NCBI GenBank assembly: GCA_024277435.1
Contig: JAJRVJ010000005.1
Span: forward strand, 25,747-89,746
Length of the DNA: 64,000 bases
DNA from: Patescibacteria group bacterium
GTDB taxonomy: Bacteria > Patescibacteriota > Patescibacteriia > UBA9570
Direction: 5' to 3'
Positions within the stretch are counted from its first letter, which is position 1; the number at the start of each line of letters is the position of its first letter. A program made the position numbers and the translations under genes. Below are positions 1 to 64,000 of the stretch, piece by piece. A model generated the notes under the pieces. That model saw nothing but the letters and a program-made list of their open reading frames with translations. It ran no database searches and was not told the DNA's origin.

Positions 1-227
1 CTCCTGAAACCACCCTTGAAGATGTAAGTATAAATTTTGAGGAAAATACACTCGGGGCTAAAGGTGTCGTGAGTAATAGAGATGCGTTAGCCGAATTACA
101 AGCCGTACTTAATGAATTTACATACCTAGAAGACATAAACATATCAGTTGACGATCTATCAGCTAAAGAAGATATTGAATTTACCCTAAATGGAAATATT
201 ACCTATGAAATTACCGAGACTAAATAA
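1..227 (+). CDS. hypothetical protein, 3' partial (gene enters the window); possibly a pilus-assembly (PilN-like) protein, judged only from its PilO-like neighbour
   Basis: Frame-3 ORF open from the window edge to TAA at 225-227 (...NGNITYEITETK*). No diagnostic motif; the call rests on context. Confidence 0.25.
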   Translation, partial: PETTLEDVSINFEENTLGAKGVVSNRDALAELQAVLNEFTYLEDINISVDDLSAKEDIEFTLNGNITYEITETK

Positions 228-764
228 TATAGGAATACGCTATCGCATGATACTACTTGGGGGTATTGCAAGCCTCGTTATTATTGTAAGCATTAGTGCA
301 ATAATTATTCCTGGTCAGGCCGCGGTACGGGAAAAGAAAATTTCAATTCAAGAACTACAACAATCACTTGCTCTCGAAGAATCAAGTACAACAAATCTTA
401 TTATCGCAAAACGTCGCCTTGAGAACTAGAAGAAACCGAAGAGCTATTTTTACAGGCTTTTGTACCAATTAATGATCCTTTAGTGCTAGTAACAGCCATT
501 GAAAAAATTGCCGAGGACCAGGGACTAGATGTTGATATTAAAGTATCTGAACCGAGCGCAACTGATAAAAATGATGAGATACAAAAAGCTCCGATTACGC
601 TACGCTACCAAAGTGATCTTGAAAATAGTTTAGAGTTTATTAATGACCTACAACAACTACCTATGCATTTTGAAATTCACAACTTACATCTCAATGTTGG
701 CCTACCTAGCGGAGATGATATTCTGATTGTAACATCTATTGAAGCAGTAACGTATTGGAAATAA
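205..764 (+). CDS. PilO-like type IV pilus assembly protein: N-terminal TM helix, coiled coil, then a C-terminal domain. It is interrupted by a frameshift near 420-430 (ORFs 190..429 and 483..764).
   Basis: The first ORF ends ...IIAKRRLEN* (TAG 427-429). The other frame, opening after TGA 420-422, reads ELEETEELFLQAFVPINDPLVLVTAIEK... and continues into ORF 483..764. A 1-nt insertion would join them into one ~185-aa protein with PilO-like architecture. Confidence 0.4.
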
Positions 765-766
765 TT

Positions 767-1033
767 ATGCCACTACAACTATTAAAAAAATATTCCGCGC
801 CCGTTATTACACTCTGTATTGTTGTATACGGTGCATATATCGGCCTTACTTTATACAATGATGTATACGGCCCATTATTTATAGAAGATTCAACACAATC
901 TACTTCAACTAAATTTAAGATTCCTGAAAAACAAATTACAGAAATATCTGATCAAATTATTGAACGCAAAGAAAACAATCTTGATACAAATGTAAAGACG
1001 AATCCCTTTAATACTCAACACTCGCTACCATAA
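767..1033 (+). CDS. small single-pass membrane protein; possible pilus assembly accessory (PilP-like?)
   Basis: ORF MPLQLLKKYSAPVITLCIVVYGAYIGLTLY... has a hydrophobic helix near the N-terminus; assignment from context only. Confidence 0.3.
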   Translation: MPLQLLKKYSAPVITLCIVVYGAYIGLTLYNDVYGPLFIEDSTQSTSTKFKIPEKQITEISDQIIERKENNLDTNVKTNPFNTQHSLP

Positions 1034-1036
1034 GAT

Positions 1037-3607
1037 TTATTTAGAAAACACAACTTGATCATTGACAAAATCAACTTTCATAGTATCTCCATCATGAATA
1101 CTACCTTCAATAATTTCTAACGATAATTTATCGAGAATAACTTTTTGAATAACTCTCTGCAATGGTCGTGCTCCAAATTGCTGATCAAACCCAATTGTTG
1201 CCAAATGGCGCTTAACAGCATCAGTTAGCGTAAGGTGTATGTCTCTTTTAGCTAATCGTTTTTGCACGCGAGCAACTTGTAAATCAATAATACTCTCAAT
1301 ATGTTCTGGTTCAAGATGATGAAAAATAATAGAATCATCAATACGATTTAAAAACTCAGGCGGAAACGTTTCTTGCAATACAGTATTCACCGCATCACGC
1401 TGAGCAACAGTATCACCAATATGCTGAGCAATTTGTGTACTACCAAGATTTGATGTCATAATAATTACTGTATTTGTAAAATCAACCGTACGACCCTTAG
1501 AATCAGTTAATCTTCCATCATCTAATACTTGCAATAATATATTCAACACTTCTGGATGTGCTTTTTCAATTTCATCTAATAAAATTACTGTATATGGATA
1601 ACGCCGCACAGCCTCGGTAAGCTGTCCACCTTCTTCATGCCCTACATATCCTGGAGGTGAGCCGATGAGTCGAGCAACAGCGTGCCTCTCCATGTACTCA
1701 CTCATATCGATACGAACCAAGCGTTGTTCATCATCAAATAAAAATTCTGCCAAGGCCTTTGCTAATTCGGTTTTTCCAACTCCGGTGGGGCCTAGAAACA
1801 TAAATGATCCAATTGGGCGTGATTCTTCTTGGATTCCAGCTTTACTACGCCGTATAGCATTCGCCACAGCATGCAATGCTGGCTCCTGACCAATTACTCG
1901 CTCACCTAATAGTTGTTCTAATAGCGCCAACTTCTCTAACTCCTGTACTAACATCTTTGCTACTGGGATATGTGTCCAACGTGATACAATTTGCGCAATA
2001 TCAGTTTCAGTCACTTCCTCCTTTAGGAGGGTCTCATCCTGCTGAATGCTTGCCAAATCCTGCTGAGCCTTGATAATTGTTTTCTCCAATTCAGGTATTT
2101 GACCATACGTAATTTCAGCCACGCGCTCTAAATGACCATCGCGCTCAGCCTGTATTGCCTCTTCTTTGAGTAAATCAATCTCTTTACTCGATTCATTAAT
2201 TTTATCAATATACTTCTTTTCATTCTGCCATTGCAACTCAATATGTGTATATTCCTCACGTAATTCTGCTAACTCTTTTTCAAGATCACGTAATCGCTGT
2301 TTCGATGTTTTGTCTTTTTCTTTACGTAACGCTTCGCGCTCAATTTCTAATTGCCGAATACGACGATCAAATTGATCAATCACTGTAGGCTTACTATCAC
2401 GTTCAATGCGCAATACCGAACATGCCTCATCCATTAAATCAATTGCCTTATCTGGTAAAAAACGATCGGCAATATAACGATCAGATAACGTTACAGCAGC
2501 CACTAAAGCATTATCACGTATCTTCACGCCATGATGCACTTCATACTTCTCCTTAATGCCGCGCAAAATTGAAATAGCATCTTCAACCGACGGCTCCTCA
2601 ATAACGATTGGCTGAAAACGACGCTCCAGCGCAGCATCCTTTTCAATATACGTTCGATACTCACGTATTGTTGTTGCCCCAATGGCTCGTAACGTACCAC
2701 GCGCCAAAGCTGGTTTCAATAAATTACCAGCATCCACTGCACCATCAACTCCACCAGCCCCAACAATAGTATGGAGCTCATCAATAAATAAAATAACCCT
2801 ACCATCAGATGTTTCAATTTCTTGCAATACCGCTTTCAAGCGATCCTCAAATTCACCACGATACTTGCTGCCAGCCAATAGAGCTCCTAAATCGAGTGCT
2901 AACACCAACTTATCACGTAAACTATCCGGAACATCCCCATCAACTATTTTCTTGGCTAAGCCCTCCACAATAGCAGTTTTACCAACTCCTGGCTCTCCAA
3001 CTAATACTGGATTATTTTTCGTGCGGCGCGATACAATTTGCATCACACGACGAATTTCATCATCACGCCCAATGACTGGATCAATCTTTCCAGCTTTTGC
3101 CAGCTCAGTAAAATCAGTTGTATATTTATCAAGTGCCTCATATTTTCCTTCGGGATCTAGATCAGTTACGCGTTGACTACCTCGTACCGCTTGCAATGCC
3201 TGTATAACATCTTCACGTTGTACATTTAAGAGCTTAGCAATAGACTCCTGCTTGAGTAATGCTAATAACAAATGTTCTGTACTAATGTATTCATCACCTA
3301 ATTTACCTGCTTCGGATTCTGCATCTGTAAATACATTCTTTAATTCATTAGTAGCATACGGAGAATCACTAGTGCTGACCTGATGTTGTTTTTGTAATTC
3401 ATCCTGCAATTGTTGCTGAATATCTTCCGTAATAATTTCAAGCCGTTCGAACAACCGCGGCACAATTCCATCCTTCTGCTGAATCAATGAAAATAGCAAG
3501 TGCTGAGGCTGCACCGCTTGATGTTCTAAGGTTCCGGCTAATTGCATAGTAGCTTGGATAGCCTCAGCAGATTTAGTAGTATACTTTGAAAAATTCATAA
3601 TATTCAA
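1037..3607 (-). CDS. clpB: ATP-dependent chaperone ClpB (Hsp100 disaggregase)
   Basis: 856 aa; Clp N-domain repeats; two AAA+ modules ([15 protein letters not shown] / [15 protein letters not shown]); a long coiled-coil M-domain between them; sensor-2 [10 protein letters not shown]. Confidence 0.95.
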
Positions 3608-3685
3608 TGCTAAATATCTATTAGCCCTCTACAGTATAGAGTGCTAATTTAATTTCGTCAACCCTTATTATTAAGAGATAATACA

Positions 3686-4678
3686 TCACTTGTAGAGTTC
3701 AGTTTCCGGATGAAACGATGCCCATGCGAACCAAAATAATCGTAAAGTAACAATTTCTTCACCCGTATCAATATTTTGAGCTATTACCTCTCCTGAATCT
3801 AAGCGCTGTATAATAATAGCAACACCATTAATATCATCAGTAATACTATCGTGTTCTAGTAATGAATCCTCGGTATAAGCTTTAGCTACACCTCCGACCT
3901 CGATACCATATACTACGGTTTTGATTTGAAGCGATGTGTCTAAATTTTCTACTCCAAAATATATCTCATCATCCTGCTCATATGTACCGTATGGATATAA
4001 ATCATAATCTATCAACGCACCATTATCACGTGATAATACCTCGGTATTTGGATGCTCTGTAAACCACTCCATCCAAGTTGTAGTAGTGATAGCAAATGGC
4101 TCCAGTACCTCATCACGACGCGCTGCAGGCCCCACAATAGCCTCTCCTGTAATCTGCTGCCATAAATTACCCTCAAAACGATCGTACATCACTAAATCAC
4201 TATTATGTAGTTTTCCAGATACACCAAATTCAGTAATAACCCCATTTACTTCACGTGTAAACGCCACAGCCGATCCACATAACGGGCAGAACGTCATTGC
4301 AAAATACTCATCCCCTACTTGATCGTTAACAATCTCGTGACGATTAAGAATTTTTTGTGGGTACGCTCTCTTTACACCAAGTAAATCAATCGCGAATACC
4401 ATATCATCATCAGCCAACCAATCAACGGTAGCTCCCTCCTCAAATGAGGGGTGATCAATAGATTGAATGCAATCCTGACCCGTAAAACAGCCTTGTTCTA
4501 AATCGGATGCTGCAACTTTGGCGCCATCAAAATCTGTCTGCAAACTCACATCCTGCACAATCACCTGCCCAGCCAGGTCGTTAATATCTCCATCATTAGA
4601 ATTAGTAAGACTATCCGATTGCGTTATGCAGCCAGATAAAGCCAGTGCGGCTATTGTTGTTAATAGTAGTATACGCAT
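3686..4678 (-). CDS. lipoprotein of unknown function
   Basis: Signal peptide plus lipobox (LALSGC); FCPLCGS motif; no confident family assignment. Confidence 0.5.
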   Translation of the reverse strand: MRILLLTTIAALALSGCITQSDSLTNSNDGDINDLAGQVIVQDVSLQTDFDGAKVAASDLEQGCFTGQDCIQSIDHPSFEEGATVDWLADDDMVFAIDLLGVKRAYPQKILNRHEIVNDQVGDEYFAMTFCPLCGSAVAFTREVNGVITEFGVSGKLHNSDLVMYDRFEGNLWQQITGEAIVGPAARRDEVLEPFAITTTTWMEWFTEHPNTEVLSRDNGALIDYDLYPYGTYEQDDEIYFGVENLDTSLQIKTVVYGIEVGGVAKAYTEDSLLEHDSITDDINGVAIIIQRLDSGEVIAQNIDTGEEIVTLRLFWFAWASFHPETELYK

Positions 4679-4691
4679 AATAATTCATACG

Positions 4692-5909
4692 TTAGTTATT
4701 AGCAGTTTGACGCTTTGCAAAACTCGCAGCCTTAGCATCCTCTACCTCTGGTTGATCAAAAGGATCCTGGTCACGCAACAGTGCTGAATATACCGTATAG
4801 TAATGCCAAAATGAGATTAGTTCACCAATACTCGTTTCTGATACTTCATTCACTTCTAATGTAAGATGAGGAATCTCTAATGCCGTTGCATTTTCTGCTA
4901 CACCTTCATAATCGTATCGTAAACCATCCTGCAAAGGAATGCCGTGAATATCCGCCAGCGTACCATCACGCAATGCAAGTGATTGTACTTCGTCTGGTAT
5001 TACTGTAGATAAATTCTTCGTGCGTTGATTACGCAATGTCATAAAAAATCCAATGGCATTCTTGCGTCCACCAAAGAACCGCTGATTCGTATGATGTTGC
5101 GATTCCGGAGCTTGGTCACCAAAAATAGTCTGTCCCTTACCATCCTTACCAGTACTCTCATGAATCAATTGCACAATAAGCGGTAAAAATCCTGCTAGCG
5201 CTTGTGAATAGATTGGCATAAATATCTCTGTATAGCCTGCCTGATCATTTTTCCAGCAACTATAGGCTGCCTGCAGTGCGATATTATCTTCAACTGGCGC
5301 CGCATATCCAAAAGTGTCGTACGCCTGAACAGCTGCTGTATTAATAGCAGCAACATCTAAGCCCATTAGTTCAGCTGGCGCAAAAGCACATTCCGTGCGC
5401 CCAGAATAACGCCCACCCACTTCAGGATGCGGCACAATTGGCCAGTTATACTGTTTTGCTAATTCATATAACACACCTTTTTCTAGTGATGTTACAGCCA
5501 CAATCGGATAATCAAGAAATTGAAATAATGGCTCTAATACATCAATGTTCGTTCCTGATTTTGAAATCGGTAGCACCAACGTAGTGTCAGGTGAATATTT
5601 TTTATGTAACGCCTGAATCACATCTGGCTCCATCGTGCTAAGAAATTCAATGGTTGTATCATTCCGTAAATGTGCCAACGACTGCCAGTACGCCAATGCA
5701 CTTGTGCGTGACCCCCCATTAGCAATAATAATAACGTTCGTGTATTTCTGATAATCAACTACTACTGAATGGACATACTCTAAATCTACAGCATACCCCT
5801 GAAATGCAGGTAGTGGTAGTTTTTTCCACTCAGTTTGTAATTGAACCAGATCATCAATAGTAATTGATTGTTGATCGTGATCTGTGATTAAACGTAAATG
5901 TGAAGTCAT
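4692..5909 (-). CDS. pgi: glucose-6-phosphate isomerase
   Basis: PGI signature VGGRYSGRTE and sugar-isomerase region IIIANGGSRTSALAY. Start taken as MTSHLRL... (ATG 5907-5909) rather than the ORF-track extension. Confidence 0.85.
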   Translation of the reverse strand: MTSHLRLITDHDQQSITIDDLVQLQTEWKKLPLPAFQGYAVDLEYVHSVVVDYQKYTNVIIIANGGSRTSALAYWQSLAHLRNDTTIEFLSTMEPDVIQALHKKYSPDTTLVLPISKSGTNIDVLEPLFQFLDYPIVAVTSLEKGVLYELAKQYNWPIVPHPEVGGRYSGRTECAFAPAELMGLDVAAINTAAVQAYDTFGYAAPVEDNIALQAAYSCWKNDQAGYTEIFMPIYSQALAGFLPLIVQLIHESTGKDGKGQTIFGDQAPESQHHTNQRFFGGRKNAIGFFMTLRNQRTKNLSTVIPDEVQSLALRDGTLADIHGIPLQDGLRYDYEGVAENATALEIPHLTLEVNEVSETSIGELISFWHYYTVYSALLRDQDPFDQPEVEDAKAASFAKRQTANN

Positions 5910-5913
5910 AATA

Positions 5914-6432
5914 TTATAATTGATAAAGATAAATAGATATACGATCCTCACTGGGTTTATCAACAGTAAGGGGCTCTAGTCCTCGTATAGGAAATGTATA
6001 GGAAATCACCCTTGTACCAGGCGTTGCTTCAGTATACAACTTTTTTACTAATCTGCCTTCAAGCTTTTTTGGCATACCAAATACATAAATAACATCAGCA
6101 CTAGATAAATCTTGTGAAAATAGATTACCAAATACAAATGTAGCATTCTTGGTCCTAGTGAATAATTTACGAGCCACACATACTATGTATAGTGGAAACG
6201 CTAATTCCACACCAACAGCGGTAATATCATACCGTTGAGCAGCAGCTAACACTACCTTTCCATTACCACAACCAAGATCATAAAAACGCTCACCTGACTG
6301 TATATTAGCCAGCGCAAACACTCTATCTAAATCTTTTTTCCACATTGGCACCCATGGAGCCATTGATAATGCAGCAATCGTAAAGCTCAATATGAATAAA
6401 AAAACAATTAAAACAACAACTTGGAGAACCAT
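5914..6432 (-). CDS. class I SAM-dependent methyltransferase with an N-terminal TM helix
   Basis: Motif I FYDLGCGNGKVV; its start overlaps the stop of the upstream Clp-like gene (TAATG). Confidence 0.6.
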   Translation of the reverse strand: MVLQVVVLIVFLFILSFTIAALSMAPWVPMWKKDLDRVFALANIQSGERFYDLGCGNGKVVLAAAQRYDITAVGVELAFPLYIVCVARKLFTRTKNATFVFGNLFSQDLSSADVIYVFGMPKKLEGRLVKKLYTEATPGTRVISYTFPIRGLEPLTVDKPSEDRISIYLYQL

Positions 6433-9209
6433 TAAATTCTTTCGGCCTTAATAACTTCCACCTGGCCACCAGCTTGCAATTCAACAACATCTCTGCGCGA
6501 TAAACGACTCTGTAATAATAATTTTGCAATCGCATCTTGTGCGGTATCTTGTATCAAGCGCCGTAATGGTCGAGCCCCATATATTGGATCATATCCTCGC
6601 TCAGCAAAATCTACCACAGCCTCATCTGTCCAACGTAAGGTAATACCCTTTACTTCCATTTGCTTAGCTAAGCCAGCTAATAATAATTCACACACCTGTT
6701 GCAATTCTTCTTTTGTTAACGGCGTGAATACCACCACATGATCAAACCGATTTAATAACTCAGGACGAAAACTCTGATTGAGTAACCCCTCATTCAATAA
6801 TTGATCTTTAATGCCACCGCTAGTAGCGCCCTTCGCATACAGTTGCTGAATCACATCAGTACCTGCATTAGATGTTGCTACAATCATTGCGTTAGTAAAA
6901 TCTACCGTTCTACCAGTACCATCCGTTAAACGACCATCCTCCATTACCTGTAAAAAGATATTAATAACATCACTATGGGCCTTTTCGATTTCATCTAGTA
7001 ATACAATTCCAAAAGGAGTTTTACGAATAGCTTCAGTTAAATTTCCTTGCTGACCAGGTGCTCCAATTAGTTTCGATAATGAAGCCGGTGTTTGATACTC
7101 ACTCATATCAAAGCGCATCATGTTTGACTCATTACCAAAATACGCTTCCGCGATAGCTTTAGCAGTTTCTGTTTTACCTACACCAGTAGGCCCCAGAAAT
7201 AATAACGAAGCAATTGGACGAGTTGCATCGCGTAAATCTTCACGCGCCCTACGCAACGCCTTACCAATTGCATTAATAGCCTCATGTTGACCAATCACTC
7301 TACGATGCAATAAATCCTCCATGTTCAACAACTTATCAGCCTCATTTTGAGAAATTGCCGCTACTGCCACATTGGTTTTTTCGGACATAATCTGCTCAAC
7401 CGCCGATTTACGTACTAATTGCTTCACACCATAATGCTCACGCGTATAAATAGCAGCTTCCTCAATAATATCCACCGCCTTAGCTGGAAGATGACGATCT
7501 TGTATATAGCGATCACTCAATACCACAGCTGATTCAAGTGCATCATATGTAAAAAATACTTGGTTCTTTGCCTCAATATAAGGAGCGCGACCCTCAAGCA
7601 CTTTGATAGAATCCTGATGATTGAGTTCTGGAACTTGCACAACTTGAAAACGACGCAAAAATGTTTCTTGATTTTCGATGTGCTTCTGAAATTCAGGTGT
7701 AGTAGTAGTACCTAATACTTTTATGTATCCCTGAGAAATATAGTTCATCAAAATTTTACCAATATCAATACTAGACTGTGTTGATCCAGCCCCTAATAAG
7801 GTATGAATATCTTCAATAGCCCAAATAACATTTCCGGCTAAAATAATATCTTGAATAATCAATTGCATGCGTTGCTCTAAACCTCCAATACCTGATGCTC
7901 CAGCAATAATAGCACCCGGATCGGTAACTACTAAGCGCTTATCCTGTAACTGCGCCGGCACATCCTCGGAGGTCATTAAATTCGCAATGCCTTGCAAAAT
8001 TGTAGTTTTACCAACGCCTGAAGGGCCAACTAACATAACGCTACTATGACCCTCTTGCAACACACGAAATGCTTCATTAATTTCTTTCTCTCTACCAATT
8101 GGGGCCATAAATGCATTATTTTTTGCCATCAATGTAAGATCTTGCGAAACAGCGTCAAGATTCTTAGTAGGACGAGCTGTCATAGCCCGATTCATTACCG
8201 TTTTTGGCTTACCACGTGATAAGCGCTTACGACGATGCTCTTTATCCATCAAAGCCGTTACCAAATTACTCCAATGTACTAAATTACGAATCTTCTGCAT
8301 ATCCACATCTCTATCAAATAAAGCATCTTGAATATATTGATCTGCTAAAATTGATCCCACCATTACTTCAACCAAATCTACCGCCGGTTGCTCTTGATAA
8401 CGGGCCTCAGCATAGGCATACATAAGGGCCTTGCGCACCTCTGCGCCAAAATCTGGTGAATGTGTAAATTGATCTAGTTGATTTTCACGGTCGGCAATCC
8501 TCTGTATAGCTGCAACGAGATCTTGCGAGTTTATTTCCACACGATAGAACATTGATGCCACAGCTTCCTGTTCCATCAACGCTAAAAACAAATGACTAGC
8601 CCTCACCTCAGCATGCTTCAACTTAATTGCCAATTGATATGCGTCATCCAATACATTAAGCGCTCGGGTTTTAAAATAGTGTGATACATCAATTTTTTTA
8701 TGATTATCATAAGCACTCCAATACTCCCAACTGTTCATTTCATCAGTGAGGATTTCATCTGCAAAATGATTTGGTTCCGTAATCTCTGGTATTTGCTCAA
8801 GTACACGTTCTATCCGATAATACGCAAATAAATCCGCTAATACTGATAGCCAAAATATCAATAATTCACTCGATCGGTGAGTAAAGAAATCAACAAACGA
8901 GGCTCCAGCTTCATTTAATTCAACTACCTGAAGTACCATTGCCACAAAGCCACCGATACCAATAATTAATAATACTGAATTGATAAACCAATTCACTACT
9001 CGCTCCATCTTTTTTTCTAAGAGAGCAGCTGGGCTAATTTCATGACCCCAATACAATACGTCATTTTGAAAAAAACCATACACACTCTGCTTGTTGTGAC
9101 ACATCGAACATGTCACATGCTCACCAGATGCGGTAAGCGCATAGCCAAACCCATGACATTGTGGGCATTCTAAAAACGATGCGTTATATTGATCCTTCCC
9201 TATGTCCAT
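6432..9209 (-). CDS. atypical Clp/Hsp100-family AAA+ ATPase with an N-terminal zinc ribbon and one TM helix (ClpA/ClpC-like double ring, no M-domain)
   Basis: CPQC...CSMC zinc ribbon; TM helix WFINSVLLIIGIGGFVAMVL; Clp-N-like region; Walker A in D1 (GPSGVGKTT) and D2 ([12 protein letters not shown]); sensor-2 GARPLRRLIQ; short D1-D2 linker; no I/L-G-F/L ClpP loop visible. Confidence 0.85.
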   Translation of the reverse strand: MDIGKDQYNASFLECPQCHGFGYALTASGEHVTCSMCHNKQSVYGFFQNDVLYWGHEISPAALLEKKMERVVNWFINSVLLIIGIGGFVAMVLQVVELNEAGASFVDFFTHRSSELLIFWLSVLADLFAYYRIERVLEQIPEITEPNHFADEILTDEMNSWEYWSAYDNHKKIDVSHYFKTRALNVLDDAYQLAIKLKHAEVRASHLFLALMEQEAVASMFYRVEINSQDLVAAIQRIADRENQLDQFTHSPDFGAEVRKALMYAYAEARYQEQPAVDLVEVMVGSILADQYIQDALFDRDVDMQKIRNLVHWSNLVTALMDKEHRRKRLSRGKPKTVMNRAMTARPTKNLDAVSQDLTLMAKNNAFMAPIGREKEINEAFRVLQEGHSSVMLVGPSGVGKTTILQGIANLMTSEDVPAQLQDKRLVVTDPGAIIAGASGIGGLEQRMQLIIQDIILAGNVIWAIEDIHTLLGAGSTQSSIDIGKILMNYISQGYIKVLGTTTTPEFQKHIENQETFLRRFQVVQVPELNHQDSIKVLEGRAPYIEAKNQVFFTYDALESAVVLSDRYIQDRHLPAKAVDIIEEAAIYTREHYGVKQLVRKSAVEQIMSEKTNVAVAAISQNEADKLLNMEDLLHRRVIGQHEAINAIGKALRRAREDLRDATRPIASLLFLGPTGVGKTETAKAIAEAYFGNESNMMRFDMSEYQTPASLSKLIGAPGQQGNLTEAIRKTPFGIVLLDEIEKAHSDVINIFLQVMEDGRLTDGTGRTVDFTNAMIVATSNAGTDVIQQLYAKGATSGGIKDQLLNEGLLNQSFRPELLNRFDHVVVFTPLTKEELQQVCELLLAGLAKQMEVKGITLRWTDEAVVDFAERGYDPIYGARPLRRLIQDTAQDAIAKLLLQSRLSRRDVVELQAGGQVEVIKAERI

Positions 9210-9592
9210 AATTCAAATATATTCACAGGCATTAAACCAATTTGATAGAGAATATTATATAACACAAATACCGGAACAATCAGCCATAGTAACAATATTA
9301 ATATCAATACGGTCATATACGCGACAGCAATGATCATTAATAGCGAAAAATGCACTACGCGCACTGGAAAACTAATTAATCTACTCACAATATCATTAAG
9401 ACCATACATCGGAGTAAACAAAAACCGCGCAAGAATCTTTAAATTCAGCGTTCGCACTAAATCTTTAGCTTGATAGCGTAAAAGACCAATAATTTTTAGT
9501 GTTCCGCGATAATACCACCACGGAAGAAAATAGACTACGCTCCAAAGAATGTCTATAAACAAAAATTTAAGAGCACTTTTCACAGTCTGCAT
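9200..9592 (-). CDS. hypothetical membrane protein
   Basis: 130-aa ORF with 3-4 predicted TM helices. Confidence 0.4.
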   Translation of the reverse strand: MQTVKSALKFLFIDILWSVVYFLPWWYYRGTLKIIGLLRYQAKDLVRTLNLKILARFLFTPMYGLNDIVSRLISFPVRVVHFSLLMIIAVAYMTVLILILLLWLIVPVFVLYNILYQIGLMPVNIFELWT

Positions 9593-9636
9593 TTCAGAAT
9601 TATACCATTTTTATGGCATAAAAACAAATACGATGA

Positions 9637-10011
9637 TTATGTAAAATGCAAATATGGACCCATTGCCATAAGTAACACTAAAGCCCCTATAATAAAAATT
9701 GAAAATAACCAATTCCAACCGAAAAATAAAAGTAGTGCCAATCCAATAGCGGCGATACCTATGCAAAATATCCAGGCAATAATTTCTCGCTTAAAAATAT
9801 ACTTAAACATTAACGCCAATATCATCAGTACAGCTGCTACACCCAATAGAACATATATAGGCATGAATGAACGGTCTCCTGCGAATGGGGTTGTGTATTG
9901 CAAGCCATAGGCTAATGCTCCCATGGAAACTGTAAGCACCAATGAGATTATCCAGCCGGTATAGAGTGTTCCCATATTTCTATGGTCAATCAATGAATCT
10001 TTTTTTGCCAT
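9637..10011 (-). CDS. hypothetical membrane protein
   Basis: 124-aa ORF, strongly hydrophobic, 4 TM helices. Confidence 0.4.
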   Translation of the reverse strand: MAKKDSLIDHRNMGTLYTGWIISLVLTVSMGALAYGLQYTTPFAGDRSFMPIYVLLGVAAVLMILALMFKYIFKREIIAWIFCIGIAAIGLALLLFFGWNWLFSIFIIGALVLLMAMGPYLHFT

Positions 10012-10019
10012 GTAAAGCG

Positions 10020-10436
10020 TTACTTATGATAAGGATGCCCGCTCCAAATTGTCGTTGCACGATAAATTTGCTCAAGCAACAGTACTCTAGCAAATTCATG
10101 CGGAAATGTCATCTGTGATAGAGCGAGTGTGTTGTGCACATACTGACGAATAGAATCCGAAACACCGTCGCTATCACCTACTATAAATACCATATCTTTA
10201 TCCATGTTCAATTGTAACCAAGATGCAAACTCCAATGAAGTACTCTGCACGCCTCGCTCATCTAGTAATATATAGTGTGCAGATTGAGCCTGTATAGCAG
10301 CAAGTAATTTATCTTCGGTTTTATAGTACTGAAGATCTAATTGTAATTTTCCTTGGATGCGACGCACAAACTCAGCTTCCAATGAAGCTAATTCAACAAC
10401 TTTAGTTTTTCCAATCGAGGCTACCGTTAAACGCAT
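10020..10436 (-). CDS. rlmH: 23S rRNA (pseudouridine1915-N3)-methyltransferase RlmH (SPOUT)
   Basis: 138 aa; C-terminal ...TTIWSGHPYHK matches the RlmH HPYHR end motif; VGDSDG region also matches. Its start abuts the upstream stop (TAG-ATG). Confidence 0.7.
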   Translation of the reverse strand: MRLTVASIGKTKVVELASLEAEFVRRIQGKLQLDLQYYKTEDKLLAAIQAQSAHYILLDERGVQSTSLEFASWLQLNMDKDMVFIVGDSDGVSDSIRQYVHNTLALSQMTFPHEFARVLLLEQIYRATTIWSGHPYHK

Positions 10437-10766
10437 CTAACAACTGTAGACGTTTGAAAGAAAGTAAATCATCCAACTAGTAGCTATTGCCACAGCAATA
10501 CTTACAATAACCAACACAGAAATATGCTTCCTATGCATTTCATATAAATGATACGCCTCTAACACTAGGCCAACAAAAATTAAACCCACTCCCAAATACC
10601 CCATCCGAGCCGCACTATACAATATCTCTGTAGCACACACTTGTGTAAGTACTGGAAACAATAACATGCCAAATATAACGCTTACTAAGGCAATGCCTAA
10701 TACTACAACCGTTACTGGTAATACTGGATCTAATTTATACTTACTTTTGTGAGCTGATGTTTTCAT
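10437..10766 (-). CDS. hypothetical membrane protein
   Basis: 109 aa, 3 TM helices. Confidence 0.4.
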   Translation of the reverse strand: MKTSAHKSKYKLDPVLPVTVVVLGIALVSVIFGMLLFPVLTQVCATEILYSAARMGYLGVGLIFVGLVLEAYHLYEMHRKHISVLVIVSIAVAIATSWMIYFLSNVYSC

Positions 10767-10793
10767 ATATATAGTATATCTTTTTGAACAGCA

Positions 10794-11612
10794 TTAATCA
10801 ATATTAGAATTTACAACATATACTACTGATGGAACTGGTACAGAAACATTGTTATACTCTACATCACTTCCTTGTATAGCTATACCCGTAGAGGTACCAC
10901 CGTCTAAATTCAAGGCCATGTCCAAATTTAGGTCAAGGCTATTAACAAGTACACTACTTAATTCACTCAATGTCAGTACTCCATATTCTGCAACTATAAA
11001 ATAGAAATATCCATCTGCATCGTTTGCAATTACAGTTCGTTGCGCTACCTTGCCAGAGCTAGTTTGTACATTAACCTCACCATCGTCAATTAATACAGGA
11101 TACGATTGAATGGAATAGTCAGCCACTCCTGTGCGAGAGTCATCACTTGTGATGATTTCCCAGTCACCACCTACACTACGAACAAATCCTGTAGAATCAC
11201 TTAGTATTGGGCCATGAGATTCATCATTAACAACCGTACGCGTTGTAAGATCGTATATTTCAGTAAAATACGATGCATTAATAACCGCTGTGGCGGATAA
11301 ATCTTCCATCCACTGATTTACTGTTTTTGGAGCAGTGGTATCTACAGCCACTTGCAATGAAACCGTATCAGGAGCAAATTTTAATACGGATATTTTTTCT
11401 TGTTTCGCATCTAAATCAACAATATATTGCCTAAAATGCATCTCAGGGTCAGTTGCATCAACCTGCGTCCAAGATTGGTAATCGGATTCATTAACAATTA
11501 TTGGATCACCACCCGTATTTAGAGCTGTGAAATCAAGGGTAATAGAATCATCAGTACAACCAGCACCTAAGACCACAATAGATAAAATACAAAAACTCAA
11601 TAGCTTGTTCAT
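10794..11612 (-). CDS. phosphodiester glycosidase family (DUF2233-like) lipoprotein
   Basis: Lipoprotein signal MNKLLSFCILSIVVLGAGC; NLDGGTS motif typical of the family. Confidence 0.5.
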   Translation of the reverse strand: MNKLLSFCILSIVVLGAGCTDDSITLDFTALNTGGDPIIVNESDYQSWTQVDATDPEMHFRQYIVDLDAKQEKISVLKFAPDTVSLQVAVDTTAPKTVNQWMEDLSATAVINASYFTEIYDLTTRTVVNDESHGPILSDSTGFVRSVGGDWEIITSDDSRTGVADYSIQSYPVLIDDGEVNVQTSSGKVAQRTVIANDADGYFYFIVAEYGVLTLSELSSVLVNSLDLNLDMALNLDGGTSTGIAIQGSDVEYNNVSVPVPSVVYVVNSNID

Positions 11613-11625
11613 ACAGCCTACAATA

Positions 11626-12321
11626 TCACGAAAACTGACGAGATACAAACTGAATGAGATCTCCATTTCTTTGCAGCCATGCTTGCGAAGCTTTACGGCT
11701 TGAACTGTAGGTATCAACTAATTTCCAAAATTCCTTCGAGTGATTCAATTCGGAGATATGCACCAATTCATGAATAGCAACATACCCCTGAACATACGTA
11801 GGAGCGCACAAAAGCTTCCAATTCATACTAATAGAGCCCTTATTAGAACAGCTTCCCCACCGACTACTCTGACCGCGAATACTTAAGCGTTGATACGCAA
11901 TGCCAGACAATTGAGAATATTCATCTAGTATAGATGTAAATTGCTTACGCGCCTTTCGTTTGACCCATTGAGCATACATGCGTTTAATTTCGCTAATTGC
12001 ACTATCTCGATTACTTAATTGAATTACACCTCCTTGCATTATTACCCTTCTTGGGCCAGATATAATCTCTATAGATCTGGGCTCACCATTCCATAACGTT
12101 GTGCCACCATCCTGGAATTGATAACGCGCAAATCGCTTCTGGTCATATTCAATTGCGTTTAACTGCTCCTCTATCCATGGCCTATGCCTTCGTAATATTC
12201 TCTGTACATACGCATCCGATAGCTTTTTTGGCATTACAACGCGCAAACCATCGATAGGTGAAACCGTAAACGATAATCGCTTAGCTCGTGGATTAACAAC
12301 CGTAGTATATTCAAGATTCAT
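11626..12321 (-). CDS. YgjP-like zinc metallopeptidase (DUF45 / M48 family)
   Basis: HELVHISELNHSKEFW motif. Confidence 0.7.
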   Translation of the reverse strand: MNLEYTTVVNPRAKRLSFTVSPIDGLRVVMPKKLSDAYVQRILRRHRPWIEEQLNAIEYDQKRFARYQFQDGGTTLWNGEPRSIEIISGPRRVIMQGGVIQLSNRDSAISEIKRMYAQWVKRKARKQFTSILDEYSQLSGIAYQRLSIRGQSSRWGSCSNKGSISMNWKLLCAPTYVQGYVAIHELVHISELNHSKEFWKLVDTYSSSRKASQAWLQRNGDLIQFVSRQFS

Positions 12322-12363
12322 TTGGTGTAAATACGTACCAATTTTTGTGTAATAGTAACTCTG

Positions 12364-13819
<1,456 letters not shown>

Positions 13820-13824
13820 TTACT

Positions 13825-15930
13825 CTAGTTAGCGTTTTTCTTCACAACAACACCATCGTCTGTTGTGCCTGGATCATTAGTAAGATTTGAAGTTACCTGA
13901 CCAGTTTGCGCCTGCACAGTTTCTTCGCTCGAGGTATCGACTGCAGTAAGAATAGATTCACTTAGGAGTACAAGTAATTTACCTTTATCTTCCTTCGTAG
14001 GCGTTACAGAAACTTCAAAATCAGCAAACTTGCTATCGCCATCTTTCACCGATCGTAAATTCAACGCAACTGTATTATTCGAGGAAGAATAACTAACCCT
14101 ATCATCACTAGAGCCTTCATACGTAACATTATCCAGTAATGTAGTTTGTACTTGCAAGTCCTCCATATTTCCACCGCTTGACGCAACTGTCCAACGAATA
14201 ACATATGTTGTAGTACTACCTACTTTTGGCGGTAACGGCCCATCACCTAGCTTTGTAAGATCGTCATCATAATATCGCGCTTCACTCTCAAGACTTACAT
14301 TACCCTGTAGTTGAGTTTCTGCTTCTACGGAAGTATCAAACTCAATAGACGATCCACCCACCTCAGCAGATGCCACGCTAAATGTAGAGGTAATTTTAGA
14401 AACATCATTTGGTAATACGTCCTTCACGGTGGTAATATATTCAATATCAATAGATTCACCGGCTTCTAGAATTTCAATTGTATCCAACTCAACCTCGCTA
14501 GTATCAACAGCTTTGCCAGAAAACTGTAACTGCAACTGAATTTGTTCAATATCAACTTCAGATGAATTCTCAATACTTAATGTAAGTGGCAACACATCAC
14601 CAGCGCTAGCAAATTGTGGAGCCTCTATAGTAAGTTGCAATTCTGGATTCACAATAAGAATGTCATCACTAGCTTCGGCTTGGATGTTAAAAAATCCATC
14701 CGGTTCTTGAATACCAACCTGTGTAATCATTGTTAACGTTGTTCCTCCATCAGCTGTTACCTCACCCTTTATCTTTACCTTCTCACTAGCTCCAGGAGCT
14801 ATTTCATCAAACAGCCAAGTATGATCACTTTTATCTGCTGTTGGATCAGCTGAGGTTGCGTTAAATCCATCTGGATAATCAATAAATGCCTTAACATTCA
14901 CTAGTGATAACTCTTAATTATTTGTAAATGAATAGATATACTGAATCTCTTCACCGGAACGAGCTTGTTCTATAACATTAGTATCAACCTCAATAATAGA
15001 CTCATCTAACACCACGCTAGTATGAGCTGATTCCTGAAAATCAGAACTAAAATTCTCTGGAGTATACGTAAGTAATGCTGTAATCTCCTTCTGGTCATTA
15101 GTCTGCCCTACTAACTGCCCTATAATAACAATAGTTCCTGACGTACCTGGTTGAACACCTGCTATATCCCACTTATTAGTGGTAGCATCTCGTGGTTGCG
15201 GATCGGATGATCGAAAATAAAAACCTTGTGTAAATACCAACTCAAGTGCACCAGAATCAATTGTAGATTGTGTATTATTAGTATATGTAACCGTGAGCTC
15301 TAATTGATCACCAGATGCAAGCCGTTCAACTGTTTCAAGCTCAAGAGTAACTTCTCCGCTCCCAACCTCTGCTCGATTAGGACCAAATACTAAATACCCA
15401 AGCGCAGCAGCTACAAAAGATAACACAACAATAATAACAGTAAATGACGTTAAAATTGTACGAGTATTATTTTTTCGTTCCAAGGTTGTCATATCAACTG
15501 TTTCATCACCCTCTTCATTCTTATAGAGGTCAAAAAAATCATCCTGGATATCTTCGGTGGATTCTTCTTCATCACCCTCATCCTGGTCTTCATCCTCCTC
15601 GGTATCTTCTTCGTCCTCAATTACATCATCTTCATCGGCGCCTTCTGGTTCAGAATCCTCATCAAATTCATCAGTAGTCATTTCTTGATCAAGTCCCTCA
15701 TCTTGTCCCAAAATCTCCTCACTAACCAATTTTTCTTCTGTAACTTCTTCCTCTACTTTAACTGGTTGTTTTGGTTTACGAGTAGATTTCTTTTTAGGCT
15801 TTGCTTTTGTAGCTTTTCTAGTTGTTTTCTTTGTAACTTTACTGGCAGATTTCCTACTAGGTTTTCCGTTAGATACGGATCCTCCTTTGGCGGACTTTCC
15901 AGAATTTTTAGTTGTAGTCTTATTTGGCAT
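13825..15930 (-). CDS. DUF11-repeat cell-surface protein, membrane-anchored, with a Lys-rich then acidic N-terminal tail. One frame, interrupted by a single in-frame TAA at 14914-14916 (ORFs 14914..15930 and 13825..14901).
   Basis: The two ORFs are in the same frame, separated by TAA plus 4 codons (...YSFTNN*ELSLVNVKAFIDYPDGF). The DUF11-like repeat pattern (TNN...NV.V.D.P.G) runs through the stop. The downstream part has no start context or signal peptide of its own. Confidence 0.5.
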
Positions 15931-15937
15931 ACGCCAA

Positions 15938-16567
15938 TTATACTAAAAATTTAGCTGTCTGTATATGCCTAGATAGCTGTTGATAGTACCAGTTGTTAAT
16001 AGCTTCCTGTAACTGCCTCCATTGTTGTAAGGATAACCGCAATTTCTGCACTTCATCAAATGATTCTTGCTCTAACCAACGCGCGATCTTACTTATATCT
16101 GTCTTAATAATCTCTTCCGCTAAATCATACCCTAACAATCGCACTAACTTTATAGCAAAGCTTGATAATGCCATCCGCTGTGCTCCGTGATGATCAATCC
16201 ACGTAAGTGCTGTATATAGTAATGTGTAGAGCGCTTGATCTTTCGACCCCTCTTCTGTGAGTTGCGTAACAAGCTCGGCGCAATACCAAGCACCATTCTG
16301 AGCCTCCAACTCTGTATGCATGCGCTCGAAGCGTTGCGTAACAACTGCTCCACCAATTTTATTCATTTGTTTACCTTGAATTAGGTACATATCAATCTCC
16401 GCAAATGGCTCTAATGATCCAGCTAACTTTGATTTAATTTTTTGCGTTCCATGAGCACGTAAACGCTGCTTCCCATAACCCTCTGTATACACAGTGTATA
16501 GCCGATCAGCCTCTTTCCATGGAATGTATCCAAGTACGATAGCTTTCGTATTTGTTGTATTTGCCAT
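15938..16567 (-). CDS. recO: DNA repair protein RecO
   Basis: 209 aa; N-terminal OB-fold region AIVLGYIPWKEADRLYTVYTEGYGKQRL. Confidence 0.7.
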   Translation of the reverse strand: MANTTNTKAIVLGYIPWKEADRLYTVYTEGYGKQRLRAHGTQKIKSKLAGSLEPFAEIDMYLIQGKQMNKIGGAVVTQRFERMHTELEAQNGAWYCAELVTQLTEEGSKDQALYTLLYTALTWIDHHGAQRMALSSFAIKLVRLLGYDLAEEIIKTDISKIARWLEQESFDEVQKLRLSLQQWRQLQEAINNWYYQQLSRHIQTAKFLV

Positions 16568-16582
16568 GCAATATTGCTTTGT

Positions 16583-19399
16583 TTATGTGAATGCAATGAG
16601 AACAACTATACCATTCACTTTTAATTCTAACTCTCCAGTACCTTCGGTAATCGAATCTGCTCGCACAGCACCTTGTAATTCTTCAGCGAAATCATTCATC
16701 ACTTGCTTTACTAATGCATCGTCAGTTTGATATACAAGCCCTGTACGATCATTAATAGTTAAGCCCTGCTTTTTACGTTGTGCATTAATACCACGCACTA
16801 ATTCTCTATACATTCCTTCAGCTGCTAATTCAGGTGTTAATTCTGTATCTAGCCCTAACTCAGAACCCTCTTGCAACGCCTTCACATTTACTTCCGTCAT
16901 TAATACTTCATACAACTCCTCTGGTAATGTACTTAGTTGAGGAACGGTTGCCATCGCTAATGGCTGACGCACTTTTATGCCAGCCTCTTCTCGTGAAGCA
17001 AGTAATTTTTCTACCATACTACGTAAGGTATCCATATGCGTTAATAGATCTACATTTACGTATGCATCATTTACTTCCGGCCACATATCTAAATGCACTG
17101 AATCTTCAGGGCCATTCATATCTAGGTAAATGCGCTCTGTAACAAATGGAGTAAATGGGGCCAACATCTTCACTGTAGTAAGTAACACGTAACGCAATGT
17201 ACTAAGAGCAGCTAACTTTTCTTCAGTACTACCCTTAAAACGCGCTCGACTACGACGGAGGTACCATGTAGATACTTGATGCACTAGCTCCTCTAATTTT
17301 CGTGAGGCAGTTTGTAATTCGTAGGCTTCCATAGCTTCTGTAACATCTTTAACTATTTCTGAAGTATAGGCCAATACCCACTTATCCATAACATCATCCG
17401 ATTGTGGAATTTCTGGCACAGTTTCACCATCAGCAAACATTGCATAGAATGTATGCACGTTCCATAGCGTAAGAATTAATTTTTTCATCACCTGATCAAC
17501 GCCTTTTTCAGAAAAACGTAAATCTTCTGAGCGCACAACAGATGAACTCATCAAATACATACGCAGTGCATCTGCGCCATACTGCTCCATTACCTTGCCT
17601 GGTTCTGGATAATTCTTCAAACGCTTACTCATCTTCTTGCCATCCTCGGCTAATACCATGCCGTTCACAATCACATTCTCAAAAGCTGGTTTATCAAACA
17701 ATGCCGTACTTAATACGGTAAGCGTATAAAACCAACCACGCGTTTGATCTACGCCTTCCGCAATAAATTGAGCAGGGAAACCCGCCTCAAATTTTTCTTT
17801 ATTCTCAAATGGATAATGTTCCTGCGCGTATGGCATGGAACCGGATTCAAACCAACAATCTAATACCTGTGGTACACGCGTATATTTCTTACCATCTTTT
17901 TCTATTACCACCTTATCTACAAATTGTTTATGGAGATCATCCAATGCTTCACCTGTAAGATCTTCCAATTCTTGCGCGCTACCAACCACAATCGCATCAC
18001 CATCTTCCGCTAACCATACTGGCAATGGTGCGCCCCAATAGCGATCTCGAGATATTGCCCAGTCCTTAGCGCCTTCTAACCACTTACCAAAGCGACCATC
18101 CTTAATATGTTCAGGTAACCAATTCACTGTAGCATTATGTTTAATCATACGATCTTTCAGCTCTGTAACACGTACAAACCAAGAAGAGGTGGCGTAATTT
18201 AATAACGGCGTATCACAGCGCCAGCAATGTGGGTAGCTATGAAGATATTGCTCCTGGCGCCATACCAAATTCTTTGCCTCCATATCATCAACTAATTTCT
18301 GTTCTACATCTTTCACGTACTCATTAGCATACTCTGGCACCATCCCATTATAATGACCATTCATATCTACATCTATCAATACTGGCAAGTCATTCTTTTC
18401 AGCAGCCGTCATATCAATTTCACCATACGCTCCATTAATAGTTACAATACCAGTACCGTCGGTAACTTCAACATAATCACCTGCATATACCTTGTATGCA
18501 TTCGCGTTAGCTTGTACTTCAGGAAGATCTTTATACGATTGAATAATCGGCTCATAGTGCATTCCTACTAAATCACTACCCTTCATTTCTTCAACAACAA
18601 CGTAATCTGTAATATTATCTACTACGAACTCTAAACGAGCCTTCGCGCATACAACATATTCATCACCAATTTTTACTTTTACATACGTATGCTCGGGACT
18701 AATCGATAAACCAGTTGTACCCGGCGTACTCCATGGTGTAGTTGTCCAGGCTAATAAATATGTATCATCCTGATCTACAACTTTAAATTTCCAAACCACC
18801 GACAAATCTGCCACATCTTTATACCCCAGTGTTACTTCAAAATTGGATAATGTTGTTTCACAACGTGGACACACATGCATTGCCTTACGACCAAGATAAA
18901 TTAAATTATCATCATATAATTTCTTAAATGCCCACCATATTGATTCCGTATAACTAGAATCCATTGTCTTGTAGTCATTTTCCATGTCTACCCAGCGACC
19001 TAAGCGCTCGATGGTTACCTTCCATTCATCGGCATACTTAAGAACGCTTGCCTTGCAAGCCTCATTAAATTTATCTACACCAAGCTTTTCAATATCTTTC
19101 TTACTTTCTAAGCCTAATTCTTTTTCAATTAAATTTTCTAGCGGCAAACCATGACAATCCCATCCCCAACGCCGTTCTACACGAAAACCACGCATCGTAG
19201 CGTAACGCGGAATTACATCCTTCATTGTAGAAGCAATAATATGACCATAATGTGGTAAGCCGGTAGCAAATGGTGGTCCATCATAAAATACGAACCGATT
19301 ATCCTCCGGTCGCTCATTCACAGAACGTTCAAAAATTTTCTCTTTCTTCCAATGCTCTACGAGTTGTTGCTCCATTTCTGGAAAGTTCATTCGGGCCAT
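16583..19399 (-). CDS. ileS: isoleucine--tRNA ligase
   Basis: HIGH motif PHYGH and KMSKR motif KKMSKRLKNYPEP; CP1 editing domain. Start taken at MARMNFPEMEQ (ATG 19397-19399). Confidence 0.9.
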   Translation of the reverse strand: MARMNFPEMEQQLVEHWKKEKIFERSVNERPEDNRFVFYDGPPFATGLPHYGHIIASTMKDVIPRYATMRGFRVERRWGWDCHGLPLENLIEKELGLESKKDIEKLGVDKFNEACKASVLKYADEWKVTIERLGRWVDMENDYKTMDSSYTESIWWAFKKLYDDNLIYLGRKAMHVCPRCETTLSNFEVTLGYKDVADLSVVWKFKVVDQDDTYLLAWTTTPWSTPGTTGLSISPEHTYVKVKIGDEYVVCAKARLEFVVDNITDYVVVEEMKGSDLVGMHYEPIIQSYKDLPEVQANANAYKVYAGDYVEVTDGTGIVTINGAYGEIDMTAAEKNDLPVLIDVDMNGHYNGMVPEYANEYVKDVEQKLVDDMEAKNLVWRQEQYLHSYPHCWRCDTPLLNYATSSWFVRVTELKDRMIKHNATVNWLPEHIKDGRFGKWLEGAKDWAISRDRYWGAPLPVWLAEDGDAIVVGSAQELEDLTGEALDDLHKQFVDKVVIEKDGKKYTRVPQVLDCWFESGSMPYAQEHYPFENKEKFEAGFPAQFIAEGVDQTRGWFYTLTVLSTALFDKPAFENVIVNGMVLAEDGKKMSKRLKNYPEPGKVMEQYGADALRMYLMSSSVVRSEDLRFSEKGVDQVMKKLILTLWNVHTFYAMFADGETVPEIPQSDDVMDKWVLAYTSEIVKDVTEAMEAYELQTASRKLEELVHQVSTWYLRRSRARFKGSTEEKLAALSTLRYVLLTTVKMLAPFTPFVTERIYLDMNGPEDSVHLDMWPEVNDAYVNVDLLTHMDTLRSMVEKLLASREEAGIKVRQPLAMATVPQLSTLPEELYEVLMTEVNVKALQEGSELGLDTELTPELAAEGMYRELVRGINAQRKKQGLTINDRTGLVYQTDDALVKQVMNDFAEELQGAVRADSITEGTGELELKVNGIVVLIAFT

Positions 19400-19631
19400 A
19401 AATAATGTAAGAATAATAAATAAAAAAGTGACACTTGCTGAGGGCCCCATACTACTGGGCGGTACCACCTCAATTTATCACTTCATTGTGAGACTGGTTA
19501 CGGATCTCTGCCGACCTGATCTACTTATCGTATATGATGTTCTGCAGGCTACGTTCCATATATGGATTCCCCCAGTGATAACCAGGGTCTAACGCATGTG
19601 TATATTGTACAGACAAAATATCACTAATTCT
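19400..19631 (-). promoter_or_regulatory. candidate T-box riboswitch leader of ileS
   Basis: The minus-strand RNA contains AAUUGAGGUGGUACCGCCC (plus 19457-19475), which matches the T-box consensus AAUUAGGGUGGUACCGCG at 15 of 18 positions. The UGGU bulge would pair with the ACCA tail of tRNA-Ile. Several AUC(A) triplets lie upstream. I could not fold a clear terminator. Confidence 0.4.
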
Positions 19632-19925
19632 TCACTCTGTAAAGGCTAGGCGCTCTAATACTGCCGTATTCACAGATTCTGTAATAAGAATATTTTTCTC
19701 TGGTATGGTATCACCAAATGTAATAGCAATATGTTGCTTAGCTACATCTAACTGCCTTGCTAAAAAACTTACCAATTCTTTATTAGCCTTACCTTTCTCG
19801 GGTGGAGCTGCTATACGAATCTTTAAGCGATTACCAAGTAAGCCCATCACCTGTGTGGTGTGGGCCCCTGGAACTACTTTGATAAATAGTTGAGTAGTTG
19901 TTTCGTTATTACGATACCAACTCAT
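19632..19925 (-). CDS. YggU/DUF167 family protein
   Basis: 97 aa; GKANKELVSFLA motif. Its start abuts the stop of the upstream 1017-aa ORF. Confidence 0.7.
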   Translation of the reverse strand: MSWYRNNETTTQLFIKVVPGAHTTQVMGLLGNRLKIRIAAPPEKGKANKELVSFLARQLDVAKQHIAITFGDTIPEKNILITESVNTAVLERLAFTE

Positions 19926-22900
19926 TTATGCTTCCATACGATCTTCAAGAGCGCTACGCATAGCTCCATAATCGTAAGATTTAAACTGTGCACCTCGTGT
20001 TTTTGTAAGGCGCATTGACGCAAGCATAGTTTTTCCGCCTCCCTGCATCTTTGCAGTTATTTGCGCAAGATCTGCAAAACGCGCTAACGTAGCTTCAAGG
20101 TCAAAGTCTGGCTCAACTACTTTCTCAGAATCAAGTAGTGATGCAATAAGCGCTTCAACATCATTCGCATCTAATCCCAAGCCAAATACATCACCAAATT
20201 CTGTCTTGTATGAACCTGGACGCATTAACCTTTCTACCAGAGCTTTATTTGAAGCAACAGCTTGATATAGGCCATACTCGTTAAAACGGAATGCATCGCG
20301 CGCGCGCAATGTACTTGGTGGCAACATGTTCTTAACAGCCTCCTGTACTCGTGCTTCATTTAATTTCCAAGCACCATCCGCATCACCTTCGCCGTCTTGA
20401 TATTCATAAAATCCAACTTGGGTTTGCCATGCCCCCGCACCAGCTTCTCTAGACTGTCGAAACACAGCTTCTATCCTCTCACAATAGCCACCAACTTGCG
20501 CAAGTGCCTCAACTGTTTTCTCTGCTTCACCGCCAGTAGTATTACTAATTACATCTAATACAATCTTCGAAAGATCTGGATACTCCAATAGAGATTCAAC
20601 ATATCTAGTAAGCGTATCAACTTTACCTTGTAAATCCAGAGCCTGTTCTGGCGCCGCCGCATCAACTTCTGCAACATCAATATTAGCCTCGGCAAATTGT
20701 TCGCCAGCCTGTTGTTCATCCGCCCCAACTGGAGGCTTAGCATTAGGATTAAAAATTTCAACACCTTTTATCCCAGCTTGTAAATTACGAATAACAACAG
20801 CCACTTGTTCTGTATTAATTTCTTCTTTCGTACCAGCGCCAATTGCTGACAAGAAAATATTATCTAACCTTTCATTCAAGTCTTTCCGATCCTCCGGTGC
20901 AACTGCAGATACCGCCTCACTTCTGCGTCGTAATCTACCACCACTCTTACCAAGTGCATTGCGCCAATCAGTATTACCACCACGACGTGATTCCATTTTT
21001 CTACGCTTTGCTTCTAACGCACTCAAGAGCTCATTGGCCATTTCCGCTCGTTGCGCAGCTGGAACACTAACAGTAGCCTCACGAAACGCCGACACAAATT
21101 CAGCTCCTACCATGCGCCGTGTAAATTTAACTGCTTCCCGGAAATTACCGATAAATGGAGCGTCAACAATAGCCTGCTCAGCGAACGATCGTAATGCAGC
21201 GGCATCCGGCTGTTTATTTTTTACATATCCAAAATGCGTGGCCAGCCTAATCATACGGGCCTTAAATAATCCAGCTCGGCGCTGCGCAAAAACAGCCATT
21301 TTCTTTGAATAGGGTTTTATTTTTTTCTCATCATCAGTCATTTCAAATTCTGGCCCTAACGGCTCGGCCTCTTCTGCACGATCCAATAACCCTAATAAGG
21401 TATTTTCAATATCACTCAATGAAGCACCGCCACGAGCATTCATAGCAACCACTACCTGATTAGGAACAATTTGATATAGTTCCTGCTGAGTTTTAAATAA
21501 TAATCGATCAATCTGGTTCAATTCAACATTCACACCGTCTTCTTCAATTTTTCGATGAGCTCGCATTCTATCTAAGCGATCCAATTTACGCACATATCCT
21601 GCCGGCTGTCTTCGCAACACAATACCCTCGGTACCTGCAACTGCTGCAACCGCTTCTACTCCCTCAGCAGCTTCCACTGCTTCAATCGCCTTACTACCTT
21701 TTACTAGCTCAACTTCACGCTCATGTGTAAATTCAATCGTTCTACCATTTTTATATTTTGGTGGCTCTCCTACACTGGGCATGTCGGCCCATTCCATTAA
21801 CATATCTTTAATTTGAAAAATATCCATATCAGCAAGTGGTTCTACAGATCTACCTATACCGACTGCTTTATGGGCTTCTTCAAGAAATGTATCAAAGTTT
21901 GGAATACGTCTACGCGCAGCATCAATATCCCGTTCTGTATCAAGATTCAAGCGCTCGGTACCACCAGCAGCATTTGTTACCTTAAGTTCAACGCTACCAA
22001 TAACTGCTCGTTCAGCAACTGCCACTTTTCGCAACACACGTTCGCGATGCTTTTGTTCTCTACTCGGACCATTACGATCGTAAGCTGATACGCGCTCATC
22101 AGTAACACTTTCCCGCATCACTTTCAAATCCTCAATCATCTGATCAATCTCACTTTGTAATTCAGGCACCGGATTACCTTCCGGAGTTAATACCTTCGCA
22201 ACTGCAGATGTTACATCAACTGTTGGAAAGCGCTTATCAGCCTTATTCCAGGTTCCCATTTTTTCAATCCTACTCCTATCATCCATTACATCCTCCAACC
22301 GTGAGCTACGCGCGCGCACCCACTCAGCCACTCCATTATATGCATCCAACTGGGTATTGCGCAGTGTTCCTTCAGCTAATCGAATCATATCCTCAATTGT
22401 GCGCGCACTTTTAACTCTACCACGTTCTTTTTTAACCGAAACAAATGTATCGCTTCCAGTAAGCCACTGCTTACCTGGTTCAGCAGCCATCGCAGCCAAC
22501 TGTTCGCGAGCGGCTGCCACAGCAGCATATCCACGATCTACAAATTGCCCTAAAAGTACTTTAGCAACACCTCTGGCAGCCTCATGTGTTTCAACGCCTT
22601 GCCTACCTTCAGTAAAATATTCCTCTCGCAACAATGCAACCTGTGCTGGTAGTGTACGCTCCTCATATTCACGCTCGTCACCTTCAAGAGCATCTCCAAG
22701 AACATCTACTAATCCTGGACGCAATTTTTTATCATATACTCTTGCAGCACCTCTATTTACCTTTGCTTCACGCTTTGGCTGCTCTCGCTTCCGTTTACGA
22801 GGAGCTCTTTCGGAACGCGGGCTTTGCGCTGTAGCGGCATCTGTTGTAGGTGCAGCATCAGAGCCAAGATCAGCAGCAAAGGCTGCAAGCATATCTGGAT

Positions 22901-22979
22901 CAACGGGTTCTCCAGCCTGCCCTGGTTGCACTACTGGATCTGGATTGGGTTTTCGAGCTCCTGGTTTTGATTCTGGCAT
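19926..22979 (-). CDS. large hypothetical protein (1017 aa), Ala/Arg/Glu-rich, no recognised domain
   Basis: Long uninterrupted ORF; the DNA is GC-richer than its flanks. Composition: Pro/Gly-rich N-terminus, then long helical-looking Ala/Arg/Glu-rich segments. Confidence 0.6.
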   Translation of the reverse strand: MPESKPGARKPNPDPVVQPGQAGEPVDPDMLAAFAADLGSDAAPTTDAATAQSPRSERAPRKRKREQPKREAKVNRGAARVYDKKLRPGLVDVLGDALEGDEREYEERTLPAQVALLREEYFTEGRQGVETHEAARGVAKVLLGQFVDRGYAAVAAAREQLAAMAAEPGKQWLTGSDTFVSVKKERGRVKSARTIEDMIRLAEGTLRNTQLDAYNGVAEWVRARSSRLEDVMDDRSRIEKMGTWNKADKRFPTVDVTSAVAKVLTPEGNPVPELQSEIDQMIEDLKVMRESVTDERVSAYDRNGPSREQKHRERVLRKVAVAERAVIGSVELKVTNAAGGTERLNLDTERDIDAARRRIPNFDTFLEEAHKAVGIGRSVEPLADMDIFQIKDMLMEWADMPSVGEPPKYKNGRTIEFTHEREVELVKGSKAIEAVEAAEGVEAVAAVAGTEGIVLRRQPAGYVRKLDRLDRMRAHRKIEEDGVNVELNQIDRLLFKTQQELYQIVPNQVVVAMNARGGASLSDIENTLLGLLDRAEEAEPLGPEFEMTDDEKKIKPYSKKMAVFAQRRAGLFKARMIRLATHFGYVKNKQPDAAALRSFAEQAIVDAPFIGNFREAVKFTRRMVGAEFVSAFREATVSVPAAQRAEMANELLSALEAKRRKMESRRGGNTDWRNALGKSGGRLRRRSEAVSAVAPEDRKDLNERLDNIFLSAIGAGTKEEINTEQVAVVIRNLQAGIKGVEIFNPNAKPPVGADEQQAGEQFAEANIDVAEVDAAAPEQALDLQGKVDTLTRYVESLLEYPDLSKIVLDVISNTTGGEAEKTVEALAQVGGYCERIEAVFRQSREAGAGAWQTQVGFYEYQDGEGDADGAWKLNEARVQEAVKNMLPPSTLRARDAFRFNEYGLYQAVASNKALVERLMRPGSYKTEFGDVFGLGLDANDVEALIASLLDSEKVVEPDFDLEATLARFADLAQITAKMQGGGKTMLASMRLTKTRGAQFKSYDYGAMRSALEDRMEA

Positions 22980-23014
22980 AAGCGCAAATTGATATTAAAA
23001 ATTACCTAGTATGA

Positions 23015-23143
23015 TAGCAGAAAATTACTGCTCTGTCAAGTCGAAATCGGCAGGATTCCATGCTTCTCGCAAAGCCGCCTCTTCTTCTTTTGATACAGCA
23101 TTAGGCTGCTTTTGCTCGTCTTCGTCTGTATATAATGTATGTG
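23015..23143 (-). CDS. possible small acidic protein (42 aa) between the two giant ORFs
   Basis: ATG 23141-23143 to TAA 23015-23017: MNQSHTLYTDEDEQKQPNAVSKEEEAALREAWNPADFDLTEQ. Its C-terminal AWNPADF resembles the AWDPDDF C-terminus of the 1729-aa protein. Confidence 0.25.
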
Positions 23144-23194
23144 ATTGATTCATAGTATTTTTTATATGTACCATTGTACTTATACGCTTTTTTA

Positions 23195-26100
23195 TTAAGT
23201 AAAATCATCTGGATCCCATGCTCCCGCAAGTGGATCATCTTCAGCAATTTCTTCAGGCGCAGTTTCAGGAGCGGCTGACGGGAAACGATCAGGATCAATA
23301 ATTTGTAACCAGGTATCAGGAATTGCTGACTTAATAGCCCCGCGTGTATGCTCAGACCATCCTGCCCATACCATTGCCAACGCATCACGTACGGCGGTAT
23401 CATCAGCTGCAGCGCGTTGTTCAATATATGTTCTAAAATGATCGACATCATCAATGTGCTCTGGACGATACAATTGCTCACCATCAGCAATCTCTTGATC
23501 CCACATCGCAAACATGAAGCGTTCACGATTTTGACCTAGCTGATCCATTGAAATAGGCCCTAATTCGGAAAGTACACTTGAAAATTCAGATTGCCTCCAT
23601 GCCACATCTTCACGTATACCTATGTCACGCTGTCCCACGATGCGACGACGAACACGATCACGTAACCGATCATAATGCCCCTCTGCTTTCGCCCAATCTA
23701 TAAATGCAGTAAGAGCTTCTTCCTGTTCAGAATCTGGGCCTAAAAAAGCATCATACGTATTTCCTACTTGTATCGCCTTCAATAATGCGTCTGTATCCTC
23801 GCTCGTAAGAAATTCTTCTTGAAGCTCTTGTAAGCGTCGAGCAACTTCCTCAGTAAGCTCTGGAGCGCCTGTAGATTCTAGTTCCTCAGGTTGAGCGAAA
23901 GGAAAGTCTTCAGCTGGCGGCGCTTCAGTAAACCATTCATGTGGTATTTCTAGAACGCGTTTAAAATATAAAACCTCTCCTGCATCATCAGAAATTGCAG
24001 CCCAAATACGACGGCGTAATTCTGGTAATTCACCGGCAGATTCTAATTCTCGATAAAATTCCGAAAAGACAGCCACTTCTCTAGATGAAATTGGTGATAA
24101 AATTCCACCTCTCTCATAACTACCTCGTACATTAGTTGCAAAAATAGCTTTCTGACGCTGCTCCAGCTTATCGCTATCAGGAACAACAATATCAGCAACA
24201 AAATCACCCATACCAACAACTCTCCACGCTCGAGTAGTATTTATACCGTTAGAAAGATTATCTTTCACCATTTTTTGAACCCCAGTTCGTAATACATCTA
24301 ATTTACCGTTCTGTTCTGCCCATAAGCGTACTTGCGGCCATACTGCACGATCTTCTTCGTTATTAAAGGGAAACATAATAATACTTCCGCGCTCAAGTTG
24401 GTCAACAATCCTATCAAACGCTTCTCTATATCCTTCGGGAAGGCTTTGGCGTGGATCAGCCTCTGGCACTACAGGCGGCGCCTCTGCTGAAACTTGTTCT
24501 GGTGTTGCAGGAGTAGAAAAATCTGGTGGAGAAGCAGGTCCGCTAGGGGGCGCTGAAAAATCAGGAGGTGAGGTTGGCGCTGATGGCGTACCGAACGTTG
24601 GTGAAGCAACAGGTGTTCCAAAACTAAGTGGAGCAACCGGACCACCTCCTAGTCCACTTAAACCAACTGCGCTAGATGATGCTGAAGGTTTAATAACAAC
24701 CTTCGGAGCTGGTGCTTTAGGGGCGGCTGGCTTAGCTGGAGTTTTTGGTGTTGAAACAGCGGCGGTTGGCACCGAGGTTGTAGTATCAAAAATATCATAT
24801 CCTGCTACAGCATTCGCAACCACTTGACGAATCCTTGCGTTGTTAATACGAGGCACTAACCCGGTTGTTAAAAAACTGGCTGGCGGACCAGATACAGCAG
24901 CATGCTTATCTTCACCCGGCAATACTTCTATTGATCGCACTAACCGCTCCATAGCTGCTAATCCTGCATCACTTGTAAATGCGAATGGTAATGGATAATC
25001 AACTGAGGCATCAGTAACTGCGCCATGGTGACGCAATCGTTCCATAATATACTCACGCACTTTCACATTTGGGAACGCTAAATCAAATCGCACCACTAAT
25101 TCTGCTAAACGAAATAACTCCGTCACGTTTGTAAATTTTTGCATAATATCTGCACGCGCCCCATCAATAATTGCATTACCTGGCTCCACAGCAATAAAGT
25201 CGTTAAACCCATGCTGCATATCAATTAACGAGGTACGTAATCCACGGATATTACTTTGTAACGTACTTACACTTAAATCATTGCCACGATCAATCATTAA
25301 TTGCGAAACCACATCTACTAACGGACCAGGACTAGTAGCATCGGTAGATAAATAATTCTGCAAACCAGTTACCACAGCTGTATCTAATTGATCTGGATAC
25401 GGTGCCACCGTGGATTCTACGCCATTCAAAAATGGCTCGAAAGCACCATCGTACTGATCAGCATCGATATCCTGGTAAAACAAATCTCCCTCACCACCCT
25501 CATACCATTGTCGCGCCTCTATAACTTGCGTAACTATTGTACGAAGATCACGGCGTAATGTAGTTGCACTCTCTAGGAAATCAACACCTATATCACCATT
25601 CGTATTTACAGTTGTCATTACATCTTTCACACGCTCCGTTACACTCTGCTCTGCGGCATGTAAACGAGCATGACGTTGTCGTAATTCTAGCAACATTCCA
25701 GCTGGACGATCTCCTGTGTGTTCCTCTTCAGCAGCAGTTACTTCAGGATGTGAAAAATCACGCCCCTTGATACTATCTGGCACATACATTTCTGGTGAAC
25801 GTGGGGTGCGTCGCGTTTGCAAATTTTCCATGTTATATGGAGTGAGCTCTTCCTCAAGAAATGTACTTACTACAGCCTGACGCAATTCAGTATTTGTACC
25901 CTCCGAAACCTCACCTGCTAATTCACTTACGTTATGCATGATATCTTCTACTGCAAGTGTGTCAGCTAACTGCATTGTCACTTCACCGCCCCTAAAGAAT
26001 ATTTCTGCCAAACGATCGTTATTAATTGCTGAATTTAGACCAATGCTATCATTATACGTATACACGCTTAATTGCGATGCATGATTCAATGCTCCTGGTG

Positions 26101-28384
26101 GTAAATCAAATAACGACTCAGAAAATAACGACTCACTCGCCGTAAATATAGGAGTTCCGTCTGCTGGATTCAGTATTGTTACCATCCCTGTATTTGCATC
26201 AATGGTAATTGAAAAAGTATCTTCACCAATTTGAAATGGTTGTGCACTTCCATCAACAACACTTACCGTATTCGTTGTTTCAATAAGAGCCTCCCCAAGT
26301 GGCACACCATATTCCGTAATATCTATATGGTTTACTGTTTCACCAGTAGCGCTTATAAAATCTATTCTACTTCCATCTGGCGTAGCTTCTATTCCTACAG
26401 TGCGAATATCTACCCCCTCTGGAACCGGAATGATAGCATCTTGCACCATACCATCAGTGGTGTCACTAATAATAATTTCTGTACCACTCGCCGACAATGT
26501 AGCTATTCGATCACCACCAATATCAATCATGGCTGGCGCAGCTCCTTCAGGCCAAGCCGGTGGTGCACTTACTGGTTCAGTGTGCGGGAATGCCGCATCC
26601 AATACTAACGATACGGCTGACGCTGCAGCTCCACCAAGTAACGTGCCCTTGAGAATTTGTGTAAGCTCACCTTTACGAAGTTGTCCCTTAAATTTGCTTT
26701 CAACTTTCTCAATCAATTTCTTCCGTTTCTGATCTTCACGAATCATAGCATCTTGTAATTGTTTACGCGATTCATCTTCAAGCGTATCCATAAATGCAGT
26801 CACTTCAGAAAGCGCTCCCTCTAATTGTTGTGCGAACTGTAAGATAGCTGCGTCACGATTTTGATATCCAAAGCCAATGTAATCCTGCTCCCCACTTTTA
26901 CGTGAACGACGCATGCGCCCATGCGCGTCAGAAATTGTTCCATACAATACTAATACAGTATCATGTAATTCATTTTTTCGTTCGCGTAACTCAATTTCAT
27001 CATTTACAGAGTGTACTCCAAGTGGAGGTGCCTCCCCCTTTTTTCGCGCTTTAGCTTCTTGACTACGCGCTGCCCTCCATTTTTGCTCTGCATTCTTCAC
27101 TTCTTGTTCTGCTTTTTTTACAGCCATAACCTGCGCATCAAGAACTTGCACAATACGCTCAGCGCTGCGTACCACTTCATATTCTTCCTTGCCAACCTTT
27201 ACAGTGTATTCACGTGAACCAATAGCTGCATCTAATCGCTTCCGACGCTTCCGCTTTCGTGAATTCATTACTGCTCGTGCAAAACCAGCTACCGTACCTA
27301 AGCCTGCAGCAATAATTAAGCCAGTACCGCCAGTAAGCGCGCCTACACCCGCTGTAACACCTATTGTAAATTTTGCGCCTCCCCTTATTCCCACTGTCCA
27401 AGCGGTACCAGATGTTACAATGCGTTTCCCCCCATCAATAACTAACTGTAGCGCTGCTGGATAATCTCTATCAACTTCCTTTTCAATTACCTTTGAAGTA
27501 ACTGTGGCCTGCGCAGTTTCGGCTGCTAAATTTACTAGTTGATCTCGCAATAATACAGCCCAATGCTTATGAATAGCGTTTTTAATTTTAAATGCCTTAT
27601 TACCAGACTTCATTTCTGGAGTAGTGAAATCGAGTATCCCAAACGAACCTCCTAAATCGTACTCATTATTGCCGTGAATATTAATATGGCCAATAATCTG
27701 CTGGATACCATTAGTATATTCAGTATGCGCTAATACCTGAGCCACACTTATTTCACCGGCTTGAAATTCAGTAATAATTCGACGTAACTTCTTACCGCCC
27801 ATCTCCATATAATCTTCGAGACGCTTCCTATCAATTGCTCTGGTAATTGCCGATTCCAAAGCGGTATTCATATAACTCGTACGTTGACGAATCTCCGCTT
27901 TTTTCTTCGCTACATCACCAAAGTGCCTACTTTTACCAAAAGCCGAAAACGAAATATCATTCACTCCTAAATCTCTGCCCAACTCTTTCATTGCACCTGC
28001 AGTAAAACGATATAACCAACCAGACTGCGTCATGTTTTCGGCATGAGCATAATCCGATTCTGTTTTAGCTTCTAGTGAAATTTGCACTTCCAAATCACGT
28101 ACGGCATCACGTAGTATTTCGGATGAAATACCATGCTCATTCACTAAACCAGCTAAACGTTCTAATACATAGTCATCATGATATATTCCAGACTCACGAA
28201 ATCTCTTACCAAGCGCCTCACGAATATCATCAGTTTTTACAACTTGTACCTCAGGTACCTCACGAGATCGACGGCTTTTTCGCTGTAAATCAACCTCCCT
28301 TTTACGTACTCGCACATCACGTTCACGCTGTTGAGCACCATGTCTGTGGGTTTGCCGCTTAACTTGTTGTTCAGCTGGTAACAT
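23195..28384 (-). CDS. giant hypothetical protein (1729 aa) with a Gly-zipper TM hairpin, a long Pro/Ala/Ser-rich linker and unknown domains
   Basis: Single ORF. TM-like segment GVTAGVGALTGGTGLIIAAGLGTVAGF followed by RKRKRRKR. Low-complexity PAAPKAPAPK...SPPDFSAPPSGPASPPDF region. Its start lies 2 nt after the stop of the 104-aa ORF. Confidence 0.6.
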   Translation of the reverse strand: MLPAEQQVKRQTHRHGAQQRERDVRVRKREVDLQRKSRRSREVPEVQVVKTDDIREALGKRFRESGIYHDDYVLERLAGLVNEHGISSEILRDAVRDLEVQISLEAKTESDYAHAENMTQSGWLYRFTAGAMKELGRDLGVNDISFSAFGKSRHFGDVAKKKAEIRQRTSYMNTALESAITRAIDRKRLEDYMEMGGKKLRRIITEFQAGEISVAQVLAHTEYTNGIQQIIGHINIHGNNEYDLGGSFGILDFTTPEMKSGNKAFKIKNAIHKHWAVLLRDQLVNLAAETAQATVTSKVIEKEVDRDYPAALQLVIDGGKRIVTSGTAWTVGIRGGAKFTIGVTAGVGALTGGTGLIIAAGLGTVAGFARAVMNSRKRKRRKRLDAAIGSREYTVKVGKEEYEVVRSAERIVQVLDAQVMAVKKAEQEVKNAEQKWRAARSQEAKARKKGEAPPLGVHSVNDEIELRERKNELHDTVLVLYGTISDAHGRMRRSRKSGEQDYIGFGYQNRDAAILQFAQQLEGALSEVTAFMDTLEDESRKQLQDAMIREDQKRKKLIEKVESKFKGQLRKGELTQILKGTLLGGAAASAVSLVLDAAFPHTEPVSAPPAWPEGAAPAMIDIGGDRIATLSASGTEIIISDTTDGMVQDAIIPVPEGVDIRTVGIEATPDGSRIDFISATGETVNHIDITEYGVPLGEALIETTNTVSVVDGSAQPFQIGEDTFSITIDANTGMVTILNPADGTPIFTASESLFSESLFDLPPGALNHASQLSVYTYNDSIGLNSAINNDRLAEIFFRGGEVTMQLADTLAVEDIMHNVSELAGEVSEGTNTELRQAVVSTFLEEELTPYNMENLQTRRTPRSPEMYVPDSIKGRDFSHPEVTAAEEEHTGDRPAGMLLELRQRHARLHAAEQSVTERVKDVMTTVNTNGDIGVDFLESATTLRRDLRTIVTQVIEARQWYEGGEGDLFYQDIDADQYDGAFEPFLNGVESTVAPYPDQLDTAVVTGLQNYLSTDATSPGPLVDVVSQLMIDRGNDLSVSTLQSNIRGLRTSLIDMQHGFNDFIAVEPGNAIIDGARADIMQKFTNVTELFRLAELVVRFDLAFPNVKVREYIMERLRHHGAVTDASVDYPLPFAFTSDAGLAAMERLVRSIEVLPGEDKHAAVSGPPASFLTTGLVPRINNARIRQVVANAVAGYDIFDTTTSVPTAAVSTPKTPAKPAAPKAPAPKVVIKPSASSSAVGLSGLGGGPVAPLSFGTPVASPTFGTPSAPTSPPDFSAPPSGPASPPDFSTPATPEQVSAEAPPVVPEADPRQSLPEGYREAFDRIVDQLERGSIIMFPFNNEEDRAVWPQVRLWAEQNGKLDVLRTGVQKMVKDNLSNGINTTRAWRVVGMGDFVADIVVPDSDKLEQRQKAIFATNVRGSYERGGILSPISSREVAVFSEFYRELESAGELPELRRRIWAAISDDAGEVLYFKRVLEIPHEWFTEAPPAEDFPFAQPEELESTGAPELTEEVARRLQELQEEFLTSEDTDALLKAIQVGNTYDAFLGPDSEQEEALTAFIDWAKAEGHYDRLRDRVRRRIVGQRDIGIREDVAWRQSEFSSVLSELGPISMDQLGQNRERFMFAMWDQEIADGEQLYRPEHIDDVDHFRTYIEQRAAADDTAVRDALAMVWAGWSEHTRGAIKSAIPDTWLQIIDPDRFPSAAPETAPEEIAEDDPLAGAWDPDDFT

Positions 28385-28386
28385 AA

Positions 28387-28701
28387 TTAACTATCTTGTT
28401 TACACAACGTTATGTATTCTTCTTCAAAATGCTCTAACACCTCAAGTAACTTACCTTGTATTACCGGGGCTTGATCACCAAGAAATTCTTCTAGTTCTTT
28501 CTGCTCTACACCGCGCTCTAGTAAAGAACCGTATCGTACACGATCTTCAGCTGATAATTCCTGTAATACTGCAGCATCAAACTTCTGTTCAAGCTGAATG
28601 TACAGATCCATAATCATTTTTTCTTCCAGTTGCTCTGGAAGCTCCACATCATGAGCTTTATGCAGTAATTGGCGTATGCGCTCTACTAAACGTGGGTCCA
28701 T
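28387..28701 (-). CDS. small acidic helical protein (104 aa), first gene of the giant-protein operon
   Basis: ORF MDPRLVERIRQLLHKAHDVELPEQLEEKMIMDLYIQLEQKF..., tightly coupled to the 1729-aa gene. Confidence 0.5.
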   Translation of the reverse strand: MDPRLVERIRQLLHKAHDVELPEQLEEKMIMDLYIQLEQKFDAAVLQELSAEDRVRYGSLLERGVEQKELEEFLGDQAPVIQGKLLEVLEHFEEEYITLCKQDS

Positions 28702-28744
28702 ATATTAGTAAACATTATATAATTTCGATAAAGATTAACGAAAG

Positions 28745-28774
28745 ACAATAACACAAGATGACAACTTTGTCAAT
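28745..28774 (-). promoter_or_regulatory. putative sigma70-type promoter for the 104-aa / 1729-aa operon
   Basis: On the minus strand, TTGACA (plus 28769-28774), an 18-nt spacer, then TATTGT (plus 28745-28750), about 45 nt upstream of ATG 28701. Confidence 0.3.
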
Positions 28775-28832
28775 AGTTATTGCAAGTATATCATGTTTTG
28801 TAGGGGTCGCATACTATATAACCCATATACAA

Positions 28833-29390
28833 TTACCGTAATTCAAAATAGGCTCCAAAATTTACACTATCCCCTCCTCGATGAGAAAAATAGGTACCAT
28901 TATCACATTTTGTGCATACATCAACCAGTGCTATACGGTCATCCGTAACCCCATATTCTCTAGCCTGCACATAATTCTCTTGTTTAATATCAATATCTTC
29001 ATAACAACACGCCCCAATCGCCGGACCAATCGCAACGCGCACGGTTTCTGAATTAAACTCCTGAAGTACAACGGTAAGTATTTCTCGAATTGTACCCTGA
29101 AAACCCGCATGCACAACACCTCCGGAATGCGTAGATGGATCGTAAAGAATAATTGGCGTACAATCCGATACACCAACCCGCAATCGCAAGCCCACCTCTT
29201 TTGTAAGTAATGCATCCGTTTGAGAAACCGGTACCAATGTAGCGCTATCTACCCAGGCAAATGTATTGTGATGCACTTGCTCAGCAATAACGTCGTATTG
29301 TTGCAAATGCTCTGAATGTCGATTAGAAATTCCATGATCAATATTAAAATCTTCGAACAACGAAAATGTTAAAAGATCATTATTTCTCAT
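28833..29390 (-). CDS. YfiH/PgeF (DUF152) family laccase-domain / purine nucleoside phosphorylase-like protein
   Basis: VSDCTP, GVVHAGFQGT, CTKCDNGTYFSHRG motifs. Confidence 0.65.
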   Translation of the reverse strand: MRNNDLLTFSLFEDFNIDHGISNRHSEHLQQYDVIAEQVHHNTFAWVDSATLVPVSQTDALLTKEVGLRLRVGVSDCTPIILYDPSTHSGGVVHAGFQGTIREILTVVLQEFNSETVRVAIGPAIGACCYEDIDIKQENYVQAREYGVTDDRIALVDVCTKCDNGTYFSHRGGDSVNFGAYFELR

Positions 29391-30536
29391 TTACTTTTCG
29401 TTACCAATACTTTCATATACCTTGAGGGTTTCTTTAGCGCACTTATCCCAAGAAAAATTCTTTGCTTGTGCCTTTCCAGCCTTGCTCAAACGATCTCGAG
29501 TAGCTTTACGTGCAACAACCTTATTTATTGCTTTGCGTAGTGCAATTAGTGAGTTTGGTTTTACTAATTCGGCCGCCTTACCAGCCACCTCTGGTAATGA
29601 TGAAATATTTGAAGTAATTACTGGTGTGCCATAACTCATTGCTTCTAACACGGGCAAACCAAATCCTTCATACAATGATGGAAATAGAAATGCCTCTGCT
29701 CCATGCATCAGTGCAACCTTATCGCTTTGTGATAAATATCCCAAATAACGAATCTTTCCAGACTTTGCCTCTTGAATAGCTTTGTAATTTTCCTCAAAAC
29801 GATATCCTTTAGCTCCAGCAATCACTAACTGTACATCCTTATATTTCTTTGGATTTTTTACCGCAACCGTATCAAATGCCTCGATAATACCGGCGATATT
29901 TTTACGCGGCTCCAACGTTCCTACATATAATAAGTAGCGGCTTTGTAAATTATGTTTTTTTACCACCTGCCGTATTGTTAATTTCTTTGGTGCCTTCTCT
30001 TTTTCAATGCCTTCATGAACAACGACAAGTTTTTTCTTATCGACCTTAAATAATTTTCGAATGTCTTTAGCTGTAGATTCCGACACGGCAATAATACGAT
30101 CAGCTTTTTTTACACTTTTTGGTACTAATGTATTTACTGAAAAATCTTGTTTTGGCGGAAACCATTCCGGATGATTATAAATTGCCAAATCATGAACAGT
30201 AACCACTGAGGGTTTTTTATACTGCAGTGGTATTACATTAGCTGGCGCATGAAACACATCAAGCTTCGCTTTATTTAATACACTACTTACAAATGAATGC
30301 GAATATACGTAGGGGAAAAACTTCTTATACTCCGAGAATGCAAATTTAACTACCTCTGTATTCTTACGTTCAAACTGCTTGAGATTAGGTGCGCGATGAT
30401 CGAAAAATAATACATAGGTATTTTTCTTATCATGCTTTAATAAATATTTCACTAAGAAATAAGTGTAATGACCCACTCCAGCCTTTTCACCATGCTCCGG
30501 ACTTAAAATAGTTCTACAATCAATACCTATTCTCAT
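29391..30536 (-). CDS. glycosyltransferase family 4 (GT-B)
   Basis: EGFGLPVLEAMSYGTPVITSNISSLPEV C-terminal GT4 motif. Confidence 0.8.
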   Translation of the reverse strand: MRIGIDCRTILSPEHGEKAGVGHYTYFLVKYLLKHDKKNTYVLFFDHRAPNLKQFERKNTEVVKFAFSEYKKFFPYVYSHSFVSSVLNKAKLDVFHAPANVIPLQYKKPSVVTVHDLAIYNHPEWFPPKQDFSVNTLVPKSVKKADRIIAVSESTAKDIRKLFKVDKKKLVVVHEGIEKEKAPKKLTIRQVVKKHNLQSRYLLYVGTLEPRKNIAGIIEAFDTVAVKNPKKYKDVQLVIAGAKGYRFEENYKAIQEAKSGKIRYLGYLSQSDKVALMHGAEAFLFPSLYEGFGLPVLEAMSYGTPVITSNISSLPEVAGKAAELVKPNSLIALRKAINKVVARKATRDRLSKAGKAQAKNFSWDKCAKETLKVYESIGNEK

Positions 30537-30592
30537 TTATTTTTTGTTTCTATTCTTAATTATATTTTACTACCCTCTCCAACTACACTCTA

Positions 30593-32239
30593 TTACATTT
30601 TATCTGGCGCAGAAATACCCATTAATGCCAAGGTATTTGCTAGTACAATTTTAGCGGCCTGTGCCATCTGGGCGCGCGAAGCATTTACTGCATCATCTTC
30701 AATAATACGGCTACTCGCATAGAACTTATGAAATGCTCTAGCAACTTCTAGTGCATACTGTGGTAGCTTATGAACCCCGTACGATTGACTAACATCCTCA
30801 ACAACTTCTGGTAACTGAAATAACAACTTCGTTAAATGCTCTTCTGCAGAATTTGTATACGTAATTGGCGCACTCTCAATATCTCCAGCCTTATCTAGAA
30901 CACTCGCGATTCGCGCATGCGCATATTGCACATAATACACTGGGTTCTTATCCGATTCTTCTCGTGCAAGACTTAAATCAAAATCCATATGCGTATTTGC
31001 ATCATGCATCAAGAAAAACCACCGCACTACATCAAGACCAACTTCATCAATAAGTTCCTCAAGCGTAACAAACGTACCCTTACGCTTAGACATCTTTAAT
31101 TCCTTACCATTGAATATTAAGCGTACGAGTTGCGTGAAAATGATATCCATTTTTCCTTCATGACCAATCGCCTTCGAAGCTGCCTCCATTCGCCCTTTAT
31201 ATCCATGATGATCGGCACCTAATAACCACACCCAATGATCAATCTTGCGATCGACGTATTTATCGAGAAGATATAAAAGGTCTGAATAAAAATAGGTGTG
31301 CTCGCCGTTCTTTTTTACAATTACACGATCCTTATCATCGCCAAACTGTGAGGAGTTAAAAAACAATGCGCCATCTTGTTCATATACAAGATTATTATCA
31401 CGTAAGAATTTTTCAGCACGATCTACATTTTTCTTCGTATGTAATGATTTTTCCGATTTCCACACATCATACTGAATATCAAGTTTTTGTTCGCAAATCT
31501 CTTTGATACCATTAATCATTTCGTTAAGAGACCATTCCTTTACCTCATTGCGCATTTCTTGCATCGCTTCCTGGCTACCAAGCGGGGCATCTTTAAGCTT
31601 AATCTTCTTAGCAAGATCTTTAATATAATCACCCTTATATAAATCCTCAGGATAATCAATATTAATACCTTGTTCTTGCAAGTACCTACGCAGTACGGAC
31701 TCAGCTAACGTATCCACCTGAGCACCATAATCATTAATATAATATTCTGTAGTTACATTATAGCCACTTGATTTTAATACGCGCGCAATCACGTCACCGG
31801 TAAAACCACCACGACCATTCCCTAAATGAATTGGCCCAGTGGGATTGGCCGATAAAAATTCAACGAGGTATTCTTGTGGCTTACCATTTACCACGCCAAG
31901 GGTGTTCTTTCCATAATCAGCGCCCTGTTCTAATATTAGGCGCATTCCGCCAGCTAAAAACCGTTCATTCACGAAGAAATTAATAAAGCCTGGCTTTACA
32001 ACCTCCACAGTATCTACACCCTCCATATCAATATACTCCTTTATCTCCTCACCAATATCCATAGGACTCTTCTTCAAAATCTTTGCTAATGCCATAGCAA
32101 GATTAGTAGCATAATCTCCATGATCCTTATGTACTGGATACGTAATATCAAATTTTGGTAACTGAACATCTGGCCATACGTGATTGGCTTTTAGTTCGTC
32201 TACCACTCGTTCTAATTTATCTTTAATAACTTGCTTCAT
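30593..32239 (-). CDS. argS: arginine--tRNA ligase
   Basis: SANPTGPIHLGNGRGG (HIGH-region equivalent) and class I ArgS architecture. Start taken at MKQVIKDKLERV. Confidence 0.9.
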   Translation of the reverse strand: MKQVIKDKLERVVDELKANHVWPDVQLPKFDITYPVHKDHGDYATNLAMALAKILKKSPMDIGEEIKEYIDMEGVDTVEVVKPGFINFFVNERFLAGGMRLILEQGADYGKNTLGVVNGKPQEYLVEFLSANPTGPIHLGNGRGGFTGDVIARVLKSSGYNVTTEYYINDYGAQVDTLAESVLRRYLQEQGINIDYPEDLYKGDYIKDLAKKIKLKDAPLGSQEAMQEMRNEVKEWSLNEMINGIKEICEQKLDIQYDVWKSEKSLHTKKNVDRAEKFLRDNNLVYEQDGALFFNSSQFGDDKDRVIVKKNGEHTYFYSDLLYLLDKYVDRKIDHWVWLLGADHHGYKGRMEAASKAIGHEGKMDIIFTQLVRLIFNGKELKMSKRKGTFVTLEELIDEVGLDVVRWFFLMHDANTHMDFDLSLAREESDKNPVYYVQYAHARIASVLDKAGDIESAPITYTNSAEEHLTKLLFQLPEVVEDVSQSYGVHKLPQYALEVARAFHKFYASSRIIEDDAVNASRAQMAQAAKIVLANTLALMGISAPDKM

Positions 32240-32261
32240 CCGCTGCAGTATAGCGTGTTTT

Positions 32262-32666
32262 CTACACCTCCGCAATTATTTTTTGCAACGACTCTTCAAC
32301 ATGCTTTGCTACATCTGCAACCTTAGGATTATCTATGAAACCCATCGCCACACTTGGCCGAATTGCAGAAACAAATACCTCTCCAGCTTTCTCATACACT
32401 ATTACATTGCACGGCAGTAATAATCCAATCTCAATTTCATTATGAATGGCTTCATACGCAGATGGTGGATGACAGGCTCCTAAAATCACATAATTCTCCA
32501 TATCCTTTTCAAGTTTCTCTTGCATTTTTTCTCGAACATCAATTCTTGTGAGGATTCCAAATCCTTCGTCTGCGAGTAATATTGTTACACGCTCTATCGC
32601 TTCCTCAAACGCTAAATTTGTTTTTTTAGAAATGCCATAATGTTCCATACCATTGAATGTTATCAA
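32262..32666 (-). CDS. DUF302 domain protein
   Basis: 134 aa; ILGACHPPSA motif typical of DUF302. Confidence 0.65.
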   Translation of the reverse strand: MITFNGMEHYGISKKTNLAFEEAIERVTILLADEGFGILTRIDVREKMQEKLEKDMENYVILGACHPPSAYEAIHNEIEIGLLLPCNVIVYEKAGEVFVSAIRPSVAMGFIDNPKVADVAKHVEESLQKIIAEV

Positions 32667-32697
32667 TTAACTATCTGTGTATACTTAGAATTAAATA

Positions 32698-33009
32698 CTA
32701 ATGTGAAAATAGAATTTCAGCAAGGACAAATACCAAAACCAATAAGCCAATTCCCATTACAAGAAACACTACTGGTGATCGCTCCTGCTTCCACATAACA
32801 GCAAATACTCCAATAATAAGTGCTGCTATGGCGCAGAGAACTGCCAGCACCATTGGAACGGCTAATTTAGGATTACTAAAAAAAGCATCTCCACCACGCT
32901 CTCCAATAGATACAAACACCATAAACATTCCATACATTACTGCGAAAAAACCAATTAAGCGAACTGACCACTTACCTAAGATTGTTGTTGGTACAAATTG
33001 CATCTTCAT
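32698..33009 (-). CDS. hypothetical membrane protein
   Basis: 103 aa, 3 TM helices. Confidence 0.4.
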   Translation of the reverse strand: MKMQFVPTTILGKWSVRLIGFFAVMYGMFMVFVSIGERGGDAFFSNPKLAVPMVLAVLCAIAALIIGVFAVMWKQERSPVVFLVMGIGLLVLVFVLAEILFSH

Positions 33010-33055
33010 AATTCACTCCTTATTATGATATTAAATACGTCTAGTACTTTTAGCG

Positions 33056-33778
33056 TTACATTGGAAATAGTAAAAATTTCAATCCTACTACGAAAAGAAA
33101 TACTGCGATTACTATCCGAAATTTTTTCTGTGGTATACGATCCACTATTTTTTTTGCCGCGCTTGCCCCAAGTAATGATGCTGGGATAAAGAACAGAAAG
33201 CCCCACAGAAATCGTTGTTCTAATATAACGTCGTTCGATACATAGGTTGCAATACGCGTTGTATCAATAAATAATGCAATCGCTCCAGCTGTTGCGATAT
33301 AGACAGCTTTTGGTAAATCAAATGCAGTTAGAAATACTCCTCGAATAGCTCCACCAACACCAAATATGCCGGCAAAAAATCCTGATAACGCTCCGCCACT
33401 TACTGCCGCTACAGAACTTTTCGGAATTTTGAACGCAGGCTTCATAAAGAGAAACGCAACATACACTACTAAAAATCCTCCGAGGATTTGTGAAAGCAAC
33501 CTTTCAGAAACCGCGAATACCAAGTTTGCTCCTACGTAACTTGCAATAATACCTGTGATTCCAAATAGCAGTATCAATTTCCAACGAAATCCTTTTCGGA
33601 AAAGTATCATCTTCCAAATATCCCCAAACCAATGAATAACCCCAACAAGCAACAGCGTTTCGGGAAGCGGCAAGAACAATAACAATACAGGCACCATAAT
33701 GGTTGAGGTACCAAAACCTGTAAGCGTACCAACGCCACTAGCTACTACCGTAAGCAAGGTAATGTACAGTATTTCCAT
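33056..33778 (-). CDS. TSUP (TauE/SafE) family anion exporter
   Basis: 240 aa, about 8 TM helices; TLTGFGTSTIMVPVLLLF motif repeated in the second half. Confidence 0.7.
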   Translation of the reverse strand: MEILYITLLTVVASGVGTLTGFGTSTIMVPVLLLFLPLPETLLLVGVIHWFGDIWKMILFRKGFRWKLILLFGITGIIASYVGANLVFAVSERLLSQILGGFLVVYVAFLFMKPAFKIPKSSVAAVSGGALSGFFAGIFGVGGAIRGVFLTAFDLPKAVYIATAGAIALFIDTTRIATYVSNDVILEQRFLWGFLFFIPASLLGASAAKKIVDRIPQKKFRIVIAVFLFVVGLKFLLFPM

Positions 33779-33787
33779 AACGCCTAT

Positions 33788-34219
33788 TTATTCTTTTGTA
33801 ATTGATACTATTGCGAACGTTTCATAATCGCTATCAACAATAGTTGTTTCATAACCAAATGCCCTGGTTAAATTCATCCCCTTTTTCATTTCACCATCGT
33901 AGGTATATTCAAACGCAATCCCAACCCCCTCCCACACACATACTACATCTTCTGGGCATGGTGAATTTGCAAAACTTGTAATTGTTACTTCATACCCTTC
34001 ACTCTCAATCTTAGCTGATTGATTTTCGTGCAATGTAAATTCCTCGCCTAGAGAAACAGATAAATCTTCATACGTCTCAGGTACATCTAACACTTCTGAG
34101 GTATTTGTTACATCTGGCTCTTGAAGATCTTCTGGAGTTGACTCTGTAAATCGTGTGCAGCCCGCAGCAACTAGCACTCCTGCGATTAATACCGCCAATG
34201 TTAAATGTGTTTTGTTCAT
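33788..34219 (-). CDS. hypothetical lipoprotein
   Basis: Signal peptide plus lipobox (LVAAGC). Confidence 0.4.
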   Translation of the reverse strand: MNKTHLTLAVLIAGVLVAAGCTRFTESTPEDLQEPDVTNTSEVLDVPETYEDLSVSLGEEFTLHENQSAKIESEGYEVTITSFANSPCPEDVVCVWEGVGIAFEYTYDGEMKKGMNLTRAFGYETTIVDSDYETFAIVSITKE

Positions 34220-34339
34220 ATACTTTAAGTATAGTAATTTAAAAAGCCATACGTATTATAACGAAATTTTACCACCATCAGCCAATACGGGCGAATACCC
34301 ACTCTCTCTAATAATCTTCAGAGAGATCATCAACGCTTG

Positions 34340-34370
34340 CTAAAGTGCTAAATCTGGTATAATCTACGTA
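34340..34370 (+). promoter_or_regulatory. putative promoter of smpB (extended -10)
   Basis: TTGCTA, spacer, then TGGTATAAT immediately upstream of ATG 34375. Confidence 0.35.
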
Positions 34371-34374
34371 TTCT

Positions 34375-34821
34375 ATGCCAACGTTAGTACGAAACAAACG
34401 AGCTAAATATGATTACTCTGTCGTTGATGATTTTGAGGCTGGTTTGGTGTTAACTGGAGCGGAAGTAAAGTCTGTGAAAAACGGCCATGTTAGCCTTGAA
34501 GGCGCCTATGTAGGCATCACCGATAACCAACTTTGGCTTAAAAACATGCGGATTACACCCTATCAACAGAATAACCAACGGGAGTACGATCCTATGCGAC
34601 CGCGCCGCTTATTATTGCATCGTAAAGAGATTAGTAAACTAATTGGAAAAATGAAGCAGCAGGGCTTGACATTGGTTCCGGAATCCTTGTATACTACGAG
34701 GGGTTTTGTCAAGGCAAAACTCATTTTAGGTAAAGGTAAAAAGAAGTCCGACAAGCGAGCTACCATTAAAAAACGGGAGCTAGATCGCAGAGTAGGACGC
34801 GCCCTTCGACAAAAAGTCTAA
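34375..34821 (+). CDS. smpB: SsrA-binding protein SmpB
   Basis: 148 aa; KYDYSVVDDFEAGLVLTGAEVKS...; basic C-terminal tail. Confidence 0.95.
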   Translation: MPTLVRNKRAKYDYSVVDDFEAGLVLTGAEVKSVKNGHVSLEGAYVGITDNQLWLKNMRITPYQQNNQREYDPMRPRRLLLHRKEISKLIGKMKQQGLTLVPESLYTTRGFVKAKLILGKGKKKSDKRATIKKRELDRRVGRALRQKV

Positions 34822-34867
34822 TAATAAACGTTCACGTTATTATTTGTGCTAATGTTAGCAGTAATAA

Positions 34868-35260
34868 CGGGGATGTTTATATTCGATGATATCGTTCTTT
34901 TCATTGCTTGCTAGATGTGCTGAATATCACATTAATCTGTTCAAAAGTACAATTGCAAACATCGTACAAAAGGCTAAAGCGAAAGTTGCAGCATTATTTG
35001 CTCAACCACTAGCTTTTGCTCCTGCTGTAGCCTAAAACCTACAGCCATCCACTGATCTGATGCCTCATAGGATCACTCGGGTGTCACTTTATAAGGCTAT
35101 GCTATATAGTTCTGGGACTATGTAGATGAAAATTGCTCTCAGATCGAAGGTTGCCGTTTTGGCTGTTTTCCAGGTTAACCTTTTAAATGAAAAAACTGCC
35201 TAGCTAGTAGACGGTAATGCGATAGCGTATTAGACGCGGGTGTGAGCCCCGCCATCTCCA
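34868..35260 (+). ncRNA. ssrA: transfer-messenger RNA (tmRNA, SsrA)
   Basis: 5' GGGGAUGUUUAUAUUCGAUG pairs with 3' CAUCUCC-A to form a 7-bp acceptor stem with a G3:U70 wobble. The 3' GACGCGGGU...CCCGCC T-arm is near-identical to E. coli tmRNA. An internal tag frame, ...GCU AAA GCG AAA GUU GCA GCA UUA UUU GCU CAA CCA CUA GCU UUU GCU CCU GCU GUA GCC UAA, ends AFAPAVA*. The gene lies directly downstream of smpB. Confidence 0.75.
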
Positions 35261-35329
35261 CAATTACATGTAATGTACTGCCCCATCACACTTCAGTATC
35301 TTGCATAATTAATTACTAACACTACCACA

Positions 35330-35842
35330 ATTTCTAAGAAACGATTCCGCCGCAACGATCATATTCGCGTACCCGAAGTACGTGTAATTGACGAAAATGG
35401 CGAACAATTAGGCGTATTAAAAACCGCCGATGCTATACAACAAGCCAAAGCTCGAGGGCTAGACCTAGTGGAGGTATCTCCAATAGCTAAACCTCCTGTA
35501 TGTAAATTTGTTGATTATGGACAGTTACAGTACGAGCAAAAGAAAAAGGCTCGTCAACAAAAAGGCAAACAGAAGAAAACAGAAATCAAAGGCATTCGCC
35601 TTTCCACAACAATTGGAGAACACGATTTAGGTATTCGCCAAAAACAAGCAACAAAGTTCTTAGAAAAAGGGCATAAGGTTCAACTGGAACTACGCCTCCG
35701 TGGTAGACAAAAGGCTCATCCTGAAATCGGAGCTGATGTAATGAATAAATTTATTGAAGGATTAAGTGAAGTATCAAGTGTAGAAACACCTACACAAAGA
35801 AAAGGTGGAAAATTCACAGCAATGATTACCCCTAAAAAATAA
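35330..35842 (+). CDS. infC: translation initiation factor IF-3, probable AUU start codon
   Basis: The in-frame extension upstream of the annotated GTG reads (I)SKKRFRRNDHIRVPEVRVIDENGEQLGVLKTADAIQQAKARGLDLVEVSP..., matching the IF-3 N-domain. It starts at ATT 35330-35332, three codons after a stop; AUU starts are classic for infC. Confidence 0.8.
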   Translation: MSKKRFRRNDHIRVPEVRVIDENGEQLGVLKTADAIQQAKARGLDLVEVSPIAKPPVCKFVDYGQLQYEQKKKARQQKGKQKKTEIKGIRLSTTIGEHDLGIRQKQATKFLEKGHKVQLELRLRGRQKAHPEIGADVMNKFIEGLSEVSSVETPTQRKGGKFTAMITPKK

Positions 35843-35865
35843 TTAATGTAAGAACACGCCGCGGC

Positions 35866-36090
35866 ATGTTCCAACGAATGAATATGGCTAATTCAAAAAT
35901 GAAAACAGTGAAAACCATTAGTAAGCGCGTAAAGCTTTCTAAAGGTAAGAAGAAAACCATCTCCGTCATAAAAGCTGGACAAGGACACTTCAACGCACGA
36001 CAAACTGGTAAAACCAAGCGTAATAAACGCGGACACACTGGTGTAGCAAAAGCTAACACTCGAAACATTCGCCGCGCAATTAACGGATAA
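35866..36090 (+). CDS. rpmI: 50S ribosomal protein L35
   Basis: ...MKTVKTISKRVKLSKGKKKT..., basic, 65-74 aa. The true start may be the internal MANSKMKT (35884). Confidence 0.8.
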   Translation: MFQRMNMANSKMKTVKTISKRVKLSKGKKKTISVIKAGQGHFNARQTGKTKRNKRGHTGVAKANTRNIRRAING

Positions 36091-36101
36091 TAAGATTATA
36101 T

Positions 36102-36449
36102 ATGCCACGAGTAAAACGAGGAACTCAACACCTGAAAAAACGACGTAAACTATTAAAGCAAGCTAAGGGTTTTAAATGGGGTCGTAAGAATAAGGTAAAA
36201 TTAGCTAAAACTGCCGTAACAAAAGCTGGTGCAAATGCATACCGCGGACGTAAGCAAAAGAATCGTAACCGTAGAGCTGTATGGAATACAAAGATTAATG
36301 CAGCTGTTCGACCACATGATTACTCTTACAGCCGTTTTATCAACGACCTGAAGAAGAAAGATATTGTACTAAACCGAAAAGTACTCAGTGAACTCGCTGA
36401 ACATCATCCAGAAATAATGGAAAAATTAATCAATGAGGTAAAAGGATAG
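36102..36449 (+). CDS. rplT: 50S ribosomal protein L20
   Basis: MPRVKRGTQHLKKRRKLLKQAKGF... is a canonical L20 N-terminus; infC-rpmI-rplT gene order. Confidence 0.9.
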   Translation: MPRVKRGTQHLKKRRKLLKQAKGFKWGRKNKVKLAKTAVTKAGANAYRGRKQKNRNRRAVWNTKINAAVRPHDYSYSRFINDLKKKDIVLNRKVLSELAEHHPEIMEKLINEVKG

Positions 36450-36473
36450 TCGGTAATACAATTAGATACAAAT

Positions 36474-36509
36474 AAAAAATAGCGGCGATTAAGCCGCTAT
36501 TTTTTATTT
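36474..36509. terminator. bidirectional rho-independent terminator (rplT on plus, FN3-protein gene on minus)
   Basis: AAAAAAU-AGCGGC-gauuaa-GCCGCU-AUUUUUUAUUU: a 6-bp GC stem flanked by an A-run and a U-run. Confidence 0.6.
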
Positions 36510-36524
36510 CAGTGTGCAACTCTA

Positions 36525-37661
36525 TTAGTAGAGTTGCACTTTCACTTTTTTGGACTTCTTTGTTTTCTCACCAGTACTGTACTTAGCCCAAGCTTGTACA
36601 TACACCTTTTTATTCTTCTTCCAGTGTTTCTTAGTGATCTTCTTTTTTATTGTTACTTTATTTTTACTTGCATTGAGCTTGTATTTTTTAGATACTTTTT
36701 TCTTTGATCCAACAGTTACGTAAATTTTACTTACATAATCGATCTCATTTTTATCCAAAGAATTTTTCCAATTCTTAAAGTTCACAACGAATGTTTTCTT
36801 TTTTGTGTTCTTCTTTTTAATCTTTGGTTTAGAAAATCGTTGCTTAGCAATACTATTGCTATCGGTAGTGAACGACGTCACTTCACTGGCAGCTATTTGA
36901 TTGGTCTCAAGATCTTCTGCCTCAATAGTATAATAATACGTAGTATTAGCTTCTAAATCAGAGATGGTAATTGTAGTATCTGTTGTTAAATCACTAAACG
37001 TTGGTTCACCGCCTTCTTGTAATTGCGATTCATCTGTACTATATAATACAGAATACCCGTTCAACGCTTCATTATCATACGCATCCCAAGTAAAGGCAAC
37101 ATTATTACCAAATACCACAGCTGCCGCATTTTCAACTTGAGCAGGAGCACCACTGTCGGCACCTGAGCAATCACCATCTCCGATGGTAAACGGCTCAGAC
37201 ATAGTATAACCAGAATCCTCTCCTGGTGGATTATCGGTAGTAGCACGTAATTCATAACAACCAGCTTCCGTAGGATTTACAATATTATTTAGAGTAAAAT
37301 TTGCTTCTGAACTAATGGAGGATACACTTAAGCTATACCCAATGCTTTGTCCACCCTGTTGAAGGGTTTCACCAATTGCGGAAATCCCTTCGCCCACAAC
37401 CAAGTTAGTAGAACTCCAGCCGTAGGTTGAATCTGTAGGCGAGCCATTTGGAGATTCTGCTAAAAACAGATGAATATACTCTACATCTGTACTCGCCATA
37501 TTTAACGTAACATTATAATCTGTAGCTGAACTTATAGTTGTATCATCAGCCGTAACAGTAACGGTAGAAATGTTACTGTCAGATGCTGCCTGAGCGCTAC
37601 CTACAAATGCCAACATAGTTGCCAGCGTAGTTGTAAGAAGAATTGAAAATACGCTCTTCAT
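36525..37661 (-). CDS. secreted protein with beta-sandwich/FN3-like domains and a C-terminal lysine-rich FN3-like module
   Basis: Signal peptide MKSVFSILLTTTLATMLAFVGSAQA; TYYYTIEAEDLETN FN3-like strand; C-terminal tail about 35% Lys. Confidence 0.5.
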   Translation of the reverse strand: MKSVFSILLTTTLATMLAFVGSAQAASDSNISTVTVTADDTTISSATDYNVTLNMASTDVEYIHLFLAESPNGSPTDSTYGWSSTNLVVGEGISAIGETLQQGGQSIGYSLSVSSISSEANFTLNNIVNPTEAGCYELRATTDNPPGEDSGYTMSEPFTIGDGDCSGADSGAPAQVENAAAVVFGNNVAFTWDAYDNEALNGYSVLYSTDESQLQEGGEPTFSDLTTDTTITISDLEANTTYYYTIEAEDLETNQIAASEVTSFTTDSNSIAKQRFSKPKIKKKNTKKKTFVVNFKNWKNSLDKNEIDYVSKIYVTVGSKKKVSKKYKLNASKNKVTIKKKITKKHWKKNKKVYVQAWAKYSTGEKTKKSKKVKVQLY

Positions 37662-37766
37662 AGTGTACTTATATTTATTTAATATTTGTTAATTATACCA
37701 CTTAATTTAACACAGTATATCACAACATGCTTGTATTCTCAATATCAATAATGTTACCATTACACT

Positions 37767-38381
37767 ATGAAATTACTACAGCACAACTATACACCCGAAC
37801 AATGGCAGAAAATACTGCACTATGCAGACCTATTAAAAGAAAAAAATGCCGTTGTAAATTTAATATCTCGAAAAGATGTAGATAATGTACTGGAGCACCA
37901 TATCGCGCCTAGCCTTGCATTTGAGGTATTAGATAGAATAGAACCCAATGAATACATCATAGATATAGGTAGTGGTGGTGGATTACCTGGAATTGTGAAT
38001 GCTATACTATTTCCCGATAGTGAATTTCTTTTAGTGGATTCTACTAAGAAAAAAGTTGTGGCTATGCAAGAAATGATTACTGCACTTGGCCTATCCAATG
38101 TGGAAACACGCTGGAGCCGAGTTGAAGAGCTAGCGAAAGACCCAGCGCTAAAAGGTGTGTTTGATCGTAGTACTAGCCGGGCAGTAGCCAGTATGGATAA
38201 GCTTATTACCTGGAGTAAGCCATTACTCAAACCCGGCGGATGGGTTGAAGCCTTGAAAGGCGGCGATGTTTCCGAAGAGCTCAAACATATTACGCAACCA
38301 TATACCATTCATGAGTTCCCAAGCGAGTATCATATAAACGAAAAACTAGCCTCTGCCAAAATTATTAGTGTTCAGGTATAG
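37767..38381 (+). CDS. rsmG: 16S rRNA (guanine527-N7)-methyltransferase RsmG
   Basis: 204 aa; SAM motif IIDIGSGGGLPGI; GidB-like N-terminus. Confidence 0.85.
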   Translation: MKLLQHNYTPEQWQKILHYADLLKEKNAVVNLISRKDVDNVLEHHIAPSLAFEVLDRIEPNEYIIDIGSGGGLPGIVNAILFPDSEFLLVDSTKKKVVAMQEMITALGLSNVETRWSRVEELAKDPALKGVFDRSTSRAVASMDKLITWSKPLLKPGGWVEALKGGDVSEELKHITQPYTIHEFPSEYHINEKLASAKIISVQV

Positions 38382-38421
38382 GTGGACAAGGGGTCATTTT
38401 TCTGCTATAATTCGTTGTAAT

Positions 38422-40209
38422 ATGAAAAAACACACGCCCCGCTGGTATATTCTACCAACAATTATTCTTAGTGCGCTCTTATGCGTATCGGTTGCAGCAC
38501 CGGCTCATGCAAAAGCTGCTCAATTTAAAAAAATCAATGATAGTGATCTTCGAATTACTAAAGTAACCATGCGCTATAAAAAGATTTCTAGCGCCAAACG
38601 CTATAAATTTGAATTATGGAGCAAAGGCGTTACTCGATCAAAATACGGTAAAGACAAAACATTTTATAAAAAACCCAAGAAGAAGAAAAAGAAAAAATAT
38701 TTTAAACTAAAAAGAGGTAATCTCAAAGCCAATCGTGACTACCGCATTCGTTATCGGGCTGTCTACAGTGGTAAACGCTTAGGGCAATGGTCGAATTGGA
38801 AAAATTTTACTACTAAAGATTATACCGCCACATTCAACCTCACTACCGATGACTCTCTACCTACGAATGATATCCCCTACGTATTCGTGGATGACTCATC
38901 TGATATTGAATCCGGCTCATACATGATGACTAAGGTAAGTGATAATGTTTGGACCGTGGATATAAATGACATTTCTACTGGTGACACAATTAAGTTTGCC
39001 TATAGCCGTAATGGTGGCGGACCAACTCTCTTTGAACAATTCACGCCAGATTACCCTACTGCACTACGTAGCTTTACCATAGATTCTGTTCCCTACGAAC
39101 GAGATATGGACACAGTAGAACAATGGCGCTGGGCAGAAAACCCAGAACCGAATGGAATAGTAGATGATACAAATTATGTTATTGATGATAGAAATCAATA
39201 TGTATTAAGTATTGGCCTACCAGAGGATCATAACGATGGATACGATGCGTTGGTAGAATCTACTATGCAAAAAATCGCCGACAATGGATTCAACTACGTT
39301 ACCATTAATAATTCCCCTCGCGTTATTATTAATGGAGATCCTGTTGAGTTAAGCAATGAGCCATTAGGAACGCAAACCGATGAACAACTCGCTACAATGA
39401 TTGCTGCAGCTGAAAGCGCTGGCTTGCAAGTAATTCTTTCAGTGCAAATGAAGGTTGATCCGGATAATGCGGATGAAATAGAATCTGAAATGAGTGGCAC
39501 GCATAGTGATAGTTACTACGAAGCCTATCTTACTCGCTGGCGTGAAGTAATGAATGATGGCGTAGATTTAGCTATCGAGCACAATGTACCAATTGTTGTA
39601 CTTGATAATCCATGGCATGACATGACTTACACCGATGACGATCAAAAAGCCATGGTAAACGGAAATATCAAAGGACTCTTAGCTACCATTACCGATGGTT
39701 ATTCAGGCACCGTAACAACTAGTACCTATGAAGAAGACGCCAAGTTAGATTTTTATAACTCCACATACATTGACTGGGTGGGTGTGCAGTGGTATCCAGA
39801 TCTATCAGATGATTATGATGACTCCGTGGCAAATATGTATGCAGATGCACTTACTGATATAGCAGAGATAGAAACCATTGGCACTACCTACTCTAAGCCA
39901 GTATTCATTCACAAATTTGGTGTTCATGGTTGGGATGGTGCCGCCGGGCCAGAATCAAGCAATACTGCTGGTGAAGGTTATGGCGCTGAGTATGCAGATG
40001 ACTCCACTCATCCAATCGACTATCAAGAACAAGCTGATGCCTATGAAGCAGCTTTTCATGCCATCGCCGATACAAACAATATTATTGGATCAACTTCAAT
40101 AAACTACACCTACCAAGATCAATTCGCAAAAACAGCCAATATTCGTAGCAAAATTGCGGAACAAGTTTGGCAACGCTGGGATGCACTGTTCGACGCCCAG
40201 ATAAATTAA
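38422..40209 (+). CDS. secreted protein: N-terminal lysine-rich FN3-like module plus a GH5-like (TIM-barrel glycoside hydrolase) domain
   Basis: Signal peptide MKKHTPRWYILPTIILSALLCVSVAAPAHA; YRIRYRAVYSGKRLGQWSNW FN3 motif with a KKPKKKKKKKYFK run; NEP motif (LSNEPLG) typical of GH5 acid/base. Start taken at MKKHT rather than the ORF-track MFRY. Confidence 0.5.
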   Translation: MKKHTPRWYILPTIILSALLCVSVAAPAHAKAAQFKKINDSDLRITKVTMRYKKISSAKRYKFELWSKGVTRSKYGKDKTFYKKPKKKKKKKYFKLKRGNLKANRDYRIRYRAVYSGKRLGQWSNWKNFTTKDYTATFNLTTDDSLPTNDIPYVFVDDSSDIESGSYMMTKVSDNVWTVDINDISTGDTIKFAYSRNGGGPTLFEQFTPDYPTALRSFTIDSVPYERDMDTVEQWRWAENPEPNGIVDDTNYVIDDRNQYVLSIGLPEDHNDGYDALVESTMQKIADNGFNYVTINNSPRVIINGDPVELSNEPLGTQTDEQLATMIAAAESAGLQVILSVQMKVDPDNADEIESEMSGTHSDSYYEAYLTRWREVMNDGVDLAIEHNVPIVVLDNPWHDMTYTDDDQKAMVNGNIKGLLATITDGYSGTVTTSTYEEDAKLDFYNSTYIDWVGVQWYPDLSDDYDDSVANMYADALTDIAEIETIGTTYSKPVFIHKFGVHGWDGAAGPESSNTAGEGYGAEYADDSTHPIDYQEQADAYEAAFHAIADTNNIIGSTSINYTYQDQFAKTANIRSKIAEQVWQRWDALFDAQIN

Positions 40210-40220
40210 ATTACACGGTG

Positions 40221-40256
40221 CACAGTAGAGGCGCATTGCAATGTGCCTCTACTGTG
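40221..40256. terminator. 16-bp hairpin between convergent genes; likely terminator (stronger for the minus-strand rarA)
   Basis: CACAGTAGAGGCGCAT-tgca-ATGTGCCTCTACTGTG; the minus-strand transcript follows it with UAAUUUAAUUUAU. Confidence 0.5.
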
Positions 40257-40284
40257 ATAAAAACACATCTCCTACCATACTACA

Positions 40285-41475
40285 TTATCTCTGGTAATAT
40301 TCCCTGCCTTCTAGATGTTTAGGTAAATTAGACTCCCCTTTTTTTTGTGCACCATATCCTACATCCTTCATTAACTGTGTAGGAGCATTACGTAAATGCA
40401 TAGGCACTGCATCGTTAGGTGAATCTTTAATATCTTGCGCTACTTGCTTTGCGGCATTGTATGCTGCTCGCGATTTTGGAGCATTAGCGCAGTATGCTAC
40501 AGCCTGGAACACTGCATACTGGCACTCCGGCATCCCCAAAAAATGACAGGTTTGCTGTGCCGCCATACATAATTGCAATGCTTGCGGATCTGCATTCCCG
40601 ATATCTTCAGATGCAAATACAATTATTCGACGCATGATATACAAAGGATCCTCTCCAGCAAATAACATTCTTCCACACCAGTACAATGCGCCATTCACAT
40701 CACTTGCCCGCATAGTTTTATGCAGAGCGGAAATAATATTGTAGTGCTGTTCATCATGCTTGTCATAACGCAAAGCTACTTTTTCTAATATCCCATGCAC
40801 ATCATCCACTGTTACCGTCGAAACATCATCGTAGGTACTTTCCAGCATTTCAATAGTATTTAATGCTACGCGCGCATCTCCATCTGCTACATTTACAATT
40901 AATTCAACAACATCAGAGTGTAGGATCATGCCATGGCGTGATCCTACACGAGAAATGATCTCACGAATATTATCTTTATCAAGACGTTCGAATACAAATA
41001 CCTGACTACGAGATAATAACGCATTATTCAATTCAAATGATGGATTTTCTGTAGTAGCCCCAATGAGCGTAACAATACCCTGTTCTATATGTGGCAATAA
41101 CGCATCCTGCTGACTTTTATTCCAACGATGAATTTCATCAACAAACAATATCGTTTTTTTTGAATGCAGCTCTTTATCGTTACGCGCTGTCTCAACAATT
41201 GTTCGCAACTCTCGTACACCGGAACTCACAGCTGATATGGTGACAAATTTAGCTTGGGTAGATTCAGCAATAATTTTCGCCAACGTAGTTTTACCGGTTC
41301 CTGGTGGACCCCAAAATATCATCGATACCAATTGATCATTATCAATCATTCTACGAATTGCGCCATCCTTACCCACAATTTTTTCTTGCCCAATAAACTC
41401 AGATAAATTACTTGGTCGCAATTTCTCGGCTAGTGGCTGATGTTGTGATAAATTATTTTGAAATAGTGAGTCCAT
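40285..41475 (-). CDS. rarA: replication-associated recombination protein A (RarA/MgsA AAA+ ATPase)
   Basis: LAEKLRPSNLSEFIGQEKIVG, Walker A GPPGTGKTTLAKIIA, Walker B FVDEIHR. Confidence 0.85.
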   Translation of the reverse strand: MDSLFQNNLSQHQPLAEKLRPSNLSEFIGQEKIVGKDGAIRRMIDNDQLVSMIFWGPPGTGKTTLAKIIAESTQAKFVTISAVSSGVRELRTIVETARNDKELHSKKTILFVDEIHRWNKSQQDALLPHIEQGIVTLIGATTENPSFELNNALLSRSQVFVFERLDKDNIREIISRVGSRHGMILHSDVVELIVNVADGDARVALNTIEMLESTYDDVSTVTVDDVHGILEKVALRYDKHDEQHYNIISALHKTMRASDVNGALYWCGRMLFAGEDPLYIMRRIIVFASEDIGNADPQALQLCMAAQQTCHFLGMPECQYAVFQAVAYCANAPKSRAAYNAAKQVAQDIKDSPNDAVPMHLRNAPTQLMKDVGYGAQKKGESNLPKHLEGREYYQR

Positions 41476-41490
41476 ATGTATCGCTCATTA

Positions 41491-42147
41491 TTATATTTTG
41501 GTAGCAATCATAATGCCGGAATGTACCGGTATTGGTACGGCAATAAATTCATCGCTGCAAGCTAATAGTGCATTAAATTTTTGAGCTTGCTGAATACGCT
41601 CATCATCGGTTTCATCGGCCACAGTAGTATTGTTCCAGCTCGATGAAAAAATAATATTATCAACAACTAACATTGCTCCCGATTTCATTAAAGGGGTTAC
41701 AAGTTCTAAAAATTGTGGATACTCACGCTTATCTGCATCGATGAATACAAAGTCAAATGGCTCACCATCAAATTCTGTAAGATACTCCAACGCATCAACA
41801 TGATGTAAGAGCGCTGAATTCATATGCATGGCTGAAAAAAATTCTTTCGCTAAAGTATAATGCTTCAGCTCTTTTTCTAAAGTGATGATTGAACCCTTAT
41901 TGACAAGCCCCCGATGCATCCACCACGCTGAATATCCCCACATTGTTCCAATTTCCAAAATGTTCTTACTAGCAGTAGCTGCTACAAGAATTTGTAATAA
42001 CTTACCAAAGTCAGGTTTTATATGATGCGGCGGAATAGGAAGGGCGCGAGCCTTTTTTTCAAATTCACTAACAATATTAGGAACAACAATAAATGTGTCT
42101 CTGATATACTGATTTACTTTATCGCGTGATTCTAATGGTATTTCCAT
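41491..42147 (-). CDS. class I SAM-dependent O-methyltransferase (family 3, catechol-OMT-like)
   Basis: ILEIGTMWGYSAWW motif I and FDFVFIDADKREY. Start taken at MEIPLESRDK (ATG 42145-42147). Confidence 0.7.
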   Translation of the reverse strand: MEIPLESRDKVNQYIRDTFIVVPNIVSEFEKKARALPIPPHHIKPDFGKLLQILVAATASKNILEIGTMWGYSAWWMHRGLVNKGSIITLEKELKHYTLAKEFFSAMHMNSALLHHVDALEYLTEFDGEPFDFVFIDADKREYPQFLELVTPLMKSGAMLVVDNIIFSSSWNNTTVADETDDERIQQAQKFNALLACSDEFIAVPIPVHSGIMIATKI

Positions 42148-42154
42148 ATAATAA

Positions 42155-42172
42155 AAGCGCCTTAAGGCGCTT
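42155..42172 (-). terminator. perfect 18-nt palindrome; putative intrinsic terminator after the anti-sigma gene
   Basis: AAGCGCCTTAAGGCGCTT is followed on the minus strand by UUUAUUAU, immediately before the OMT ATG. Confidence 0.4.
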
Positions 42173-42240
42173 GTAGATGTAGTATACCAAACATACTCAA
42201 CCATGCAATAGGGCGCGGAATTAACCACGCCCTATATATG

Positions 42241-43524
42241 TTACTGAGTTGTATCTTGCGTCGATTTGCGTAATTGCATATTCTTTCTAATCTTACGATA
42301 GATAGCGCGAATTACTAGCCAGATTGGTACAAATATTACACTATACACGGCTAACCAGATAAAGAATCGTGTGAGTTTTCCGGTAGAATGGATTAATGAA
42401 GATAGCGCTTTACCTACTTCATACTTCACCATACCTGAGAATGTTGAACGATCATATTGATAGTAGTTACCATCCCAGAATGATTCATACTCTTTAACAA
42501 TCACTTCTACATCTACCATATTGAATTCGGTAATTGTTTCCTCACGCTCTAGTTGAGTATCTTCTAAGCGATCCTGAGCAATCTCTAAGGCATATTTAGT
42601 ATTCTCAATTACTTCTTCGCTAAGCTCCTCATCTTCAAGTGTTTTTTCTAAATCGGCAACATCATCTTCTAACACTGCAATCTGCTCATCAAGCTCAACC
42701 ACGTCTACACTTACATTATCAATTGAATAGGCGTTAATTTCTACCTCTTTATTACCATCAATGCCCTGTAAATAATCCTGAAAGGCATTCAGTTGATCAG
42801 CAGGAATGCGCACATTAATTTCACCAATAGTATTGTTATAGTCCGTAGCAATTACTGCCCCACCTAGATTCTTAGCTTCATTCTGAATCCCTTGTATGGA
42901 TTCCAACATATTATCCTTCACTTCAACAGTTAAGCTAACGGCCTCATCGTATAGTTGAAGTTTTTCTCCATCTTTAGAAACATAACTCGTTGCCTGAGTA
43001 TTTGCATTGCCATACGAGTTAATATCATCAAATTTATATTCTTCAAACTCATAACCAGACACACGTTTAGGTGTAGCTTCATCAGAAGCTGTTAGTGAAT
43101 CTCCTAAATCAGAATCTGGAGATCCAAAACCCGTAGCCTCCGATGAAGTATCAGAATATTCTGCAGAATCAAACGATACCGTTGAGCTACCTGAAGTAAA
43201 TTTATCTTTCTTTTCTTCTGCTTGATAGGCAATGCGTCCTTCAAGTACTGTAGTTGGAGAAGTTACATCATTCATCGTAACGGTGGTAATGAGCGCTAAT
43301 ACAGCTAAGCTAGATGCTCCTCCAATATATCCAAGCCACATCAGCCAGACAGGTGTTTTTTTAGTATTTAGGGATTCTTTCATAGGAATAGTTGATTGTT
43401 GTGAATTAGTGCGTTGTGTCCATGCTGAACGCAAACCATTTTCCACTCGCGTTTCCATAGCAGAAGTATTCGCTTCATCGAGTTGTTTACGCAATTGTTT
43501 GAATTGTTGTTCAGTATGGCTCAT
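42241..43524 (-). CDS. putative anti-sigma factor (DUF4349-like: N-terminal TM, coiled coils, C-terminal TM)
   Basis: Start ATG overlaps the sigma-factor stop (ATGA). Two TM segments (WLMWLGYIGGASSLAVLALITTV and FIWLAVYSVIFVPIWLVI) flank an acidic coiled-coil region. Confidence 0.5.
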   Translation of the reverse strand: MSHTEQQFKQLRKQLDEANTSAMETRVENGLRSAWTQRTNSQQSTIPMKESLNTKKTPVWLMWLGYIGGASSLAVLALITTVTMNDVTSPTTVLEGRIAYQAEEKKDKFTSGSSTVSFDSAEYSDTSSEATGFGSPDSDLGDSLTASDEATPKRVSGYEFEEYKFDDINSYGNANTQATSYVSKDGEKLQLYDEAVSLTVEVKDNMLESIQGIQNEAKNLGGAVIATDYNNTIGEINVRIPADQLNAFQDYLQGIDGNKEVEINAYSIDNVSVDVVELDEQIAVLEDDVADLEKTLEDEELSEEVIENTKYALEIAQDRLEDTQLEREETITEFNMVDVEVIVKEYESFWDGNYYQYDRSTFSGMVKYEVGKALSSLIHSTGKLTRFFIWLAVYSVIFVPIWLVIRAIYRKIRKNMQLRKSTQDTTQ

Positions 43525-44042
43525 AGGTATTCTTGTAGACGTTTTAATGCACGATGAATCTTTACTCCGCAACTATTTGGTAACACTCCAAGTACTTCAG
43601 CAATATCTTGATTCGACATATCCTCAACGTACTTGAATGTGAGTAATTCCTGCTCTTCATTAGATAGTTTATGTAAGGCCATAAAGAAATCAGTCCACTG
43701 TTGTTGCTGAGTACCATCACCGCTCGATAATTCAACAACCACATCAAGATCTACAGTTGCGGCATTGGATTTCTTGCGAAAATACATGCGAGCGTGATTC
43801 AGCGCGATTTGTAATAGCCAGCTAGAAAACTTCGCACCAGTAACGGTATATGTATCTAGCTTATTCATTACCGTCACAAAGGTTTCTTGCGTAAGATCCT
43901 CTGCCAGCTGCACATTACTAGTTTTAACGAGTAGAAAACGATGCACCCGCTGAACATAAAACCGGTAAAGCTCTACAAAAGCTTCTTCTTCATGCTTGGC
44001 GGACTCTATCACTGCTGGAGCGATTTCCGGAAATTGGCTCAT
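43521..44042 (-). CDS. ECF-type RNA polymerase sigma-70 family factor
   Basis: 173 aa; region 2 ELYRFYVQRVHRFLLVKT...AEDLTQETFVTVMNKL; region 4 LLTFKYVEDMSNQDIAEVLGVLPNSCGVKIHRALKRLQ. Confidence 0.8.
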   Translation of the reverse strand: MSQFPEIAPAVIESAKHEEEAFVELYRFYVQRVHRFLLVKTSNVQLAEDLTQETFVTVMNKLDTYTVTGAKFSSWLLQIALNHARMYFRKKSNAATVDLDVVVELSSGDGTQQQQWTDFFMALHKLSNEEQELLTFKYVEDMSNQDIAEVLGVLPNSCGVKIHRALKRLQEYL

Positions 44043-44109
44043 AATTACGCGTAAATACTGAGTAGTTTTCGTTTCTCGTACCTGTATAATGCGTGTGGTA
44101 TAGCAAATA

Positions 44110-45972
44110 TTACACAGCTTTAAACTGCTGTATTGCCACTACTTCATCATCGCCGTATACTTCCTGTGCTGTTGGCATTTGATCTCTTGCTGGTTGATCG
44201 CCAGAGAGCATAGGCCTTATTACTTCATACACTATTTGCGCAACTCGCTCATCGGTACGTTCTTTTCTGGGAATGTTATTACGTGGTCCATCTGATTGAA
44301 TTACTAATATATCATTAGGCCGTACATCAACGCGCCGTACTAACGAGACTTTATTTTTTCGAATATCACCTATTTGCGCACCACCATGCCGGTCTTTGGA
44401 AATATTTAATGGCAATCCCTGAGTTTTTTTCTCTTCGTTTATAGAGGCTGGCAATAATTGAGCTTCACCATTGCGTACCAAATACGCCTCACAATCTCCT
44501 ATATCTACTACTAGCACTTGCCCTACCTCTGGAAAGTATAATGAACCAAATATCGTAGAACCACCTTCGTCTTCTAAATCTTCTAGTGACGCTGGAAGAT
44601 CAGATAGGTGCTCTAAAATATATGCCTCAGCTTCATCTATATTCATTGCTGATGCATGATTAAATATATCCATTAATGCATGAGTAATTCTGCGAGCTGT
44701 TTCCGCAGAATTACTAAAGGTAGTGTTACCATCTGCAACTATCATGGCCCCAATTTTTGAATTCGTTAATACATAATCTTCACCGTGATCATTAAGATGA
44801 TACTCCATATTTTCTGGCCATATATCATAGTCTGCGTGAAATGTACGACGCTTTGGAACTTTATCTTTCTTCTTTACTCCAAGCGTAACGATTCGTGATA
44901 CAGTAGTTTCTATATCTTCAATAATTTCAGGGATACCAGTTGATCTACGCTGTTCAATTCTACCAGTTAAGACATATGTCTCTCTAATACGCTTCACTAC
45001 ACCTTTAAAAAAGTCTGGGGTATACGCATCTCGATTCGCTGCCATCATATTATATAAATCACGCAGTTCACTACGAATATCCAAAATATCTTGCTCCGAC
45101 CCTTCAATAATTTCTGTATTCTTTTTATCTTGATAATATTTTTCGTGCGCAATAATTCTAGCATTAAAATCGTAGTACGTAATTTGTTCACGTAACATTT
45201 CTCGGCTAAATTCAAAAGGCTTTTCAGTACTTCCAAATACCTCTGGTAATTCATGTTCTAAGTATGCTCTTGCAGTAAGTGCCTCTGCCTGCTGTGCAAA
45301 CACATCGATATCATCATCACTCTGCATGGTTTTAACTTCCGCATTTAAACTTTGCAGACGACTTAATAAATCATACAAATGAGCCTGATCCGAATCGCTA
45401 GCCTCCTTTGCTAGGACGTTAATACTCACAACGAAATCATGCAAATATTTCACTAGAATATACTTCCGCTCGGCAATATCAGATGAAACTGATAAGTCTG
45501 GAAAGTGCGGCATCTCATGAACTTTGGGTAAATCACGAACCTCACCATGAGTAGATTCAACTAACGTCGCTATTTTTTCTACCTCAGACTCTATGGCATG
45601 TAATACATCTTCTTGGGTAGAAATTGAAGCTTCCTGCCAAGATTGGAGCTTCTCTCTGTGCCCATTAAGTATACGCTTCCTACCTTCTAACCCTTGAACA
45701 GTTTTTACAAGCCATCCCACTAATCCACTTAAGCCTTCTAACTTATATTCTAGCGAACGCTGCTCACGTTCAACTACATGCAAAATAGCATCCACACGAT
45801 CTTGTAAAACTGTATGGCGATCGCTTTCATAATGTGGCACTTCAACTCCTAAAGCCTCTTCAGCGCGAACCACTGCATCCGCTGGAGCGTCCTCTATACC
45901 CTCACTCTGCGCAGCTCCGTCAACTAAGACTGGCGATCGTGATTGAACTCTATCTATACCTGGTTCTTGCAT
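44110..45972 (-). CDS. protein with a novel ~380-aa N-terminal domain and a C-terminal PP2C-family Ser/Thr phosphatase domain
   Basis: PP2C motifs MIVADGNTTFSNSAETAR, VVDIGDCEAYLV, LVIQSDG. Confidence 0.6.
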   Translation of the reverse strand: MQEPGIDRVQSRSPVLVDGAAQSEGIEDAPADAVVRAEEALGVEVPHYESDRHTVLQDRVDAILHVVEREQRSLEYKLEGLSGLVGWLVKTVQGLEGRKRILNGHREKLQSWQEASISTQEDVLHAIESEVEKIATLVESTHGEVRDLPKVHEMPHFPDLSVSSDIAERKYILVKYLHDFVVSINVLAKEASDSDQAHLYDLLSRLQSLNAEVKTMQSDDDIDVFAQQAEALTARAYLEHELPEVFGSTEKPFEFSREMLREQITYYDFNARIIAHEKYYQDKKNTEIIEGSEQDILDIRSELRDLYNMMAANRDAYTPDFFKGVVKRIRETYVLTGRIEQRRSTGIPEIIEDIETTVSRIVTLGVKKKDKVPKRRTFHADYDIWPENMEYHLNDHGEDYVLTNSKIGAMIVADGNTTFSNSAETARRITHALMDIFNHASAMNIDEAEAYILEHLSDLPASLEDLEDEGGSTIFGSLYFPEVGQVLVVDIGDCEAYLVRNGEAQLLPASINEEKKTQGLPLNISKDRHGGAQIGDIRKNKVSLVRRVDVRPNDILVIQSDGPRNNIPRKERTDERVAQIVYEVIRPMLSGDQPARDQMPTAQEVYGDDEVVAIQQFKAV

Positions 45973-45977
45973 TTCTA

Positions 45978-47708
45978 TTATTTACCGGTATGGTGCTTAC
46001 GAGCGCTTGATTTAAATTGCGAACGACGATTTCGACCTCGCACCTTACCGCCCGACGAAACATGAGAACCAACGGCCATTTGCATCTGTTTAGGTCCACT
46101 TCGAATATAAAAATGAGGCGCAGTCCATTCCTGCTTCGAAATCTGTCCTGTCATAACTGGATCCACACCTGGTGGTGGATTACCCTTACCAGTCTCGCCC
46201 TCTCCTTTGCTCGCTCCATCAGATTCACCTAATGATGTTGGCTCACCATGCGATTGCCCATTACGAGAGCGTCGCCGTTCATCCTCGCGCTGTATTTTAC
46301 CTAAACGTGTGTACGTTTTACGCAGCTTCTGGCGAGCTCGACGCAACGCATTATCGCTCATATCACCATTATTCCCAGAGAGAAGTTGGTGAAATAATAA
46401 TGCAGACTGGTTTAAATAATACTCAATGCGCGGATGCGCTACCAATTCTGTATTAGTCAATATATTTGCTAAAGTTTCCAAATGCTCACTCGTAAAACCA
46501 CCACGTAGCCACTTTGGCGTTTCGTCTGGATTATTTACACAATACTGTAAGTTCTCTAACTGCCAACCTAACACTGTTACACCTGGATCGGATTGTACTT
46601 CATCAGAATTCCTACCATGTTCAATCTGACGCTCTATCCAGGTGGACAATGATTGCATTTCACTAGGTAATTCACCAGCCGTCTCTTGAATATGTTTAAT
46701 CAATCGTTGTGTTTCAGTTTGTCCTTCTTCACGTGCCCACTCTTTATAATGCACATTCTCGGCTGGAATATCAGCCGGCACCAAAGCATTCACACCCTTT
46801 ACATCAACGATTGTATGTAATGTAACGCCACGCTGTAAACCATCTTCAAGTACCGACTCAGCTTCAGCTGGAACATCTTTTCCATGATTTACCTTATCAA
46901 TTAAACGAGTAACTTCTCGAAGTTTACCAGCTTCACTTTCAGCTTTAAATGTATAACCAGCAGCCTCTAAATCACTAATCATATCTTGTTCACTACCACG
47001 CTCGCCAACACCTTCTATTGTAACGATTGCGTTTTCAAAACCCATGTCATGTAATTTTGTAGTAAGCCAAACCTGCGCATGCTCTGCAGTATTCAAAGAT
47101 AATTGCATATTCGCCTCCGCTGAACCCTCCGGACTACGATATGCCTCACCTGTAACCGTAACTCCTGTAACCATACTCATATCCTTGGATTGCAACACTT
47201 GTGCTAACTCACCAAACGACTGTTGCACAGCACTTTCAAGAGCCGCTTCAGCAGCTACTTGCTCAGCATCTTCACCAGCTTCCGTTTCAACTCGGCTAAA
47301 ATCACGTCCTGCAAAATGATATGGTACCTCTTGCTCGAATACCACAGTTTGAGCGGGTTGTAATTCAACAATAGTTCCTGCATCAACCGTTGCGCCATCT
47401 ACAGCAATTACCGCTACATCAGACGAGGTATCAACCTGCACATCATGATTTTGCAAAAGTTTACGCAAACCTTGCTCTGATGAAAAGTCCATATCAGATG
47501 AAGGAGATTCAGCGGCCTTAGCTTCAATCGAATGCTCACGTGGCTGCATTACAGCAAAATTAAAAGCCGCAACTAACGATGCTGCCATTCCTAAACGAAA
47601 ACGCAATCCCTCACGAAGTGATTGTAAAAATGCTTCTGGCCCGCTTTCTCGTTCGGGCGATAATGAATGACGCGCTGGATGATTAGGCTCTCGAGTGTTG
47701 TTATTCAT
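45978..47708 (-). CDS. hypothetical protein (576 aa) with one N-terminal TM/signal segment and a basic C-terminal tail
   Basis: ORF 5 nt upstream of the PP2C gene; LRFRLGMAASLVAAFNFAVM hydrophobic segment; no recognised domain. Confidence 0.5.
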   Translation of the reverse strand: MNNNTREPNHPARHSLSPERESGPEAFLQSLREGLRFRLGMAASLVAAFNFAVMQPREHSIEAKAAESPSSDMDFSSEQGLRKLLQNHDVQVDTSSDVAVIAVDGATVDAGTIVELQPAQTVVFEQEVPYHFAGRDFSRVETEAGEDAEQVAAEAALESAVQQSFGELAQVLQSKDMSMVTGVTVTGEAYRSPEGSAEANMQLSLNTAEHAQVWLTTKLHDMGFENAIVTIEGVGERGSEQDMISDLEAAGYTFKAESEAGKLREVTRLIDKVNHGKDVPAEAESVLEDGLQRGVTLHTIVDVKGVNALVPADIPAENVHYKEWAREEGQTETQRLIKHIQETAGELPSEMQSLSTWIERQIEHGRNSDEVQSDPGVTVLGWQLENLQYCVNNPDETPKWLRGGFTSEHLETLANILTNTELVAHPRIEYYLNQSALLFHQLLSGNNGDMSDNALRRARQKLRKTYTRLGKIQREDERRRSRNGQSHGEPTSLGESDGASKGEGETGKGNPPPGVDPVMTGQISKQEWTAPHFYIRSGPKQMQMAVGSHVSSGGKVRGRNRRSQFKSSARKHHTGK

Positions 47709-47770
47709 AACAATAATAATACGTTTTTATAATTATTAACGAATCACTATACATAAATATTTACATATTG

Positions 47771-49252
47771 TCAAGTATGCCAACGAATACCATTGTATTT
47801 AGCGATAAGATCCACAGCGCCTGCCGGACCCCATGACGCTTGTTCATATGTTTCAACTGAAATATCTGCGTCACTAGCCCAGGCATCTAATACTGGTTGA
47901 ATAATCTCCCACTGCCGCATTACTTCTTTAGTGGTTGGAAATAATGATTGATCACCTACAATCACGTCATGAATTAAACGTTCATATGGAGAAGGCTGTT
48001 CTTTAGTAAATGCATTTTTATAGAAAAAATCCATATCAACCTGATCCGTAGCAATATCAAAACCTGGTTGCTTAGCATAAAGGCGTAACGTAACACCCTC
48101 CTCTGGTTGTACACGAATTTTTAAAATATTGGGAGCTGTTTGAATGCCTTGCGTGCTACAAATATTTGAAGTGCATGGTGAAAAATGAATAGAGATAGTA
48201 GTAGACTTACGTTTCATACGTTTACCAGTTTGAATAAAAATTGGCACATCAGTCCACGATGGATGATTAGATTGTAAACGCAGCGCCGCATATGTATCCG
48301 TTTTTGAATCTTCCTTTACTCCAGGAATATCTTGATAACCCTCATACTGTCCACGTACAGCAATGTCACTAATAGTTGCATGAGACGCTAAGCGCAAAGA
48401 ATCTAAAATAGCCTCCTTGCTGCGATGAATATCTTTTGATTCTAAACTAAATGGTTCATCCATCATTACTAGTGCAAGCAATGCTAACACATGACTTTGC
48501 ACCATATCACGTAATGCACCTGCTCCATCGTAATACGCCGCTCGCTGTTCTACACCTAAATCTTCCGCGGCCGTAATTTGAATATGATCAATCCCCTGTG
48601 GATTCCATGAATCACGAATCACTGGATTGGTAAATCGAAATAATAAAATGTTCTGCACGGTTTCTTTAGCAAGATAATGATCCATCCGATAAATCTGCTC
48701 TTCTTCAGCATAATTCAATACCGTTTCATTTAAAGCCTTGGCTGTTTCTACATCATGTCCAAATGGTTTCTCTATAACAATTTTAGCTTTCACTCCAATC
48801 TCGGAACATTCTCCCGCTAAATCAGCAGATTTAAGTTGCTCAATGATAGGAATAAAAAACTGTGGAGCCGTTGCTAAATAAAACACCGATTGATGCGGCA
48901 TCTTACATTGTTCATCACGCGCGCGTAACTCCTGGGTGATGCGTTCATATGTAGCTGTATCATCAAACACACCTGATACATAATCAAATAACTGCACAAA
49001 CTCATCAAGTCGATCTAGTGATCGATTATTATCAATATAGGTTTTAACACTGTCTTTTACTAACTGCCGATATTCAGCTTGAGAAATATCTCTACGTGCC
49101 ACGGCAATAAAACTAATATCATCTGGTAATAAATGATTGATATATAAATGATATATTGCCGGCAATAACTTACGCCGAGATAAATCACCGGTTCCACCAA
49201 AAATTACAAAATTGGTTGGATGATATGTAGCACCTTCTAACTTCTGAATCAT
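47771..49252 (-). CDS. zwf: glucose-6-phosphate 1-dehydrogenase
   Basis: NAD(P) motif FVIFGGTGDLSRRKLLPAIYHL; MDHYLAKE (DHYLGKE signature); EKPFGHD. Uses a TGA stop. Confidence 0.9.
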   Translation of the reverse strand: MIQKLEGATYHPTNFVIFGGTGDLSRRKLLPAIYHLYINHLLPDDISFIAVARRDISQAEYRQLVKDSVKTYIDNNRSLDRLDEFVQLFDYVSGVFDDTATYERITQELRARDEQCKMPHQSVFYLATAPQFFIPIIEQLKSADLAGECSEIGVKAKIVIEKPFGHDVETAKALNETVLNYAEEEQIYRMDHYLAKETVQNILLFRFTNPVIRDSWNPQGIDHIQITAAEDLGVEQRAAYYDGAGALRDMVQSHVLALLALVMMDEPFSLESKDIHRSKEAILDSLRLASHATISDIAVRGQYEGYQDIPGVKEDSKTDTYAALRLQSNHPSWTDVPIFIQTGKRMKRKSTTISIHFSPCTSNICSTQGIQTAPNILKIRVQPEEGVTLRLYAKQPGFDIATDQVDMDFFYKNAFTKEQPSPYERLIHDVIVGDQSLFPTTKEVMRQWEIIQPVLDAWASDADISVETYEQASWGPAGAVDLIAKYNGIRWHT

Positions 49253-49336
49253 ATATACAGTATACCACATCTACTACAGCCTGTAATAGACAACGCCCCA
49301 TGATCTTGCAACCATGAGGCGTTTGTCCTCCTCGTA

Positions 49337-50407
49337 CTAATCATCACGTTCGCACCGCTCGAAAGCGAGCTGGCGCCTGGTGTTACGCAGAGTCTCTGCT
49401 CCACCGCCATTCTTCAGCTGCCGCAGCAACCGATGAATTTCTACGCCCATCTGATACCAGACCAGTGGATTGTAGAAAGCGGTGTGACCCAGCTGCAGCC
49501 ACAGCGGCTGCGCATAGTACCAGCGCGTCCGCAGCTCTTCCAGCGTGATTCCGGCATCTTCATCCGGTGGGACGATTCTGGCATTGCTACGCAGAACCAC
49601 CCGATCGCCCCAGGTGGCACAGAAGAACCGCATGTGTACACCCCACTCACTATGAAGCTGCAACACACGATCTCTCCAACGGACAGCCGTGGAATGCTTC
49701 AGGCTCATACTCACAGCGGTCATGTGCTTACTCAGCACCGATAACCCAGATCCGCGCCAGGGCGTGGAAATGGTGAAGATGCTGTCCAGCACAATTCCAT
49801 ACTCTTCAATGAGCCGCTCAGCCAGAACAGTGATGTCTCTACCACCCTTGCTAAAGGCCAGTCCGATCACGGGAATGTCTGCTACGTAGTCCGCTACGAT
49901 GGCTTCGTACACGGGCTGAAGCTGAAGCTCTGCAATGCGGGCAGCCGACCGAACGTTGCCGTTGGTTGGCGTTACCATCATCACGATGCGCACGCCCCAC
50001 CAGCGTGACAGAGCTCGGGCAATCCAGTACGCTTCCTCTGTGAGCTGCTGAAAGCCCAAAGATACCACCACGGTAGCCAAGTGCTTGCCATGAGGTTCGA
50101 ACTGGCGCGGCATCTTACCGTACCGAAGCCGAACATACCGAATTGTAATGGCTGCCAGCAAGAGAATTGGAATGTGCGTAACGGCCAAGACGAAGATCTC
50201 GCGATCCGTCAGCACGCGGCGCAACTTCCGCAGAACGAATCGTGCTTTTCTCCACTGCACAGACACCTTCCACCGGAAGGAATCGCGCGGCGCCTTGTTA
50301 AACCAATGCATTACTCCCTCCGATGTCCAGTGATTATAAAAGTACTCTCTATCAAATAACTCGATTCTAGCAGTTTTGTCAATCAAAAACACCCCATAGA
50401 TATCCAT
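49337..50407 (-). CDS. hypothetical membrane-anchored protein in a GC-rich patch; possible alpha/beta-hydrolase-like
   Basis: 356-aa ORF in DNA of roughly 55% GC; N-terminal TM helix IFVLAVTHIPILLLAAITI; AFSKGG (A-x-S-x-G-like) elbow. The family assignment is weak. Confidence 0.4.
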   Translation of the reverse strand: MDIYGVFLIDKTARIELFDREYFYNHWTSEGVMHWFNKAPRDSFRWKVSVQWRKARFVLRKLRRVLTDREIFVLAVTHIPILLLAAITIRYVRLRYGKMPRQFEPHGKHLATVVVSLGFQQLTEEAYWIARALSRWWGVRIVMMVTPTNGNVRSAARIAELQLQPVYEAIVADYVADIPVIGLAFSKGGRDITVLAERLIEEYGIVLDSIFTISTPWRGSGLSVLSKHMTAVSMSLKHSTAVRWRDRVLQLHSEWGVHMRFFCATWGDRVVLRSNARIVPPDEDAGITLEELRTRWYYAQPLWLQLGHTAFYNPLVWYQMGVEIHRLLRQLKNGGGAETLRNTRRQLAFERCERDD

Positions 50408-50433
50408 GGGGTGCTTATTTACTTCTCTACAAT

Positions 50434-51660
50434 TTATGAGCTAAGCGCTTTCGTTTTTACGCCACGATATTTTGTGTAAGGAAGCCACTGGTCATCAACC
50501 CTCACGCGTACCCGAACTGTATATGTAGTTTCTGGATCAAGTCCACGAAATGTAGCTCTTCGTTTTCTAATAGTTTTTTGTTGCACTAATTTTCCATCCG
50601 AGCCTTTAATTTGCCAACGATACTTACTAGCACCTTTAATCTTTTTAGTTTTTATAGTTAGTTTATGAGCTTTACGGAATTTTTTAATCACTCGCGGTTG
50701 ATTACCTTTTAGCTTCTTTAATTTATAACGACCAACCTCCGTAGAATCAATAGCTTTGTTGACGTCTGTAGAGGCTAATACTGTTCCAAAATAACTATCA
50801 TCAAAAGTACTTAACGACACCTCTAGATAATCATAATAATTCCAACCCGTAACATTAAATACATCATCGCCAGAGGCCACTAATGCCATATCTACCTCTA
50901 ACGCACCTTCGGTATAGAGTTTACTGCCGCTATTATTTGCATTACTAGATAACTGAGCAGTTGTAAAATCAATTAATTCTGTATCAACATTATAGTGAAA
51001 TGTTCCTGAATTATCAGTATCTTCCCAAAATTTAATCTCTACCGGATTATCAATACCAGGCTCCATACCAGGAATGCTGCTATCAAATTCATCCATGGTA
51101 AGATGAATCGTATAAAAGTAGAGGTCATCTTGCGCCGTAAGATTATTTATACTAAACACCAGCCATTTATCAAAATCTACTGGACTACCAATCGTGTCAC
51201 CAGGACCATTCGTAGAATCTACGTCACCTAATTCAAAATACGATCCACCGCCATCACCAGTAACCACATCTAATGGCTCAATCCCAACGAGCGGAAAAAA
51301 TGATTTGTAGTACACATAAAACCATTGCGCATCATTGCATACTTTTACATCTTCAATATCCATCATGCGATCAACGTCTAAGCGCCAATCATAACCAGCC
51401 GCTAAAGCGGCGGCGCCAGTTACTTCAGTTACTTCATTTACCCAAGTATCAGTAGTGCTATTATAGTACCACCAATTTTCTGTAACATCAGCTCCATCAC
51501 TAACTAGCGATGTAATAGGCGTCCATTCGGAAGCATTATTATCAATAACTACTGAAGAGCAAGCACTTACAGCGCTAGCACTTGTTGGCACGACGAACCA
51601 TGTAATCATCATGGCTGGAGCAATCAACCAACTGACGATGCGAATAAATCTTTTATGCAT
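50434..51660 (-). CDS. secreted protein with a C-terminal lysine-rich FN3-like module
   Basis: Signal peptide MHKRFIRIVSWLIAPAMMITWFVVPTSASA; C-terminal ...TYTVRVRVRVDDQWLPYTKY with K/R-rich strands. Confidence 0.5.
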   Translation of the reverse strand: MHKRFIRIVSWLIAPAMMITWFVVPTSASAVSACSSVVIDNNASEWTPITSLVSDGADVTENWWYYNSTTDTWVNEVTEVTGAAALAAGYDWRLDVDRMMDIEDVKVCNDAQWFYVYYKSFFPLVGIEPLDVVTGDGGGSYFELGDVDSTNGPGDTIGSPVDFDKWLVFSINNLTAQDDLYFYTIHLTMDEFDSSIPGMEPGIDNPVEIKFWEDTDNSGTFHYNVDTELIDFTTAQLSSNANNSGSKLYTEGALEVDMALVASGDDVFNVTGWNYYDYLEVSLSTFDDSYFGTVLASTDVNKAIDSTEVGRYKLKKLKGNQPRVIKKFRKAHKLTIKTKKIKGASKYRWQIKGSDGKLVQQKTIRKRRATFRGLDPETTYTVRVRVRVDDQWLPYTKYRGVKTKALSS

Positions 51661-51879
51661 ACTATTTCTATTATTTATGAATTATAAAAAAGATATGTTG
51701 CACTAATGACACTGTTTATCATTATGCGAACATACCCATTCCCTGTTTGAGTATTATAGTATATGGTCTCGCTTATAAGAGCCTACACAGGATGACCACG
51801 TATAGTTTATACAACAAGATTCATGTGTCAATCAAAAATATCACAACTACTGAGTAGTGAGTTGATAGCCTCGATACTA

Positions 51880-53658
51880 TTAATCGGAAATATGTTTCGT
51901 TAAGTAACGACGACGCCAGTTATGATAATGCTTTTCTTTTATTTCTTCTTCCAAGGTTGGGCGGTATAATACATCGATATAATCTTCTACCATGCGCTGA
52001 GCTGAAAAATCCTGCCACACTAAACCAATTGTCTTCTTCATACGCTCAACCCACTCATTCGGTACATTCTTATCATCACGTTTATAAAATATATCTGTCA
52101 TTTCACCTTCAAGTAATTTGTATACATGCTCAGCTGGATTATCAGGATCTAATGTCCAGCCCATACCATCTAAACTTACTTCAGCAACCCAACCATCACT
52201 TACTGAACACTGTAAAATGCCATTGGCTGCCGCTTTCATTCCGCTGGTACCACTAGCCTCCCGGCCATAGATGGGAGTGTTTAACCACACGTCAGAACCA
52301 GATACTAATACATCAGCTAATTTAATATTATAATCTGGTATAAAAATAAAATCATTTTCAAGCCCATTGTCTTTAATGGCTTTCAATATACGCTTAATAA
52401 TTTCATGTCCTAACGTATCCGCTTGATGAGCTTTGCCAGCAATGAGAAATTTAACAGGTTTGTGTGCATGAAAAATAATATCCTTTAAACGCGCAATATC
52501 TTCAAATATTGTTTCCGGACGTTTGTATGACGCAAATCGACGCGCCCATGTAACGATCATGGCATCTGGATTAATTTCTCTACCAGTTCGATATTTTACT
52601 TCATCACGTAAACGATATTTAGCCATGGTATGTAGTCGCCATAACGCATAATTAGGCAGCTCATCAATTTGCTTCACACTAAACTTTGGCGCTTGAGCTT
52701 TAAGATCAGCGCTTACCCAACTAGGCATATGCACACCATTGGTGATACCCTCCATAGTTTTATCTGGCCATACTTCTTTCGCCATCTTGGCGTGCAATTT
52801 ACTTACCGCATTCATTCGAGCAGCCATATTTAATGCCAAGGCAGACATGCTAAATAATTCTGGTTTACCATCTACTTTTCCTTTATCTAAAATATATTCA
52901 ACCGACAACGTAAGGTCTTCTGCGTAGGTTTTAAGATAATGAATTACCAAATCACGCTGAAACACTTCATTGCCAGCTGGTACTAATGTATGATTCGTAA
53001 ATACAATTTTATTATGCGCATATTCATAGGCCTCCTCGAATGTCATATCATACTCTGCCTGATAATGTGCAGTAATTTCAAAAATCGCAAATGCGGAGTG
53101 CCCCTCATTCAAGTGAAATAATGATGGATGAATATGTAAGGTTCGCAGAGCTCGTACCCCACCAATACCAAGAACCATTTCTTGCAAAATACGAGTTTCT
53201 TTATCACCGCCATATAATCGACGAGTAATCAAACGATGCTCGGATGTATTTTCGGGGATATCAGTATCAAGCAGATACAATGAAACATCCCCTTCAATAT
53301 GTTCCCAAATCTGAAAATGCAACAAGTGCTCATCTACCGGAATAGTGATTTTGATCGGCTCTCCATGACTATCTACTACTAAATTAATTGGCGCCGCCGC
53401 AACATTAAGAAGAGGATATTTTTCTTGCTGCCCTTCCTTTTCATCAATAATTTGTTGAAAATATCCTTCTTTATATAAAAGACCCACCGCTACAAACGGC
53501 AACTCCATATCGTTAGCGGCCTTTACAATATCACCCGCTAAAATACCTAAGCCACCAGAATAAATTGGTAAACGATCGTCTAAGCCAAACTCGGCGCTCA
53601 TGTATGCAATAGGATGCTGTCCAAGCGTCCACCGAAATTTTTGTAAGTCCATAACCAT
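51880..53658 (-). CDS. glgP: alpha-glucan (glycogen/maltodextrin) phosphorylase, GT35 family
   Basis: AYMSAEFGLDDRLPIYSGGLGILAGD N-terminus; PLP-site EASGTSGMKAAANG. Confidence 0.9.
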   Translation of the reverse strand: MVMDLQKFRWTLGQHPIAYMSAEFGLDDRLPIYSGGLGILAGDIVKAANDMELPFVAVGLLYKEGYFQQIIDEKEGQQEKYPLLNVAAAPINLVVDSHGEPIKITIPVDEHLLHFQIWEHIEGDVSLYLLDTDIPENTSEHRLITRRLYGGDKETRILQEMVLGIGGVRALRTLHIHPSLFHLNEGHSAFAIFEITAHYQAEYDMTFEEAYEYAHNKIVFTNHTLVPAGNEVFQRDLVIHYLKTYAEDLTLSVEYILDKGKVDGKPELFSMSALALNMAARMNAVSKLHAKMAKEVWPDKTMEGITNGVHMPSWVSADLKAQAPKFSVKQIDELPNYALWRLHTMAKYRLRDEVKYRTGREINPDAMIVTWARRFASYKRPETIFEDIARLKDIIFHAHKPVKFLIAGKAHQADTLGHEIIKRILKAIKDNGLENDFIFIPDYNIKLADVLVSGSDVWLNTPIYGREASGTSGMKAAANGILQCSVSDGWVAEVSLDGMGWTLDPDNPAEHVYKLLEGEMTDIFYKRDDKNVPNEWVERMKKTIGLVWQDFSAQRMVEDYIDVLYRPTLEEEIKEKHYHNWRRRYLTKHISD

Positions 53659-53692
53659 GATGGACTGAGTATAGCACTTTTTTGAAGCTATT

Positions 53693-54049
53693 TCAAGATG
53701 AAGGCAACTGCTTATTACACCAATTGTTAAACATATTGGTAATTGCTAGAAAAGCTGGGATGGTTCCAAGGTCATCTACGTATCCAATAACTGGAAGAAA
53801 TAATTCTGGCACCACATCAATTGGAAATAGTATATACAACAGCATAGCAATTCCGGCTAATACATAAGCGGTTTTTGCTTTACCTGGAACTGCGGTATTT
53901 CGTAAGTATGCCCAAGCAATTGGTAGAGTTTTCCAAAACTCCCACCAGGGTGGTAAAAACTGTTTAATAAAATCATTATCTGTAACAGACTTTTTTTCTG
54001 GTGATTCTTTCGGTTCGCTCTGTACCAATGGCAATTTCTCTTCATTCAT
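53693..54049 (-). CDS. YkvA/DUF1232 family membrane protein
   Basis: FPIDVVPELFLPVIGYVDDLGTIPAFL matches the DUF1232 core motif. Confidence 0.65.
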   Translation of the reverse strand: MNEEKLPLVQSEPKESPEKKSVTDNDFIKQFLPPWWEFWKTLPIAWAYLRNTAVPGKAKTAYVLAGIAMLLYILFPIDVVPELFLPVIGYVDDLGTIPAFLAITNMFNNWCNKQLPSS

Positions 54050-54201
54050 ATATACATTGTAGCACGTTTTAGTACTACCTACTCTCTAACTTCAAGCTGG
54101 ATTGAAGATTAAAGTTACAGCGTAGGTGCCCCGTCTCAACTTTCGTCGATTCGGGGCGCCGCTGGCTTACGCCGGCAGCTCCTTCTAGGAACCTTCGTCT
54201 A

Positions 54202-54666
54202 CTACGTTTCATCATTGCGCAAGATAGGTACGACCTCGCGCTCCACGGCCACAGCCGGGTCCACCATGAGGTCGATGAACCGCGGGTGCCGAGAGCTGGC
54301 TCCGATCCGCTTCTCCCAGTGACTGGCGAAGGCGAAGGGCACGAAGATCGTAATCCAGTAGAGCAGCCAGTCCTCCAGGCAGAACAATAACGCGGCGCCC
54401 AGAGTGTGGACACCGAAGATGCTGTGGAGCAGAACGGCGTAGAAGCCGAACTCCACTAGGTAGCGGAGGATGGTGTAGAGGTACCAAGCTCCGGCCGGCA
54501 CGTACTCCTTCAGGCTGCGCACCCGAGCCACCTCGATGGCCTTGGCCTCTCGCGACTCCCGGATGAGCTGGAAGAGACCCTTGCGGGTCATGGGGATCAA
54601 GATCGCGTACTGCTTAAGGATAATCACGATCTTTGCGAAGATGGTCAGGCTGATGGGATCAACCAT
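54202..54666 (-). CDS. hypothetical polytopic membrane protein in a GC-rich patch
   Basis: ORF MVDPISLTIFAKIVIILKQYAILIPM... with 4 TM helices; DNA roughly 58% GC. The overlapping ORFs 54075..54413 and 54212..54487 are spurious alternate frames. Confidence 0.4.
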   Translation of the reverse strand: MVDPISLTIFAKIVIILKQYAILIPMTRKGLFQLIRESREAKAIEVARVRSLKEYVPAGAWYLYTILRYLVEFGFYAVLLHSIFGVHTLGAALLFCLEDWLLYWITIFVPFAFASHWEKRIGASSRHPRFIDLMVDPAVAVEREVVPILRNDET

Positions 54667-54863
54667 AGGTCTCAGGTCCTTCAGGCACATACTCAGCGAC
54701 TGTGCCTATTAGGTTGGCGGGGGTGAATGAACAGTATGTCTTGAGTGTGTCTTACGACCCGTAGGGCTACGTGCACACTTAAAGACAGAACAGTATACTT
54801 AATAAGTGATCATTTGTCAATCCTTATGTACAAAAAACCATAATATATGGTAAACATATCTAT

Positions 54864-55532
54864 ATGAGCAAAACGAAACCTAGCAATCGAGGTAAAACTG
54901 AACGCTTCGCAAAAATACAAGAATTCTCTAATGTTCTTCATTTTGGAGCTTCAACAAAGGGTAAGTGGAATAAAAAGGTGTTCAATAATACAAACCCAAT
55001 TATTCTTGAATTAGCATGCGGCAAAGGTGAATATACCGTAGAGATGGCCCGCAGATTTCCTGATAAAAATTTTGTTGGTATAGATATAAAAGGAGAGCGT
55101 ATATACATTGGCGCAAAACAAGCGCTAGAAGAGAACCTAATGAATGTGAGATTTCTTCGTACAAAGATTGAAGATTTAGCTAAATACTTCAAAAAAAACG
55201 AAGTGTCAGAAATTTGGATTACCTTCCCCGATCCATTTCCAAAGATGAAGCAAATGAAACATCGGCTTACAGCACCAAGCTTCATGACTATGTATACAAA
55301 TATATTAAAGCCAAAGGGCTTACTGCATTTAAAAACCGACGCCGGACATTTACATCATTATACAATTGGAACAATGCAGGCTGCTGATTTTAAAATTCGT
55401 AAGATGTCTGAAAACATATACGCGCAAGATACGCTCGCTCATCCCCTACTGGATATTAAAACCAACTTTGAAAATAAGCATTTAGCCGCTGGGAAAAAAA
55501 TTTATTATGTACGTGGTGAAAATCGCAAGTAA
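54864..55532 (+). CDS. trmB: tRNA (guanine46-N7)-methyltransferase TrmB
   Basis: ILELACGKGEYTVEMARRFPDKNFVGIDIKGERI; WITFPDPFPK. Confidence 0.85.
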   Translation: MSKTKPSNRGKTERFAKIQEFSNVLHFGASTKGKWNKKVFNNTNPIILELACGKGEYTVEMARRFPDKNFVGIDIKGERIYIGAKQALEENLMNVRFLRTKIEDLAKYFKKNEVSEIWITFPDPFPKMKQMKHRLTAPSFMTMYTNILKPKGLLHLKTDAGHLHHYTIGTMQAADFKIRKMSENIYAQDTLAHPLLDIKTNFENKHLAAGKKIYYVRGENRK

Positions 55533-55535
55533 TGC

Positions 55536-56189
55536 TTACGACAAATAATGCAGCATCAACCAAAAGTGACAGAAGCTTCCAGTAATCACAAATAAGTGAA
55601 AAATTTCATGGTACCCAAATACTTTTATTGGCGGAAGGATTTTTTCGAATACATAAAAAATAACACCGGCCGTATAAATTACACCGCCTAAGGCCAACCA
55701 TGTCATGGCTCCAGGTTCCAACGTAGCTCGTAATGGAATATAGGCAATCATCACAATCCAACCCATTACTACATACATTACAGAATATACCCAAATTGGC
55801 ACTGGGATACTACTTACTTTCAAGTACATCCCTAGGAAAGCCAATCCCCAACTAATTCCAAATATTGTCCAACCCCAGGTACCACGCAAAGCTACTAGAC
55901 TAATAGGTGTATAGGTTGCTGCGATCAACACAAAAATCATCGCAAAATCCATTTTACGCAAAAATGCTTTAGCTCTATGTAGCTGTGGTGAAACTAAATG
56001 ATAAATCGCACTAGCGGTATACAGTAATATTAAACCAGATCCAAAAATAGACACCGTAGTTACTTTACGATCCGATTCATATAAAGCTGCGTAGACAATC
56101 ATAATAATCAAAGCTGCAATAGCTAACCCAATACCAATAGCATGTAACACGCCGCTCATAATATCGTTACTACGATGAGAATTACTCAT
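55536..56189 (-). CDS. hemolysin III / PAQR family channel protein
   Basis: 217 aa, 7 TM helices; SAIYH and GYHEIFHLFV motifs. Confidence 0.8.
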   Translation of the reverse strand: MSNSHRSNDIMSGVLHAIGIGLAIAALIIMIVYAALYESDRKVTTVSIFGSGLILLYTASAIYHLVSPQLHRAKAFLRKMDFAMIFVLIAATYTPISLVALRGTWGWTIFGISWGLAFLGMYLKVSSIPVPIWVYSVMYVVMGWIVMIAYIPLRATLEPGAMTWLALGGVIYTAGVIFYVFEKILPPIKVFGYHEIFHLFVITGSFCHFWLMLHYLS

Positions 56190-56304
56190 AGTTACTACCT
56201 TACAAGAATACCATCCATTTTAGCAATGATACCCTCAATTGACATAGCGCTCTAATAGAGTAAGCTGTGTGCACCCACATTGGGACCACCTCAGGAGAAA
56301 AAAC

Positions 56305-56457
56305 ATGCGTGACTCACGCGTTCAAATATTGGTAGCGGTACTGGCGATCGGCGTACTGGCGTACTTCGGCTACATCAGCGTCAAATCGATCAGCTTCGTG
56401 GAAATGGCCGCCGAGGCCATGAACATCTCCAATCCCACTGCAGATCTGGAGGAGTAA
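56305..56457 (+). CDS. possible small membrane protein (50 aa) in a GC-rich patch
   Basis: GGAG 8 nt upstream of ATG 56305; MRDSRVQILVAVLAIGVLAYFGYISVKSISFVEMAAEAMNISNPTADLEE has one TM helix. Confidence 0.3.
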   Translation: MRDSRVQILVAVLAIGVLAYFGYISVKSISFVEMAAEAMNISNPTADLEE

Positions 56458-56644
56458 TGAAGCAGGAGGAACTTCCACCCCGAGCACGACCAACGTCGGC
56501 TCGGGGTGCGCTCATGTATACACGTACCTTATTCCGAAATTTATAGCTCGCTTTCATTTATAATACACTACTGGACAAATTACCCAAAAAACTGTACAGT
56601 ATACCTCATCTTTGGAGGATATTAATATATAATTTTAAATACTC

Positions 56645-57178
56645 ATGACTAATATTTGGCACGACTTAAAGCCTGGAAACAATGCTCCAGAAGAAGTAAA
56701 TGTGGTTATTGAAGTACCACAAGGTTCACAAAATAAATATGAATTCGACAAAGTTAGTGGTTTAGTAAAGCTCGATCGCGTACTATTTTCTTCAGTACAT
56801 TATCCAGCTGATTATGGAATGATTCCACAAACCTATGCTCCTGATGGCGATCCATTAGATGCTCTGGTACTTGTTACCAACCCAACGATGCCTGGCGTAC
56901 TTATTGAGGCTCGTGCACTTGGTGTAATGAAAATGATTGATAATGGCGAACAAGATGATAAACTACTATGCGTACCAATCAATGATGTACGTTTTGAACA
57001 CATGAAAGATTTAAAGGATGTTCCTCAACGTATCATAGATGAAATTACCAACTTCTTTGAAACATACAAAATTCTCGAAAAAAAAGAAGTAAAAATCACT
57101 GACTGGCTTGACGCTAAAGCCGCCAAAGAAATTATCTTAGAATCCATTCAAGGATATAAAGATAAGTTTGGTAAATAA
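56645..57178 (+). CDS. ppa: inorganic pyrophosphatase (family I)
   Basis: 177 aa; NVVIEVPQGSQNKYEFD; DGDPLDALVL. Confidence 0.95.
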   Translation: MTNIWHDLKPGNNAPEEVNVVIEVPQGSQNKYEFDKVSGLVKLDRVLFSSVHYPADYGMIPQTYAPDGDPLDALVLVTNPTMPGVLIEARALGVMKMIDNGEQDDKLLCVPINDVRFEHMKDLKDVPQRIIDEITNFFETYKILEKKEVKITDWLDAKAAKEIILESIQGYKDKFGK

Positions 57179-57213
57179 ACCAGCACCTACATAACGCATA
57201 GATGCTGTATAAT

Positions 57214-57245
57214 AACCCCAGTTAATACCTGGGGTTATTTTTTAT
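57214..57245 (+). terminator. rho-independent terminator of ppa
   Basis: AACCCCAG-uuaauac-CUGGGGUU followed by AUUUUUUAU. Confidence 0.65.
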
Positions 57246-57255
57246 ACCATCCATT

Positions 57256-58538
57256 ATGCCTATAAATCATTCAAACATTCTTGCGCTGTGCTCAGATTGG
57301 TACTACACCTACCTGAATAATAAATTTAAGCATAGCACAACGTATAACCTTACCGTTGTAAAAAGCTCAGAGATCACACAAATTGGTATTGAAAAATTTA
57401 TCGATGCAACAATAACCGGCATTCAGAATAACACAACCCCCTACCAAGGTATTATTGCTACCAATTCACTAGTAGCTGCTATCGCCGCAGTTATTACGAA
57501 ACGCACAGGATTAATCGGCCCGAGCCCAGAGGCTGTATTGCGTTGCCAAAATAAATATATTTCCCGCATGATACAAAAAGAATGTGTGCCAAATAACACA
57601 CCAGATTTTATTGTGAGCTCAGAGTACTTCAAAGATTCATCACAAGCGCCAGCTTTCCCATTATTTATCAAACCAGTTAAGTCACATCTATCACTGTGCT
57701 CGTATCTCGTTAAAAATGATGCCGATTTACGAAAAAAATACATGAATCAACCCCTATCGTTGAAGAAGCTAATGTAGCATATTCTGAACTACAAGGCCTG
57801 CAATATACGAACCAGCCCAATCAACATCGCTTTAATGAATTTATTTGCGAACAAGTATTAGAAGGTGAACAAATTACGATTGATGGCTATGTATATAATG
57901 GTAACGTACAATTTTTTGGTATTACAAAATCTGTGTTCATACCAGATACCATTAGTTTTGACCGATTTGAATACCCGTACCAACTCCCTATCGCCATGCA
58001 AAAAATTATTGAACAATCCTCTCGCAATCTTATCACTGGGATTGGTTTAAATAACAGCTTGTTCAATATTGAGTATAAATTAAATATTAATGATAACACC
58101 GCGCACATCATTGAAATAAATAGTCGATTGAGTTCTCAATTTGCTGTACTCATAGAATCGGTTACTGGACAAAATCCACTTACCAGTATTTGTGATATTA
58201 GTGTAGGTGCACAACCAAGCTTTCAAGATGATTGGTCTAGTACACCATATAATTACTGTACTTCATTTGTATCGCGTGTGTTTGAAAATAAATATATCAC
58301 TAAAATACCATTAGCTACAGAAATTGATGCATTGCAGCACAGGTATCCTAGTGCACAAATTCATAATCTTATAGAGAAACCCAATGCGTACCTTTCAGAT
58401 TATGAGCAAGATAATGATACATATCGTTATGCAATTATTAATGTTGCAGGCGCTACTCTTGAAGAAGTGAATGTAATACACACACAAGTACACACAGAAC
58501 TCGATGCACTTTATGAATTCCAGCCAGCCAAACAGTAG
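57256..58538 (+). CDS. ATP-grasp family ligase, interrupted by a -1 frameshift at an A7 homopolymer (57732-57738); ORFs 57256..57777 and 57720..58538
   Basis: The N-half has PLFIKPVKS; the C-half has IIEINSRLS (ATP-grasp E-x-N-x-R). The second frame is open from 57720 and reads ...KKIHESTPIVEEANVAYSELQGLQYTNQPNQHRFNEFICEQVLEGEQITIDGYVYNG... An A8 run instead of A7 would fuse the two frames. Confidence 0.55.
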
Positions 58539-58585
58539 GTAATTTTCATGATATACTACTCATAATACAATATGTACCATTATTT

Positions 58586-59500
58586 ATGAACTGGCTAGTC
58601 ATCGTATCCATCGGACATCTCCTAAGTGCGGTTTCGCTTATCTTAAGCAAAGCGCTGCTTAGTGACAAACTGAATAACCCAGTAGTATTTGCATTTTGGG
58701 TAAGCGCATTTGGCCTCATTACACTTGCGGCCATTCCTTTTGGCGTGGTTATACCATCCGCTACAGAATTACTACTGAATTTTATAACTGGCGCAGCATT
58801 TACATTTGCGGTACTACTATTATTTGAAGCCCTAATTAAGGGCGAAGCCTCACGCATTGTCCCATTAGTTGGCGGCGTAATCCCTATCGTGAGCCTGTTA
58901 TTAGAGCGCCTACTGCTAGGAGCTCAGTTAAACATGTGGCAATTAGCTGCCTTTGGAATATTAGTACTCGGTTCAATAGTTATCACCTACGAACCACGTA
59001 AGCCCGGATTTAGTAAGCCAGAAAATCATCGCAAATACATTCTTTTTGGCATTGCTGCTGGTTGCTTATATGGCTTATCATTTGCTCTTACAAAACTCGC
59101 TTTCGAAACACAACCGTTTGTAAGTGCCTTTGTGTGGATGCGTATTGGGGGCTTTATGGCCGCGTCATCGCTACTACTCCCTCGTAAATTCCGATCCCAT
59201 TTGTACGATTCAGCTATGGTATTAAAAACCAAGGTTGGTTTTCTCTTTTTAAGCTCGCAGGTATTTGGTGGAGCTGGTTTTATTCTTGTAAATTTTTCTA
59301 TCACCCTAGCTTCGGTAGCACTTGTAAACGCTATGCAGGGAGTACAATATATATTCTTAATGCTAATGGCTGTTATTGCATCAATTAAATTTCCTAAACT
59401 AGTTCAAGAAAATTTACGACGTGAATCGTTGGTATTTAAAATAGTAGGAACCATTATTATTTCCGGGGGCATTTATATTATTGCCCAGACTGCGCTATAA
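58586..59500 (+). CDS. DMT-superfamily (EamA-like) membrane transporter, 10 TM
   Basis: 304 aa; two 5-TM halves; hydrophobicity pattern only. Confidence 0.45.
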   Translation: MNWLVIVSIGHLLSAVSLILSKALLSDKLNNPVVFAFWVSAFGLITLAAIPFGVVIPSATELLLNFITGAAFTFAVLLLFEALIKGEASRIVPLVGGVIPIVSLLLERLLLGAQLNMWQLAAFGILVLGSIVITYEPRKPGFSKPENHRKYILFGIAAGCLYGLSFALTKLAFETQPFVSAFVWMRIGGFMAASSLLLPRKFRSHLYDSAMVLKTKVGFLFLSSQVFGGAGFILVNFSITLASVALVNAMQGVQYIFLMLMAVIASIKFPKLVQENLRRESLVFKIVGTIIISGGIYIIAQTAL

Positions 59501-59501
59501 G

Positions 59502-61169
59502 TTAAAGTGCGTATATCCGTATGTCATCATCTTGAAATACTGGTTCAATCTGCTGAAGCTCTCGTTTCGTTATAATATAGTTTACTCCCAGTTCACGTAA
59601 AAAATTACGGTCGGTTATTTTTGCGTTAAGAATATTACGATGTGATTTCATTTTTTTGGCATGCAACTTAATATTCTGATAATAACTTTCGAAATACATT
59701 GAATCGTATCCAAAGATTGAACGAATGCCATAAAGGCTGTATAAATTAAGCGGCGATATTTCTGAATACACTAAAGGTTGCTCAATATCTTGTTCTCGCA
59801 AATAGGTTACATACGCCGGTGGATTAAGTAGCGGCTCAGGATCTTGCTGTGGCGTAAACCCGCCAAATACCATCCACTGATTCATAAATGCGATAGCTAT
59901 AATACCAGCCGTATACCACGGTTTCCATAATCGAGTTGTAATTAAGTGTTGTAATACTAATGCGGCCAATATGATTAATGCAAAATCAACAATAAATATA
60001 GCCCTGAATGGTGGGAAGCTATTTATAAATTCTATTGGCCATGTAGTAGGAACCATCATGTATCCTAAGCCAGTGACCGCTACAGCCAACCAAAATATAT
60101 ATGGTGACCAATTAATATCTTTTACACGCCTGATAGCCAGCACTACTCCAATACCAATAAGTACTAATGGTAGTATGCCAATATAGCCAGCACTTTCTAA
60201 ATAATTAAGCGGCCCAGCATAGTCCTGGTAACTACCCCATGCATTTGGATAAATGAACTGTAATAAATTTTGAAGTTGCAAATAACTAGTATCACTTAAA
60301 CCTGTACGATGACTAAGTGAGATAGCTTGTACAAATGGTGTTATCACAAAAAGTACCGCAACCATATTTACTAGAGCAGTAATACCAACCAGCATCCAAT
60401 TTCGCAACGAATTCTTTATTTTATCAGCAAGCACTGGATGTATTAATGGTAAGAAAAAGATATAGAGAAATACTACTCCCATACCATAAAGATAAAATTG
60501 CAGGTGTCCAGCCGTTAAGCTAATGTACTGCGCAATAGTAAATACTACTAACCAAATTGGATTATGCGTTTGTCGATAATAACTAATAGCTGCCAACATC
60601 AATGGAAGCATAGCGATGGCACCAGATATTGTTCCCCAAGCCATCCATCCCAGAAGTGGCGCACTGAGTTGAAAAACAACTCCGCCAAATATAGCCACGC
60701 CTACATCCAATTTCATGCTACGCAAAAATGCATACATACCTACTCCACTTAGTAAGCAATAGACAACAATAATAAATGAAAAGAACGCTAGCGAACTATT
60801 AAATAAGGGTATGAATACATTAAGTGGAGACCATAGAGTAGATTGACCACTAGCAGCCATATTTAAACCTTGAGAATCCCCAGCAAAAATATATGGATTC
60901 ACTACCACGCTATCCCCCTCTTTATATGCAGTAAACATTACGTGAGCATTTGGATATAGCTGCACAACTGAATCTCTAATTAATGGATTCTCCCCTTCTT
61001 TAGGTTCATCCAATAAATAATCGTGCGCCAAATCTGTTGGTAACGGTACTTTTCCCTGAAATATGGTTGGAAACAATACAAATATTGTTGTACTACAAAA
61101 AAATGCTATGGCTATGATATATGATTTGCGCTTCAAGAGTTCTTTCACAATATGATAAGTATACCACAT
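59502..61169 (-). CDS. large polytopic membrane protein; putative GT-C-type glycosyltransferase (YfhO/ArnT-like)
   Basis: About 555 aa with 12 or more TM helices. Start taken at ATG 61167-61169, preceded by GGAG (MWYTYHIV...). Family call from architecture only. Confidence 0.35.
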   Translation of the reverse strand: MWYTYHIVKELLKRKSYIIAIAFFCSTTIFVLFPTIFQGKVPLPTDLAHDYLLDEPKEGENPLIRDSVVQLYPNAHVMFTAYKEGDSVVVNPYIFAGDSQGLNMAASGQSTLWSPLNVFIPLFNSSLAFFSFIIVVYCLLSGVGMYAFLRSMKLDVGVAIFGGVVFQLSAPLLGWMAWGTISGAIAMLPLMLAAISYYRQTHNPIWLVVFTIAQYISLTAGHLQFYLYGMGVVFLYIFFLPLIHPVLADKIKNSLRNWMLVGITALVNMVAVLFVITPFVQAISLSHRTGLSDTSYLQLQNLLQFIYPNAWGSYQDYAGPLNYLESAGYIGILPLVLIGIGVVLAIRRVKDINWSPYIFWLAVAVTGLGYMMVPTTWPIEFINSFPPFRAIFIVDFALIILAALVLQHLITTRLWKPWYTAGIIAIAFMNQWMVFGGFTPQQDPEPLLNPPAYVTYLREQDIEQPLVYSEISPLNLYSLYGIRSIFGYDSMYFESYYQNIKLHAKKMKSHRNILNAKITDRNFLRELGVNYIITKRELQQIEPVFQDDDIRIYAL

Positions 61170-61444
61170 GAAAGCACTCCTCAAGTACAGCGGGGTCGAT
61201 CAGCAAAAAGCGAACCAGATCGCCAGGTTGAAGGTAATGTAGACGCAGACGGTGAGGAGTGGAAAGCGCAGCATGTCGATACCTCTTATTGAGAGATGAA
61301 GTAGGAAGAGCTGATGAAACAGCCCAAAATTGAACCATTAGAACAATTATGCATTAAGTTATAATTATACTAATGGTTCAGGGCTGAGTTTTTAATAAAA
61401 GAGCAAAACATGTTATTTTCATAAAAAAACAACGCATCGTGCTA

Positions 61445-61476
61445 CCAAAAAAGACCCTCTTTGTCAAGGGCCTTTT
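61445..61476 (-). terminator. putative rho-independent terminator of the VKOR-like gene
   Basis: On the minus strand: GGCCCU-ugacaaag-AGGGUC followed by UUUUUUGG. Confidence 0.4.
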
Positions 61477-61494
61477 GGCGGATATCTAATAGAA

Positions 61495-61893
61495 TTATAG
61501 CCAACCTACCAACAGCACTGCAGCTAGTAATAGAAAATCAATTGCCGAAAGAACGCACCATGTACAAAATGCCTTTATCACAAAGGCCTGAATAATGATG
61601 AAGTACAATGAAAATGCAAAACCAAATAGAACAATTACCGTAATTGGCCAAAATGACACAATCCCATTTAAAAATAGTATCGCTAACACTACTATGGCAA
61701 CGTACATCAGTAATCCTAAATATGGATTAGGGATGCCTAATGTTTTACTGTACTTACTAGCCTGTACTTTTCTGCACCACTCTGGTGGAAAACCAATACA
61801 CTTTACATGAGTTTTATTAATGGCATGATACGTTAAATAGAGAGTATTCAAAATACCAATCCCGGCGAGTAGTAAAATAATAGTTATGTTCAT
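61495..61893 (-). CDS. vitamin K epoxide reductase (VKOR) family membrane protein
   Basis: 132 aa; loop cysteine pair CIGFPPEWC; active-site CTWC in the last TM helix. Confidence 0.6.
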   Translation of the reverse strand: MNITIILLLAGIGILNTLYLTYHAINKTHVKCIGFPPEWCRKVQASKYSKTLGIPNPYLGLLMYVAIVVLAILFLNGIVSFWPITVIVLFGFAFSLYFIIIQAFVIKAFCTWCVLSAIDFLLLAAVLLVGWL

Positions 61894-61942
61894 ATACTAA
61901 ATATAATTACTATTTAGATACGTGACATTCGTGATGCTCTAG

Positions 61943-62545
61943 CTATAGTATATCATAAATAACGGGCCAATCATCGAGTTGATCAGATTCAACGCAATCA
62001 TATTCCGCTTCAAAGCGCATCAAATCAAACTCTTTTGTAGCGTCATTCCAGGCGTAAGATGCTCGTTCACCGCAAGTACCATGACCAGCGTACTTTGTAT
62101 AAGTAAGCAAAGTACCATCTTCATACCAGGCGAAGCCACCTAGGTCATAATCCTTATACGGCGACGGACCACCATCAGTACCCTGATAACGCACCACTTC
62201 AAGTGGTGTTGCGTCACCGGTTGTATGATTATAATAAAATGCCAAATAATCAGCCTGATATGCATACACATTACACACCACTAATACTAACGACTCATTA
62301 TCATTAAGTGCATGCACTTCAATGCCCGCATCCTCTTGCCCAAAACCAGATTCCTCACTGCAATCACGATACTCATTCCACTGCAAACGATCTTGCCAAT
62401 AAATACGCGTAACCACCTCCTTTACCGAAGGGATATCTTTTACCTCATTATACCTTTCCTCTAACCGGCTACAGCCAGAAATTACACCAATAAAACCAAG
62501 AACAATAATTATGATATAAAGATGCCTTCGGATATTATCCTTCAT
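61943..62545 (-). CDS. hypothetical lipoprotein
   Basis: Lipobox GVISGC after a TM signal; its start overlaps the 3' end of the upstream gene. Confidence 0.4.
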   Translation of the reverse strand: MKDNIRRHLYIIIIVLGFIGVISGCSRLEERYNEVKDIPSVKEVVTRIYWQDRLQWNEYRDCSEESGFGQEDAGIEVHALNDNESLVLVVCNVYAYQADYLAFYYNHTTGDATPLEVVRYQGTDGGPSPYKDYDLGGFAWYEDGTLLTYTKYAGHGTCGERASYAWNDATKEFDLMRFEAEYDCVESDQLDDWPVIYDIL

Positions 62546-63923
62546 CAATTCCCAATAACGCTTGAGCATTCTCATACATAATCGCACGAGCTATATCTTC
62601 TGGAAGCTGATCACTTAATTGTTGCAGTGGCTGCACGGAACTGCGTAAAGACTTCTTCAAATCATGATTATCCTCACTCCAATATTTTTCGTCAGTTTCC
62701 ACCATAACGCGATCACTATAGGTTGTAAATATATTCTTCCAAGCAGATCGCAATGTACCATCGCGTTTAATTGGCCGATGTGGTGTGTAAGCATCTTCAC
62801 TACGCATTTTTACAGCCACATATAAATTATCATGTTGCTCCAACATATCTACATATGTAGAGGGCCGAGATAAATCTGTTTCATACCAACCTAAGTGTCC
62901 CCAGATAATCTTTGTATCACGATTATGTTCAAGTAAATTGGCTAATTGTTGTAACTTAGCAGTAGTGGGCTCCATATGAATATAGAGGAACATATCATTC
63001 TCAGCAGCTAAATCACTGAGCCATAACATTAATTCCTGATCTGCTGGATACGTAATATATGGATGCCCTTCACGATATGATAGATGCAGTGGCGCTAACT
63101 CACCAAACCCAAGATAGTTACCAGATTCTGCAGCAGCTCGAGCCCGATTCTTAAACCGCGTTTCCCAGGCATTAGGATTTTCCAATATTTCCTGTGCGGT
63201 TTCAAATTCACTGGAGTAATCCTTTTCACCTGGCCCATTTGGAAATACGGTACCTTCTGTAATATCTTGTTCTTCACCTAATATATGTGCTATTCCATTA
63301 AGTTTGGTGCCACCATATAAAAAACTATAGTTTCTATCAGACTCACCTATAAAATCCACTATATCAGATGCCTTACCAGAATCCTGAGAATTCTCCAATG
63401 GTGCTGGTACCGGTTTTAACACCTGATGTGTAATATTCCAAGCTGTCATGGCTTCTTCTATAGCCTCTAATGAAGCCTGCTCATTATTTACATTAGCATG
63501 CGCATGCATATCTACGACTTCCGGCTTGTTCTCAGCGGAAACTCCTGACTGTGTTCTAAACGACTTCGATACCCATTTACCGTAACCCTTATCCGTTACT
63601 GAACGTACTCGTATTTTATAGGACTTGTTCGGCTTGAGCTTATTAATAATTTTCCCAGTACGCTTGGCATCTAAATCACTAGAAACCGTAAAGCTTTGAA
63701 TTGTAGTAGAGTCCTTGCGAATTTGAACGCGATAATACTTAAACTGTGATTTATTGCTAAATGGAACATTTTTCCATGAAGCATATATAGATCGTGTAGT
63801 GCGATACGTGGTTTTTATATTAGTTGGCGCTTTTGGCGAAGCCGATGCCTGAGCAACAATAGGCGCTGACAAAAGTATTGCCACTGACAAAAGAGACGTT
63901 AGTATATATTGTGTTATTTTCAT
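62535..63923 (-). CDS. secreted protein: N-terminal lysine-rich FN3-like module plus a metal-dependent hydrolase (amidohydrolase/TIM-barrel-like) domain
   Basis: Signal peptide MKITQYILTSLLSVAILLSAPIVAQA; YKIRVRSVTDKGYGKWVS FN3 motif; VDMHAHA, YIHMEPT, IIWGHLGW metal-ligand-like motifs. Confidence 0.5.
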   Translation of the reverse strand: MKITQYILTSLLSVAILLSAPIVAQASASPKAPTNIKTTYRTTRSIYASWKNVPFSNKSQFKYYRVQIRKDSTTIQSFTVSSDLDAKRTGKIINKLKPNKSYKIRVRSVTDKGYGKWVSKSFRTQSGVSAENKPEVVDMHAHANVNNEQASLEAIEEAMTAWNITHQVLKPVPAPLENSQDSGKASDIVDFIGESDRNYSFLYGGTKLNGIAHILGEEQDITEGTVFPNGPGEKDYSSEFETAQEILENPNAWETRFKNRARAAAESGNYLGFGELAPLHLSYREGHPYITYPADQELMLWLSDLAAENDMFLYIHMEPTTAKLQQLANLLEHNRDTKIIWGHLGWYETDLSRPSTYVDMLEQHDNLYVAVKMRSEDAYTPHRPIKRDGTLRSAWKNIFTTYSDRVMVETDEKYWSEDNHDLKKSLRSSVQPLQQLSDQLPEDIARAIMYENAQALLGIDEG

Positions 63924-64000
63924 ACTAACATCTTATCATAAGAATTTTCTTCTATCTACTAAGGTATGGGCATCGCATTACCCGGCCGATGCCTACCACG

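Follow-up and report, generated by a model that had tools for sequence, protein, structure and literature searches.

We lean towards the view that the GC-rich patch between trmB and the DUF1232 gene of the window (the whole 64-kb stretch of DNA analysed here) is a lineage-restricted, variable and moron-like cassette, running from promoter to hairpin, whose GC richness is apparently maintained, and that a simple recent insertion does not account for it. Since genes just as rich in GC occupy this slot in relatives, the patch looks like a long-maintained oddity rather than a fresh foreign insert. On sequence comparison, the clade holding this slot appears to be a group of CPR/Patescibacteria related to Candidatus Kerfeldbacteria. 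The maintenance of high GC at third codon positions (GC3) in the gene of the window, here called type A, is something that we infer, because the material consists of five informative loci and two type A members with no outgroup.

The best-scoring GC-rich segment covers positions 54118..54778 (unstranded) and has 58.7% GC, compared with 40.2% in the window. It was delimited as the maximum-scoring segment of the composition profile and reached z=5.2 in the sliding-window scan. The top 600-nt window (54125-54724) has 59.5% GC and z=5.19, the mean of all 600-nt windows being 40.2% with an sd of 3.7%, and the runners-up are a second island, patch 1, with z=4.7 and then a window with z=2.8. Within the segment lie the coding sequence, the 3' stem-loops and the greater part of the leader, and the composition shifts abruptly at its borders. 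An earlier note on this DNA had described a compact compositional island with one membrane-protein gene. This description holds. The GC3 of the gene is approximately 16 sd above that of the host ORFs. The limits given at that time (54075-54700) sit some 40-80 nt too far to the left. The gap of about 4 kb to patch 1 (49294-50294) was given correctly. The deviation is highly significant in the compositional tests, which removes the objection that the GC might not be deviant at all. The coding-strand GC skew of the cassette is -0.036 and it contains five GGG triplets only.

Both neighbouring genes are of native composition and had been correctly named. Downstream lies an AT-rich gene for a DUF1232 membrane protein (53693..54049, minus strand; Pfam PF06803, E=6e-10; GC3 0.29), which is conserved in the related loci L001, L004, L005 and L006. 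Upstream, in divergent orientation, is a gene for a TrmB-type tRNA methyltransferase (54864..55532, plus strand; Pfam PF02390, E=4e-36; GC3 0.32), also found in L003, L004, L006, L009 and L010. The gene for alpha-glucan phosphorylase (51880..53658, minus strand; Pfam PF00343) served as synteny anchor and as yardstick of host divergence, and its relatives are named Kerfeldbacteria, Patescibacteria and Levybacteria. The sequence comes from a metagenome-assembled genome and this, along with the abrupt borders of the patch, could be taken for an assembly chimera in which a fragment of a GC-rich organism was mis-joined to a CPR contig. Nevertheless L001, L003, L004 and L006 (NCBI) and L007 (Logan), which were assembled independently from other samples, show the same series of junctions, from AT-rich promoter to GC-rich gene, DUF1232 and phosphorylase, and the borders coincide with functional signals. 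Matching junctions in independent assemblies rule out such an artefact, whose probability we consider negligible.

The coding sequence of the type A gene (54202..54666, minus strand, 154 aa, double TAG stop) is present where the earlier note had placed it. A longer ORF extends to position 54690; the ATG at 54666 was chosen as the start because the homologue P0002 of locus L001, which is 63% identical, begins at the matching position. Three alternate-frame ORFs (54075..54413, 54212..54487 and 54536..54712) are not matched in the homologous locus L001 and are therefore spurious, as had been supposed. The GC1, GC2 and GC3 values of the coding sequence are 0.57, 0.37 and 0.84. GC3 is 0.84 in the window gene and 0.88 in its L001 homologue, against 0.30±0.03 in the host (36 host ORFs), and the GC1 and GC2 of type A lie within the range of the same ORFs. 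The GC anomaly is almost entirely a matter of synonymous sites, and in amino-acid composition the protein is near the host, with GARP/FYMINK of 0.91 and 0.80 for the window and L001 proteins, respectively, compared with 0.93 for the host, and with 10% of isoleucine. The codons that are rarest in the host dominate the gene (ATC in 14 of 16 cases, TTC in 10 of 10, TAC in seven of seven and AAG in six of six).

The protein is predicted to be a small membrane protein with about three hydrophobic helices, a charged linker and an acidic C-terminus. The earlier description of a 4-TM protein was right as to the membrane and only approximate as to the count, as hydropathy and AlphaFold point to three hydrophobic helices and a charged amphipathic linker; the AlphaFold model is of low confidence (pLDDT 54) and has helices at residues 4-23, 30-35, 39-53, 58-85 and 89-121. 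A family search for this membrane protein gave no match in Pfam, NCBIfam, PHROG, PADLOC or PDB sequences, and the 162-aa ORF had no Pfam family at E<=0.1. The 154-aa protein of the window is not a DUF1232 (PF06803) member, although the adjoining gene and the slot gene of L003 do match this family. Its fast divergence and membrane location, along with the strong promoter, are suggestive of an envelope protein that is transcribed abundantly and may be under diversifying pressure from the host cell or from phage.

P0002 is the sole homologue found for type A, the two proteins being approximately 38% diverged. The search covered 5.8 billion clusters (word-indexed) and 1.84 billion representatives (exhaustive HMMER), and in neither set was any homologue found beyond L001. 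In L001 the type A gene is followed by DUF1232 and then by the phosphorylase, in the same position as in the window. Nucleotide identity between the two genes is 0.71, 0.81 and 0.55 at the first, second and third codon positions, with dN of 0.31, dS of about 0.8 and dN/dS of about 0.4. The third position is the most variable and the frame is intact in both copies, a pattern which indicates that type A is coding and under purifying selection.

A predicted sigma-70 promoter (TTGACA-17 nt-TATACT; 54792..54820, minus strand) was found by consensus scan with 11 of 12 matches, in DNA of only about 25% GC (0.247). The columns TTGAC and TA...T and the following G..GTCT are invariant in five related loci, so that promoter and initial transcribed sequence are conserved in all five, and the 3' hairpin is kept in L004 too. 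The putative promoter is a consensus match, and the presumed transcription start follows from it. The 5' leader of about 120 nt (54667..54786, minus strand) has a GAAGGA motif resembling a Shine-Dalgarno sequence. It also has a 49-nt hairpin (54738-54786) placed between exact 9-nt direct repeats (54729-54737 and 54788-54796), and a second hairpin. The leader folds at z=-1.7, which is not significant alone. Together with the ORF and the 3' stem-loops, this promoter and leader would make the gene a self-contained transcription unit.

The 3' UTR (54118..54201, minus strand) contains three GC-rich stem-loops, recognised from fold z, alignment and a compensatory pair. The third of these, SL3, is GCCCCG-18 nt-CGGGGC at 54128-54157. 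The CCCCG...CGGGG hairpin that had been pointed out before is real and is not followed by a T-run, although it occupies 54129-54156 and not 54140-54165. The hairpin is an imperfect palindrome. The 105-nt 3' region of the window gene folds at z=-4.9. Three matching stem-loops are found in L001 (z=-5.4) and SL3 also in L004 (z=-4.0), the SL3 alignment including one compensatory change of a C-G to a U-A pair. SL3 is common to alleles of the slot that are otherwise unalignable, and the CCCCG..CGGGG motif occurs twice in the 64 kb against 0.10 occurrences expected.

In AT-rich genomes GC-rich intergenic blocks are often structured RNAs. The block described here could accordingly be read as a structured non-coding RNA with an incidental ORF, and the whole transcript does fold better than its dinucleotide shuffles (20 each; z=-3.5 in the window and -2.9 in L001). 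Most of this fold excess, however, stems from the 3' stem-loops. Moreover, the codon periodicity is strong (GC2 0.37 against GC3 0.84), neither copy has a broken ORF, substitutions are concentrated at third positions with dN/dS of about 0.4, and no Rfam match was obtained even at E<=1. A non-coding RNA is largely ruled out on these grounds and we regard it as extremely improbable. A specific mRNA structure within the coding region was also considered; against synonymous-codon shuffles the cassettes gave z=-1.6, -3.3, +0.9 and -2.6 and host genes -1.4 and -0.4, and since these values are inconsistent such a structure is not demonstrated.

The slot between trmB and the phosphorylase gene holds different genes in different relatives. 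The window and L001 have type A, L004 and L006/L007 have a membrane protein of another type, B, and L003 has a type C gene, which is a GC-rich DUF1232 paralogue encoding a bona fide DUF1232 domain protein. These slot genes have 63% GC in L003, 64% in L004 and 57% in L006/L007 (genome 35% GC). The contigs of L005, L008, L011, L014 and L015 end before the slot. Relative to the window, the phosphorylase of the nearer relatives is 80-81% identical; its N-terminus is 82-83% identical in L003 and L004 and 74% identical in L001, whereas the slot protein of the window is 63% identical to that of L001 and has no significant similarity to that of L004. The distribution of slot alleles thus disagrees with the host relationships traced by the phosphorylase. 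The earlier note had asked whether relatives have an empty site. The site is empty in the more distant L009 and L010, where trmB abuts the phosphorylase (87 nt and 40 nt apart, respectively) and DUF1232 is also absent, but in L001, L003, L004 and L006/L007 GC-rich genes fill it. The type B copy of L006 is truncated and has a GC3 of 0.67, as if decaying.

A homology between type A and type B was suspected and could not be established, as neither BLASTP nor hhalign gave significance. The hints are a C-terminal ERVP....R.DE motif (hhalign E=0.08), a colinear match of 29% over 87 aa (E~4), an alike helix layout and the common 3' hairpin.

Since nearly all codons of the ORF are rare, it might act instead as a regulatory upstream ORF, a sensor of translation speed controlling read-through into DUF1232 and phosphorylase by attenuation or polarity. 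Both genes lie downstream on the same strand, the stem-loops have no T-run so that termination may be partial, and in L006 the slot ORF overlaps the start codon of DUF1232 (ATGA). Such a role is very unlikely in our opinion, because in L003 and L004 an opposite-strand gene intervenes between the cassette and DUF1232 or phosphorylase, the protein is under purifying selection with conserved helices and motifs, and the slot gene of L003 encodes a true domain protein.

A more serious competitor is ordinary horizontal transfer from a high-GC donor not yet sampled, such as the host of the CPR cell, either once and too recently for amelioration or by repeated insertion at a hot spot. The codon usage is that of a genome of 65-70% GC, and GC-rich 3' hairpins without a T-run are as expected from a high-GC bacterium. 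Close relatives have different GC-rich genes in one slot, which recalls the hot spots of morons (PMC2920897), and trmB and phosphorylase are adjacent in L009 and L010. In addition, the type B protein of L004 is GARP-rich (1.71) and its gene has raised GC1 and GC2. Furthermore, the synonymous divergence of type A is below that of host genes (pS 0.49; fourfold-site identity 56% compared with a composition baseline of about 39%). The two copies could consequently share an ancestor younger than the genomes, which weakens the amelioration argument. Pointing the other way, at the fourfold sites of type A there are eight C<->G differences against nine S<->W differences, and these counts are suggestive of a filtering of S>W changes more than of a short elapsed time.

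Against transfer, the amino acids, GC1 and GC2 of type A are host-like, and amelioration would have eroded GC3 first, yet both copies keep a GC3 of 0.84-0.88 at 38% divergence. Between the two genomes, synonymous sites of host genes have reached saturation (pS 0.69-0.77). The GC-rich 3' stem-loop is shared by unalignable alleles. Neither the 5.8 billion clusters and 1.84 billion representatives nor the sets of phage, plasmid and viral sequences yielded a donor of the cassette or another homologue, although the fast divergence of the type A family limits what such searches can detect. A search with the GC-rich DUF1232 gene of L003 found nothing, and the database lacks even the ORF of that gene, for which the gene caller had taken the opposite strand. 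Scanning genome contigs for the phosphorylase returned one spurious locus only, and scanning metagenome contigs with the DUF1232 alignment only two unrelated loci. The borders, where the neighbours are DUF1232 and trmB, showed no integrase, tRNA, flanking direct repeats or target-site duplication, the only notable repeat being the 9-mer pair of the leader. A mobile-element origin was rejected, as viral contigs, phage records and plasmids yielded no relatives and there is neither a tRNA gene in the 64-kb window nor a target duplication. Patch 1 speaks for long-term residence of GC-rich genes in the clade. Its gene has GC-rich orthologues in matching position in L004 and in the Kerfeldbacteria locus L010, and its polarised synonymous changes are balanced (ten S>W and nine W>S). 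Altogether we consider transfer of this kind rather improbable.

The reading implied by the earlier note, that of a foreign insert, thus stands as far as the island itself is concerned, but not in its recency. The gene is equally GC-rich and in place in L001, no donor was found, the excess is synonymous only and the slots of nearer relatives are filled. The earlier note had reckoned with relatives carrying the gene in place at native composition; in L001 it is in place but equally deviant. Among the marks of a recent genomic island only the deviant composition was observed, and empty close relatives, a donor and mobility signatures were not.

If the GC richness is indeed maintained, the alleles would be old and would have been exchanged or sorted among lineages by means of the conserved flanks. 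A persistent fixation bias would sustain the synonymous and stem-loop GC, which would then not be the residue of a recent transfer. One candidate force is selection on the transcript, for a very stable and strongly folded mRNA or for the deliberate use of the rarest codons; another is GC-biased gene conversion at a recombination-prone locus. Recombination at the slot is itself suggested only by the tree incongruence. More tentatively, and as a possibility that we consider rather doubtful, a set of genes in this CPR clade may sit at a second stable codon equilibrium, with GC3 of 0.65-0.9 amid 0.3, kept by a dedicated mechanism. Each such gene would be a unit by itself, most would encode membrane or secreted proteins, and together they would form a cluster around the phosphorylase locus; at least two would have the common CCCCG...CGGGG 3' hairpin, and their state would outlast the saturation of neutral sites. 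Hyper-stable or nuclease-resistant transcripts, a rare-codon "dialect" gating translation, or an intense local bias of gene conversion tied to allele exchange could each be the mechanism. Patch 2, the segment described here, would belong to this class as a hypervariable example.

Atypical GC is routinely taken as a timestamp of recent transfer. Here diverged orthologues and the alternative alleles of one slot have it in common, and in patch 1 synonymous changes are balanced across an even deeper divergence. Active maintenance of GC3 at 0.84-0.89 in a background of 0.30 would mean that a force overrides mutation bias at the resolution of a single gene, and that force could be selection on mRNA stability or decoding, or an unusually strong biased gene conversion. 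Tiny-genome bacteria of the episymbiont type would then offer a tractable natural test of what sets bacterial base composition. In the same way, a fast-evolving and strongly promoted envelope protein would be a candidate for mediating interactions of CPR bacteria with hosts or phage. If an unsampled donor exists, this would be an ordinary and tidy moron-like transfer.

Several known systems can be compared with the cassette. The vls cassettes of Lyme-disease Borrelia have 49% GC in a genome of 28.6%, which has been ascribed to strong selection linked to recombination, and they have a GC skew of 0.52, G-runs and silent cassette arrays for gene conversion (PMC11499132). Both systems present a GC-rich gene for a surface or (here putative) envelope protein in an AT-rich genome, at a hypervariable locus. 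However, the cassette described here has a skew of -0.04 and no sequence relationship to vls, and neither tblastn nor blastn found second or silent copies in the 64-kb window or the fetched loci, which speaks against a vls-like silent-cassette system. The cassette resembles recent ORFans and genomic islands in that its deviant GC forms a compact block, its protein is an ORFan and more distant relatives lack it. It differs from them by an in-place orthologue with undiminished GC3 in a distant clade member, by an anomaly that is synonymous only, and by the lack of mobility genes, tRNA, flanking repeats and a donor.

GC enrichment of recombining bacterial genes through biased gene conversion has been described (Lassalle et al. 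2015, PMC4450053). The cassette agrees with it in having its excess strongest at third positions, non-optimal GC-ending codons and a locus with signs of allele exchange, but the jump from 0.30 to 0.84-0.89 in one gene is, in our judgement, far above the between-class differences of that study. DUF1232 proteins (PF06803, YkvA-like) are likewise small membrane proteins of alike size, and the adjoining gene and the L003 allele belong to them, whereas the 154-aa protein of the window does not. Unlike typical integron cassettes, the cassette of the window has its own (predicted) promoter.

The concept of phage morons, due to Hendrix and Juhala, is summarised in PMC2920897. The cassette is not in a prophage; its flanks are housekeeping genes and it has no PHROG match and no relative on viral contigs. 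It is also GC-richer, apparently persistent over a deep divergence, and has no identifiable donor. Like a moron, nevertheless, it consists of one additional gene, with a predicted promoter and a putative terminator-like hairpin, whose GC content is unlike that of its flanks. Moreover, trmB and phosphorylase, between which it sits, lie side by side in L009 and L010, and different genomes have different inserts at this one hot spot.

The mean GC content of the window is 40.2%, with a standard deviation of 3.7% across all 600-nt windows, of which the richest (54125-54724) reaches 59.5% (z=5.2). This bears out the strikingly GC-rich patch that the earlier note had placed between the DUF1232 gene (53693..54049, minus strand) and the trmB-type methyltransferase gene (54864..55532, plus strand). 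Its true borders lie about 40-80 nt further right, the maximal GC-rich segment spanning 54118-54778 (58.7% GC). The sole comparable peak among the 600-nt windows is patch 1 (49.3-50.3 kb, z=4.7), the next best having z=2.8.

Because of its anatomy, this block (patch 2) appears to coincide with a transcribed unit, whose ends are predicted, rather than with an arbitrary stretch of DNA. On the minus strand a predicted promoter TTGACA-17-TATACT (54820-54792, 11 of 12 consensus positions), lying in DNA of 25% GC, is followed by a leader of ~120 nt with a 49-nt hairpin (54738-54786), by an ORF of 154 aa from ATG 54666 to a double TAG (54204-54199) and by three GC-rich stem-loops (54201-54118; fold z=-4.9). 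The start of the homologue P0002 favours ATG 54666 over ATG 54690. The last stem-loop, GCCCCG-18 nt-CGGGGC, is the hairpin without a T-run that had already been recognized, its actual position being 54129-54156, and the untranslated stem-loops are also high in GC (58-68%). We infer promoter use and transcript ends from sequence alone. The leader hairpin lies between two exact 9-nt direct repeats (plus-strand reading GAACAGTAT; 54729-54796 overall), the outer copy overlapping the -10 box; the arrangement resembles either a small insertion that duplicated its target or a promoter-proximal motif present twice, and no further copy of the hairpin element was found elsewhere in the window.

The gap between the HlyIII gene and the gene after it contains a third, smaller GC-rich unit (about 56239-56513, plus strand). 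Its parts are a candidate promoter, TTGACA-17-TAAGCT, which matches only 3 of 6 consensus positions in the -10 hexamer and was unreported by the consensus scan, an ORF of 50 aa (ATG 56305..56457; GC3 about 0.70) encoding a single helix with an acidic C-terminus (..ADLEE), and a hairpin CCCCGAGC…GCTCGGGG at 56478-56506 (z=-3.8). The motif CCCCG-N8-30-CGGGG occurs twice in the 64 kb (0.10 expected), at the ends of the third unit and of patch 2, and is also found after the GC-rich type B gene of the related locus L004. The GC-rich units thus have a common 3' element which is missing from the window's ordinary host genes. An Rfam match (RF00023, 81.9 bits) also places a tmRNA gene at 34869-35263 (plus strand), whereas the ARAGORN output for the window contains neither tRNA nor tmRNA.

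The patch-2 gene is coding and its compositional anomaly is synonymous; the possibility that the block specifies a non-coding RNA is effectively excluded. GC at codon positions 1, 2 and 3 is 0.57, 0.37 and 0.84, which against the 36 other ORFs of the window is unremarkable at the first two positions and about 16 sd out at the third (GC3 of these ORFs 0.30±0.03). The host's rarest codons are used almost exclusively: ATC for Ile (14 of 16; host 11%), TTC for Phe (10/10; host 16%), TAC for Tyr (7/7; host 21%), AAG for Lys (6/6; host 39%) and CTC/CTG for Leu, where the host prefers TTA. Amino-acid usage is host-like (GARP/FYMINK 0.91 vs 0.93; Ile 10%).

The protein lies outside DUF1232 and every curated family, with no match in Pfam, NCBIfam, PHROG, PADLOC or PDB sequences. 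Its only relative besides itself in a word-indexed search of 5.8 billion clusters is P0002 (153 aa, 63% identical), and a profile search with HMMER, run exhaustively over 1.84 billion representatives, gave none beyond it; in both collections this gene type (type A) had no homologues outside the clade. The P0002 gene comes from a different sample, where it has the matching place and orientation on a contig of 1.7 kb (L001); the order there is AT-rich TTGACA-17-TATAAT promoter, P0002 gene, the same three 3' stem-loops, DUF1232 and phosphorylase; an assembly chimera is effectively excluded. The P0002 gene has 60% GC and GC3 0.88, its flanks roughly 40% GC. Nucleotide identity between the two genes by codon position (0.71/0.81/0.55), together with dN 0.31 and dS about 0.8, indicates that the protein is under purifying selection.

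The same layout emerges from hydropathy and from an AlphaFold model of low confidence (pLDDT 54): a hydrophobic helix at the N-terminus (residues 4-23), a linker that is charged and amphipathic (about 27-56), then two long helices, also hydrophobic (58-85 and 89-121), and a polar, acidic C-terminal tail. The membrane protein proposed earlier is therefore retained, with three TM helices, possibly four, in place of a definite four. The positive-inside rule would put the basic linker and the tail on the cytoplasmic side. Most GC-rich ORFs have short acidic C-termini (window 54202-54220, 49337-49355 and 56440-56457; L001, L004 and L010), namely ..RNDET, ..RQDE, ..RREDE, ..ADLEE, ..CERDD, ..RETEEE and ..DQMEE, which may be coincidence or a common sorting or degradation signal.

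The place between trmB and the DUF1232-phosphorylase genes, here called the slot, was compared in contexts fetched around the closest relatives of the alpha-glucan phosphorylase (51880..53658, minus strand), only five loci being informative. These relatives are CPR/Patescibacteria (named: Candidatus Kerfeldbacteria, 59% identity, and Levybacteria, 47%), and we infer host taxonomy from protein similarity only. An empty site in relatives had been envisaged, and the slot is indeed empty in L009 and L010 (Kerfeldbacteria; phosphorylase 69% and 59% identical), where trmB is the immediate neighbour of the phosphorylase gene, at distances of 87 and 40 nt; it is filled with GC-rich genes in L001, L003, L004 and L006/L007. 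L004 (phosphorylase 80%) has a 172-aa membrane protein in a 64% GC patch (GC3 0.89). In L006/L007, two independent assemblies (69%), a 57% GC patch in a 35% GC genome contains an 85-aa ORF which overlaps the DUF1232 start codon and is homologous to the N-terminal half of the L004 protein (36-41% identity, tblastn E=2e-10); both are termed type B. L003 (81%) has a DUF1232-domain protein (type C; Pfam 1e-11, 63% GC, GC3 0.86) just 29-36% identical to the AT-rich DUF1232 genes of the clade, the AT-rich gene being absent there. The public gene call in L003 (5044..5463, minus; GC1 0.81, GC3 0.58 as called) is on the wrong strand with respect to this ORF (5065..5415, plus), and for this reason the true product has no entry in the protein database. 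Every occupied slot has a TTGAC…TA…T promoter and, after it, the sequence G..GTCT.., in common with the others. The last stem-loop, along with the bases that directly follow, recurs in the window, L001 and L004; in L001 one of its pairs shows a compensatory change from C-G to U-A.

On the minus strands of L003 (4404..4832 and 5555..5848) and L004 (5152..5517), the slot is bordered by genes for short, internally repetitive coiled-coil proteins (…KEYLDEKLYDLRGDL…); absent from the window, they are another variable component of the locus. Additional GC-rich units were seen in L003 (2417-3479), with a Cys/Asp-rich MopE-motif secreted protein (61% GC) and its own candidate TTGACA-17-TATAAA promoter, and in L004 (7883-9286), with a patch-1 orthologue and a small CPECG zinc-ribbon-like ORF (9022..9267), then a GC-rich hairpin.

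Position, promoter and hairpin are conserved in this comparison, and slot content is variable and incongruent with the host tree. By its phosphorylase N-terminus the window is nearest to L003, L004 and L005 (82-83%) and furthest from L001 (74%), whereas its slot protein is 63% identical to that of L001 and has no significant similarity to that of L004 (BLASTP E=9.9). Between types A and B, hhalign found a match confined to the C-terminal ERVP....R.DE motif (E=0.08) and tblastn aligned the two colinearly over 87 aa at 29% identity (E about 4). The slot type of L004 is the same as that of the distant L006. Since the window slot pairs with L001 and the L004 slot with L006, at least three allelic types (A, B and C) are distributed against host relationships. 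Lineages may have exchanged alleles by way of the conserved flanks, ancient alleles may have been sorted differently among them, or replacement may have occurred repeatedly.

The main alternative, plain transfer from an unsampled high-GC donor, draws support from the codon usage, from the hairpins, which lack a U-tract, and from the type B protein, which is GARP-rich; we consider it rather improbable. Host synonymous sites between the window and the relatives' genomes are saturated (pS 0.69-0.77), with S<->W differences (G/C against A/T) at about 40% of fourfold sites vs a 42% ceiling. With the lower confidence limit of this value, a back-of-envelope two-state model predicts that a neutral gene starting from GC3 0.95 and vertically inherited since the window/L001 split would now be at ~0.68 or lower, vs 0.84 (window) and 0.88 (L001) observed. 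The two copies may be younger than their genomes, which would be an escape from this argument. Fourfold-site identity is 56% in type A vs a composition baseline of ~39%, and 37% vs ~30% in phosphorylase. Type A fourfold sites show C<->G transversions about as often (8) as S<->W differences (9), which, on small counts, suggests that S>W changes are being removed and argues against a very recent origin.

The neighbouring patch-1 gene offers an independent parallel: its orthologues are likewise GC-rich and directly downstream of phosphorylase in L004 (53% identical, GC3 0.68) and in Kerfeldbacteria L010 (43%, GC3 0.61; host genes 0.34-0.41), and polarised synonymous changes are balanced (S>W 10, W>S 9; small counts). 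Hence genes in the clade do reside at a higher GC3 equilibrium over the long term, and the patch-1 gene (49337..50407, minus strand) is an old resident, not a recent import. Its product has a hydrophobic N-terminal segment and a GFSKGG motif of GxSxG-like form and matches no Pfam family. ATG 50311 is probably the true start, as the orthologues lack the first 32 codons (50312-50407), which are AT-rich.

We propose, in falling order of confidence, that the patch-2 gene would be transcribed on its own from a strong promoter, that the slot would be a long-standing variable locus, not a fresh insertion, and that a fixation bias would hold up GC3. Selection on the transcript, selection for rare-codon decoding and, at a recombining locus, GC-biased gene conversion are candidate forces. 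With regard to the first, the cassettes have a predicted folding energy near -0.40 kcal/mol per nt and host genes one of -0.25, a consequence of composition; whole-unit fold z (-3.5 in the window, -2.9 in L001) comes largely from the untranslated stem-loops. Control of the downstream genes by a rare-codon leader ORF is improbable, given that a gene on the other strand lies in between in L003 and L004.

Patch 2 can be described as a moron-like, hypervariable ORFan cassette with GC3 apparently maintained; the compact compositional island of the earlier note is descriptively right, and the recent foreign insertion it implied is not the most fitting interpretation. In direction and codon pattern the anomaly fits GC-biased conversion (PMC4450053), but its magnitude is judged far larger than the between-class differences of that paper. 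Borrelia vls cassettes have 49% GC vs 28.6% in the genome, attributed to strong selective pressure (PMC11499132), and resemble patch 2 in persistent GC richness inside an AT-rich genome, although the vls GC skew, G-runs and silent arrays are absent from patch 2 in the window and fetched loci. Although it lies in a cellular chromosome without phage context, the unit resembles a phage moron (PMC2920897) in its own predicted promoter and terminator-like hairpin, its deviant GC and its insertion hot spot between genes adjacent in other genomes.
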